Shown in pieces: positions 1 to 64,000 of a stretch of DNA of 64,000 nucleotides. This DNA is from Lytechinus pictus (taxonomy: Eukaryota), in assembly GCF_037042905.1 (NCBI RefSeq), contig NC_087250.1, positions 14,386,001 to 14,450,000 of the forward strand, written 5' to 3'. The first letter of the stretch is position 1, and every line of letters starts with the position of its first letter. The position numbers and the translations under genes were made by a program. The notes under the pieces are model-generated. The model was not told the origin of the DNA, searched no databases, and was given only the letters and a program-made list of their open reading frames with translations.

Positions 1-39
1 TGGTCTAACTGGTCCAGTGGAACTGGTTTTTCCTTCTGG

Positions 40-390
40 GAATGTTTCGGAAATTTTGTGTATCACGATATTTATGATGCTCTTGTGAGTCATCACCTAA
101 TGGTTGGGAGGTTGGGATGAACTATGCCAGCATGGTTGGGAGGTTGGGAGAGACATTGAGTCCTTGAGCTCTATGATGCGGATTAGGTACATGGAAAATG
201 TTTAGGAAATTTTGTGTATCAAGATTTATGATACTCCTGTGAAACAGGACATTATGGTTGGGAGGTTGGGATGAACTATGTCAGCATGGTTGGGAGGTTG
301 GGAGAGACATTGATTTTATGTTGGTAATTAGGAGCGCAGGAAATCTGAACGTAACTCTTGGGCCTGCATAAGGTTGGAAGGTTGGGCGGG
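40..390. repeat. Short tandem/duplicated repeat (~155-bp duplication containing ATGGTTGGGAGGTTGGGA subunits)
   Basis: ggaaattttgtgtatca...atggttgggaggttgggatgaactatg(c/t)cagcatggttgggaggttgggagagacattga occurs at ~49-160 and again at ~205-312. Confidence 0.7.
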
Positions 391-1505
391 CAATTACAGC
401 GTTTATCAAGAACGCGTGCACAGATAGTTGCGGATACAACCATAGTATGGATATGTAGATATACATGTCATATGTATTTTCAGACTTGATGAAGCATATT
501 ACGTAATGTGGCTTATTTTGGTTGTTACACGTAAATGGTAAGGAGCATGAAAGGATAGCCTTATACAATATATAGGTTTGTGTTCAGAAACAAATTGTTT
601 GAAACCTGACAGATCACCAATATTAATATCAAAGTATATGCTCCAAAGATGTTGATTACCAAGATTTAGGGGAAATACCCGTGGGAACTACTATCCTGCG
701 GGTGGGTCACGTGATCAACAGCCCCAGGGAGGAGTTACTACCCTCCTGGTGTTCACGTGACCATATCTTTCAGTATGCCACAGTTCTAATGCATATGTAG
801 TCTTTTGTTATGTCTCACGACATTATTCAGATTGTGTTGATGTTCATTACCTTTTATGTTATTTAGGCATATCGCCTATCATGTGTTTTGATGCCTCGTA
901 TGGAATTAAATGGCAAGCAATGGCAAATTATTTGTACACTTGTTTTCTTCTCAAAAAAAGTGTTCAATCCAAAATAAAAGGGGATTTGGTTAAGGGGGAA
1001 AATGACACAAAAATTATTTCAACTGAATGAAGTTCTTTTAGGTCAGAAAACGAATTACAACAAAAATAATAACAATTAGATAATAAACAATGTTTTTTCT
1101 TCAGTTTTAAAAATAACAGAGATTTGTATCAAATCTCTACATTTTAGCATACCAAGCTAATTACCAAGAGGGTGCTGCTTCTGGTGTACAAAATACCCAA
1201 CAGTACTTCCGCTTCCAAGGGTTATGACTATCAAGGCGTTTATATCATATTGGATGCAGTGGTTAAGGTTCAGGGTCTTCTTTTATGCAAAGAATCTGAA
1301 CCAGACGGCCCCCCTCGATCGACCGCAAATTGGTTTACCAGTCAAAACAGGATTATTATTGATTTTCATAATCAGTTACATATTTAATAATAATGGGTAT
1401 TTAGAGGCGCTAAAAACAAAAAGTACCATAGCACGTATAATGTAGGAATAACAATTTAACATTTGCAATAATTACAACAATATTCAAGATAAAAAGGGAA
1501 ATTAA

Positions 1506-3635
1506 TCATTGAGGAAAAAGGTATGTCTTAAGGGAAGGTTTGAAGCCAAGAACACTGGAAGCATTTCGTATTGAAAGAGGGATAGTATTCCAAGTCTTGG
1601 CAGCTGCTACAGCAAACCGTTTTTCGGCAGAGGAGAGTTTTGACAAGGGAATGCAAAGTCTGCATGTGTCAGTGATTGAACGAAGATTACGAGAGGGTGT
1701 GTATAATTTGATGGTATTATTAAGATATTCAGGCGCTAGATGATTTAGAGTTTTGTATACATATAAACAGACTTTGAACTGAATACGTTGGAATAGAGGT
1801 AGCCAGTGGAGTTCCTTAAGTAGGGGTGTAGTGTGAGTTCGGGATCCAAAGCCAAAAATTAATCGAGCGGCACGATTCTGAATAACCTCAAGTTTTCGTC
1901 TATCTCTAGCTGACAAAACAGTATATAAACTATAACAGTAATCTAACCGAGAAAGAATAAGTGCTCGCACAGCATGGTGACATGTCTTAAGATCAATGAA
2001 TCTACGAATCCTCCACAAATTGCTGAGATGATAATTACAATTACGGACAACCTGATTTACTTGAGCAGACAGTGTGAACATGTTATCAATGCATACTCCA
2101 AGAACAGTAGTTTTAGTGGAGATGGGGATGCATTGACCATTCACATTAATCTGAATATGTGATATTGATTGCAGATGGCGGGCAGAAGAACGGAGAGCTA
2201 TGAATTCAGTTTTGCTATTATTCAGCTGGAGATAATTAGATGACATCCACCTACTTATTTCTGAAATACAAAGAGAGGTTTTCTCAAGTGTTTTATTTAT
2301 GTTATCAAAAGAGCGCGGGTCAAAGGAACAATACAGTTGTTCATCATCTGCATAACAAATATACTGTAGACCATGTTTATTGATAATGTCAGAGATGGGA
2401 GTGATATACAAACTAAACAGAATCGGCCCGAGAACTGACCCTTGGGGTACCCCAAACTCAGTGACCCACGGGTCAGACAACTCTCCGGCTATGCTTACCC
2501 TAGATGACCAACCAGTCAGGTAAGACTTAAACCATTTAAGAGCTAGACCAGATATGCGAAATCGAGATTTTAAGCGATTCAGTAGTATGGTATGATCCAC
2601 AGTGTCAAAAGCTGCACTTAGGTCTAATGAGACTAAGAAAACACACTTATGCTGATCAAAATATGACAGAACATCATTCTGCAATTTCAAAAGGGCTGTC
2701 TCAGTGCTGAAATAGGATCTATATGCTGACTGCATTGGATCGTATAAACCATTATCATTTACGTGTTCTGTTAGTTGAATTGATACTACCTTTTCTATCA
2801 CTTTAGCAATATGTGAAATATTACTAACAGGCCTATAATTACATAATGTGTCTTTATTCAGATTGTTTTTCTTGATTATTGGTGTAACTATAGCCTGATG
2901 AACACCATCTGGAAATGTACCCGATGATAATGAGCTGTTTACAATAGAGGTCAGAGCAGGAATATTGCTATTGACAAATTTTTTCAAAAGCCAAGTAGGT
3001 TGAGAATCTGTTAAAGAAGTGGCATTAGACATATTGCTCACAATGCGTTTGATATTATCCTCACTGACAACCTCAAAACAATTCAACATACTTTCATGAA
3101 AAGAACTGACTTCCTGACCATCTACACTTCTTGGTTCAGGTGTATTTGTGACATTGTTGCGGATATCACTTATCTTCTTGACAAAGAACAAAGAAAAACG
3201 ATTTGCTAGATCAAGAGGATTATCATACACAGGGAGAAATTTAACATTCTTGTGGAGCAGATTATTAACAACATTAAAAACTGTTTTGACATTGGCTTTA
3301 CAGAGTAACTCCGTATAGTATTTTTGCTTAGCCTTAACTATGAGGTCATTAACATGCTTGTTAGCTAGCTTAAAAGATGTGTGATCAGTGTCTGAAGAAC
3401 TTTTGATCCATTTCCGTTCAATCCGTCTTCTTTCTCGACGCGCAGTAAGGATTTCCTCGTTGAACCAAGGATTGCGAACCCTTGTGGAGCGGAGACATGA
3501 TTTCTGAGGAGCAAACTCATTAACGCAGGCTGCTACAGATGTGTTATACGCAGTAAGAACTGAATCGACATCACCAGCCGAGGACAAGTCATTAAGTTTG
3601 TCAATCAGTGCCTCACTAAATCCTTCGATGTCCAT
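1506..3635 (-). pseudogene. LINE ORF 3' part: reverse transcriptase (L2 clade)
   Basis: PWFN tether, QSAYR..STETAL, YADDEQLY, SRLDYC, LHWLP, WN.IP..IR C-terminus. Confidence 0.9.
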
Positions 3636-4977
3636 CCCTTGAAGTTCCTAAAAGTCCGCCTAACTCCCTCACCACCGGCCGAGGATACCTGAGTACAAAT
3701 CGGATGCAGTGATGATCAGACATGATACTTTGATGAATGACAATGTCTTCAATGATGCAGCCATGACGGGTAGGACAGATGTCTGCAGAGGATTGTCCTT
3801 GATGATTACTCTCATCTCTGGTCATTACAAGGTCCAAAGTGTGACCCATGTTATGGGTAGCTCCGGTGACATGTTGAACCAAGCTAGCAGATTCTATGAT
3901 GGATAGGAACTGAGCTACATCAGACTTTGAAGGTTTATCGACGTGAATGTTAAAGTCCCCAAGAAGAAGAACTCGCCCAGCCAATCGTGATATCTCAGCA
4001 GTAAGATCATCAAATTCTTGAAGAAAGTCTGCTGTACGGAGCTGATTCTGCACAGAAGGTGGTGGTCGGTAGACTACCAAGAAACGCAATTGACCTCCAT
4101 TGCTAACAACGTGTGCTAGCTCAAATGTAGAATAGGTCAGAGAGTCATCCATTTTCAGCTGCAGTTGAAGTGGAGACTTAAAAATAACCGCGATGCCGCC
4201 ATGAGGATCTGTTGGTCTTGGAGCATTCACAACCGCATATCCAGCTGGTAGGCATTCTGCGATGACGACTGGATCTTCTGCTCGAAGCCATGTTTCTGTT
4301 ATAATCATTACATCAATATTGTGTTCAGAAATATAATCATTGAGTAGGAATGTCTTATTACGTACAGAGTGAGCATTCCATAAACATATCTTTAAACAGG
4401 ACTCATGAACCTTTTTATTATTGGTATCAACAACAATCAAGTTACGATGATTAATTCCCTGCACAGAAGATTTGTTGTTCAGACTAAACTGAGAGATACC
4501 AGTAAGTACTGGGATTCTACGTTGCTTTCTACAACCTCCCCGTTTCCCACGATGAGATTTCCTTTTTAGTTTACGATTTATTCCTAACCTCTTAATATTT
4601 ATCAAAACATCAGGATGGAGGAAATGGTGTTGTAGTTTAATGGGTAAAACATTACATCGGAAAAGATCAAGTCTAGTGTAAGATTTACCAACTACATCAT
4701 GAACAATATGTCTGTCATCTGTGAGTGCTTGTGTACAATTCTCAGAGAACAGAGGTCCAGGATTTGGACTGACATCACCAGATATAAGTATTCTCAACCT
4801 AAAAGTGGCATTCGAGTTGGAATAGTACAACATATGTGATCCAATAACTTTCACTCTAGATGGTGATATTACACTACAATGTCTACATGTATACTGTAAT
4901 ACTACATGACAATCAACAACATGTACACTGGCCAGTGTAAGAACCATAACAAAGGTGACAACCCTGATAATCTCCAT
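3616..4977 (-). pseudogene. LINE ORF 5' part: hydrophobic leader, 2A-like motif, APE endonuclease
   Basis: MEIIRVVTFVMVLTLASVHVVDC...RLRILISGDVSPNPGP, a basic KRKSHRGKRGG patch, then the APE domain; frameshifts into the 1506-3635 frame near 3620-3660. Confidence 0.85.
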
Positions 4978-5884
4978 TGTTAAACCAAATCACATTCAAG
5001 GACAAATAAAGAAAGAATGACACGGATGGTTGACATTGAATAGTCAAGTACATTGAAAGAAACACAGTATGGCAGCAAGTACAAACTCACCTAAACATGT
5101 ACAGCATAGGTATATGCAAAAAAAAAAAAAAAAAAAAATCAAAGTCAATCACTGACAATACAATATATCAAAATCACTCAAAACTTGTCTAGCAGCTTCT
5201 ATGACATACAAAGACTCATATATATACAAAAAATAAGGTAGCATAAACAAATAACACAATTAATCTTAATGCAAAGACAGAGCAACAGAGAGTCGCCAGC
5301 TAAGCGCACACCTCTATATTTAGTGCCAAGCCTGGGAACGCATGCTTATTGTCATTCAAATATTTAAAAAGAATAGTACAGACGACATTACAAATAAGGA
5401 CATAATATTTAACCACAATCATTCGTGACAATTTCAACGTATAAGCTTTCCCCGCTATGTTCTCTATGTTTTTCCCCGCCCCCGTAACCCTCTCTGTCTC
5501 TCCACCTCTCTTATGTCTACTTTTCCTCCTTTTTGCATCGGTAAACCTGGCAAAACTTTAGATATAAACAAAACCAGCAGACGAAAAGGAATGTTATGAA
5601 ATGATGAATGAGAATAGTGCAGTTTCATTTTGATCCTGATAAATTGAATGAAAAAAAATCTGTCGTTTGATTTCTTTTTAAAAAGCGTTCACGGTTCACC
5701 TCCAACGAATTCGTAAATAGCAATGTTTGGCCGATGAAGACATAATGATGATGAAATGCCTAACCGTGACATGCACTTCTTATTTAATGTATGTACATGC
5801 GGGGGCTTTTTGACAATTCATTGCATGGGGGTTTAAGACTGGCTATATTTTACCTAGAGCTGTCATTTTTACCTCTCCCATCAC

Positions 5885-6250
5885 AACCCCTGCCATTTTA
5901 TCTCTGCCATTATTACCTCTGCCATTTTTACATCTGCCATTTTTACCTCTACCACTTTTACCTCTGCCATTTTTGTTACCTCTGCTATTTTTACCTCTGC
6001 CATTATTACCTCTGCCATTTTTACTTCTGCCATTTTTGCCTCTGCCATTTTTACCTCTGCCATTTTTACCTCTGCCATTTTTACCTCTGTCATTTTTACC
6101 TCTGCCATTATTACCCCTGCCATTTTTACCTCTGCCATTATTACCTCTGCCATTTTTACATCTGCCATTTTTACCTCTGCCATTTTTACCTCTGCCATTT
6201 TTACCTCTGCCATTATTGCCTCTGCCATTTTTACCTCTGCCATTTTTACA
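5885..6250. repeat. 15-bp minisatellite (CCTCTGCCATTTTTA)n, ~24 copies
   Basis: Direct reading; explains the repetitive ORFs 5791-6429, 5843-6283, 5881-6831 and 5973-6275. Confidence 0.95.
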
Positions 6251-6984
6251 CCGAGCCGTCTGCCCCCCCCCCTGACGAGCCACAACCCATGCAAAGGACG
6301 TATCCCTGCCCCCTGACGAGCTTGAAAGACCTTTTTTGCCCCCCTTACGAGCCTGAAAGACCTTTTTTGCCCCTGGCCCTGACGAGCTTGAAGACCTTTA
6401 TTGCCCCCCCCCCCCTTACTATAGCTTGAAGACCTTTTTTTTTTTTTTTTTTTGCTTGTCAAAATTTTTGGCCGACGGTTTTGCCCCCCTGTGGAAATCC
6501 TAGGTACGCCACTGGAGATGACCGTGTTATAGTTGCTGTGATCATCTATCAGCTCAGCTAGATTGATTTGCAGATGTGTGCTGATAGCGGTGGTCCGGAC
6601 TTTTGCATCGCGCGCTCTAGACTTTGCATCCAGGAGGTTCGTTGAAATTAAATCGAGAAAATCCTTCGCCAGGGTGTAAAACAGAAACGCGCGGACTGGG
6701 CCCCTCGGCCCTCGCCCCCCCCCCCCTCCCCTGGATCCGCGTATATATAACAACAACAACAACATGCGTAAGCCCCAATACCCATTTGTCATCTCAATAA
6801 TGATTTCTCCACGTGTCGGTGAACATTGCACATTCGTTGCTCCTGATCAATGGACCTTCCTTCCTGGTTTTCTCCCTCCGCTGCTTTCGGAGATCAGCCC
6901 TATGAAGGCAATAGTATCCATAATAAATAATCATCCAGGGTTAAGAGTAGACAGGACAAGTCGTAAAGACATAGTTCATGCAGT

Positions 6985-9900
6985 TTAATTATGGTTATAT
7001 GCAGGTTCTGAGCATGTATCAATAGATTTCAATCGACACATATGAAGTTTATAGATAAAAAATAATGTCTTAAGAAGCAGGCAGTCTTTGATAGAGACTG
7101 GTGGATCAGATACAGGAGGAAGAAGCACAACACAAGTGAACAGAGTAGGGTTTGCTGAGTTATAAGAAGAGACCACATCTGGGTAGTCTTTCAGAGATTC
7201 ATTGAGTAAGGAAATAAACTCAAAGCGAATTGAGTTGGAATGGGGACATGTGGCGATAAAGTGTTCTACTGTTTCATCTGCACTATGACAGTGCTGGCAG
7301 GTTGAGTCAGCGGTCTTAGCAATTTTGTTCAGTCTGGTTTGAAGAAGGTATGTGGAAGAAAGAAGCTGTGCTCTCACTGTCAAGGCCTTTCTAATCAAGG
7401 AGGATGGAGGGTTTCTTGGGTAGAGGTCCTTGACGTCCATAGGCAGATTACCTGCCCAGACTGAAAGACTGGCTTTCAAAAGGATGGTTTGCTCTAGATC
7501 CTCATTGACATTTCTCCTCACTGCTATGTTGATGGTGCGCTTCCAAGTGTTGTATTGAGGTGGATCTGTAATTAGATCTACAAGTGGCGGGAGATGATAT
7601 TTGGACAGAGTATCAGCAAACATCCGGATGGTTGGAGTTGTTTTCTCTGAGGCATGAAGGAAGATTCTAAACTCAAACCGACAGCGATCAATAGAAAGAA
7701 TTAGCCCAAGGAGGAGGAGTCTGTCCAGTTCTATCTGAGCAGACACTGGAATCAAGTCTGTGAGAAGATACACAATTTCATCGGCTGAAGTGATTGGTAC
7801 TCCTAGGGTCCTTTTGAATAGCTGAAGTTGTGTTTTGTTCAGTTTCTTTAGCATTGCCTGGGTGAACTTCAGAGTAGCACAGCCATAGAGCATACGTGGG
7901 ATGCAGTAAGACGTCCATAGGCGGGCAGTCACTAAAGGCACAAGACCCTCCGAGTATGCACCAGTTCCTACCATTGCATAGAAGGTGTTCAGACCTCTTG
8001 TAGCGATCATATCAGATTGGTCTGATTTCGTACTGGTCTTGAGAATTCCTAGATGGGTGTGTGAATCTGTCCGCAAGATTGCATCATTCGCTACTGTCCA
8101 ACTATCCTGGTTACTGGCTTTGCGAGGATTGGTGACCACGATAGCACTCTTAGATGGGTTGATACGATAATGCCAACAAGAAGCATATTGGAACGTCTCT
8201 TCAAGCATTTGTTGTAATTCTGAAGGGGAGTTGCTTAGGAGAGTGATGTCATCAGCCAGTGCAATCACACCTGCGTATTCCGATCGTATGAAGGTGCCGA
8301 GCCCAAGTGACTTTAGATGTTTTATGAGGCCATCAACGAATACGGTATATAAAGTGGGAGAGAGGATACCACCCTGCCTGACCCCTTGAGTGATAGGAAT
8401 AGGATCTGACACATCTCCATCCCAAAGAACATGGCTTTCCATCCTTGAGTGTAGATCTTGTATGAGACGAACAAGGGAGATGCTTATCCCAAATGAACTG
8501 CAACTTATCAATTAAGCCTTCATGCCACACACAATCGAATGCTTTCTCCGCGTCAAGATAAGCGGTGTATGTCGAAAGTCTCGAGGCAGTATTGAGTTCC
8601 AGAATAAGTTCAAGGCACAGAGATGTTAACATGCATGAGAAACCTTTCCGAAACCCAAACTGGAGCTCATCGGGTGTGTTGGCAATCTGGAGTTGACGAT
8701 CCAAGGCAGGTTTTACGCAGAGTTCAAGCAGTTTGCCAAGGGTGGAGGTCAGGGTTATACCACGATAATTTTTTGGATCCTCTGTATCCTTACCTTTCCC
8801 TTTGTGAAAAGGTAGTATCAGACATTGTTTGAGATTTTCAGGCCAGTGTGAGTGACGCAAGAAAGCATTGTAGGCTAGAAGGAGGAGCCTAACAGCAACC
8901 GGTCCAAGATGCTTTATATGTTCACTACTGATGTTATCCATACCTGCTGCTCTTCCAGACTGAAGTTGATGTATTGCAGCTGTGAGATCTTCAAACGATA
9001 ATGTGAGATGTGGCGAGCAGTCAAGGTGAGGTGATGAAGGTAAGTGCATACTGCTGACTCCATGGTATGTCGGTTTTGTAGGCTCCGGATCCATACATGT
9101 AGATGCTATGGCCATTGAACAGCCCTGTTGAATATTATTAACTGGGGAATCAATGTGGAGTTGTTCAGTGACAAGATCTTGCGTGTTTACAGGACCAGAA
9201 GCCAGATCCTTGAAGTAAAGCTGCCATCCAGAAATGAGGCTATCGCCTTCATATCTCTGATTCTTGTATGTGATGGATCGAGTTTCCGCTTGTTGTCGGT
9301 CACCTTTGTTTTTCTTGATGAGTTGATAGAAAAGCTTTTGATTGCTCTTGGAGGCACGCTCAGTTTGCGTGATTTTGTTCTTTTCGGCTATGGCAATAGA
9401 TTGGCGATAGATTTTTCTAAAGTTCTTCTTGGCAAAGATGCGCTCATCATGAAGAGTGCCTTCTTTTGAGTTGCTTTGGGATTTCCAAGCTTTCCAAGCA
9501 GCCAAGGCTTCATTGTGAGCTTCTTGGGTCTTGGTAGACCAACCTGGTTTTCCCTGCTTTTTCTTCATAGCAATTGAATGGGGAAGATCACTGGAATACT
9601 GACACATAGCTTGACTTAGCTGAAGAAGTAGATGGTCGGCTTTATTGGCCTCAAGCGACAAGTTACTGTCAAAGGATTGAAAGAGAGCGGCAGCTGTTTT
9701 CTCCATAGGGATTGTATAGTGCTTCTCAATCTCCTCAGAGGTGGCTTCATTCCACTTCACCTTGAATCGCTGAGCTTGGAGACTAGCAGTAGGGCATGTC
9801 ATGGAATCTCGGCTCTCCCTGTTAGGCTGGATTAAGCAACTCATTGTTGTGGAAACAAGACAATGATCTGATGTGTTTAGGTCATCATCGGAGATGTCGA

Positions 9901-10693
9901 TCCCACGAAATTCACTGGATTCATAAGTATGAACATAGAATCCATCAATATTGGATTTGTGTCTACCATCGTCGGATGCAAATGTGTATTGTGAGCTTGA
10001 GCAGTGTAAGGAGGTCAGACTACACAAAGATTCTTGATGAAGAAAGTTCCGCAGGATGTTACATGTTTTCTTGTTGGGTTTGCCAATAATGTCATTGTTG
10101 AAATCTCCCAGAAGAATTGGGGTGGCATCTTTAGTTGACGCTAATATCTGTGAAATGGCGACCAAGCAAGTGTGTAGTTCATTTTGAGCTACTAAGGATG
10201 AACCACATGGAAAGTAACAATTGATGAGGACAATTGGTTTGCAGGCAGATGAGAGTTTGCACAGAACTGCCAGTATTCTTGGAAGAGTAGTGGGAATCTC
10301 TTTACAGGTGGAGACTACTGACTTTCGAATAAAGATTGCGACTCCTCCTTTACCTCGCGTTCTGTGACTGAAGAAGGCATCAATCCGATCTTCAGATGCT
10401 TTGAAGATATGTAGATGAGAGTGACTAGTGCCATGGAGAGGCAAAGGAGAGCAGAGCCAGTGCTCTTGTATCGCAAGAATGTCAAGGTCCAGAAGTATTT
10501 TCTGGATGTAGGCTTTGCTAGTGTTGAACCCCCTTACGTTCAATGTTGCTATGGAAATATCTATTGTTTTGATGGGTTTGACTGGAGCTTGGTGCGATCT
10601 TTGGGAACGTTGGTGATTTGGGCTATCACTTATCGGGGCAGTTCGGATGGGTGCGTTGTCTGATGGTTCTGGAGAAGTACTTGACTTGTCCAT
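6985..10693 (-). pseudogene. LINE ORF2 (APE endonuclease, RT, C-terminal CCHC knuckle), frameshift near 8500
   Basis: Two overlapping ORFs; RT homology switches frame at GLIDKL / SFGISISLVRLIQDLH. Confidence 0.85.
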
Positions 10694-12135
10694 ACACAGT
10701 CGATGATCTGCTTGTGCAGGGTGTGAAGATTGTGTACTGTTCCTGGGTTTTGAAGGTTCCCTCCAAATGTTAAGAGATGTAGAGCCATTGGAAGAAGGTA
10801 GTAAGCTTTTTCGAGAAGGGCCAGGTGAGAGGTTGTTGACGCTCGACCATGCCGAAAACCCGGCTGTTGGTTACATGGATGTGAGGGAGGGATACTGGGG
10901 TCCAGGTTGTGATGATTCTTTCCCTGTACTCCAGAGTTCTGGGTGACTGGAGTTTGTGGGTAGTTTAGATTTTCGGTTACAACATTTGAGGATGATAGAT
11001 TTTCTTTTCCTAGTATCCTTGGAATAGTTGAAGTAGAGCTTTGTGAGTGATCTCGTCCTCCAGGCAGTTTTCCTGATAATGAAGCAGAATTCTTTCCCTG
11101 TTTACTGTAATCATTAAGATTTGGAGAAGAAGGGTAGTCTTGATTTTCGGGTACCAATCTTGGAGACAGTAAGGTAGCATCACTCGAGATATGTGGTGCA
11201 GGGAATGGTTTGCCTCGGGGATGGGAGTCCTGGTTCTTATGGTCTTCTTGGATTCGTTTTTGTCTAACCGAGCTGGGGCGGTCTTGAAGTACGGGTTGAG
11301 CAGAAGAAGGACATTCTAGATTCCGTGTCATGACTCCCTCATTGTCAGGGTTTTGATGAAACAATTGCCTCTCTGATGTGAACACTGGTTTCTGTATAGT
11401 TGGGTCACATCGCACATCTGGCATCGACATGCGGGGGCTACGTATCTTTGCAGAATTCAATTGAGTACCAACAGGGCCACACTGAGAATGGTCAGAAAGA
11501 GAGGGAAAGGAGGCTGTTCTGCGAAGAGGTATTGTGTCAAATCTGTCTTTAGCAGATGCGGAGCCAAATGATGACCTTCTCACTTTCTTCAACTTTGTAT
11601 TTTGTCTGGTTACTTCCCTGGTCGGGTGTCCTTGTTCGTTGTAGTTCAGGTGTCGTTTATGGTTGGACGTAATAGAAGTAGACCAACGAGGGTGCACTGA
11701 GATACCTGGGACCTTGGAGACCTCTGCTTGAGTTGTTGCATACCGATTGAATGTAGATTTCTCTGTGTTGATAGATCTTGGTAGTGAAAGGTTACTGGAG
11801 TTCGGGGAGCCTCTCGGCCTTAGCTTTAAATTCGGTGCACTGAGCAGTTGGTTACTAGTACGTCTGGCAGACTTGACTTGCCCAGGTGATTTGTAATGTC
11901 TGTTTTTATCTGTAGATTTGACTTTCTCATGAGGTTGCTGGTGACGCCACATATTTGAAGTGTTTTCCTTTGAACCGCATATCTTCACGTCCCCGCTGAA
12001 ATCTGGGGATTCATTAGGATCAGCACTCATGTCATCGAGGATACTGAAACGGTTTTTTGTTTTCACAGGGTTGTCTGTTCTTTTCTGGTTTTTGAGCAGA
12101 AAATTAGCAGTGTCTCCTGGCATATTAGAAGTCAA

Positions 12136-14593
12136 GATCCAAATATAGCTTATAATAATTTTTTGCAGAAGTTCTTAGATATATACAACTCATGCTTTCC
12201 TGTTAGACATATAGTAAAAAGAAAATTCAAAAACAAGCCTTGGTTTAACAAGTCATTACGCAAACTCTGTAATAAAAAATGTCATTTATATAGAAAATAT
12301 TTAAAATGTAATACTTCAGAGAACTATGGAAAATACAAGCATTTTAGAAATAAAGTATAAAATGAAATTAAGAAGGCAAAGAAAGAATATTTTAAATGCA
12401 AATTTGAAAATGCTGCTGGTGACATGAAAAACACATGGAAAATTATCAACACATTGCTGGGTAGGGGTGTAAAAAATAAGGTACTACCAAACTCTGTTGT
12501 TTGCAATGATGTTACAGTTAAAGGGAAAGGTGCAATATGCAATACTTTTAATTCATTTTTTGTAAATATAGGCCAAACAATGTATTCCTCGTTTAAAAAC
12601 AGTGGTGATTTTATGCAATATGTAAATGTAATGAAAAATAATTCAAGTTTGTATTTTACTCCATGTACATCTAAAGAAGTTATTGATATTGTTTCAAAGT
12701 TTAAAAGTGGCAAGAGCCCTGGTTTTGATGGTGTTTGCAGTACATTGGTGAAGACTGTTATTCATATATTATGTTATCCACTATGTGATATAATTAATTT
12801 GTCTTTGAGTACTGGCACGGTTCCAGATAAACTTAAAATTGCGAAAGTCATTCCAATTTATAAAAATGGATCAAAAGATGAATTGTCAAACTATAGGCCT
12901 ATATCTGTCCTCCCTTTTTTTCAAAAATTTTAGAAAAATGTGTGTACACGCGTGTATATAATTTTCTGGAAAAGCGCAATATTATTACTCCCAAACAATT
13001 TGGTTTTCGAGCAGGACACTCCACATCTTCTGCCATTTCTGAATTTATTCATTAAGTATCAAATGCCTTTGATAATAAAGAAATCATGATTGGATTATTT
13101 TTAGACCTTAGTAAGGCATTTGATTCTCTTGATCACATAATTTTGTTGAAAAAATTGAAAAATATGGTTTTCGAGGTGTTGTAATGGATTGGTTTAAGAG
13201 TTATTTAGATAATCGAAAGCAATACGTAGTATTAGATGAACATGAATCTCAGAAAGAGATTGTAAGATGTGGAGTGCCCCAAGGTTCAATTTTAGGGCCA
13301 TTGTTATTTCTTTTATATCTAAATGATATCTGTAATATTTCGAAAACATTAGAATTGATATTATTTGCAGATGACACTAGTGTGTTTATGTCTCACCAAG
13401 ACATTACAGTTCTTCAAAATACATTTCATTCTGAATTCAATAAAATTGTCAAATGGCTAGAAGATAATAAACTTTCACTTAATATAAAGAAAACAAATTT
13501 TATGGTATTTACAAAGAATCAAATTGATACTACTCAAATAAGAATTAAAGTAAAAGACTCATTTATTGATCAGGTCACACAAACAACTTTTCTAGGTGTC
13601 TTAATTGACAATAAACTTACATGGAAGGAACACACTGGTGTCATTTGCAACAAAATATCTAAACGTGTTGGTGTATTTTATAGTTTGAAATTTCTTTCTA
13701 AAGAAACCCTAATGACTCTATATAACACTTTAATTTTACCACATTTATATTATTGTATTATCATATGGGCATGTTCCAGTTTGCAGAATACAAATAGACT
13801 TCTATTGTTGCAGAAGAAAATAATAAGAATTGTTACACATAGCCAATATCTTGCCCATACCATGCCTCTCTTTCATAGCCTGAAAACTCTGAGAATGCCT
13901 GATTTATATATTTATCATAGTGCAATTTTTATGTATTTATGTTACAAAAAAATCTTACCAAGTTCTCTTTTACAATATTTTCAGTTGAATAAAGATATTC
14001 ATGAATATCAAACCAGGTATGCAGAAAATTTTCACATTCCCTTAGTAAGAACATCAGTTTCTCAAAATAATATTTTTTTCAGAGGTCCCAAAATCTGGAA
14101 TAGCATACCATTAGATATAAAATTAAGCCCATCATTAAATAGTTTCAAAAGGAAAATGAAATCTTATTTACTTCAAAACTATTCACAGGTGCAATGATTT
14201 TACTCAATAAGATGTGTGTGTGGTGTATGTGTGGGGGTGTGTGTGTGGGTGTTTGTGTGTGTCTGTCCATTTTTTTTTTTTGTAAATAGGTGTTGATGAT
14301 TGCATATATGCACGTACCTTTAAATTTTATCTTTTGTTTAAATCGGTTATGTATACTTTGGTTTATAATCATGTTTGGAGCTTGGCTTTTATATAAGGCT
14401 CAGCCTTTCTGCCACTCCTTATACTTTCATTTCTATCCGAGTAAAGTAATTTTTCATTCTTGTTTTTCTTTGTATCGTTTTGCTTACTATTAATGTCATA
14501 ATTATTTCTATTATATATTGTCTATGTTATTATGTCTTTATATATGTTTGTTTTTAATGAAAGTATTAAATAAATGAATTGAATTGAATTGAA
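12136..14593 (+). mobile_element. 5'-truncated CR1/L2-group LINE inserted in opposite orientation into ORF1 of the large LINE
   Basis: Starts DPNIAYNNFLQKF; KPWF, KSPGFD, NYRPIS, FLDLSKAFD, GVPQGSILGPLLF, FADDT; stop at 12358-12360 and frameshifts at ~12925 and ~13160; AT-rich 3' UTR ending aataaa + (GAATT)n at 14569-14593. Confidence 0.9.
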
Positions 14594-16188
14594 TGAGGAT
14601 GGCATACAGAGTCATCGCTATCCTCATCAATAATTACAGCCGTGCAAAGGTCCTCAATCGTAAAGCCTTTATTGAGACAAAAAGCTATGAGTTCATCGTT
14701 CTGAACAAGAAGGTCTGTTGTTTTCTGTTTCATCTCGCTGATTTCACGCTTCAGGTCAGCTATCAACTTGTCTTTCTTTCCTGCAAACGACTTCTGATTT
14801 TCAAGAGCAAGCAAAGATCTCTCATGTTCCCTTTTAGATTGTCTAAGTAGGTCAACAATTCTCTGGTGTTCAGTAAGAATCATATCACAAGTGGATGATT
14901 TATCTGTGAGTTCTTTCTTGATAGTCTGCAGGCGCTTTTCAGTTGAAGCACACTTCTGACATAACGCTGATGGATCCGTTAATGGCTTGTCAGTTTGCAC
15001 ATATCTGGAGGAAGTTGTGATATTATCTTTGGGAGACACTTCTGGTTTTGTTACAGCGATTGCAAGTAAGGTATTGTCAGCAGAGTGAGCAGAGGAGGAT
15101 ACTGAAGACACTGGAGGATCAGCAGCCAAGGGGGCAGCTGATGGCGTCCGAGGTTGGTTATCCTGGGCATCTAGAGGAGTCATGATAGCAGCGTTAGCAT
15201 TAAGTGGAGGTGTCTCAACGTGAAGCTCTTTACAGGAAGGGCAGTGTAGAGGGGCTCCAGAGGAAGAGAGAAGAGTGGAGAGATTGGGAGGTAAGCAGTC
15301 ATCATGGTACCAGAGACCACATGTCTGGCATTATTGGGAGTTTATAGTAGCTGAAGACTGGCAGACAGGGCAAGTTAAGTGGCTGTCATCTTTGGGAACC
15401 AAGTTCTTTTCATCTGATGGTTTTTCTTGACTACTTTGAGTACATGGTGTGCCTTGGGAGTGGAGAGGAGAGGTAAGACCATTTTGAGATCCAGTGATGT
15501 TACTACACGGGCGACATACATATTCCTCATCGTGATGCATACATCGATCAAGTTTAGTTTGGCTAAGCGATGTGCAGGTTAAATGAAGCCATTTATCGCA
15601 AATTCCACATTGTATAGTGTCCATGCAAGCATGCTCTGCACATATTGGGCAAATAACAGTTTTATCGGAAGGAGTGCACAGGCAGGTCTCTGACACAGAC
15701 TTAGGATGGAGGGAGTGAGATGCAGAGGAAGAGATCTCCATAAAAAGGTCGTCAAGATCCTTAGATTGGAAGAAGTTCGGATGTTCTCTATGTAGGGAGG
15801 CAGAGATTGCTGGAAGCACTGTAGTGGCAAGGAGATCGAGGTGTCTTCCATGAAAGCGGATTTCTCCCAGGATATTACAAAACTGGATAGTGAATTGTTT
15901 CAGCTTTCCTGCTCGACCTGACTTTATTTTATCAAAGAAAGTAATATCAAGGTGTTCTTCGGTAGAACTGCCTTTCAGTGACCATGTGGGGACAGCATTT
16001 AGTGATTGGGTGAAGCTTCGGGATTTGATCAGTTCCAGGGAGGCTTCTTTAAAAGCTAGGAATACCCTCATGGGAATACGGCAACTGATTTGTTTCTCGC
16101 CATTTCTCAACACTAATATACCTTTGAATTGGCAACTACTCATGGAGGCGCTTTTACGCCCAGATCCTGGACCAAATGAAGAATCCAT
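14594..16188 (-). pseudogene. LINE ORF1 N-terminal half with tandem PHD fingers and coiled coil; in-frame TAA at 15331-15333
   Basis: PHD1 CPIC..IQCGICDKWLHLTC..YVCRPC; PHD2 CPVCQSSATINSQ*CQTCGLWYHDDC..LHCPSC reads in frame through the stop into ORF 14566-15183. Confidence 0.8.
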
Positions 16189-16509
16189 TGCAGGATTATA
16201 GTGAAACTGGATGTGGGACGTAGATACGTGCGAATATAGTATAAGTAAGCACGGGTAGACAGTACATGTATTTGTATAAAGTATGATAGAGGACACGCTC
16301 ACGAGAACTAGCAAGCTGTAGGAGAGCGTGTTTATTTTCATACAGGTACAAAGCTTGAAGAGCAAACTCAAGGTAAAACATGCAGGATGAAATAAAGGTG
16401 AGGTTCAAACATGCAGGGGACGAGTGTAGCAAGATGGAGGGAGAACACGCAAAGCGGAGTTAGCATGCATGAAACGGGTGGTAGGATGAAGGAAGAAAGA
16501 AATACATTA

Positions 16510-17270
16510 AAAAAAGTCTTCTGCGGCAGAACGGCTTCATTACGTAAGCATTCTTTAAAAGCTTCTTTTTGTTCGGCAACCTCAGACCGATATTCTAATC
16601 AGGCAATGAATGGAAATATTCGGCCCTCCACACCCTTGCATCAATCGACGTCTGCTATATGACAATATGAAAGGTGAGCAGTAGAAGAACGCTGACCCAT
16701 CAGGGAATGGCCAGCCAACCTAAAGAGGAGAAGGAACTTATAGCTGAATACAACATTGTTCAGTGTCGTCCATAGGAATAAGAAATAGGAAAAATTTTAT
16801 TCAACCACTCTCATACTTTCTCCGTCTGCTGATCGCCTTCATCATACTTGGGAGTCAAAAAAGGCCCACTGAGAGTGTATCGGTGTCACATGATCTTCTT
16901 CTGTTATAATTAATACAGTCAACGGGATCCAGGATCGAATAACGATGGAGCGCTAAAGAATCGTATATGTATAAGTGTATTTATGTACATAGATTTATAT
17001 GCGCATGTGCATGTATGTATTTGTATATGTATGTATATGTATGTGCATATATTGTATACGTACAACGTCATTGTTACATATGTTACATATGTTATCATCA
17101 GTTATTATATGTACATGTATATGCCCATATTTCCACCTGTTCCTCCCTCTATACTATTGATATGTTTCGTTCGTTTTTGTTAAAATAGAACCCATGAAGA
17201 AGGCCTAAGGCCGAAAGCTCGGATTAAATTGTGGTCTACAGCAACGTCATATCGTCTTGTCATTTTTTGG
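16510..17270 (+). mobile_element. Decayed Penelope-like element 3' fragment with minimal hammerhead-like motif
   Basis: Remnant coding motifs (SLRKHSLK; PHPCINRR) resemble the PLE RT-to-GIY-YIG linker; AT/GT-rich 3' region; cccATGAAGAaggcctaaggccGAAAgctcgg at 17191-17222; ends at (TA)n. Confidence 0.45.
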
Positions 17271-17312
<42 letters not shown>

Positions 17313-17443
17313 ACCTGCTTGGAATTTCAGCATCCAGTCCAAGTCACGATCTGCATCTGGATGTAAAAACTGATGGACCAATTGATATAAATTGTACAAT
17401 CACATAGGGTCTAGCCTGATCACGTCGGAGTTCTGCAGATAGG

Positions 17444-20400
17444 ATGGCGATATATCAGGACAAATTCTACTTACTCATAAGTATTGGATTAGCGAGCTTC
17501 TTCGTTATATCCCTACTTTATCGACCAATAGAGACGAGGGTTGATCAACCGCAACTGCGATGCGCGCCGCAAGAGGTGGTGAAATATGTGACGGTAAAGC
17601 CTCGCTCATATTTGAACAGGCCTACGGAAGCTGCCACACCTACGATGACTCGTCAGCTGACGAGATATCAATACCCGAGAAAGAAAACACAACAACAGCA
17701 GGATGATGATCTAGATGTGGACATTGTATTACAGAGAGAGAAATACAGACAGACGGAACTCAATGATGTGTTCATTGGTGTGAAAACAACCGAAAAATAT
17801 CATAGCACCCGACTACAGCTCATCTTAGATACTTGGTTTTCATTAGCTCCTGAACAGGTGAGTAGCCTAAACTAATGACAGTGATTTTTTTTTTCTCCAA
17901 ATATTATTTTCTCATGGACTTTCAAGGGTATTGAAGAATGCCCTGCTGGAAATTTCACAGATCTTGCAGTGTCCCACAGTGTGATCCCAGAATGTTCACA
18001 TAGTGGACTATGTGAAAATATCATTCACACTGTGGACACACCTCGACAGTGTGACTGTACACAGTGTGTTCACATGGTCGACAATGTGAATATGTGATTC
18101 ACACTGTAGACGCCTCGACAATGTGACTGTTCACAGTGTGTTCACATGGTAGACTATATGTGAATATGTGATTCACACTGTTGAAATGCTCGAATTTAAC
18201 AGTGTGAAGATATTTTCACACTGTAGACGCCTCGACAATGTGACTGTTCACAGCGTGTTCACATGGTCGACTATATGTGAATATGTGATTCACACTGTTG
18301 AAATGCTCGAATTTAACACAGTGAAGATATATTTTCACACTCTAGACGTCTCGACAGTGTGACTGTCGAAGGTATGTTCACATGATTGACTATATGTGAT
18401 TCACACTGATAAAATGCTCGAATTTGACAGTGTGAAGGTGGTTTCGCACTGTGAGACGTACACTCTGTTCTTTCCAGTAGGCGCAAGCATATCACGTGAC
18501 GCAATTCTGAAGCAGACGAGATAATGGTAATGAATATAATAATCAGTTTCTGTATAGCGCATAACACAAAACAAATATGTCTCTATGCGCTTCAAAAGAT
18601 AAAGGAGAGGAAGAAATGATTAAGGGTGCGTTTATGTGCCACGTTAACGCTTGATGCGTTTATAATCATAGGCGGATCCAGCCCCCCCCCCCCCCCCCCA
18701 TTGGCGGAGCAAAGAAAAAAGAAAAAAAAGGGAAAGAAAGAAAAAAAGGAAAAGAAGGGAAGAGAGAGGAGAAAAAAAGAAGGGGAAACTAAAGAGGAAG
18801 AAGACGAGTGAATAAAATAAGACGAGGGGAAGACTTGGAAAATAATTGAGAAAATCTTTTATGTTAACTAAATAAAATTTTCGCTCGCGCTCGCATTGCA
18901 TTTTAGGTGATTTACATATCTTGTTCAATATGGAGTTCAAATATCAATATATACAAAACATATTTCATCTCGGAAATCGAACTTTTATTATTTGTGTGAG
19001 TTACAAATTGAATTTTAAAAAGTGCTCTGTAAAAATGTCAGTTTTATGGTCTGAATATTAACATTTCCTGCTCGCGCTGCGCGCTAGCAAATTTTGATTT
19101 ATCAGGTAGGGGGAGGCGGGGTAAGTTGAGCATAGGGGCAAGTTGAGCCACCACCCCCAGGCCAATAATGAATGAGTCAGACATTGTGGCAGTGTCATGT
19201 ATTGATGACCCATTACATAACCCTTAACCCCACCACATTGTTTTCAACTTTGAAACAAAAAGTATTTTTTAGAGGGAAAAATACAAATTTCAGCCTAAAA
19301 AGTAAAAAAAAGGGTGTGATATAGATAAGTGCTTTTTACCCGCACACGTCTTTAAATATAATTAAGAAATAAGAACAATATTGTTAGTCCAGGTATGGAT
19401 TCTCATTCTTGTCATAGTCTTTCACATGACGGATGCATAAGAAATGTGTGGATGTGAAAATATCGCACTAAGTTCGGACTGGGGAAATTTGAGCCAGCGA
19501 ACATGGGGCAAGTTGAGCCATAGTAATTCTTATGGTAATGTATAATAAAAAACAAACGAATCTTTAAGAGCCATTGATATGCAGGCAAAAAGGAGCAAAT
19601 TCACATGACCGTTCTTTTACTATTAGAGGACGTTAGTATTCATATAGAATTAGCAAGTACAAAGACTTTAAATAAAAAATTGACATGCTGGTTCTTCCCG
19701 CATACATTTTGTACATATTTTTTGTGGCTCAACTTACCCCAGAAGGTGGCACAATTTACCCTACAGATGGGGCAAGTTGAGCCATTTGACATCTTTTTTC
19801 AAAGGTCACAATGACTTTCAGTGTGGGGGTAGAAAGTTATATATAGGTGAAAATATTTCCCAAGAATCAAATCTAAAGGCTAGGTTCTTATTTTGTACAA
19901 TATTATTAGTCATATCAATTCTAACATGCAAAATGCAAAAAGTGTCACAACTTACCCCGCCTTCCCCTACCTATTATTTTTGTGTATTCTATAAAGTTTT
20001 CAAAATATCCCTTTTCAGGTCTGCTTGTCAAAACGTATCAGCTAGCGCTGCACGCTCGCATTTTGATTGGCGAATTATATGTATGTCTCAATATTGATAT
20101 ACAACAAACTACTTAAAATCCCCAGGCCTTTTCATGACAGTGTATAAATAAAATTAGGCTCGCAATTTGCGCTCGCATTAATGGTTAATAATATATTAAC
20201 TGATGTATCCTAGTTATAATTACAAAAGTGATCGAAAATGTCCAGTTTTAAGGCCATCATATCACATTTCGCGCCCTCATTAGGCATTGATGAATAAGAT
20301 ATTAATTTAATAATTGAATATCACTTCGAGCCTAGCAAGAGAAATAGGAAAACGGTCTTCATTTTCATATGATTACATGTCCTAAGGACATTATCATTAT

Positions 20401-23400
20401 CCAGTTTCAGATCACAATATCAAAAAGTTTTCTGCTCGCGCTTTGTGCTCTCATTATTAATGTAGAAAGATCCCCTATTACTCATTCTTTTCATGACTTA
20501 GATCGAGTGTCCCGTTTTTAGGTTTAAATTCCGATTTTTTTTCCGCTCGCGATTCGCGCTCGCATCAATTTTGTTCACGATAATAAAAATTGATCAATAT
20601 TTTCCATTTTTTATGTAGAAATGTCAATTTTTCATCTCGCGCTTCGCGCTTGCATGATGTGATTGTTGAAATATATATGTAACGTCTTCATGGCAAAGTT
20701 AAAACAGTCCTTAACAGGTACCTTTCGATCAGTTCAAAACGCGTATGAAATTTTTCTGCTAGCGCTTTGCGCTCGCATTAATTAATGTAAGGAAGATCCC
20801 CAATTACTCATCCTTTTCATGATTTTCAAAACATGAATAGAGTGTCTCGTTTAGTATGTCTAAATCTCGAAATTTTCCGCTCGCGCTTCGCGCTCGCATT
20901 AATTGTTTAGTTTTATGCCTATTCTGTTCAAGTTGCAAAAAGTGCTTAGAATTTCCATTCTTCGGGTAAAAATGTCAACAAAATTTCAGCTCGCGCTTCG
21001 CGCTCGCATTAATTTTTTAAAAAGTAACGTCTTCATGATAACTGCATGCAATCTTTAACATATACCTTTTCCATCAATTCATTTCTGCTCGCGCTCGTAG
21101 TAATTATTTGGTTGCATACACATCTTTTTCAGGATAACAAACATTGCCCAGAATGCTTAAATTTTAGGAAAAAATACACACGATTTCCAAAAAATTTAGC
21201 TCACGCTTCGCGCTCGCATTATATAAATAAGGATTATGATATAAATTTATGTTGATTAATAAGAATAAAGCTAAAAAGTGACTATTAGGACTACCCCTTC
21301 AAATAAACCAAAAATCATCTTCGAGCGGCCGTTCGGGGAAAATATGGCTAAAAATAAGTCCGCCCCCCCCCCCCCATTGCCGAAGGCTGGATCCGCCCTT
21401 GCTTGTATACCCATCCTTAATTGTCATTCTCTTGTACGAAATGGGTACCCGGGAGGATGCGAAAGCCTAATAGTATGCCTAGCAATTGAGTCTTGGAACT
21501 CTTGTTGGAATGCTCCCCAGGGAGTGGAGAAGGTGCATATATTGTATGCGGGCATGCAACGGTCCGATGACCGGGGTAATAATATGCTGTAAAGCGCTTT
21601 GGGTCATTCTGGGAAAAGTGCTATATAAAAAATAGCTATTATTATTATTATATTTTCTTTGTAAATAAAATGCTAAATATAGACAAGGATTGATTATTGA
21701 ACTGGAGAGACATTTCATTTTCTACACATTATGTTTCCGAGTCTTTTTTTTCTCGTTATTTTCAGACATATTTTTTCACAGACGGAGGTGACATGGAGCC
21801 ATATCAGAACAAAACAAGTAAGTTTAATTTTCTTTAACTCATCTCCGTTTTCGATGCTTTTACAGGCGTATTTTATTTAGCGACGCGCTTTTAAACTGTA
21901 TACGTGCTACATACGCGTCGCGACGTATGGAGCTTCAGCGACGGTGATTGATGAGAAGGTCGTATTGCAAGAAACCGTATTATTGTAGGACATAACGATA
22001 ATCATACGAGTAGGCTTTCAAAGCGTAACCCACGACGCGGAATCTTTTCTGTGTTCCGCATCTTTCATGCACATGCACACTAGGCGGCCACAATTCAGAA
22101 GAGTAATTGATGAAAATATCCAATTGAAGTTCCCTACATATGTCATGCGACACACTAATGTATAGCTGTTCTATATTTTATAAAGTTCGCTTTCATATGG
22201 TAAATGGTCGTCGTGTTGATAAACATATAGCAATTACGAACTGCTAAAATAATGTGAACTTTATAATGTGATGTTTTCAATCGGTTTGTAATGTGACATC
22301 ATTAACGTATAGACCCAGTTTATCTCTTTGAAAAATAAATAAATGAATAAATAAAATTGGTATTCGAAAACACATTTTATCTCTACGATAATATCTGAAA
22401 TTTTGATATTGCTTCATTGGCGTGCGTGCCTTAGATGAGATGAAATGAACCTTATTATGATGAATGAAAATATCTTGCCTGAGTAAAAGTGGAATCGGAA
22501 TGAGGTGCCCGTTTCATAAAGAGTTCATTTGCTACCATGGCAACTACCCTTATAATGACCAATAGGGCTCGGCATCCAATCTCGATCAGTTTGCTATATA
22601 GCTAGGTTTTCCATTCGTACTATCCCTGATGGAAATAACAGTGTCAATGTGATCAGTGTGTTCACACTGTGGACTATGTGAAAATATCCACACTGTTAAA
22701 GTGCGAAAATTCAACGGTGTACGTACATTTCCACAGTAGTCTTCTCTGGACACCTCGACAGTGTGACTGTTCAGAGCGTGTTCACATTGTCGATTATGTG
22801 AATATGTGATTCACACTGTTGAAATGCTCAAATGTAACAGTGTGAAGGTGATTTCACATTGTGTTCCACACTGTGAACAAACTGTGGCATATATAACACT
22901 AGGACACGACCCTTTTCTTTCCAGTAAAGATATGGCAAAGTATAGCCATGACTCTTTTTGAAGTCGTCCCCTAGATTTCTAACTTCCGTAGCTGTCTTTG
23001 AGGCATGATCGCAAATGCATCTTGTCAAATATTAATGATAATAATGATATTAATAATTCTATTTCATTTGTTGGCAGACGGTCATATGGTCAAAACCGGG
23101 TGTAAACAGCGCCATTCACCGTAAGTTCATGCTCACATTTTATATATTTTTTTTCTCATAAACGGTCTAAACAGAACAGATAATACATTTTATACAACTA
23201 ACTCTAAGATCATCACGTAACAGATATGAATAATTCAATTTATTTCATTCAAAATTAAAAAAACAAATACATGGTAGAATGTGGAGACAGCTTGGAAGAA
23301 CATTGAAGTCTTATGAAATGCGGCCATCAATAATACACTGTAAAAACTATGGTGTGAAAACTGACACCAATTGGTGTTAATAGAGGACCACACCCTGAGG

Positions 23401-26400
23401 TGTTAAAATAACACCCTAGAGATTGAACATAACCCCAAAGAGTGTAAATGTAACAACCAAAGGTGTTGTAATAACACCTATAGGTGTAAAAGTAACACCA
23501 CCAATTTAACAACGGTGTAAAATAACTGGTGTGGTCCTCTATGTACACCGGTTAACACCACAGTTTTTGCTGTGTACAATCAAGTATAATATACAAAAAC
23601 AAATAAAAAGAGAGCATATATTTCAAATGAATAACAGGATGATACATATAAAATAAATTAAGCGATTAACAAAACCTTACAAACCCTACACAGACATAAT
23701 AAAAGACACATACAGATAAAAATGAGCCTGATAATTTACGTGTAATTTTGTAAAAGTAGTTTCTTATAATTCTTCTTAAAAACATTTAATGAAGGGCTTG
23801 ATTTCATTTCTTCTGACAGAGTATTCCAAATTTTTGGTCCTTTGTAAAAATGAATTGATGCCAACATTTATTTTGCTAACCTCGGGGGCCGTGCACTTCC
23901 ATTGAAGAGTGAATAACAGGCGCGACCAAAGAAACGCGAAAAAATATTTTTTTTTCAAGATTGGGCACGTAAATTACGTAATAAGAGTGTCAAAGCAATA
24001 AAATACTGAAAAGGGTATATTATATATATCACTAGGAAAGCTACGTGTTTATGGTCAAATTTGCGAGGGTATAAAAAAGACTAAAATGCTTTATAAAGGA
24101 TGTACTTTTTTTCCCAAACACAACGTGTTAAAGGCCTGATCACACCGCCCGAGCATTGTTGGAGCGGTCGTGGAGCTACCGTTCACCACCGTTTAACCAA
24201 AGTTGGCCTCCGTTAAGGCAACGCCGAATAAACTCGGCCACCGCTGATGGTCCCTCCTACCGCTCCGAAAGTTTTGAGCTGCTCAAAATATTGCGAGCGG
24301 TGAGGAGCGGGCAATTTTCAGCTCCAGCAAAGTTGACTACCGCTCTAACAACGCCCAGTCAAAGTTTGGCACCGCTAGACGAAAGTTCGTGAACGCTTGG
24401 GTCTGCTAGGCCAACGCAGAAATCTTGAACGCTGGACAACCGCTGCTTCGCCAGCGTTGCTCGGCCGGTGATTAAACGGTTCTCAAACTTTGGTGGAGCG
24501 GTTGTAAGCGTTTTCCGAGCGGATATGGGATTGCTGGAATGGTGCATTCATCGATCCACTCATTGTTAAATAATAGCAATGAAGGGATGTACTTTTGTCT
24601 ACCAGAGTAATTGTGGCGAGTACAATGAGTAGCTGCATAAATAGTACACTGTCTTTGTTATTATTATTATTATTTGTTTGGTGTCACCTGTGCCTGGGAG
24701 GCGAAAAGTGAACTGAATCACTATGACCCACAGGTCTCTCCTCCCGATATAACTGATTGGGGGGAATGCAGGTGGACCACTACACCGGGGTGTCATCATG
24801 ATCATAGGGTTAAAGGGATGGTCCGGGCTGAAAGTACTTATATCCTAATACATAGAGTAGAATTCACTGAGCAACATGCCGAAAATTTTATCAAAATCGG
24901 ATAACAAATAATAAAGTGATTGAAGTTTAAAGTGTAGCAATATTTTGTAGAAACAGTCGTCATGAATATTCATTAGGTGGGCTGATGATGTCACATCTCC
25001 ACTTTCCGTTTTGTTATCTTATTACATAAAATCATATTTTTTTTCATTATTTCATATTTTGTGTGAATATATGTCTCCTTTATAATGAGATAAGTTGCAG
25101 CAATAAATATCTAATGCACAAAATCAGTTGTCAATCCAAGTTTTCTAGTTCTTGAAGGAAAATTTTTGAATAAACCTCATTTCATATAATAAAATACAAA
25201 AGAACAAGTGGAGATGTGACATCATCAGTCCACCTAATGAATATTCATGCGATTGTTTTCACAAAATACTGCTAAACTTTAAAATTCAATAACTTTGTTT
25301 TCCAATTTTGATGAAATTGCTTTCAGCACATAGCCCGGACCATCCCTTTAAACCCCGTCGAGCCGATGCCCGCATGCGCAGAACTCCACTCTATCAACGC
25401 TCGAGTCACCGCTAAACCAACGCTCGCGACCGCTCGCCACCGTTAAACCATCGCTAAAGCTACACTGGCTTCAGCGGTGCACCGTTAAGGCAACGCCCAT
25501 GTTTTCGTTTTTTCCCTCAATTTTGTGAGCGGTGACGAGCGTTGTCGAAATTCGACCCTACCTCCCTACCGCTTCACGACCGCTCCAACAACGCTCGGGC
25601 GGTGTGACCAGGCCTTTAGAGTCTGATTTGAGCGAGGTAGGCCTATGGGCGGGGCGCGCGTTTCCGTTTTACACCCTGGCGAAGGCAATCTTCGCAAAAA
25701 TAGCTACAAAGCGACTAGTGAAGAGTCTATGCACACCACCACCGCACAGCCACTTCATGTACAGAGGGCAATCAAATCCGAAAATGCTTTTGCATGCAGT
25801 GGCGTTTAATTGTAAATACAAGGAGGTGAAAAACCTAGAATTCGGGCAATAGCAAAAATTAGATAAGACAAGAATAATAACAATAGTACAAAACAAAGGA
25901 GAATCTACAGCGCATGTCAAGTCCAGTCAATTGTTTCCACTTATATAATTGTTTCATAATGATTCTAAACGATGAATTTAAATATACTAGTTCTACTACT
26001 CCTACTACCACCGATACTACTATACTACTAACTAGTATATTTTAATTCACTGTTTAGAATCATTATGAAACAATTATATAAGTGGAAAAAACTCATGCTG
26101 TATAGATTCTCCTTCGTTTTGTATTGTTATTATTATTGTCTTATCATTATGATAAGACAAGCAGCAATAATAATAAGACAAGAATATATAACACTAAATT
26201 AATTTTGGCTATTGCCCAAATGGTAGGTTTTCACCACCTTGTGTATACGAACGCCACTGCAAAAGCATGTTCGGATTTAATTCATGACAGTGCCGTGGCC
26301 GTGTAGCCACAGAGTTGGTGTGGGGGAGAAACCAGTGACGCGTGTAGACTCTTCACTAGTCGCTTTGTAGCTAGTTTTGCGGAGATTGCCTTCGCCAGGG

Positions 26401-29400
26401 TGTAAAACGTAAACGCGCGTGCGGCGCGGCACTAAACCCTCTCGAGACCCCTCGAGACTAAACCTACTAATGTAAGTAAATAAAAGGTAAAAGCCGCCGT
26501 CCGTGGTCACGTACGTGACGTAATTAAAATATCGATGTAGAACCTACTTGTTTAGGGGGTCAATCAAGTGAAAGGTACCGTTTTGTTTCCAATACAAGTT
26601 AAGGGTAGGGTTGCTTTTTGAAACCCCATGGTCACGCCTGGTATCCACTCGTCAATGGAAGTGTCCGGCCCCACCCTCCCCCGGTTGCTAATGCAAAAAA
26701 AAGATAGCTTTGAAAATGGACATACTCGACATGGACTCATCGGAGTATCGCATGAATGAACAGAAGGCTCTTGAACGAAATAATATATGTAGCGCTCTGT
26801 TTAGTCATGTTATTATATTCCGATAAGTGCTCGCCTAAAAGTTTCACGACCCCCCCCCCCCCAAAAAAAAAGAACATAACAAGAAAACAAGGGTTAAAAG
26901 GAAAGATGAAAGCTATAGTGGACTGTTCAATAGTATGTCAAAATCTATCAAAAATTGATAATTTTGTATCTTAAAACGAATTCATAAAATTGCATGTCCA
27001 AAATTTCGCTCGCTCGCATTTGTTTTTAGAACTTTTGCCCCAACCCCATGCTGCAGTATATATGTTTTGTTTTTGTACTGTTAGTTATATCTTTCTTGCT
27101 TTGTATTTCTTTAAACAGTGCAGGACTCTGTTGTAAATTATCCGCTATTTTCAGTGCTTTCAAATCATTTGATAAAAGGTAAGTGATTAATGAGATGTTA
27201 CAAATGCACATAATATGTAGGCCTACATATAAATGATTTCCAATGGACAACCATTCCAATATCACCGATGCACGGAAAATGAATTAGTTTAATATTCAGC
27301 GATTAAAGCAAAGAGCAGTGTTAATGTTCAATGACTTGACAAATCTGCAATTATTTAAATATCCGGTGATCTTACCAATGGGCCAAAGTTTCAATAATCA
27401 ATGTTACCAATATGCAATCATTTTAAGATATAGCGGTTTTAAAACCTAATTTATACAATAATTTGATACAAATGACTTTATTCGAAATGGTTAATTTTCA
27501 TTGATTTTACTATTGTACAAGTTGTACAAAAAAGTATATTAAGTGTTACATATATATGTTAAGGTTATTATTAGCATAACTCGCCGTCGGCTGTATATGC
27601 ATGTGTGTTAAAACATTTCTAAAGGTACCTTGCCCTTGATAAGGCCTATATACACTGCAAAATCTCCGGTGTTTATTTAACAGCAGCCCGGAATCTATAT
27701 CTGTCCACACCAGAGAAGTATTGAAATAACACCAGTTTGGAATCTCAAACCGATGCTGTTTTAATACTAATTGGTGTTGTATAAACACAAATCTGGTGTT
27801 AGACCAAACCAAACTGGTGTTGTTTAACACTTCTCTGGTGTGGACAGATATAGATTCCGGGCTGGTGTTAAATCAACACCGGAGATTTTGCAGTGTACTA
27901 TCCTAACATTATTCTTTAATCATAGATGGTATTGCCACGTGGATGACGACAACTATCTGAATATACCTCAGCTGCTAGCCTTGCTCAGAGGGTATGATCA
28001 CAATCAAGATTATTACCTTGGTCGACCAAGTGTGACACATTCTATAAAAGGCAAAGATCATCTCAAGAATCGGGTAAGACATAATAATGATGATGATAAT
28101 AATAAGCAAATAATAATATTAGTAATAAAGTAATGAAAATAATAATGATGAAATTAAAAAAACAATAATAACGGGGGCATCGTGGTCTAGTGGTTATGAC
28201 TCTCGTCTTTCAATCTGAAGGACATGGGTTCGATTCCCAGCTTCAGCGAGAAATTTACACACATTGTGCTGCACTCAACCTAGGTGAGGTGAATGGGTAC
28301 CCAGAGGAAGAAATTTCTCGAATGCCAGAGCGCCTGCAGCAGCAGCACAGAATTAGCCGGGGTAATAATAATAATATTGTAATGCGCAGTTGAGTATTTT
28401 AACCAAAGACCTTATAATATATTACTAGACCGAAAGCTGCGTGCGCGTTCAGCACAAAACAAATGAGATTAGGCTCCGCCTACCGCGATCATTTGAAGAC
28501 AAAAATAAGCCCTCATTGACATTCATGAGCATGAAGATATTCATAATCCGGCCTTTTCATTGGCTAAGAGCGTCATTAATACGCGATTTCCCCGATTCTT
28601 TGTCATCGATACTAGTGGTATCGTGTTACAGAATTAATTATTCATTTGACCTCATTACGTCATCTAATTTATTCATTATGAAACTTTTCTTTCCACACAA
28701 AAATGGACCTACAAACACTCCGGTGAGTACGTATAAATTGATATAACCACATTAATTCTGTGGACTATTTACACATTTCACACTGTATTTTGTGATCTTA
28801 GGTTATTTCTGTAACTAATTAGAGAGTTTGTTATCATTCTTCTGTTAAAGAAAAGCAGAATTTGGTCTTTGAAATTGAAGTTAGATTGTCATCGTCGCCC
28901 GGCCCAGTGCAGCCTGTATGTTGCTTTTCAGTGGTTATGCCGCTGTGTCAACCACATGTATTTTGTACGGGCTCCTAGCCGGCTGGGCATCGAGAGAAAA
29001 TCGGGCCGGGAGCCAACGATTGATTAAAACAAGAAGAATGAAGCTTATTTTTGTACACTGTATAACGTTAGATCTAGAGGGAGATCTGCATCTATCTTCA
29101 GTAGATCGAGACTCAGTCAGGAATACTGTGAAGCGGAGTGTGGAAGAAGATATGCCTGTCATCATTGTTTCAATCCTCACTAGATTCTCGTCAGTTTCTA
29201 TATCAAATTTATTTTGCATAACTTCAGGCTTCTTCTGCATTTAGCCCCCACCCATTTTAATTCTTATTATTTATATAGTTAGACTCGGTATTATCAATAG
29301 ATCAAGATCTAATTTCTGGTTAACAGAGCCTAGCTAGTCTTTCTTCTTTATTTTACTTTTTAATATCAGTTTATGTTACTTTACTTTTATCCATCGATGC

Positions 29401-32400
29401 TTGTACGTAGATCTAATCATCTATCTGGGCCTACCTAATTCAAATCTAGTCATCTAACTTATACTTTCCCAACCCTCGACACGTACCCCCAGGGCTTAGG
29501 ATCTAGGTCTCTAATTTTAGGCCTAGATGTAGGTCTGGGCCTAAACGACTACATTTACATGAGTATGACTGTCGGTAACCCAGGGGCAGGGAGCTCCCGC
29601 CCGCGCAGCGGGAGCTCCCTGGGTTAGACTGTCGGTGGACCAAGGACTAGATCTAGATGATAGATCTACTCTCGGTCAATAATGGCAATGAAGGTTTAGC
29701 CAGGAATAAAAGTCAGACATCAACAATTTCTAAATCGATATACATCTAGGTAAAGTCACGGAAGGGTTAGCTTTACATTGATCTAGGTCTAGATCTACAC
29801 TGTTGGTCATAATGGTGGAATAATTATTTTTACCCCAGTTTAGGGAAGGATTTAAAAAAATTATTTATTTCTAATAGATCTAGATAATGGCATACATTCT
29901 CAGATTTTATTGAATATTGATTTGCGAGTGTTTCTTTTGCGTGACTGCTAAATCATATGTGTGCTACTATGCTAATCAGCTAGGGAACCTACGTCCTTAA
30001 ATCATAATTGACAGTAATGAGGATTAATGCCTCACAAAAGGGCACTTATATAGCTAATCGACACGATTTTTATCCTGGGGCCTCACAGTAACGAGGCCAT
30101 TACTTAGCCCCTGAATCATGACTGTACGCAGTGTTTGCTAGGGTGCGCGGCCGCCCCCACAAATCCCCCAAAACGAAGAAAATGCAATAAATTGTCAAAA
30201 ATTCATTGCAATTTCCCCCCGCCCCCAACAGGAAAAATTTCTCTGTGTGGCCATGCCTTGAACCATAATGCATGGCCCTACAGAGGAATTTTTCCTGTTG
30301 GGGGCCGGGGGAAAATGCAATAAATTTTTGACAATTTATTGCATTTTCTTCGTTTTGGGGGATTTGTGGAAGGGGCCGCGTACCCTAGCAAACACTGCGT
30401 ACAGTCATGATTCAGGGGCTAAGCAATGGCCTCGTTACTGTGAGGCCCCAGGATAAAAATCGTGTCGATCAGCTATATATCAGTGCCCTTTTGTGAGGCA
30501 TTAATCCTCATTACTGTCAATCATGACTTAAGGACGTAGGTCCCTTAGCTGATTAGCATAGTAACACACATATGATGAAGCAGTCACGCAAAACAAATAC
30601 TCGCAAATTAGTATTCAATAAAATCTGAGAATGTATGCCATTATCTAGATCTATTAGAAATAAATAATTTTTAAAAATCCTTCCCTAAACTGGGGTAAAA
30701 ATAAATATTCCACCTTTATGACCAACAGTGTAGATCGAGAGTCTAGATCTAGACCTTATTTAGATACATGAATGCCGTCACGCAGCACTGATTCTGGTTG
30801 GACTAGATCTATACTTCCTTACAAATAGATCTAGACCTAGTGCATGAGATTATGAAATTATGTTGCTAAAATCAAATGAACTAAGTAAGATTCGGAATAA
30901 AAAGATGCAGATTTTTTTTTTTTTTTTGGGGGGGGGCAGACATGTGAAAAAAATTAGAGAAACCTGAAATTCAGAAAGTGAGGGCCCGAACCTACCAATA
31001 TTGCCTAGGGCTGTTTTTTGCATTTTCTAAAGTAGAATTGAAGGATTTCATGCAATTCTTTTTTTTTATGAAGGTTTTCACATTTCAGCTCCCACCCAAA
31101 CCCCTCCCCCTACACTGTTAGAAAATTTATTCTTAAAATAAAAGAAGTTCCTGCAGCAGAGTCTCGAGAACACCTGTAATTTTACCAGATTGCATAATCT
31201 TACATTATATCATGTAAAATTACAGGAAATTGGTATTTGGTGTATGGAACCTTACAAATTTCCTTACATAAAACACAATTTTCCTCTTTTTAAACAGACC
31301 TGTTCTGTAGAAAACTTCCTGTTTTATGAATTTACAGAACGATTCTGTTATTGCTTTCTGCAAAATCTTGTTTTTTTTCTGTAAAATCAGGGTTTTTTTA
31401 ACAGTGTACATACGGCCATGAAAGAGATCACTTGACACTTATTGTTCTCTCTTTTCTTTCACAAACAGGTTGAGTTTGAAGAACAAGAAAAACAGTAGAG
31501 GTCTACCCAGTACCTATGGTTAAACATGATGATCATAAGTGCATGTATCATTTTGCAGATTCTCATCCAGGTATAAAAGTTAAACTAACCCATAAAAATT
31601 ACAGATACATTACATGCATTGAAATGAATGTTAACCATGTTTACATTAAATAAAAATAACCTGAGCCACTGCTAAGAGGTAGGATCTATACTGAATATAC
31701 ACTTCTTATATATACAGGCTCTCGACTCTCTCGAGTCTAAAATAGAACCAATGCCAAAAGTTATGTACCTTGGGCAAATTTATAAAATAAGGTCATGTCC
31801 TTGATCTACTAAAAAAATTGCCTTTTTATTTCCTATTTGTTTATAAACAAAGCAATATTTATTTTTCATGTTTTATATTTCAGAAAATTCATTTTATTCA
31901 TTCTTTAGTGTGATATTCATATTTCATATTTGTAGATTTACAATTTTTTTTAAATCTTATTATTTTACATTTTGTCCAATAGGATGATGCAGCTCTACAA
32001 TTTCCATGGAGGTGATTGATGATGATAAACAATTGGTGAAGTAGGCCTAATAGAACAGTGATAGGACCACAAAGAGAAATACAACCTACAGCAGTTATAT
32101 GAGTGAGTTAATAAGTGATTATTTTTAATAATGGGGGGTTTTCACAATATTTTTAGGCAACAAATAGACCTGCCTTTGAAGAAAACATTTCAATTCTGTT
32201 TTTAGGTTATAGATAGGTGTCGTTTTTATTCGCAGATCAAAATATTCTGTGCAACAAAACATCATCTTTAATTCTGACTATTATATATAATTTATATATG
32301 TTAATTTATATATTCATATTTATGGGAAATCTCTGACATTTTTTTTTATAGAGTACATGTAGTTATAATGGAGAGTGGTATGCAAACTGCATAGAACAGG

Positions 32401-35400
32401 TTTAAGTGATATGCTTTGTAGAAGTACAAGTTTATAATTAGTAGAAGTAAGATTTCCTATGTTATGTGATGAAGAAATTTATATACCGGTATCGGCGGTA
32501 TGTATAGTCTTACTTTTCTTAAAACATTTATGTTTTACAAATCATGACAATTTTAATTTAAATTCATTGATTTTCTTTCTCTATTTTTTTCAATCTGCAG
32601 GACTGGTGTAACAGATGTTTTCATTCAAGAAACCCAACAAATTGAAAAGTGACTTAGCTTAGGAAGCACTTGATAAAGATGGAAAAGGTTTTTTTTTTTC
32701 AAGTCCAATTTTTTTTTTTTATTATCATCACAACCCCAAATTCATGAAGTATGAAATTTCCTGTCGATTTTCATTAAAACTGGTTGCAAAAGGAAAAGCT
32801 ATAAACATACAAATAGGAGCGGCGAAGTGAAGTTGAAAGTGGGGGGGGGCACAGGGAAAATGCTGTATTATGTGAAATTTTAAAGAAGTTGCGAGAGAGC
32901 AAAATTTTGACATTTTAAAAAAGAAAATCCAATTTTGTGATAGATTTCGACAAAACATTCAGAATGATATATTTCACCCTTTTTTTTTGGGGGGGGGGCA
33001 AGATTCCTTCAAGCCCCCCCCCCCTCCATCTGTAGTGTACGAAACTGCTTATCTACCCCCACTCACATGAATTATTAAACTTAATGCACAAAGGATTTCC
33101 TTATTGTTTTCTTGTTTCAAAGGGCACTCGTCATTCTTTAGGAGCACTTTTCTTGGGTAAAAGGGGGCAGTTATTCGAGAAAGGGCACTTACAAGAAGGC
33201 GAGGGGGTACTTTTTAACACTTAAAACGGGCCCTCAGATGAAAGGGCACAGAACACGTTCGGGGGGCATTTTTTGGTAAAAATTTGCACACAAGGAAGAG
33301 CACTTGGTAACACCTAAAACAGGTTCTCGTCAGGTGAAAGGGACACAGTTCACGTTCGTGAGGGGGCATTTTTCTTACATAAAATTAAAGGCACTTTTCA
33401 GTGCTTCAAAAAGTAGGGGGAACAGTGCCACCCAGGATCGCTGCCCCTGCATACAAAAAACATTTTTGTTCGATTCAAAGTATTAACATACGCTTAAGAA
33501 AAAAAGTAAGGCTAAATCCTCTGATAATGTGATATTTTTTCTGGCTATTAATAAAATTCACAACTAACCAGAAAATGCCTTCATGTCTTTCATTTAATTG
33601 TATTCATATAGTATTTGTACAGAGCTAAAATGAAAGGGATTTGGAATTGGCAAAATTCAAATGAGATGGAGATCGAGAGAGAGAAAGAGTGATGAGAAGG
33701 GCCGGGGGTTGAAAAGAGATGAGAAAGAAATGGAGGGGCACATATGAAGAGATAATTTAGAGGGGGGGGGGGTAAGAGAGCACGAATGGTGGGAAGTAGG
33801 AACAAAGGGGTGGAAGAGAAATAAGACGAGATTTATGGAAACCAGGAGACAGATAACAAGTGGGAAAAGAAGAAGGAAATATATGTAGGAGAAAGGCGGC
33901 ACCAAAATAACGTGAGTGGGAAAATTATTAAATGGAAAAACAGAGCAAGAAATGCTGGAGAATAGAGGGGACAGGAAACGTATTAAACATGATAAACCGG
34001 GGCCCGTTTCATCATGAGTTACAAGTATGGTAATTATGATTGGTATATAGCCGTTACCATCGTAGTTAACTACGATGGTAACTGCTATAACCAATCATAA
34101 TCTAGGTTACCACGGTAATCACAATAACAGCGATGTTTGAATAGCTGTAATTCATTAATTATGAAACGGACGCCAGATGAAGAAAACAGGCACGGGGATC
34201 CTTGAGGGCCGGGGCCGGCCCCTTACGTATTATACCTTGAACAAAAGATTTTTTTTTTTGCTTCTCGAAATTTGTAACAAGAAATGTACTCTATTAGTGG
34301 TGACAGTTATTTTTTTCAGTAACCATACTCAACCAGTGAAAATTACCATCAAATTGTAATAACCATGTTCTGCCCCCACCCGCCCCCCCCCCTAGAAAAA
34401 AAAAAGAAAACAAGACTTTTGGGTCAGTGCAACAACCCCCTTTGATCCGTTCGGCGGCCTCTGCCGGCTATTCAGAGTCTAGATTCAATTCAATTATTTT
34501 ATTTTCCACTTTCAATTTCATATTTACAATTATGATACAATTGACAAAGTAACATATAATCACAATTGAAGTACATACAAAAATTGACAACATTATAAAA
34601 TTACAATAGACAATTATCAAATCGAAATATAAATGATTGAAAGGGAGGGAGGGCCAACTGAAAAGCAGAGCTTGTATAATGTAGGCCCCCCTAATATTGA
34701 TTAATTAATATTGATTCTTTACATTTGTTAAAAACTAAGATTGCTGTATATCTTAACATGCGACAATTTGGGGATGGCAAAAGCACTTGAGACCTCTTTA
34801 ACTAATCACGACTTGAAGACTACTCTTTTCATCTTCCCTTTATAGGCCTATACGACACAATACAAACAATGCTTTGTTTTTAAGTGATATCGATTGTGAT
34901 AACGATACTTTATTGAGCGCAATGTATCGTCTCAGATTTGCGCTTGCTTGATTCGCTGAATCCTTCGCGTCACGAGCGCGTAACAAAATGAATACATTAA
35001 TGAATTTGCCAAGTTGACCTTTGTCATTGCGCTGATGTGCGTATTGTCTAATACACGTACAAAACCACAGTCGACGAGGGAGCATCGTACGAAATTAATA
35101 TTAATGAGGGCTTATTTTAGCTTCTAATGGATTAAACAAAATGGCGGTAGCTTCGGGGGCTTGATTTTAACACAGAAATTGCGCAATATGAATGTGCAAT
35201 TATTATTGTGATTATTATTATTATCATTATCATTATTATAATAATGGTCCAATAATCAAGTAATAATGATAATATAGTAATATAACAATTAATATCAGTA
35301 ATAGTAATAATGAGTGCTTAATGCAGATGTTTCTGAGCTCTCAATTATATGACTATTACAATTACCGGGGTTTTCAAAATAAAAATGTAATCTTAATGAA

Positions 35401-38400
35401 AAAAATGAAACTCAAAGGTTTGCACCTCAATGTAAACCAACCCACAACAGAGTGGAAATATCTAGGCATATTATGTGGTACGTGATTGACAAAGTAAAAA
35501 AAACACGATGTTCAAAATTTTATACAACGCTTTTTATTATATGAACCTTGCGGTGGTAGTTATTTAACAGCTAGTTTAAACAGCCCTGCTTGATTTATGG
35601 CAAATTAAGTATAAAACATAAAACGTTGTTTAATTTAAAGGTGGAGTGAACTGTGTGTGGTCTCTCATTGACTGTGTGTTGTAAATACATAGTCTTAAAA
35701 TAGAGGTTTTCAGATATATATTAATACTTAATTGACCAGGGGTCCGTTGCAGAAAGAGTTGCGTTTAAACGCAAATCCAAAATTCAATCGCAAGTCCCAA
35801 ATGCGCGCTGTTGATTGGTTGAAAATCAAGTTGCACATGATTTTTAGAGTTGCGATTGATTGCAACTCTTTCTGCAACAGGCCCCTGTATTTGTATAGAG
35901 AAACTTAAATGCTTTGAGAGGAAAAGTGATTGTATTGCTACTTGGTAACATAATTATTGCGGTATTTATGTATTGAGTAGTTGATTAGCATGTTATCGTT
36001 TAAGTGGGTCTATATTACTAGACTACACTAGCATTATGGGTCAGGAAACTGGCCAAGGGCCCATTGCAGAAAGAGTTGCAATCAATCGCAACTCCAAAAA
36101 TCATGAGAAACTTGATTTTCAACCAATCAACAGCGCGCATTTTTGACTTGCGATTGATTTTTTGACTTGCGTTTAAACGCAACTCTTTCTGCAACGGGCC
36201 CCAGGTATGAGTAGTTGAAGACTCCAGATGGCGCGATTGGTTAATATCTGCTTTGAAACAATGTGAAAATTGTGAAGGGATATTTTGGACAAATCAATTC
36301 AAGGAATTATGTTAACTGCTGATCTTATGGAATATTTTATTTTTTATTTTGTCGAATTTTAGGTGCGCAGGGATACGAAGTAAATATTGCTCATGCAGCA
36401 TTCACAAATTTCAAGTTTGTTCAAGGCTGTCTGACTTTGTTTGTATGCAGTTTCGAGAGATACAGCCCAGTCAAGTAACGATTCCCTCGTCTATGACTCG
36501 GGCATAGAATAGAACCAGAGCAATTACTGTGTCTCCGTCAAGGCTATAGTCCATTGTTATCATTATTTGAACTTGCTTATTGAGAAACCGTCCAATTATT
36601 AATGCAAGCTATTGTCTTTCATTTTTTTGTCATTTTTTAAATAATTTTTTGTTTATTGATTTATCTTTTTTTAGTCTGCCGAGTTCTGGTTTGGCACCGG
36701 AGGAGCAGGAGTTTGCTATAGTAAGGCGTTAGTACCGAAGATGATGCCTTATGCGAGGTATATTACGAATCCGTTTATTCGTGACATTATGATAGATATG
36801 AATTAATGTGAAGCATGTTATAAAGAACATCTGTTCATAACTAGATGTCAGATCCGATTTTCACAACACATCAATCATTATATAATCATTCAATTATTTC
36901 CAAAGATTGAAATCAAATCATGTTTAGACTATGAAATTGCAATTGTGAAATATGTATTCATGTTTTATTTTTTTGATTCTATTTTTATTTTATTCAACAG
37001 TCGTGGAAAGTTTGGAAAAACATGCGCTAGAGCGGGTCGTCCTGATGATATGACTATTGGTTTCATAGTAGGTAAGCTTCTAAGAAAGGAGGAGTGGAGC
37101 GCATGCACGTTGTCTCTAGACTAGTTGACTACATGCATACATTATAAATAGCCAGTATTTAAATATACAGTTCAAGATAAATTAGTTATACACGTCAGGG
37201 GCCGCGGATGGGGGGGGGGGGGCTGACCATGCAAAAAAATCACAATCATATGGTAATTTTTACGGTTTTGTACACGGTTTTTGAAAAAAAAAGTGGGGGG
37301 GGCTGCAAGCCCCCCACCACCTCCCCCCCCCCCCCCCCCCGCTTCCGCGGCCCCTGCATGTTATGAATTATCCTAATTATTGTAAGTAGAGAAGCTAAAT
37401 TTTATGAGAAGAAACTAGGCCTACTTGTTTATAGAATCATAATTACTGTGGTATGAATTCATTTAGTTGATTCTAGTGAATTAGTTGTCATTCAAATGGG
37501 CGTATATTACAAAACTACACTGGTCAGAATGTTGCATTATGGGAGGGGAATCTGACCAGATTTGAGTAGTTGAGGCGTTTAGGGGCGCTATGCAGTGCTG
37601 CTGAACTACAACCGGAGCTAAAAGTGAAATGTAAAAGTAAAAGTGACAAACTATATGGAACCCCATAAGCTACAGAACACAGATTAAAAAATGTAAAAGT
37701 GTGTCTATTTGATACTCTTCTTATTATTACTTCCCCTTCCTCTTAATTCAAGGGGAAAAAAAACAATACTCAACAATCATGGTATGGTACTTTTTATATC
37801 AGCTGAAAGTTCTTTTTAGTAAGGCCGTAAGCGATGCAAAGGAATACCAAACGAAAACACAATTAAAAAACATCAAAATAATACATATAAAACAAAATTG
37901 CAATTAGCAAAAACATGAAAAGGAAATGGAATAATATACAGAGTAAATATTAAAATTCAACAAAAAAGGTAAATGAATCCATACGACAGATTTGGTATAA
38001 GAAAGTGATATGAAAAGTGTAAATGTTTGCCTTTTTTCTAATCGGATTGTTGCGGGTAGGTTATTGAAGCTTAAAGGGGAAGTTCGCCCTAAGATTATTG
38101 TAAAAATAGCAAAAAAATGTTTTAAAAAATATTGCCGAAGGTTTGAGAAAGATCCATCAAAGAATTCTAATTATTTGATTTGTGATGTCACATGCGAGCA
38201 GCATTCCTACATAGTGACTGGTAAAAAAATAAATCATCAGGAACCATTAAAAATGAAATTCATGCATTTTATATCACATTACATATGGGGCAGCTGCTCG
38301 TTTATGACGTCACAAATCAAAAAATTAGAATTCTATTAACTTTTTTAATCCTTAACGGATTTTCCTCAAACCGTTACAAATAATTATTATTTTTTTCTGC

Positions 38401-41400
38401 TATTTTTTTAAACTTGTCTTCAGGGTGAACTTCCCCTTTAATTATTAAAGGGTGATATTTCTAAGACAATTTGATTGTGGCTTTAGCAATGGTCTATGGT
38501 CTATGTTTGGTAGTAGGTATTTTCGTGATTTAAATTTGTAAAAATAAGTACCGCCCCCTCCCCCCCCCCCCCCCCGGTTCATAGTGCCGTCCATGCCTCA
38601 TATCAAACTCCTTCCTACATCGCTTCTTTCTGCTTTGTTATTGTAGAATACTTATTAAATGGGACATTGACGAAAATGCGCACCTTCAACTCACATATTC
38701 AAAAACTAGCGACGTTACCCACAGACGACCTTCATAACCAGGTTTGTATACATTTTTTTCCAAAAGAAAGGGGGGGTCGGGGAAGGGGGCGGATGTGCCC
38801 CCCACGAGGCCGATTAAGGGTCCACTATCTTGCTGGAAAGAAAAGTTCACACTGTGTGATCAGTGTGTTCACGTGGTCATCTCCTATGTGAATATATTCA
38901 CACTCTTAAAATACTTAAATTCAACAGTGTAATGATATTTCCACACTGTGGACACTGTGGTCTGGACAGCTATAGTGTATTCACAGTGTGTTCATAATAT
39001 GTTCGACTATGTGAATATGTGATTCACACTCTTAAAATGCTCAAAGTCAACAATGTGAAGGTGATTTATTTTGATACACTGTGGAACTATATATCAGTAG
39101 GGTATATAGGCCGATTGTTACATAGGTCTACGTTTGTCTACCATAGTCGGATCTGCATTCAATAGCAGACAATAAGGTCATTTAACCAAAACACATTCGA
39201 CAAAAGATATTTGACGTTTCGATTATTTTTCACTTTATATCTTGTTTTGTTCAATCTATATACCCACGTTCCCAGATCTGAATTTCTAATTACAAATTTG
39301 TTTAATAACACTAAATTGTATCATTGAAGGAAATGTCACATTGTGAACATCTCTGAACATGCCAGGGGGGGGGACAAATGGGCAGGTGCACGAGGCAAAA
39401 GATAAGGGGCAACAGTCAAGGAGAGTGTCTTGTTTTCATCTTCCGCAAAGAAATGGTTCGTGAATTTCAACAAAGCTTGCTAGAAATTATGCTTAAGACG
39501 CACTTCGGTTTTTGTCGAAAGTTGATGGACGGGGGGTCATCAGGGCTCCGTACCACAAAGGTAATTTGCGATGAATTGCAAATATGAAAGAACCGCACTG
39601 ATTGGTCCCTGGTCAGTATTTTAAACCCTATGCGCGTGTAACATTGATAATGATTGGTCAGTTCATTTAGCGATTGATCGCGTTCAGATTGTCCCTGGAA
39701 TGGACTACAGGTTGCACGGGTCTAATCACAACTGGCAGGCTATAGATATACATTCAAGCCAACCCATTGCTCAATTTTTAAATTTGATATTGCTGATTGA
39801 AAAATATGAATGAATTTGACTGACAATCTAACACTGATTCTAGGGAGGGTACCTACTGAACTTACTTTTTCCAAATTGGAAAGATATATCACCAATATGG
39901 AACTATATTTTTACTGGCGGAAGAATTAGGGTAATTTTACTCTCTCAAGTGATGAATTTGGTCCCGGCAGGTGTAGTCTTCATAAATCCTGATTTATTTT
40001 TAAAATGAGCCGGTCGAGTTACCCTTTTTTGGTCAGATATGGAATGTCTGACATTTATCAGACTGGTAGTAAACATTCAACGCTCGAATTTCCTCCTTAT
40101 TTCTTATGAATTCTTTTTAAGTGCCACTTTAACACACGAGTCTATGGGAAATGAATTAGGCTTGTGAGCCCTAGACGTAAACTTGCAAATATATGGTGTT
40201 TTTTCTAGAGTACAGTGCCGGCTGCACAGAAGCGTTGTTAGCTTAACAGAGCGCGAACTGTTAGCCCTTACAGTCACATCTTGTGGATTGTGAAGTCAAA
40301 ACATATATTTCAATGTTTAACTTAAGTAATGCTTTGTAACATTAGGCATCGCTGCCACATTACCAGTTGTAACAGCTCCTATGTTAACGCAATTGGTAGC
40401 GCTAGCATCGTTGTTGTGCGGTCAATACATGACGGCACTGCTGTTTTGATTCGCCGACTTCGACAAAGGCTGTGCGACATTGAAGAGCTTGGGCGTTGTG
40501 GCGTGCGCCTGTAATCCAAGCTATGCGGGGAAGTTACAAATTGATGCAGAGGTTCGAGGTTCGAGCCCTGGTCACGTCTTTCGGATGGTGACGTTAAAGG
40601 TCGGTCCCAGACGTAAATAATCATATCTGATTGATACACGTCTGACAAAACTCAAATACACACACACACACGCTTTTGAAAAAAAATATGGGTCGTAGAA
40701 AGCGTTTGCATATTGATTGCGGAAATTCCCTATTGAATCATCATTGTAATGATGATTGCAATATCCGTCTTTAGAATTATCGGACCTTTCACACGAAAAA
40801 ATTTGTACCGCAATTTGAGTGAAACTGGAATTCTTCACCTCCGGAGTAGAATTGAATTCGTGATTGTGCTTAGCGTTCGTGATTCTAATTTGGTTTCACG
40901 CGTGCTAAAAATGTGTCCCTATATATCCTTTAAAACAAAAGAAGAGTTCCTGCAGCAGAGTCTCGAGAACACATCTCACCAGAATGCGTAATCTTACATT
41001 ATATCATGCAAAATTACAGGAAATTGGTATTTGGTGTATGGAACCTTACTTTAATAAAACACCATTTTCTCCTTTGTAAACAGACTTGTTCTGTTAAATT
41101 GCAAAAAAAAATTTGTGAATTGACAGAATGATTCTGTTATTGCTTTCTGCAAAATCTTATTTTTTTCTGTAAAATCAGGGGGGGGGGTTCAGTGTAGCCC
41201 TATATTTTTCACTGGAATCGTCATTCAAATTACGATTTTTTTTAACCGTGTGAAAGGGCAGAAAGGTTCTGCAAAGTCTTCTACCACCATCCCCGTGGAA
41301 ATGTCATATAGCCACAATTGAATGAAGAATAATTACAATTAAAATTTTCTTTTTTTTAATGTCTGATTCAGGTAACCTTAAGCTACCGTCTTAACGGCAA

Positions 41401-43208
41401 AAAGAGACCTAATATCATCAACATGAGACCTACAATGGACGATGATCCTACCCGGTGAGAAGTAGTAATAATTATGATAATAATATTATAATAATGATAA
41501 TATATAATGTTAATAATACAATAACAATAATGATAATAATAATCATAGTAATATCATCAACACGACACTTACAATGGAAGATGATCCTACCCGTTATGTG
41601 ATAGTAATCATGATAATAATAATATAATTATAATAGTAATGATGATGATTGATAGTAATGATAATAATAATTATAATAAAAATCATAGGGGACATATCAT
41701 CAACATACCACACCCAGAATGACAAATGATCCTACCCGGTAAGAAATAGTAATAATTATGACAATGTAATAATAATATAATGTTAACAATAATAACAATA
41801 AGAAAAATCATAATGAGCCTAATATCATCTACATGGCACCTTTAATGGAAGAAGATCCGACCCGGTAAGAGGTAGTAATCATGATAATATAATTATGATA
41901 GTAATGATTAATAATAATGAATAAAATCATAATGGGACCTAATATCATCTACATGGCACCTTTAATGGAAGAAGATCCGACCCGGTAAGAGGTAGTAATC
42001 ATGATAATATAATTATGATAGTAATGATTAATAATAATGAATAAAATCATAATGGGACCTAATATCATCAATATGACACCTAGAATAATCCTATACCGGT
42101 AAGAAAAAGTAATAATTATAATGTAATAATGATAATGATAATAATAATAGTAATAAGAATAATTGAAATTAATAAAAGATATTATACCTCAGTCACATTT
42201 ACTTTATATGCAGTTCTTAATAAAATGTTTCTACGCTCTCCATAGCTTCCCTTATCAGACGCTTGAGCATTCAAAGGAATTACTTGTTACCTCATTCACT
42301 GCACCTGGGTGCAGAGTGGCAATTTTGGATAAACACTATGTCAAAGGACTTTTCCTGAGGCTATAGATTTTAATACTACAGAACAAAATATTGCATTCTT
42401 ATGGAGCCTTTAAAGTGCCATCGACTTGACGACTTGGCGAGATACTTTATCTTAATTGCCATGTCGACATAATAACCTTATTATGTCGACATGGCGAGAT
42501 ACCTTATCTTGCCAAGTCGACGTATAAAAAGTTATATGTCGACATGGTGAGATACGTTATTTCGCCAAGTCGACTTATAAAAGGTTATATGTCGAAATGG
42601 CGAGATACGTTATATCTTGCCAAGTTGACTTATAAAACATTATATGTCAACATGGCGAGATATTTTATCCTGCCAAGTCGACTCATAAAAAGTTATGTCA
42701 ACTTGGCGAGATACTTGGACTCTCGTCGGGCCTTGGACACTTCATATCTTGCCGTGTCGACATATAATGTTTTATAAGTCGACTTGGCAAGATACAATAT
42801 CTCGCTATTTGACATATGTCGTTTTATAAGTCATCTTGGCAAGATACCATATCTCGCCATGTCGACATATAACTTTTTATAAGTTGACTTGGCGAGATAA
42901 CGTATCTCCCCATGTCGACATAATAAGGTTATTAGGTCGACATGGCAAGATAAAGTATCTCGCCAAGTCGTCAAGTCGATGGCACTTTAAAGGCTCCTCA
43001 CATTCTGATTAAAGATGCAGTATTATATGTTTATTGTATGTGGGGGGGGGGGGTGTTTGTGTAATGAGGTAGTTTAGGTCTCGAGATGGCGCTGTTCAAT
43101 TGAAATGGCTTATTAATATCCTTTCCTTGATTGTATCTTCACAAACACAGATTCAAGTCATTCCATTGTACCTATTTCCGTGGATATGGAAATTGTTCCT
43201 CCAGTTGA
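17444..43208 (+). CDS. fng: Fringe-family O-fucosylpeptide beta-1,3-N-acetylglucosaminyltransferase, 10 coding exons, 368 aa
   Basis: Exons 17444-17857, 21766-21817, 23078-23120, 27119-27178, 27926-28073, 36675-36757, 37001-37071, 38647-38741, 41372-41454, 43151-43208; all GT-AG, phases compatible, total 1107 nt. Type II membrane anchor; motifs DVFIGVKTTEKYHSTRL, TYFFTD, LCCK, WYCHVDDDNYLN, YLGRPS, FWFGTGGAG, PDDMTIGFIVE, FNSH, QVTLSY, DPTRFKSFHC. Orthologue versus paralogue not determinable. Confidence 0.92.
17965..18460. repeat. CACACTGT/ACAGTGTG-rich internally repetitive dispersed repeat
   Basis: Units like gtgattcacactgt..ctcgacagtgtgactgt..gtgttcacatggtcgac; related copies at ~22640-22890 and ~38845-39085. 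Confidence 0.8.
18671..21397. mobile_element. Non-autonomous TIR element (GGCGGATCCAGCC ends) with many GCTCGCGCTTCGCGCTCGCAT subrepeats
   Basis: ggcggatccagcc at 18671; ggctggatccgcc ending ~21397; more than 10 internal gctcgcgcttcgcgctcgcat-like motifs. Confidence 0.75.
19109..19967. mobile_element. TA-flanked MITE nested in the 18671-21397 element
   Basis: TIR ggggGAGGCGGGGTAAGTTG ... CAACTTACCCCGCCTTCCCC, TA on both sides; internal GGGGCAAGTTGAGCC subterminal repeats. Confidence 0.8.
21430..21650 (+). mobile_element. SINE 3' portion with L2-like tail
   Basis: aatgggtacc...gtaaagcgctttggg...gtgctatataaa...(TAT)n tail. Confidence 0.6.
23336..23574. mobile_element. TA-flanked CACTG/CACAG-ended MITE with ACACC/GGTGT subrepeats
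   Basis: ta|cactgtaaaaact...agtttttgctgtg|ta; similar elements at 27653-27896 and 31113-31406. Confidence 0.7.
24132..25615. mobile_element. PIF/Harbinger-like MITE
   Basis: TIR aggcctgatcacaccgcccgagc(a)ttgttggagcggtcgtg / cacgaccgctccaacaacgctcgggcggtgtgaccaggcct; TAA/TTA flanks. Confidence 0.8.
24814..25347. mobile_element. TTAA-flanked Kolobok-like MITE
   Basis: ttaa|agggatggtccgggct ... agcccggaccatccct|ttaa; internal inverted tgatgtcacatctccactt; related copy at ~44060-44395; similar TTAA elements at 38071-38441 and 47332-47934. Confidence 0.75.
25653..26420. mobile_element. Foldback element (~770 bp, long inverted arms)
   Basis: cgcgcgtttccgttttacaccctggcgaaggcaatc...tagctacaaagcgactagtgaagagtcta mirrored at 26344-26418; a matching terminus also occurs at ~6663-6692. 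Confidence 0.85.
28173..28385 (+). mobile_element. tRNA-derived SINE
   Basis: A box gtggtctagtgg, B box gggttcgattccc, conserved core (tgctgcactcaacctaggtgaggtgaatgggtacc), (AAT)n tail. Confidence 0.8.
29576..29626. mobile_element. 51-bp palindromic mini-transposon with 9-bp TSD
   Basis: gactgtcgg|taacccagg..gggagctcccgc ccgcgca gcgggagctccctgggtta|gactgtcgg. Confidence 0.75.
29798..30730. mobile_element. 933-bp foldback element: ~460-bp inverted arms, ~13-nt spacer, CACTG...CAGTG termini, TA flanks
   Basis: cactgttggtcataa..accccagtttagggaagg mirrored by ccttccctaaactggggt..ttatgaccaacagtg; centre gtggccatgc-cttgaaccataat-gcatggcc at ~30247-30277. Confidence 0.9.
31469..32687 (+). pseudogene. 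Three decayed exon-like segments inside fringe intron 5
   Basis: AG/GT-bounded segments 31469-31570, 31983-32102 and 32601-32687 with polypyrimidine tracts; frameshift-corrected translation resembles VEFEEQEKTVEV.PSTWL..DDHKC.Y; contains stops. Confidence 0.4.
35738..36203. mobile_element. Two copies of a ~148-bp MITE in inverted orientation (35738-35886 and 36056-36203)
   Basis: ggg(t/c)cc(g/a)ttgcagaaagagttgc...gcaactctttctgcaac(a/g)ggccc; internal gcgcgctgttgattggttgaaaatcaag is reversed in the second copy. Confidence 0.8.
40487..40672 (+). mobile_element. SINE-like element with 7SL RNA (Alu-domain) head, B box, unrelated body and (CA)n tail
   Basis: GCTTGGGCGTTGTGGCGTGCGCCTGTAATCCAAGCTATGCGGGGA aligns by eye to the 7SL 5' end (GCCGGGCGCGGTGGCGCGTGCCTGTAGTCCCAGCTACTCGGGA); ggttcgagcc B box at ~40558; gtctttcggatggtgacgttaaaggtcggtccc body; (CA)n 40658-40672. 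Confidence 0.65.
41407..42110 (+). repeat. Tandem repeat (~120-140 bp, 6 units) built from the 3' half of fringe exon 9 plus its splice donor and (AAT)n
   Basis: aatatcatc(a/t)acat..acc..aatgga.gatgatcc.acccg|gt(a/g)ag recurs at ~41410, 41550, 41693, 41820, 41940 and 42060. Confidence 0.9.
42402..42998. mobile_element. Foldback MITE with internal ~46-bp GTCGACATGGCGAGATA repeats
   Basis: ggagcctttaaagtgccatcgacttgacgacttggcgaga ... tctcgccaagtcgtcaagtcgatggcactttaaaggctcc. Confidence 0.85.
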
Positions 43209-46200
43209 TACACCTACCAAACTCATTTGATGGTCATTACTTTAGGCGTTTTCATAAAGAGCATGCGCCACCAACGTTTATCGTGAGAGGCTTGTGCGTC
43301 TACCTCTTTTACTTTCCTAATAAGCCGACCGGTGCGCACTTATTTGGAATGCATTACCTGATGACATTAAATTAAGTGTATCACTCAATTCTTTCAAACA
43401 ATTATTTAAAAAAAAATATTACTTATAAAATTATCAGGCTTTGTTTGTTCAAGTATCGTGTAGGGTTTGTCTTGGAATATTAATAATTTGTATTTTTATT
43501 TATCATCCTTATTTTCTAGTTATTATGTTAAAATGTCCATTTTAAAATGTTTGTGCTTACATTTTGGTGGCAGCACTGTATAAGACTTGGTTCTTCTAAG
43601 CTGTCTCCACATTCTTATATTTATATTTTGTTTATTACTATGTATATTTATGTGTTTTTATGAATGAAATAAATTGAAATTGAAAAATTGATTATACGCC
43701 CGCAGACTACACGATCCGTTCCGATCTGCTTTTTTAAGAAATTTAAGTTGCCTTTGGTATGAACATTCCAACCTATAAAATCTTATAACGATCACATATG
43801 TTCCAATTCATTCGTGAATTGAATAATGAAATTGATATTACAGTCTATTCCAAGTCTTCCTAGGGAATGAAAACAAATTCCAAATCCTAATGATGTCATC
43901 GGCTACATGTGACTAATATTGAAGCAGAATGATTTGGACTTTACCAGTACCCACGGAAAACCTGCCAAGGTTTGCAGCAACGAACGTAGAGGGCAGTAAC
44001 ACATTTAAAGAAAGTTTTTATTCTTTAAAGCGATGCTCCAGGTTGGAAATATATATTTCATCAAAATCGGATAACAAATAACAAAGTTATTGAATTTTAA
44101 AGATTTGCATTATTCCGGTGAAACAGTTCTAGGCATGTCTGTATGAATATTCATTAGGTAGGCTGATGATGTCATTTCCCCACTTGTTCTTTTGTATTTT
44201 ATTATATGAAATTAGGTTTATTCAAAAATTTTCTACCAAGAACTAAAACGATTGGATTGACAACTGATTAAGTGCATTATTTCAACATAATGGAGAGACA
44301 CATCATTTACACATGTATGAAAAAATGAAAGAATTATGATTTCATAAGAAAAAGGAAAGTGGGGATGTGACATCATTAGCCCACCTAATGAATATCGATT
44401 CGATATTCATTTACTCATATATGGTAATTTATTCCCTATTTTACTACAATCCAATATCTGGTATATGCATATGACCATATTAATTGCATTAATCTCTTCT
44501 GACTTAAATCAAGTGTTTCAATATTCAATATGTTAAGATAATTACTTAATTTCTACTTTTTTCATTTCATTAAGCAATGTTCTACGGTCAACTATTCTCG
44601 ATATATTTCCTACGCACATTCAGTGGAATTATTCGATATGTTATCTTCAGTGATATCTATATCACAGACTGGATTTATTGTATTTCTAGTATCTAATCTA
44701 ATGTATGTTTGACAAATTTCGTTTGTATGTTCACATGACTATATGCTGAAAAATAGTTCATCTGGACAAAATTATCCTGTAAAATGATAATCGGTTATTT
44801 TTAATGTGCTTTAGACATAAATTGTATGTACTGTAAGTGCTTACAGATTTGTTATTGTAAAGATACTCTGATAACTCAATAAATAATGCCAATTTTTATA
44901 AAGAAAAAAAATGTCTGGTTTGAGTGATATACCGGGAACCACAGATATCTGTTTGATTCAGGCAAAAATTGACTAAGAGTGTAATTATGTTCTTCTTTTC
45001 CCTCTATCAGGGGATTTATTCACATTTATAATTATATCACAGATTAAACAATAAATCACATACAAATTGGAAGTTACACAAGGGATTATAAATCATAAAA
45101 CACCAATTCTTACAGTAATTAACAAAATCATATATAAATTACTTCAATTTTTCTTACACGAGTATTCAAAAGCCCTAGTTAGTTACACCGGTACCGAATC
45201 AGCTGCCAGTCATCCGAATACAGGCATTCGGAGCCAAGCTGTTGGTCTCAAACTAGTATCCAATTATAAATTGTAAAATCTGAAAACGGGTTTCCCTTTT
45301 GTGGGATGCACTGTATACGAGTCAATATTTGTGATAAAATGAACGATAAAATGATAACTTTCCAAAATTTGCCAAATTTCTAAGCAGTGATTCTGTTGTT
45401 TTTCACTATGTTGCAAATTTACAGTGTGTGAAGATCGGCTCAAATTAATTCCATTTCACTCGTAATTTCATTTCCACACATCTGTGACATTATAAAACTT
45501 TGCTATAATTACATGATTACCAAGCTGTACGAATTTTACATATATATATACAATAAGTATAAAAATAATATAAATAATTAGCATTCTCTATCAATATGCT
45601 CCACGAATGCAGTATATATTATATAAAACACAAATACGGAGGAAACCTTAGACTATGCTTGTAGCCCTACAAAACTCTACAGGAATACATACCTTTTGAA
45701 AAAAAAAATTGTTTTGTTAATGCACATGACGATTATTTAAAACAAAATAGTGATAAAAAAAAAGAAGAGATAACAGAATTATAAACAAAACACAAAAATT
45801 ACAAAGAGTTAAAGCGAGGAACAAAAATCCCAGTTATTAGCTTTGTGACAAAATAATAGAACACACCGGTAAAGAGCAAATTCAGTTTGGGTTATTATAG
45901 TGAAGAATTTAGGGGTATAATTCAAAATTTAAGCATGATTTTTTTCTTTCTGACATGATAGCTATAATAAAGTAGGAGTACATGGGCCTAGTGTAAATAC
46001 TTTCAAAATCTTTAGCACTCATTTCTGAACTAAACTGGAAAATCTGATGAACTTTGCATGGACTCAAAAGTTCAAATAGGGGTTCTAACTATTAATGTTG
46101 TGATCTCGTGAGGTATAACGGAGGCCCAAATTCCTTGATTCTGCCATTTAACCAGACTCTCAATTTCGCGAACTTCAATGGTCCTTAGGAAAAAATAAGC

Positions 46201-48264
46201 ACATGAACCTATATTATTCTTTTCATATTTGGCCTCTATAGGTTAAAAAATAACCCCATGCAAAGTTGGGTAAAAATGATGTGGCTTTCATTTTAAAGGG
46301 AATTTCACCCTCAGAGCTGCCAACCTATACAAGAACATTTCAGTATTTTTAAAGCTGAAAATCAGTATTTCTAAAGAAGTACAATAGGATAACACATAAA
46401 AACTGACACTTAAAAAGAATCAGTATTATGCATGAAACCATCAAAATTCTCATTTTTCAGTACTAAATATGGAAAATCTGTACTACTTTGCAGCTCTGCA
46501 CCCTGACAAAAGTTTATTGTAAAATTAGCAGAAAAAATTATTAAAATATTGGTGAAGGTTTGAGGAAAATCCATTAATATTAAGAAAGTTATTAGAATTT
46601 CAAGTTTTTGATTTGTGACGTCATTAACGAGAAACTTCCCCATATTATGTAATATAAAATTCATAAATTTCATTTTTTTTTAAATGGTTTGATGACTTGT
46701 ACTTTATTTTATTTTAGGGAGTGCGTGTAAAATGATTTGTGTATTGATATACTGAAGGTACAATAAAAACCATTTCCTATTTTCTGAGAGAATGACATTT
46801 CATTGATCTTTTACCATACGATATGCAGAAAAGCTGCTCACATATGACGTCACAAATCAAATAATTCAAATTCTAATAAGTTCAATATATCAGCAGTGCA
46901 ACAATAAATTGCAAAGAAAGAAAACATTCATACAATAATAATATACTAAGTTCACTTAGCCTCAAAGTTATGACATTTCAGAAACTTAACCTTGGTTAAT
47001 ATTTCAATGTTGATGACGCTGCTCTGCTATAAGCTATGCTGGCGAGACAAAAACAGTGAGTGGATGACCTCAATGGCCTGGTGGGGGGCAGTCAAATGTA
47101 TTGCTGTACACATGCCTGACCAAATTATTTCAAAACACCCACTAAACGAGTTTTTCTCTGTGTGCAAAATAACCCCCTTAACAAGTTTTTCGCTGGCTTT
47201 ATTTAAACATTTTGGCCCCTAAACAAGTTGTTGCCAGAATATGGGAAAAAGCTTGGGGGAAAACGTACCATAAACACGTTTGGCTAGTCTTTTAAATAAA
47301 AGCTTTTGGAAAAAAAACATACCCGGTACCCTTAAAGGGGAATCCAGCCCAAGTAAAAACTTAATTTTATAAGGAAAAGAAAAATCAAACAAGTTGATAG
47401 GTGAAAGTTTGAACAATATTGGACAAACAACAAGAAAGTTATGAATTTTTAAAAGTTGTAAATATTGGTAATCACTATACCCATGGATACTTCAAATTGG
47501 CCGCATATGGGATGTCATAGTGATGTAAGGCAAGGACTACTCTTCCATGTACTCCAATACATATTATGGCTAAAATGTCATTTTTCCCAAAAGTTTTATT
47601 TCAAATTATATTTTTCTTTCATGAGGACATAAAACAATATACTACCTGGGTTATATTTAGATTACTGCCCCAGGGGAATGGGTACTTAGGAGAAAACCAC
47701 AAATCCCTGATAATAAAGTACATGGCCTATGGGAAAGTTGTCCTTGCCCCTTGTCATAATTTACTTACCCAGTTGCCAATTTGAAATCTACATAGTATTA
47801 GTGATCTCAATTTTAAAGCAGCTATAACTTTCTTATTGCTTGTTCGATTTCTTTCAAACTTTCACCATTCTATTTAATTTATTTTTCTCCTTCCCAACAC
47901 AACATTTTATGGCCAAGGCTGGATTCCCCTTTAATACGTTTGAGCCCGCAATCGCCCATTGACCAGTCTTTCAAAACCATCCTTTTTCTTGAAAATCTGT
48001 GTTTTTTATAAGAGTGCATGCACGGCCTGCACCTGAAACTGAAAAAACACCCCTTTAAAAACTTTTTGGTCACACATGTGTACAGCAATATATTAGACTG
48101 ACCCCCGGATCGTAAACAATTCCCTCATTTGCATACCGCACAGGCTGTTCTATGAAAATATGCAAAAAAAAGTAGGAATGCAATACCTTTCTCATTTGCT
48201 TCCATATTTTACAATTTGATTTTCAATATTTACCACGTTTATTTTTTTCAACATGATTTAGTTT

Positions 48265-51197
48265 TTACAACCACACAGCAGTGTCTATTTCTGCATAGGC
48301 TTTATCACGTGTATGGGTTTTTTGGTGACATCTAAAAGCATTTCTTTCTCTATATGCTTTACCACACAGATCACACACGTAGGGCTTCTCACCTGTATGG
48401 ACTCGTTTATGTGCCGTGAAATTAGATAATTGTCGATACGCCTTACCACATAGATCACATACATAGGGCTTTTCACCTGTATGGATTCGCTTATGTGCCG
48501 TGAGAGTAGATTTACAACGAAACGCTACACCACATTGGTCACATACATGGGGCTTCTCACCCGTATGGATTCGTTTATGTGCGGCAAGTGGAGATGAAGT
48601 ACGAAAAGCCATACCACAGATATCACACACATAAGGCCTTTCATCTGTATGAGTTCGTTTATGAGATATGAGATAATGTTCACGTTTAAATGCTTTACCA
48701 CATAGGTCACACACATAAGGTTTTTCACCTGTATGCGTTTGTTTATGAGACACCAGATACAGTTCAAGTCTAAATGCTTTACCACATTGGTCACAAACAA
48801 AGGGCTTTAAACCTGTATGGATCGTTTGGTGTCTCCTAAAAGAAGTTTTATTTCCGAATTCCATACCACAATCATCGCACACATAGGGCTTTTCACCTCG
48901 ATGAAGTCGCTTATGTTCTATTAGACTCTGTTCAGTTCCGAATGCTCGACAGCACTGATCGCATTTAAAGGGCCTTTCCGCATTCTGCATCTGTTTGTGT
49001 CTTTTATAGGCAGTCCCATCATTGAATGACTTACCACACTGATCACATACGAAGGGCTTCTCACCTGTATGGGTTCGTTTATGGACTGTAAGATATTGTT
49101 CTTGAGTATACACTTTATCGCACTGATCACAAGCATAGGGCTTCTCACCTGTATGGGTGAGTTGGTGCCTGGTCAGTGCAGTTCTACTACTTAATCCCTT
49201 ACCACACTGATCACACACATAGGGATTTTCACCCGTATGGATTCGTGTGTGGTTTTTGAGATTACAACTCTGGTTAAATGCCTTACCACACTGATCACAT
49301 ACGTATGGTTTCTCTCCTGTGTGGATTCTTTTATGCACTGTGAGATCGTGTTCATAAATGCATGCCTTCCCACATACGTCACACACATAGGGCTTCTCAC
49401 CCGTATGGATTCGTTTATGGATTTTGAGAACGTGTTTGTAACGAAATGCCTTGCCACACTGCTCACATAAAAAGGACTTCTCACCAGTATGGACTCGTTT
49501 TTTTCTCCTAAAATTGGTTCCATCCCTGCATGCCTTGCTACCCTCATCACTCACAAAGGGCTTCTCACCTGCATGGGTATGTTTAAGCATTGTGAGATCA
49601 CTTTCACCATTGAATGCCTTGCCACACTTATCAATCACAAAGGGCTCCTCGACTCCTTTATCTTTTTTCAGATCACTTCCATCATTAAATACTTTAACCC
49701 TCTCATCACTCATTAAGGGCTTCTCACCTGCATGGAATTGTTCATGCGATGTGAGATCACTTCTGTCATTAATTGCCTTAACCCTCTCCTCACTCATGAA
49801 GGGCTTCTCACCTGTATTGATTTGTTTATGTGATGTGGAATCACTTCCATCATTAATTGCCTTATCACCGTCACCTGACACAGGAGGCTTTTTACCTGAA
49901 TGGACTCGTTTATGTTTCCTAAGATCACATCTATCGTTAAATGTCTTACCACACTCGACACACATAAAGGGCCTCTCACCTGTATGGATGTATTTGTGTC
50001 TTCTAAGAGCTGTTGCATCTATAAATGCATTATCACATTGATCACACGCATAGGGCTTTTCACCTGTATGGATTCGTGTGTGTGTTACGAGATTACAACG
50101 CTGATTGAATGCTTTACCACATTGATCACATACATAGGGCTTCACACCTGTATGGATCCGTTTGTGTCTCCTGCAATCACTCCTATCACTGAATGCTTTG
50201 CCACACACATCACATACAAAGGGCTTCTCACCTGCAAGGATTTGTTTATCTTTTTTTAGATCAGTTTCATCATTAAGTGCCTTACCACACTCGTCAGTCA
50301 CAAAGGGCTTTTCACCTGTATTTATTTGTTTATCTTTTTTTAGATCACTTTCATTATTAAATGCCTTATCACGCTCATCACTCACAAAAGGCTTTTCACC
50401 TGTCTGGATTTCTTTATGCGTTGTGAGATCATTATCTTCATTAAATACCTTACCACATTCATCACTCACAGACGGCTTTTCACCCTCATGGACTCGTTTA
50501 TGTTTTCTCAGATCACATCGATCATTAAATGCCTTACCACACTCAACACAGATAAAGGGCCTCTCACCTGTATGGATATACTTGTGTCTTCTAAGAGCTG
50601 TTGCATCTATAAATGCCTTCCCACATAGATCACAGACATAGGGCTTTTCACCTGTATGGATCCGTGTATGTGTTACGAGATTACAACGCTGACTAAATGC
50701 TTTGCCACATTGGTCACATACATGGGGCTTCACACCTGTATGTATGCGTTTATGTTTTGTGAGTTGAGACTTTTGATTAAATGCCTTACCACATTGATCA
50801 CACGCATAGGGCCTCTCACCTGTATGGATTCGTTTATGTGATGTGAGATTAGATTTCTTATTAAATTCCTTACCACATTGATCACATACAAAGTGTTTCT
50901 CGGCTTCCTGGATTACTTTATGCAATGTTCCAGAAGATGAATCTTTACATGATTTGCTTTCGAGCATATTTTCCTTATTTCCTATTTTAGAAATGAATTT
51001 TTCTCCCAGTGCAAAGTCATCCGTGTTGTACATGCGTTTTTGTATTTCTCCTTCGACAACGTGTAGAAAGTCTTCCTGTGCTGCATACGATGGAAAGACG
51101 ACATCGTCGACGCCATGTTTGTACTTGAGATGCCTTGCAAAGATGAGAGGAACGGCATAGTGTGACCCACAGAACTCACATCTGTAGATTCTTGAAT
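48265..51197 (-). CDS. Terminal exon: one isolated C2H2 finger, spacer, then 31 tandem 28-aa units (22 intact C2H2, 9 degenerate)
   Basis: YRCEFCGSHYAVPLIFARHLKYKH, then CxxC..HxxxH units with TGEKPY linkers; acceptor tttttttcttcaatag at 51198. Confidence 0.95.
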
Positions 51198-54100
51198 CTA
51201 TTGAAGAAAAAAAAAAACATACATGTACGTACCATGAAAAAATTATTGTTATACTTTCAGGGCTACTTTTCACAACTTACTGCCTACATCTGCAACATTG
51301 GATAAGCTTTAATTTGCGATTAAAGGGAATTTAGAACAAAATGTATGATTTCATGAATAAAATTAGCATCATTGATTCACATAAAATAAAATGAATGAAT
51401 TTAGTTAAATTTATCCATGCAATCTCATATAATTACAGCATTCTCTGCTGTCGTGCAAATTTTCATCATGATCATGCATTCTGCCGCCCAGAACAAGGGG
51501 GAGCCTCAAGTGGAGGTGCCGTGGCCAAGTGGTGTAAGGCACCTGGCTATACATGAAAAGTCCCGCATTCAATCCCTGCCGCAGCACTAATGCCCATGAG
51601 CAAGGCATTCAATCGACAATGCTCATTTATCCTGCAATCAATTAAATGGAAATGCTATTCTTGGTAACTACGTGTACACTTTAAAAAAAAAAATTAATGG
51701 CCCTCACCACCCAGGCCTGACAAGAATCAAATATCCAAGGACTATTTGGGTTAATCATGGTTCCCCCAAGCTAACACCTATTTTGGTGAGGGAGAGAAAA
51801 ATCTCTCTACCAGGAATAGCAACTGGGACAACAGAGACTGGTTAGTATCTTAGGCAAGCCTGATCCAACTGACAGAGAGATAAAAAGGGCCCCATCTTAC
51901 AAAGAATTGCGATAGGTCCGAACAATAGCAACTATGGTAAGCCAGGAATATGAACATGTGAAATACAGGTTTGTTCAAAATATTTCCTAGAAATAATGTA
52001 TATTCATACATTCATTGTTTTTTTTTTCTGGACAACGCAGTATGCATCTCTTTGTTTTCAAAGGACATTGGGCAAATTTCCTGTAGAAATAACTATGACA
52101 TTGATGGATTTCCATAGAATTACGATTGATTGATCAATCGTAACTCTTTGTAAGACGGGGCCCAGATATCCAACCCCACAGTCACCAATTATTTCCTCTG
52201 TTGGGTGTTGACGAATTTTAAACAAATGGCAGGCCGCTATGCTCAGCTGGATCAAAATGTACTAAAGCATTGTGCTCTAGTCAAATAACATACTTAAATA
52301 TAAAGTGCTGCCAAAGCTCTTGTACATGTGATTTCTAAAGGCCACCGCACACCTTACGACCCGACTGGTCTGCGACTGACTTGCGACTGAGTGAGGGGAG
52401 ATGAATCGCAGGGTGGTCATAAGCCTCGACACCGCACACCTTGCGATCCGACTACCACGCTGTCTGCGACTCACGCAGGTGCTTTGGCTTTTTGCCATAA
52501 CAACTGAGAAAATGCGCTTACTACTGCGTATGCGCGTTGTTTATCATATACGCGTCATGCAACTCTGCTGTCTGATTGGCTGGAAGATGGATTGAGCATG
52601 CGATCCAGTCATAAGGATTTGACATGTCAAATCCTTATGATTTTCCTTGCGACTTGTCTCTAACCGGTCTGCGACTCTCAAGCTGACAAGAGCTGCGACG
52701 TCACATCTCCCCTCACTCGGTCGCAAGCCAGTTGCAGACCAGTCGGGTCGTAAGGTGTACGGTGGCCTTAGCACTTACATTTTTCAAACCCCTATTCCAT
52801 GTTGCATACCAGTACCCAAGAGCCAAAATTGGAGACGAACTAATGTCCCTTCAGGGCCGCCCCAAAACAGACAGGTTAGTGGTTAATCACTTATTTGAAA
52901 GAACAATTTTGATCGGTTCCTAGTCTGTCTACTGAGCAAGACGCGCATGCAACGATGGTCTTGATAGGCTATTTCACTTTGCTAGACTTTGTGTTACAGG
53001 GCCAAGGGAACAGTTTCAAATTTTGGGGCCAATCATCACTTACCCTCTTCAAATGCAGATTGTGTGCATTGTGTTGGGGACCAGCTGCCTCCTGAAGTTA
53101 CTTCTGCCTTCTGATCACATGACTGAGTAATGAGATCACCTGACCTTTGATCACCTGATGTTGGATTTGTTTGTATCTGGGAACATGTAGCTTTATCATC
53201 GCTCTTCCGTCCCGGCTCACTGATCTTTCCATCTGCATTGTGATCAGCATCACCTACTTCTGCCTTCCGATCACATGACTCAGTGATGAGATCACCTGAC
53301 CTTTGGTCACCTGATGATGTTGGATTGGTTTGTAACTTGGTAGCCTCACTGATTACCAAGTCTGCATTGTCATTAGCATCAGCTTGCAGGTTGCCATCAT
53401 CACCATCCGTTTTTGAATCTATATTGGACTATATGAGAAAAAAAAATTACTGAAACATTTCAAATTTAAGTCCACACATTTTGGCATGTCAGACAATGCA
53501 ACAAAAACATTCACCAATTCTCACTGTGCCAGGGTCACCAAACAAACGTCAGATTGTCTACAGAATTTGAAGTAAAAACAAGAATTACCGTGCAAGATGT
53601 TTTTCCTATCAGATTTCAGATGAGTCATCCAACTACAATTCCAATTGAGAAAAATAATAATGTAGGGTATTTATATGGTACAAATATCCATCATGTTTAA
53701 GATGCTCCTATATTAAAGCTAGTCTACCGATTCCGGTGCTCACAGCTTTTCGATGAATTACTTCCCGCCAGTACCCATTTACGTCACCTGGATTGAGTGC
53801 AACACACAGTGGATCAATATCTTGCAGAAGGAAATTACGCCGTGGTTAAGATTAAAATCCTGGGGTGTTTCACAAAGATTTAAGTATGACTTAGAGTCGC
53901 ATGTAAATGCTGACGTGTACACGATATGAAACACGCAATCTTATTGATCAATACGCAGCGGTGCGCGTCCTCTTCACACTATCTGACCAATGCGGCCATC
54001 CCTTTTATACCACATGCAACTAGACATTTAAGTGTGACTATAATTCATACTTAAATCTTTGTGAAACATCCCCCAGGATTGAGTGCAAGACATAGTTGGT

Positions 54101-57100
54101 CAATATCTTGCAAAAGGAAATTACGCCATGTAGTTAAAATTTGAACCCAGGACCCGTAATTTTAATGGAAAGAATGTATGTGCTAAATTTTGGCACAATT
54201 GCATAAATGGTGGCCAAGATCAGGAGGGGGCCATCATGAGGTTCCATGACATTTGCTCCGGCGACTATTGCTCCGCTGTAAATTTCACACAATGATGTGA
54301 AATGACCAACTTCAACCCTGGATTTAACACTATACCCTATCCTAAACCTATGATAAGACCATATTGCGACCCTAACCCTCATCCCGATATCTTAGACGAA
54401 ATTAAGCCTGAAGCAATTGTCGCCAGAGCAAATGTTGTGTCACCCATCATACCCCCACCAAAAGTCCTCAATACTAGCCCAGTCCATTTACAATTTACCC
54501 AACAAAGATTTGTACATCTCACATTCTAGTACTTACTGTCTTTAAATTCTCTTCATGTAAGTTATTCTTCTCTGTAGCACCCGATTGAAGGATCCCTTGA
54601 TGATTCTGAGCATCGGAAGATCCTAAAGAATAAAAACATTTGAAAATTTAAAAAAGATTATAAAAATAAAAAATGGAGTATTGACTGGGCTGACTAGCAG
54701 CTGATCTGGGCCCTGTTGCATAAAAAAAATTTATGGAAACTTTGCCTTCCGATAGTAACTGCCATGGTTACATGACCCAACAGCCAATCAGAATCAAGGA
54801 TTTAATGAAAGTTACCATTGGATGGCAAAAATACTGTAATAGTAACTTTGTGTAATGGGGCCCTAAACTTCATCATTTTTTAAACAACTTTTGTAATCTT
54901 ATCAGATCATCAGTCTTAACCCTATTACCAGACTGGGATATTTTGAAGGCTTAAAAGCTAAGATTGAGAGAGAGGCCTAAACGCCCCTCCCCCATATCTT
55001 AGTGCTTGATTACGCAACCATAGAGTAAAATCAACATTCCTGTAACCAATAACGAAATCTACATTCAGTTCTTTCAAAATTATTCATAGTGAGTATTTAT
55101 TATAATTTAATAATAATACACAACATTTATATAGCGCTTAATACAAATGTTTCTCTAAGCACTGCATACTATTACCCCAGCATTAATCCAATGCTCGAGC
55201 ATTCAAGGAATTCCTTCCTACCAGTACCCATTAACTACACCTGGGTGGAGAGTGGCAAATGTACCGTAAACGACTTGTCAAAGGATGCAAGAGCTGCGGT
55301 GGGATTTGAACCCTGGACCTTGTGGTTCCAAGTCTGGAGACTTATCCACTTAGCCACAACACCTCTACTAATTTATGCATTAACCTAGAACTTGGCTGTA
55401 AATATATCAAGCACCTGAACTGATGGGTTTTTTTAGAAACCCTTTTTGGGGATGCTGATCAAATGCACATAAAGGAATAATCTGTTATTAACACACTCCC
55501 ATATTCTTTATTCATTTTGGAAAAATAAAGTTCTTTTATTTTTCCTACCATTTGTTCAAAAATTGTTTTTGTAATGCTTTTAATGCATGTATTTCACATT
55601 TGGATTTTTATACCAATATTTCACTCATTTTTATCAAAATTTCTGTATGTGGTGGAAGACCATTATATCATTTTATATCATTTTACAAAACTACGTCATC
55701 TTTTATATTTTAAGTAAATGTTTTCAGGTTTGAGCAGGACGGATTCTTGGGACGAGCGATCACTCACCCCCTCCGCATATTTTTTTTTTTTTATCCGTAT
55801 GTTTAATGAGTACAAGGTGCCAGGGGTGACTGCTGGGTGGGTGAGTTCAGTTGTTTGACTTTGTGTCTTTATGGTCGTTGGATGAATGAGGAGCGTGGTA
55901 TGAATGTGAGTGTGTTTTGTTTTGAAAGTGATTGTTTGTCGGCCCTATTAATGCATAGCTCCGGTGAAGTTAGCTGACCCTACAAAGTTCCACCTGAGCG
56001 ATGGATTTGAATAACCAATTCCATTGCTCAGGTTGAATGGTGTTGTGGGATTAGCAATCCTTGGCTGGAGCTGTGCATTGGACTTGACTGCTCGCTCGTC
56101 CCCAGACACCCTCCTGTCTTTCGTTTTTGTTCCTGCTTAAAACTAAGTTTTTTATTGTTTGAATTAAGACGTTTATCAATAGCATCCTTCCACCACCACA
56201 TGTGTTTGTATTTTTTTATTACTTCATCTTTTCCTTTTAGTATACATAATATATTAAGTTGCATTATATTTTCGTCATCATTTCAAGTTTGATGTTTTTA
56301 AATCTGTACACTCTATGTATATATGCCTGTAAATTGTACGCAATTCAGCCTTTTGGCTGCAAAGTGCAATAATTTCAATAAAACCTTTTCAATTTCAATT
56401 AAATTGTTTAAAATGAAAATTGCCAGTGACACTTTTCTGATCATAAACAACTTAAATTGATTCATTTCAATCCGGAAAAGTAAAAATAATGAAATACTTT
56501 TCATAAAGTGTCTAAAACCAAAATTTATCTCTACTGAACACCATACTTTCAAAGACAAGCTTTTGCTTGTCTTTGTATGTTACTATTAACTCATTGGCTA
56601 CAGGAACCAGGTGATCTCTGTACAAAGTCTATGTGAATCCCAGAACTCAGTAGTCAACAGATTAACATATTGCCTACTGAAACCGGGTGATCCCTGTACA
56701 AAACCTATGGGAATCACAGAATTCAGTTATCAATAGATTAACCAGTTGCCTACTGAAACCGGGTGATCCCTGTACAAAACCTATGTGAATCAAAGAATTC
56801 AGTAGTCAATAAGTACAATCTCTGTACAAAGCCTATACAAATCACAGAACTTGCCACTCGGTAGTGAACAAGTTAACCCATTGCTTACTGGAACCAGGTG
56901 ATCCCTGTACACGGCCAATGGGAATCACAGAACTTAGAAGTCAACAGGTTAACCTATTGCCTACTGGAACCAGGTGATCCCTGTACAAAGCCTATGGGAA
57001 TCACAGAACTCGGTAGTCAACAGGTTAACCCATTGCCTACTAGAACCGGGGGATCTCTGTACAAAGCCTATGTGAATCACAGAATTCAGTAGTCAATATG

Positions 57101-60100
57101 TTAACCCATTGCCTACTGGAACCAGGTGATCCCTGTACAAAGCCTATGGGAATCACAGAACTTGGTAGTCAACAGGTTAACCCATTGCCTACTAGAACCG
57201 GGGGATCTCTGTACAAAGCCTATGTGAATCACAGAATTCAGTAGTCAATATGTTAACCCATTGCCTACTGGAACCAGGGGATCTCTGTACAAAGTCTATG
57301 TGAATCAAATAATTCAGTAGTTAATAGGTTAACCCATTGCCTACTTGAACCAGGTGATCTCCGTACAAAGTCTATGTGAATCACAGAATTCATTAACAAG
57401 GTGAATCCACAAACCTCTTGACTTGTCCTCATCTTCTTCATCACCTTCCTCTATAATCGCTTCCTTCACTGGTTGACGTTGCATAAACATTGGTGGACTG
57501 ACCTCTACTCCTGTGTGTATATAAAAAAGAAATGTTTGTCCACCATTGACACAAAACAACATTGTCACAAAACAAATTGAGTATCAAAATACTCAAGCGA
57601 ATTTCCAATAAAATTGCTGGGAAGTCTATATATATGTAATCTGTACTGACCTTGCCAATCTCATTTCCAAAATAGGTGTACAGATTAATAACCATCCCCC
57701 ATTCTTCTGTGTCAAAATATCAAAGTCTTTTACTAATTTTAGGGCTATCTACCAGGACCAGTATTCATTTTGATAATATTTTACTCAGTATTTTGCCAAA
57801 GTAAAATACTTTTGGTAAATGAGATTTTTCGGCAAAGTACTTTCCTTAAATCTAAAGTCAGTCGCCTACCTGGCTTAAGCCTGACTTGCATGCAGTTTAC
57901 AAACGCCGTGAAATATGCAGTCATATATTCTGTGCACACATGGATACATACATTGCACATTATTTGGCTCAAACTTTTATGATGTCACAATGGTTATTTA
58001 TTAGTAAGTATTTTGCTTGAATTTGGCTTGATATACAGTGCATATCAAAAAAAAGTTTACACTTAAAAAAATCCTGTAAAATTATACATTTGTAATATCC
58101 TGAGGAATTTTTCACATTTTAACATTGGTACAGATCCATTTAAGCAAATGACGATATATCTGTCAAGAAATATTTCCGCTTGAGTGAGCACCACTTACTT
58201 TTGAAAAGTTAGTGAAAAATGATTTGCGCAGAACTTTGAAATAGTTGTGGAAATAAAAGTAGACCTTAATCATGAAGAACACATGAAATTTAGCTAGTAA
58301 ATTGATTTGAAGATTTCTTTACCTTTTTTAACTTGTTTCCTTGCCCAAAACACTTCGAAGAGTGCATTGCGCCCCACCCCACTCCCCCACACACCGAGGC
58401 CATCGTGACGATATTTGCTTTACACTGAGCTGTGATTTACATGAAATGGCTTAGGCATGATTTTCATTTTGTTAATCATTGTCAAGAGTGGAAAAAGTGT
58501 GGAGAAACAAGTATTAAATAAAAAATGAAATGTAAACCCACTTTGAATAATAGAAACTTAGTGAAAATGCTGGAGATGTCTAATATAAACTTTTGTTCAG
58601 ATCCAGTTATGTCCTCAGATCCAGCTGGCACATAAAGTGTAAAGGTTGTGCTTAAAATTTCAATTTGGGTGGCAAAACTGTTACAAAATGCTTGAATGTA
58701 TCCATTTTATTTCAATTGACTAAAAGTGCAAGGGAAATGTATGAGAAATGTTTCGCAGGGTAAGTTTGATTTGCCCTTTCCCCTTGACACAGCGTGAAAA
58801 CAAGCATTTCTGCGCAAACAGATTTCTGCGAGCTTTACAAAAATGGACAGTGCTCACTCCAGTATAACATTCTGTACAAACTTTCACTTTCGTTGGATAG
58901 ATGAGACCCAAACCCAATATTATACGTGAAAAAATTACCCACATGTTGTATACTTTTAAATTCCCAGGGCTTTTTCAAAGTGTAAACTTTTTTTTGATAC
59001 GCACTGTAGTATAATAGTTGGCTGTTATCTGAATACAAGTTTACACATTTTGTTCAGTCAAATAAAATACATACAAAATTGACAAAAATTTACAATTGAA
59101 AACCAGCTCAGGCCTTAAATTATTAATAAAAGACCAATGTCTTGATGTCACTCTCATGGGCCTTTAAATAGTTATTTGTTGTGCCCTTTTTATTTTACCG
59201 ATTCTTGGTGTAATATTGAAATACGCCCTGAAAAAGTGGCCTGAAGAAAATTTTAAGGCCTGGTGTAAAAAGGCTGCATAAAGGATTCATTTCAATTGAA
59301 TTTTATATTCCATAGAAACCAGCATATACATGTATTTTAAATATACATGTAAGATAGTATTGATAATATAATTATTTCAAAAAATGGAGGGATATCTTAT
59401 TGCTTGTACAAAGTAAGCAGGGTTCCAACATGCAATGTGAAATCAACATCTAGACATTAAAAAATGATATACATGTATTAAAAAGACAACCCTGTATAAA
59501 ACACACACACACCCAAATACACACAATATACATGTAGGCAGAGAATACAGAATGGATTGAGATAGTGAATAGTACAAATGAGCTGAGTCCCCTTCACCAT
59601 GATTCAACCCAACACACAACCAAAAGCAGAGAACAGAAGACTTGGTTCAGTAAACCCATTGCGTTCCACCTCTTTGCCTCACAATGGTGATTCAATGAAG
59701 TGTGATTGGTGGTATGTACATGTAGATATATGGAATAGAGTAAAGAGAAGAGGATTAGACTGAAACATTGTCTCTCCCTCTCTCTACATGTAAGTGCTGT
59801 ATATGTCTTACAAAGAGTTGCAATTGATCCAATCAATCGCAACAATGGAAAGCCAGCAAAGTCAACATATGAAATGCCTGTTTGTTCAAAAAAAATTCTA
59901 GAAATGAATGTATATCCATAAAGTCATTGATTTCTTGACAATTTTGAGTGGTCTCATTTTGCAAATCTCCTGTAGAAAAAATGATGACACTGATGGATTT
60001 CCATAGAGTTACAATGATTGGATCGATCGTAACTCTTTGTAAGTCAGGGCCCTGGACGTAGTCGTAGGCGATCATGACATGCCATAAATCTGTTTCTGGT

Positions 60101-60838
60101 CGTTTCATTCAGCCCCACTGCCCACTGACCCACATCCCTCTCTATAATCCATGCATTCGGACTGGGTCCCGTAACACAAAGTTTAGTGATTGATCGTACA
60201 CTTGATTTTTGCGATTGATAGTACATTGTAGTCAAAGGAATCAGTCGTAGAAAAATGTTCTATGATCATTGCTAAGCTTTGTGTTATGGGCCCCTGGTCG
60301 TCCAATTCATCTGTTTCCTCTTTCCCTCTATCTTCCCCGTCAACTCTGAATATTCAAGACCATCCTTTCTAATTATATTAGATTATAAATCATTATGTGA
60401 ATAGAAAATCTACTCAGCATGCATTCATTTTACATAACACAAATCTTCTTAAAGAGAGTTTGGCTTTGTTGAGAGCTTTGGTCAAGGCTGTTTCACAACC
60501 CCTCCAGGTTCTTAGAAACAAAAATCAAACCGGCATACAGTCTACATGGACTTTGCTTACTTTGCTATGTGAAATATGAGCATGGAGCAAGTTACCAAAA
60601 ACGTGATAAATTCTTGAAACACATTGTACCTAATTTCTCCCAAGACCCCATGCAGTAGTTTTTCTTGACATTATTTTGATGTAATGAACGGACAAAACCT
60701 ACCAACTTCCATCATCATCTCGTAGTTTTCCTTGATGTTCTTGATACAAAGTCTCTCATAACTGCTGATCTCTGCCCATTCATCGGCTGTGAAGTAAACC
60801 TGGACATCTGAATATTCATCTGTCATTGGCAGAGGCAT
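48265..60838 (-). CDS. KRAB-like (ancestral, PRDM9/SSX-type) C2H2 zinc-finger protein lacking PR/SET, ~1211 aa
   Basis: Coding exons (minus) 60838-60703, 57510-57415, 54622-54537, 53428-53044, 51197-48265; all GT-AG, phases 1,1,0,1 compatible, total 3636 nt; ATG in ccaccATG context. Confidence 0.8.
51510..51690 (+). mobile_element. tRNA-derived SINE
   Basis: gtggccaagtggt A box, ttcaatccc B box, gcccatgagcaaggcatt core, A-rich tail. Confidence 0.7.
52339..52768. mobile_element. PIF/Harbinger-like MITE
   Basis: taa|aggccaccgcacaccttacgacccgactggtctgc ... gcagaccagtcgggtcgtaaggtgtacggtggcct|ta. Confidence 0.8.
55105..55365 (-). mobile_element. tRNA-derived SINE
   Basis: Minus strand gtggctaagtggataag...gggttcaaatcccaccgcagc...ccacccaggtgt..aatgggtact...agcgctatataaatgttg + (TAT)n. 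Confidence 0.8.
56590..57400. repeat. 76-bp tandem repeat (~10 copies) in zinc-finger gene intron, partial 152-bp higher-order dimer
   Basis: ttgcctactggaaccaggtgatccctgtacaaagcctatgggaatcacagaactcggtagtcaacaggttaaccca at 56957, 57033, 57109, 57185. Confidence 0.95.
58036..59006. mobile_element. Tc1/mariner-type non-autonomous element
   Basis: ta|cagtgcatatcaaaaaaaagtttacactt ... aagtgtaaactttttttgatacgcactg|ta. Confidence 0.85.
60703..60838 (-). CDS. KRAB-A-like box exon
   Basis: MPLPMTDEYSDVQVYFTADEWAEISSYERLCIKNIKENYEMMMEV|G, with a phase-1 intron after the terminal G as in KRAB-A exons; too short for the supplied ORF track. Confidence 0.85.
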
Positions 60839-61524
60839 GGTGGCATGACTTTACTTTCAAACTGGAGGAACCAAGATTTGTCTGTACATGGTCCTAGGAT
60901 GGAGGATATAACAGAATTGTTGATAAAGTTCTGAAATTAAGGCATAGTGGACTCATTCCACAATCTACCTCACTACCGTAATCTCAAACCCAAAGGACTG
61001 AAAAAATGACGTCAACTTCATCATCATCGTCATCAATCCAGTTTTAAATCCAGTTTTGTCCCCGTGAACGGGTTGGCTGTTTGCCCAATAACCCCTCGTG
61101 CCACTTTTCCTTAATTTATGTAGAGTAACTTAATAGAAGTTTGGATTCACACATACATGTACATGATGAACGAATCCCAGCATGGCAATCATGACTTTCA
61201 ATATCGGCTCTCTCCCTACACCCTCCTGTCTGTCGCAACAACTTATACTTCACCATGTTCATCAAATTTTCTATTCAAACGAATATCATTACATATCAAA
61301 AATTTTTACACGGTCATCTAATATTCACGGGCATGAAACAAGAAATAGTCTGTTTAACTTTGTTGTACATGTACCTATGAGAAAAGGTCAAATTGGTAAT
61401 ACATTTTATTACAAAGGTATACATTTTTGGAATTCCCTCCCTAATCATGTTAAATCGGTTAAGACTTTTACACAATTTAAAAGAGTATTGAAACAACACT
61501 TAAAAAATGTCCCCACTCTGTAAT

Positions 61525-63242
61525 TAAGCTTGTAACCGATTTTGCAATCGGCAACCGATTCCATTCGATTTCACCACAATCGGCAATCACTTGCCGATCT
61601 TCGATCATGCCCCTTGAAGGAAAAAATTGAAAATAAAAAATCGGCGTAGATCTGGTTACAGTGCGTGATCGCTCAGAACATATTTCAAGATTGTTTTTGA
61701 GGTGCTAGCTATTTAGAGGTCGCATTATTCAGGGAGAAAGACGCGGTATTATCTATGGCGATGGAAAGAGGATAGATATCTTCTCTTCCAACTCATGGTG
61801 ATAGCGGATGCCGCCGTGAACTTTGAAAGGTCGTATTACCGACGGAGCTCACTGCGTTACTCTCTTACATCGTTTATGATTATATACATTTTATTTTCAA
61901 CCTCGTGGTGATAGCGGATGCCGCCGTGAACTTTGAAAGGTCGTATTACCGACGGAGCTCACTGCGCTACTCTCTTACCCCCTTTATAATGATATAAATC
62001 TTCTCTTCAACCTCGTGGTGATAGCGGACCCCGCCATAAACTTTTAAAGACTGTACTATTGACGGAGCTTATTGCGTTACTCTCTTACATCGTTTATGAT
62101 GATATACATTTTATTTTCAACCTCGTGGTGATAGCGGACCCCGCCGTGAACTTTTAAAGATCGTGCTACTGACGGAGCTCATTGCGTTACTCTCTTACAT
62201 CGTTTATAATGATATAAATCTTCTCTTCAACCTCGTGGTGATAGCGGACACCGCCATAAACTTTTAAAGACTGTACTATTGACGGAGCTTATTGCGTTGC
62301 TCTCTAACATCGTTTATGATGATATTCATTTTATTTTCAACCTCGTGGTGATAGCGGAAGCCACCGTGAACTTTGAAAGGTCGTATTACCGACGGAGCTC
62401 ACTGCGCTACTCTCTAACCCCGTTTATAATGATATAAATCTTCTCTTCAACCTCGTGGTGAGAGCGGACCCCGCCATAAACTGTTAAAGACTGTACTATT
62501 GACGGAGCTTATTGCGTTACTCTCTTACATCGTTTATGATGATATACATTTTATTTTCAATCTCGTGGTGATAGCGGATGCCGCCGTGAACTTTGAAAGG
62601 TCGTATTACCGACGGAGCTCACTGCGCTACTCTCTTACCCCCTTTATGATGATAGACATCTTCTCTTCAACCTCGTGGTGATAGCGGTCCCCGCCGTGAA
62701 CTTCAAATTGATTTGAAAACGCTAGCTACCCAAAACATTTTAATAACATATTTCAAATCATCGTGCGTGCTTGCGTCTTCTACTTCATTTTAATTGCACT
62801 TGCGACTTTAAGATGATGCGTCGTATGAGATCATTCCAATAATTCTAAATCGCTAGCACCTAAAAATACTTCTCAAAGATGTCCCGCCGATCGTTCATTA
62901 ACCTGTGATCTATGAGAAATATTTTCATTTTATTTTCCTTTGCGCCTTTGCTCGGAAGATGCGTCTTTCGTTTATCTTTCTAATAAAAATCACTCGGTTT
63001 ATTTTAAAGCAATAACACCTCAAAACCCCTGGCTTTAAAACATGTTCCAAACGATCGCGCATGTTGGCGACTTCCATTCCAATGCATTCGTCTTTGTGAC
63101 TTTGTCAGGCAGATGTGCGCGACCGCGAACAACATTTTGATGTATTCCTTTGTTTTTAAACATCGCCGATTCGATTTCTATTTTAGAAGCTTAACTGCCG
63201 ATCCGATTTTCGATCTGATTTTTGATCCGATTTACAACATTA
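61525..63242. mobile_element. Non-autonomous hAT-like element (8-bp TSD) carrying a tandem array
   Basis: TSD tctgtaat at 61517-61524 and 63243-63250; imperfect TIR taagcttgtaa / ttacaacatta; CCGAT/ATCGG subterminal repeats. Confidence 0.8.
61775..62703. repeat. 110-bp tandem repeat, ~8.5 copies, two interspersed subtypes
   Basis: cctcgtggtgatagcgga at 61901, 62011, 62121, 62231, 62341, 62451, 62561, 62671 (exact 110-bp period). Confidence 0.95.
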
Positions 63243-63842
63243 TCTGTAATGTTAAATATCCTTTCTAATTTCATGTGTATCGTGTAGTCTTATATATAAC
63301 TATTTAGTTATGATTTATTTAATCAACTTGTTTTACATTGTTTCATCATATTTTGTTGTTTGCGTGAAAGTTTGATGTCAAACTTATTGTACTTTTTGCA
63401 TATCTTAGGTTTTAAGATTCATGAATCTTGTATTAGTTACGATGCATTTAGCGCTACTTAAAAACTGATTATTAGTGTAATTCTCATATGTAACTTAGAA
63501 GTAATGATCGTTTACTCAACCTGTTTTACAATTATTTTAATCATATTTTGTTGACTGCGTAAGTGTTTTTCATGGCAAACTTATTTGTTTTTGTATTTTT
63601 ATATATTAAGTTTTACAATTCATCGTGTAAATTTAGTGGTCTAGACTTAATTGATGTAGTTTGTAGATTTCCGTAGACCTGTGTTTTTTCATAGATGTAC
63701 ATTGTCTTCAATTACTGATGTAAGGACCCCATTGGAAATAAGCCATCTCGGCTTTCATGGGTAATCCTGTCAAGGTATACACTTCTGTTTATATTTCCTT
63801 GTACTTGTTCATAGTTACCTGACAAATAAAATTGATTGATTT

Positions 63843-63876
<34 letters not shown>

Positions 63877-64000
63877 GTGATTTTATTTCTCATGATAAAA
63901 AACAATACAAAATATATACATTCAGAATATAAAACGTTAATAATTGAATTACATATATAGTAATCAGGTACATGAATTTGAGATTATAGAGAACTTATAA

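What the first reader, a model, noticed from the sequence alone, without database searches (positions are those of the whole stretch)
40487..40672. Candidate 7SL-derived (Alu-like) SINE outside mammals
Seen: the first ~45 nt reproduce the SRP RNA Alu 5' domain. There is a hairpin GGGCGU..UGCGCCU, the UGUAA turn, a second short hairpin, and retained loop-loop complementarity (GUGGC/GCUAU). A B box (GGTTCGAGCC), a non-7SL body (GTCTTTCGGATGGTGACGTTAAAGGTCGGTCCC, reminiscent of the Meta-type SINE central domain) and a (CA)n tail follow. There is no S domain, so this is not a 7SL gene. Known: 7SL-derived SINEs are described from primates, rodents and tree shrews, and from hagfish; invertebrate SINEs are nearly all tRNA-derived. 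Inference: an independent origin of an Alu-like SINE that could use SRP9/14 to hijack LINE machinery.
Basis: partly seen in the sequence, partly recalled or inferred. Interest (0 to 1): 0.8.

Follow-up and report, generated by a model that had tools for sequence, protein, structure and literature searches.

The report
Sea urchin SINE with 7SL head
This is one copy of a young mobile element, present well over a thousand times in a sea urchin genome, whose front end was copied from the animal's own 7SL (signal recognition particle) RNA, an origin so far reported only for a few mammals and hagfish.

Summary
Window 40491-40671 is one copy of a ~180-bp interspersed repeat. A 32-nt head pattern with up to 2 mismatches hits 1239 times and a 31-nt body pattern with up to 3 mismatches hits 1558 times; reversed controls give 0. 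Scored copies lie on 19 contigs and many are 98-100% identical.

Its first ~45 nt are the 5' domain of the SRP Alu fold (RF00017, 25.1 bits). They match the genome's own 7SL genes, with one run of 30 identical bases, and share a paired helix-2 change with the 7SL gene on contig C12. The S domain and the 7SL 3' end are absent, and no tRNA is detected.

After the head come a perfect B box, ~38 nt that by eye match the Deu (Nin) SINE domain rather than the Meta domain, a stable 3' hairpin and a (CA)n tail. 5' truncations, enriched target-site duplications and one filled-versus-empty site show retroposition.

The genome carries bindin, so it is an echinoid. Four SINE specialist papers (2018-2024) list 7SL-derived SINEs only from supraprimates, shrew mole and hagfish.

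Not settled: the LINE partner, transcription, SRP9/14 binding, and whether Repbase or Dfam already hold the family.

The parts
40487..40490 (+). Possible 5' target-site duplication, GCTT
   Evidence: The same 4 nt follow the (CA)n tail at 40672-40675. This is a 4-nt match only, so it is weak on its own.
40491..40534 (+). 7SL-derived head: SRP Alu 5' domain with helices 2 (3' strand), 3 and 4. In this copy it is about 4 nt short of the family's AACT start.
   Evidence: RF00017 alignment, 25.1 bits, E=1.5e-4. Run of 30 identical bases shared with the host 7SL genes. 42 of 49 columns identical to the C12 gene.
40499..40509 (+). A-box-like stretch TGGCGTGCGCC inside helix 3
   Evidence: Position corresponds to the 7SL/Alu internal promoter element, which lies at nt 6-15 in human 7SL according to PMC7245038, section 3. 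Promoter function is inferred, not tested.
40510..40514 (+). TGTAA U-turn between helices 3 and 4
   Evidence: Aligned to the invariant UGUAA of RF00017. Identical in all seven host 7SL genes.
40535..40550 (+). Linker of uncertain origin
   Evidence: Collinear similarity to 7SL beyond nt 48 is weak: 46 of 2000 shuffles reach the score against a C10 gene, and 780 of 2000 against the C12 gene.
40551..40568 (+). B box GGTTCGAGCCC (40558-40568) preceded by a 7-nt duplicate GGTTCGA (40551-40557)
   Evidence: Sequence. Fits the tRNA-type B-box consensus GGTTCGANNCC, which is recalled. The duplication is absent from 14 of 77 full-length copies aligned.
40571..40608 (+). Central core resembling the start of the Deu (Nin) SINE domain
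   Evidence: By-eye comparison with the BivaMD-SINE1 consensus rows in the supplement of PMC4824008: about 31 of 38 positions identical. No statistical test was possible.
40608..40644 (+). 3' hairpin (CAGACGT...ACGTCTG with an inner TAATCA/TGATTG stem), the presumed reverse-transcriptase recognition element
   Evidence: Fold of a copy identical to the window copy from 40490 on: -13.0 kcal/mol, z=-2.99, 2 of 200 shuffles fold as well. Its role is inferred.
40645..40671 (+). Tail ACAAAACTCAAAT followed by (CA)7
   Evidence: The CA run varies from 6 to 28 nt among 68 copies.
40672..40677 (+). Possible 3' target-site duplication GCTT, overlapping a TTTT run (40674-40677) that could end a Pol III transcript
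   Evidence: Sequence only. Inferred.

Best explanation
Window 40491-40671 is one copy of a young, LINE-dependent SINE family of a sea urchin with a composite head.

Structure:
- The first ~48 nt (family start AACTGGGCG) were copied from the host's own 7SL RNA. They keep the whole 5' domain of the SRP Alu fold: helices 2, 3 and 4 and the UGUAA turn.
- A tRNA-type B box follows.
- Next comes a short core of the Deu/Nin SINE domain.
- A 3' hairpin and a (CA)n tail close the element.

Likely mode of action:
1. RNA polymerase III starts at the 7SL +1 position, using the 7SL-derived A-box region and the B box, and stops at a T run in the flank.
2. A still unidentified LINE reverse transcriptase recognises the 3' hairpin plus (CA)n and copies the RNA into nicked DNA.
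3. This leaves 5' truncations, short and variable target-site duplications, and tails of variable length.

The head most likely arose when a reverse transcriptase copying an older tRNA-headed Deu-type SINE RNA switched template to 7SL RNA. The same route has been proposed for the 5S-plus-partial-tRNA heads of vertebrate DeuSINEs and for the hagfish 7SL SINE.

Shown here: 7SL origin, copy number, insertion marks. Inferred: Pol III transcription, template switch, any SRP9/14 binding.
For: 7SL origin:
- RF00017 aligns helices 2-4.
- Seven full-length 7SL genes score 272-283 bits in the genome.
- The SINE start equals their start, with one run of 30 identical bases.
- It carries ACT...AGT in helix 2, like the C12 gene, where the other six genes have ACC...GGT. 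This is a change on both sides of a pair.
- Identity to 7SL is 45 of 60 and 47 of 61 columns over the first 60 nt.

Family size:
- 1674 first-look candidates. Of the 46 matches scored, all but one are 94-100% identical over 165-186 nt, and they lie on 19 contigs.
- 1239 head hits (633 forward, 606 reverse) and 1558 body hits, with 0 in reversed controls.
- Of 20 body hits fetched because no exact head hit was listed nearby, 13 have full heads, 3 are cut inside the head and 4 lack it. None has another head.

Retroposition:
- Duplications of 6 bp or more flank 13 of 68 copies, against 1.1% of 2002 mismatched flank pairs. For 5 bp or more the figures are 18 of 68 against 2.9%.
- Bases -1/-2/-3 before TGGGCG are C/A/A in 58, 50 and 40 of 68 copies.
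- There are 30 5'-truncated pieces among 114 distinct copies.
- 10 of 19 tail hits are tail-only pieces with unrelated upstream DNA, two of them with 6-7-bp duplications.
- A host repeat is intact in the window (39900-40030) and in L009, but in L054 it holds a full SINE flanked by CAAA.

Constraint on the head: the only variants at 10% or more among 77 aligned copies lie in the first three bases, in loop L1.2 and in the 7-nt B-box duplication. None lies in helices 3-4.

Tail: the 3' hairpin has z=-2.99.
Against: - No LINE with this tail was found. Three searches built to exclude the SINE itself gave 19, 23 and 95 hits. All hits whose flanks I inspected (18 of the 19, and 2 of the 95) were SINE variants, truncated copies, or one local tandem array. 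The other hits were judged from the printed 29-35-nt strings alone.
- No tRNA-headed sibling sharing the body was found, so the template-switch origin rests on analogy.
- 50 of 68 copies show no duplication of 5 bp or more.
- Minimum-energy folding does not return the canonical Alu fold for the head (z=-0.31). It does not for the true 7SL 5' end either (z=0.18).
- The 7SL 3' strand that closes the Alu domain in Alu, B1 and the hagfish element is missing.
- SRP9 gave no exon-level match. SRP14 gave one of 30.6 bits.
- My sample of copies is biased towards the query type and towards exact body and tail cores.
Confidence: 0.88

Rival explanations
1. The element is a true SINE, but the 7SL head serves only as a Pol III promoter and a stable 5' end. 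It does not bind SRP9/14 or bring the RNA to ribosomes, so the likeness to Alu is one of origin and not of mechanism.
For: - Only the 5' domain is kept. The 7SL 3' strand retained by Alu, B1 and the hagfish element is absent: the best local match of the body to the rest of 7SL is reached by 22-26 of 500 shuffles.
- The element has a structured LINE-type tail. Its reverse transcriptase therefore probably recognises the 3' end directly, unlike mammalian L1.
- Loop L1.2 is 3 nt longer than in the host 7SL genes.
Against: - Helices 2-4 and the UGUAA turn are unchanged in every subfamily seen. The common variants sit in loop L1.2 and outside the head.
- The helix-2 state is a paired one.
- Kojima 2020 argues that parallel retention of the Alu fold in hagfish and mammals points to function (PMC7245038, sections 3 and 10 read).
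- From recall: a 50-nt 5' domain alone binds SRP9/14 in vitro.
Confidence: 0.45
2. The family is real but already catalogued, for example in Repbase, Dfam or an automated repeat library for this or a related urchin. In that case only the 7SL reading of its head would be new, or not even that.
For: - I could not query Repbase, Dfam or SINEBase.
- Sea urchin SINE entries exist: SINE2-1_SP, SINE2-2_SP and SINE2-3_SP are named in PMC4824008 (passages).
- Automated libraries exist for many assemblies (recalled).
Against: - Kojima 2018, 2020 and 2024 and Kosushkin et al. 2024 list 7SL-derived SINEs only from supraprimates, hagfish and shrew mole (passages and sections).
- Full-text searches pairing 7SL and SINE with mollusc, sea urchin, invertebrate or echinoderm, plus sea urchin with Alu-like, found no such report.
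Confidence: 0.2
3. The copies are not a self-propagating SINE. They are independent chimeric retrocopies (7SL RNA joined to another RNA by template switching), or a sequence spread by tandem and segmental duplication.
For: - Tandem dimers and short arrays exist (L005, L010, L018, L024/L025, L039).
- Three body hits lie about 170 bp apart on C2.
- Some loci are paralogous duplicates: L002/L005 and L039/L040.
Against: - The same junctions and the same order of parts recur in over a thousand copies, on 19 contigs and in both orientations.
- Flanks are unrelated in most copies.
- Subfamilies with shared diagnostic changes exist.
- The family has a defined 5' end and tails of variable length.
Confidence: 0.03
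4. The head is a diverged tRNA, as in ordinary invertebrate SINEs, and resembles 7SL by chance.
For: The B box is of tRNA type, and the stretch around it may be a remnant of a tRNA T arm.
Against: - ARAGORN finds no tRNA in the window.
- No tRNA model is among the 4 Rfam matches at E up to 10.
- The head shares a run of 30 identical bases with the host 7SL genes.
Confidence: 0.01

Closest known systems
SINE1-1_EBu (Ebu1-1) of the hagfish Eptatretus burgeri (Kojima 2020, PMC7245038; abstract and sections 3 and 10 read)
   Same: - 7SL-derived head joined to the body of an older SINE.
- Moved by a LINE that needs a specific 3' tail, not by L1.
- Microsatellite-type tail.
- A few thousand copies (2363 there, as quoted in the shrew-mole preprint).
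- Young family.
- Independent origin from the host's own 7SL.
   Different: - The hagfish element keeps both the 5' and the 3' ends of 7SL, with the S domain deleted. This one keeps only the 5' ~48 nt.
- The hagfish body is RTE-derived with an (AAC)n tail. Here the body is a Deu-like core with a hairpin and (CA)n.
- The partner LINE is known there (RTE-2_EBu) and unknown here.
- That host is a vertebrate; this one is an echinoderm.
Alu, B1 and the shrew-mole Urop SINE (PMC7245038 section 3; bioRxiv 10.1101/2024.08.25.609555, passages)
   Same: - Head taken from 7SL RNA.
- Helices 3 and 4 and the U-turn are kept.
- The Rfam model of the Alu-derived mir-1268 also hits the head (25.4 bits). The Alu origin of mir-1268 is recalled.
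   Different: - Those elements consist of 7SL sequence only (5' and 3' parts), end in poly(A), and are moved by L1.
- This element has only the 5' domain, a foreign body, a structured tail and (CA)n.
Tree shrew Tu type SINEs and bushbaby GarnAlu, which are 7SL/tRNA chimeras (as described in PMC7245038 section 3)
   Same: Composite of 7SL-derived and tRNA-SINE-derived parts.
   Different: - Those descend from the single supraprimate 7SL SINE lineage and fuse whole monomers.
- Here a 7SL 5' domain replaces the front of one head, and the origin is separate.
DeuSINEs with composite 5S rRNA plus partial tRNA heads (SINE3, AmnSINE1), and the sea urchin DeuSINE SINE2-3_SP (PMC4824008, passages)
   Same: - A Pol III RNA 5' part joined to a partial tRNA promoter and followed by Deu-domain sequence.
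- That paper proposes template switching from a SINE to 5S rRNA as the origin of such heads.
   Different: - The donor here is 7SL and not 5S rRNA.
- Only ~38 nt of the Deu domain are recognisable, and only by eye.
- I could not see the SINE2-3_SP sequence.

Membership tests
SINE (SINEBase definition, PMC3531059, passages read) | Short (<1 kb) interspersed, non-tandem repeat with at least 100 copies | tested here: met
   The element is about 180 bp. There are 1239 head hits and 1558 body hits, with 0 in controls. Scored copies lie on 19 contigs. A minority of copies lie in tandem.
SINE (SINEBase definition) | At least 60% identity to tRNA, 5S rRNA or 7SL RNA over at least 60 nt | tested here: met
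   45 of 60 and 47 of 61 columns are identical to two host 7SL genes. Nearly all of the signal lies in the first 48 nt.
SINE | Internal Pol III promoter (boxes A and B) and Pol III transcription | tested here: inconclusive
   The B box at 40558-40568 is perfect by sequence. The A-box-like stretch at 40499-40509 is inherited from 7SL.
SINE | Marks of LINE-type integration: target-site duplications, 5' truncation, variable tail | tested here: met
   Duplications of 6 bp or more flank 13 of 68 copies against 1.1% in the control. Truncated copies are seen. One filled site is matched by two empty sites. The CA run is 6-28 nt. 50 of 68 copies have no duplication of 5 bp or more.
SINE | 3' end shared with a partner LINE | tested here: inconclusive
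   Three exclusion-pattern searches found no LINE (flanks inspected in 32, 72). The three LINEs in the window have other 3' ends. A partner more than about 7% diverged in the tail would have been missed.
SINE1 (7SL-derived SINEs as known: Alu, B1, Urop, Ebu1-1) | 5' region derived from the 5' end of 7SL RNA | tested here: met
SINE1 | 3' end of 7SL also kept, with the central S domain deleted, so that the Alu domain is closed by helix 5 | tested here: not met
   Nothing after nt ~48 shows significant similarity to the rest of 7SL: 22-26 of 500 shuffles reach the best local score. RF00017 aligns helices 2-4 only.
SINE1 | Binding of SRP9/14 to the Alu-type fold | not testable with these tools
   Only plausibility checks were possible: an SRP14 exon match of 30.6 bits and no SRP9 match (uninformative for a small gene split into exons).
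DeuSINE superfamily | Central Deu (Nin) domain | tested here: inconclusive
   About 31 of 38 positions of 40571-40608 equal the first part of the Deu segment of BivaMD-SINE1_AsNo and _TeGr in the supplement of PMC4824008, compared by eye. The match is short and untested statistically. Which stretch is the Deu segment was deduced by subtracting the part shared with BivaMeta-SINE1.
   By eye, the stretch shared by BivaMeta-SINE1 and BivaMD-SINE1 (the Meta-domain) has no counterpart in the element. The head is not a tRNA.
tRNA-derived SINE (SINE2) | tRNA-derived head | tested here: not met
   ARAGORN finds 0 tRNAs. There is no tRNA match among the 4 Rfam matches at E up to 10. Only the B-box stretch may be a tRNA remnant.
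7SL RNA gene or 7SL retropseudogene | S domain and full length of about 300 nt | tested here: not met
   The Rfam model's central 250 positions are deleted in the alignment. The true genes score 272-283 bits; the SINE heads score 32-35 bits.

The most novel reading that the evidence does not exclude
This is a fourth independent birth of a 7SL-headed SINE and the first outside vertebrates. It is still active in a sea urchin. The bare 50-nt 5' domain of the Alu fold is enough to recruit SRP9/14 and place the SINE RNA at ribosomes that are making its LINE partner's proteins. On this reading the Alu strategy evolved convergently in an echinoderm, and in a minimal form.
Probability: 0.3. Interest if true: 0.85.

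Novelty: new variant of a known kind. Interest (0 to 1): 0.68.

Why it matters
- **Rarity.** SINE specialists call 7SL-derived SINEs extremely rare. Three independent lineages are on record (supraprimates, shrew mole, hagfish), all of them vertebrates.
- **What this adds.** An echinoderm family extends the origin to invertebrates. It also shows a third way to build such a head: 7SL 5' domain, then a tRNA-type B box, then a Deu core.
- **A natural experiment.** Because it keeps only helices 2-4, it tests which part of the Alu fold matters for SINE success.
- **Practical use.** The many 99-100% identical copies suggest recent or ongoing activity in a laboratory model animal. That would give insertion markers and a tractable system for SINE/LINE biology.

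Tried and rejected
- **LINE partner.** I ran tail patterns with 'not' letters upstream to exclude the SINE itself.
  - The searches gave 19, 23 and 95 hits. None looked like a LINE family.
  - Flanks were read for 18 of the 19 hits (my regex missed L074) and for 2 of the 95. None of the 23 could be fetched.
  - The 1.7-kb unit that carries a tail fragment on C18 is a local array of 23 units with no long ORF.
  - The window's own LINEs (1506-4989 on the minus strand, 6985-10870 on the minus strand, 13133-14197 on the plus strand) end differently.
- **tRNA-headed parent.** None was found.
  - blastn and nhmmer of the body and tail against 270-361 kb of held DNA found only copies of this family.
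  - The exclusion pattern mostly returned the duplication subfamily (309 hits). The six best hits were mutated copies.
- **7SL homology beyond nt 48.** Weak. 46 of 2000 shuffles reach the score for one gene and 780 of 2000 for another.
- **Thermodynamic folding of the head.** Uninformative, because the true 7SL 5' end does not fold canonically either. The whole element has z=-1.35.
- **Reads.** The look-up of sequencing runs listed holders. These were 'organism A' in several studies, 'organism B' in two runs at a share of 0.85, and six RNA runs with under 5 words. Nothing was laid, so none of this is used as evidence of expression or of range.
- **Taxon.** The Protein Atlas look-up of a window LINE ORF gave no usable taxon. 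Bindin did.
- **Earlier scan notes.** None exist for this place or this sequence.
- **Supplements.**
  - File 1 of PMC4824008 could not be searched.
  - The figures of that paper, which hold the Deu and Meta alignments, are not held.
  - The bivalve SINE supplement of PMC11481361 gave only one tail motif hit.
Full report
**What is at the coordinates.**
- Helix 3 and its loop lie at 40491-40510.
- TGTAA lies at 40510-40514.
- A second short hairpin (TCC...GGA) runs to 40531.
- GGTTCGAGCCC lies at 40558-40568, preceded by a 7-nt duplicate.
- A body follows, then (CA)7 at 40658-40671.

The gathering-threshold Rfam scan of the whole window found nothing, and ARAGORN found no tRNA. The E-value scan of 40300-40900 aligned 40488-40542 to helices 2, 3 and 4 of Metazoa_SRP at 25.1 bits, E=1.5e-4, with the central 250 model positions deleted. 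It also hit mir-1268 at 25.4 bits. The other two of the four matches had E above 2, and no tRNA model appeared.

**It is a large, dispersed, young family.**
- A DNA search of the window's own 811.7-Mb assembly gave 1674 first-look candidates and 46 scored matches. All but one short fragment are 94-100% identical over 165-186 nt, and they lie on 19 contigs.
- A 32-nt head pattern with up to 2 mismatches occurs 633 times forward and 606 times reverse. A 31-nt body pattern with up to 3 mismatches occurs 777 and 781 times. The reversed controls give 0.
- I fetched 20 body hits for which no exact head hit was listed nearby. Of these, 13 carry the full head (often with CpG-to-TpG changes), 3 are cut inside the head and 4 lack it. 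None has a different head.
- Among 114 distinct copies in the DNA I held, 77 are full length. Their identity to the query runs from 85 to 100%, and 7 are at 100%.
- This sample is biased. The first 30 loci were the best matches to the window copy, and later loci were chosen by exact body or tail cores.

**The head comes from this animal's own 7SL RNA.**
- The genome has seven full-length 7SL genes scoring 272-283 bits.
- The other 18 scored matches score 32-35 bits. The three I fetched are copies of this SINE.
- The family's 5' end is AACTGGGCG. The bases before TGGGCG are C, A and A in 58, 50 and 40 of 68 copies. The genes start ACCGGGCG, or ACTGGGCG in the C12 gene.
- From there the SINE and the genes share a run of 30 identical bases. 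The alignment continues through helix 4 to ...GGAAGT: 42 of 49 columns against the C12 gene and 40 of 48 against a C10 gene.
- Six genes pair ACC with GGT in helix 2. The C12 gene and the SINE both have ACT with AGT, a change on both sides of the pair. The 'GTG' loop subfamily also shares AGCTG with the C12 gene.
- I infer from this that the donor was a C12-type 7SL gene.
- After about nt 48 the similarity ends. The best local match of the body to the rest of 7SL is reached by 22-26 of 500 shuffles. A forced collinear alignment is reached by 46 of 2000 shuffles for one gene and 780 of 2000 for another.
- There is thus no S domain and no 7SL 3' end.

**The rest of the element.**
- *B box.* The B box fits the tRNA-type consensus exactly (the consensus is recalled). 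Its first 7 nt are duplicated in most copies, but the duplication is absent from 14 of the 77 aligned.
  - The supplement of the MetaSINE paper (PMC4824008) prints consensus rows of BivaMeta-SINE1 and BivaMD-SINE1.
  - By eye, about 31 of 38 positions of the window stretch equal a stretch of BivaMD-SINE1 (_AsNo and _TeGr rows).
  - That stretch lies after the part BivaMD-SINE1 shares with BivaMeta-SINE1. It therefore falls in the segment the paper calls the partial Deu (Nin) domain (passages).
  - I saw no counterpart of the Meta-domain itself.
  - I could not run this comparison through a tool, so it remains a visual match of a short stretch.
- *Tail.* It begins with a hairpin at 40608-40644 (-13.0 kcal/mol, z=-2.99, 2 of 200 shuffles as good). 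ACAAAACTCAAAT follows, then a CA run of 6-28 nt.

**Marks of retroposition.**
- With flanks paired correctly, a direct repeat of 6 bp or more abuts the element in 13 of 68 copies, and of 5 bp or more in 18 of 68. With flanks paired at random the figures are 1.1% and 2.9% of 2002 pairs.
- Examples are 10-14 bp long (L038, L071, L106, L098, L028, L042).
- Fifty of the 68 copies show no repeat of 5 bp or more.
- 5'-truncated copies are common. Of 19 tail hits selected to differ upstream, 10 are tail-only pieces in unrelated DNA, and two of them have 6-7-bp duplications.
- A host repeat that is intact in the window (39900-40030) and in L009 is interrupted in L054 by a full-length SINE flanked by CAAA.
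- The window copy itself starts at GGGCG. It is flanked by GCTT on both sides (40487-40490 and 40672-40675).

**Constraint on the head.**
- Among the 77 aligned copies, the only variants at 10% or more are the first three bases, a 2-nt indel and a C/T site in loop L1.2, and the 7-nt duplication. None lies in helices 3-4 or the U-turn.
- Of 300 substitutions against the consensus, 171 are transitions and 31 are CpG transitions.
- Energy-based folding does not recover the canonical fold of the head, but it fails equally for the real 7SL 5' end. I rely on the covariance-model alignment instead.

**What I could not find.**
- *LINE partner.* Three exclusion-pattern searches gave 19, 23 and 95 hits.
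  - All hits whose flanks I read were variants or truncated copies of the SINE, or units of one 1.7-kb tandem array on C18.
  - The three LINEs in the window have other 3' ends.
- *tRNA-headed sibling.* None with the same body turned up.

**The host.**
Earlier notes of this scan call the genome a sea urchin. I checked this in one way: the Pfam bindin family matches at 236.7 bits (E=1.5e-67) on C13. That bindin is an echinoderm sperm protein is recalled knowledge. SRP14 gives one exon-level match of 30.6 bits. SRP9 gives none, which says little for a small gene split into exons.

**Comparison with what is known.**
- Kojima 2020 (PMC7245038; abstract and sections 3 and 10 read) describes the hagfish SINE1-1_EBu as the first clear 7SL SINE outside Euarchontoglires. 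It is a chimera of 7SL with an older tRNA SINE and is moved by an RTE.
- Kojima 2024 (PMC10886601, passages) states that SINE1 is known only from primates, rodents and hagfishes.
- Kosushkin et al. 2024 (bioRxiv 10.1101/2024.08.25.609555, passages) add the shrew mole and call independent 7SL lineages extremely rare.
- All of those elements keep both ends of 7SL. The present family keeps only the 5' domain and joins it to a B box and a Deu-like core.
- This most resembles, in design, the 5S-plus-partial-tRNA heads of vertebrate DeuSINEs, which Nishihara et al. attribute to template switching (PMC4824008, passage).
- Full-text searches found no report of such an element. The term sets were 7SL with SINE and mollusc; 7SL with SINE and sea urchin; 7SL with SINEs and invertebrate from 2023; sea urchin with Alu-like and repeat; and 7SL with SINE and echinoderm.
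- A search on '7SL RNA-derived' or 'SINE1' from 2019 found the papers above.
- I could not query Repbase, Dfam or SINEBase.

**Verdict.**
This is a 7SL-headed SINE of independent origin in an echinoderm. The body is Deu-like and not Meta-like, the Alu fold is only half kept, and any use of SRP9/14 is untested.

Noticed in passing
L031, L035, L036 (G000:C10:7910447-7922324), locus positions about 1290-1500: Three tandemly duplicated 7SL genes on C10 each have an older copy of this SINE ending about 33 bp upstream of the gene start. It sits just before a motif conserved upstream of all seven 7SL genes (about GATAT.TCCTTAATTTCGC at -33 to -13). The insertion predates the duplication of the gene cluster.
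   Followed up: partly
G000:C18:3148581-3186000 (L077, L078): A tandem array of 23 units of about 1.7 kb, 90-100% alike and with no long ORF. Each unit ends in a fragment of the SINE tail. One truncated insertion was probably amplified together with the unit.
   Followed up: partly
L008, L013 and L045, directly upstream of their SINE copies: An element of about 110 nt ending in ...ATTGAAGAGCGCCATCATATTCAAC(AAC)n lies directly in front of the SINE, in two independent contexts. L013 and L045 are paralogues of each other. The window copy is preceded by ATTGAAGAGC at 40480-40488. This may be a second retroelement with an (AAC)n tail, or a template-switch chimera.
   Followed up: partly
window 39703-40167: A repeat of at least 460 bp, also present in L009, L054 and L064. 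Its copies in L054 and L064 both carry SINE sequence at the same position: full length in L054 and tail only in L064.
   Followed up: partly
window 1506-4989 (-), 6985-10870 (-), 13133-14197 (+): Three LINE remnants with endonuclease and/or reverse-transcriptase ORFs (RVT_1 up to 112 bits, Exo_endo_phos 55 bits). The plus-strand one is followed by a TG-rich run at 14213-14260.
   Followed up: partly
window 48265-51276 (-): An open frame of 1003 aa made almost wholly of C2H2 zinc fingers (zf-H2C2_2 613 bits, 18 stretches).
   Followed up: no
L005, L010, L018, L024/L025, L039; G000:C2:17634222-17634592: Head-to-tail dimers and short arrays of the SINE, with the (CA)n of one copy abutting the (T/C)AAC start of the next. 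Paralogous loci carry one copy against two (L002 vs L005, L040 vs L039), so some dimers arose by local duplication.
   Followed up: partly
L110 (G000:C11:32249000-32249760), L111 (G000:C19:5659840-5660600): Older, more diverged copies with an extra AT between the Deu-like core and the tail hairpin (…CCCATCAGACG…). This points to an older subfamily.
   Followed up: no
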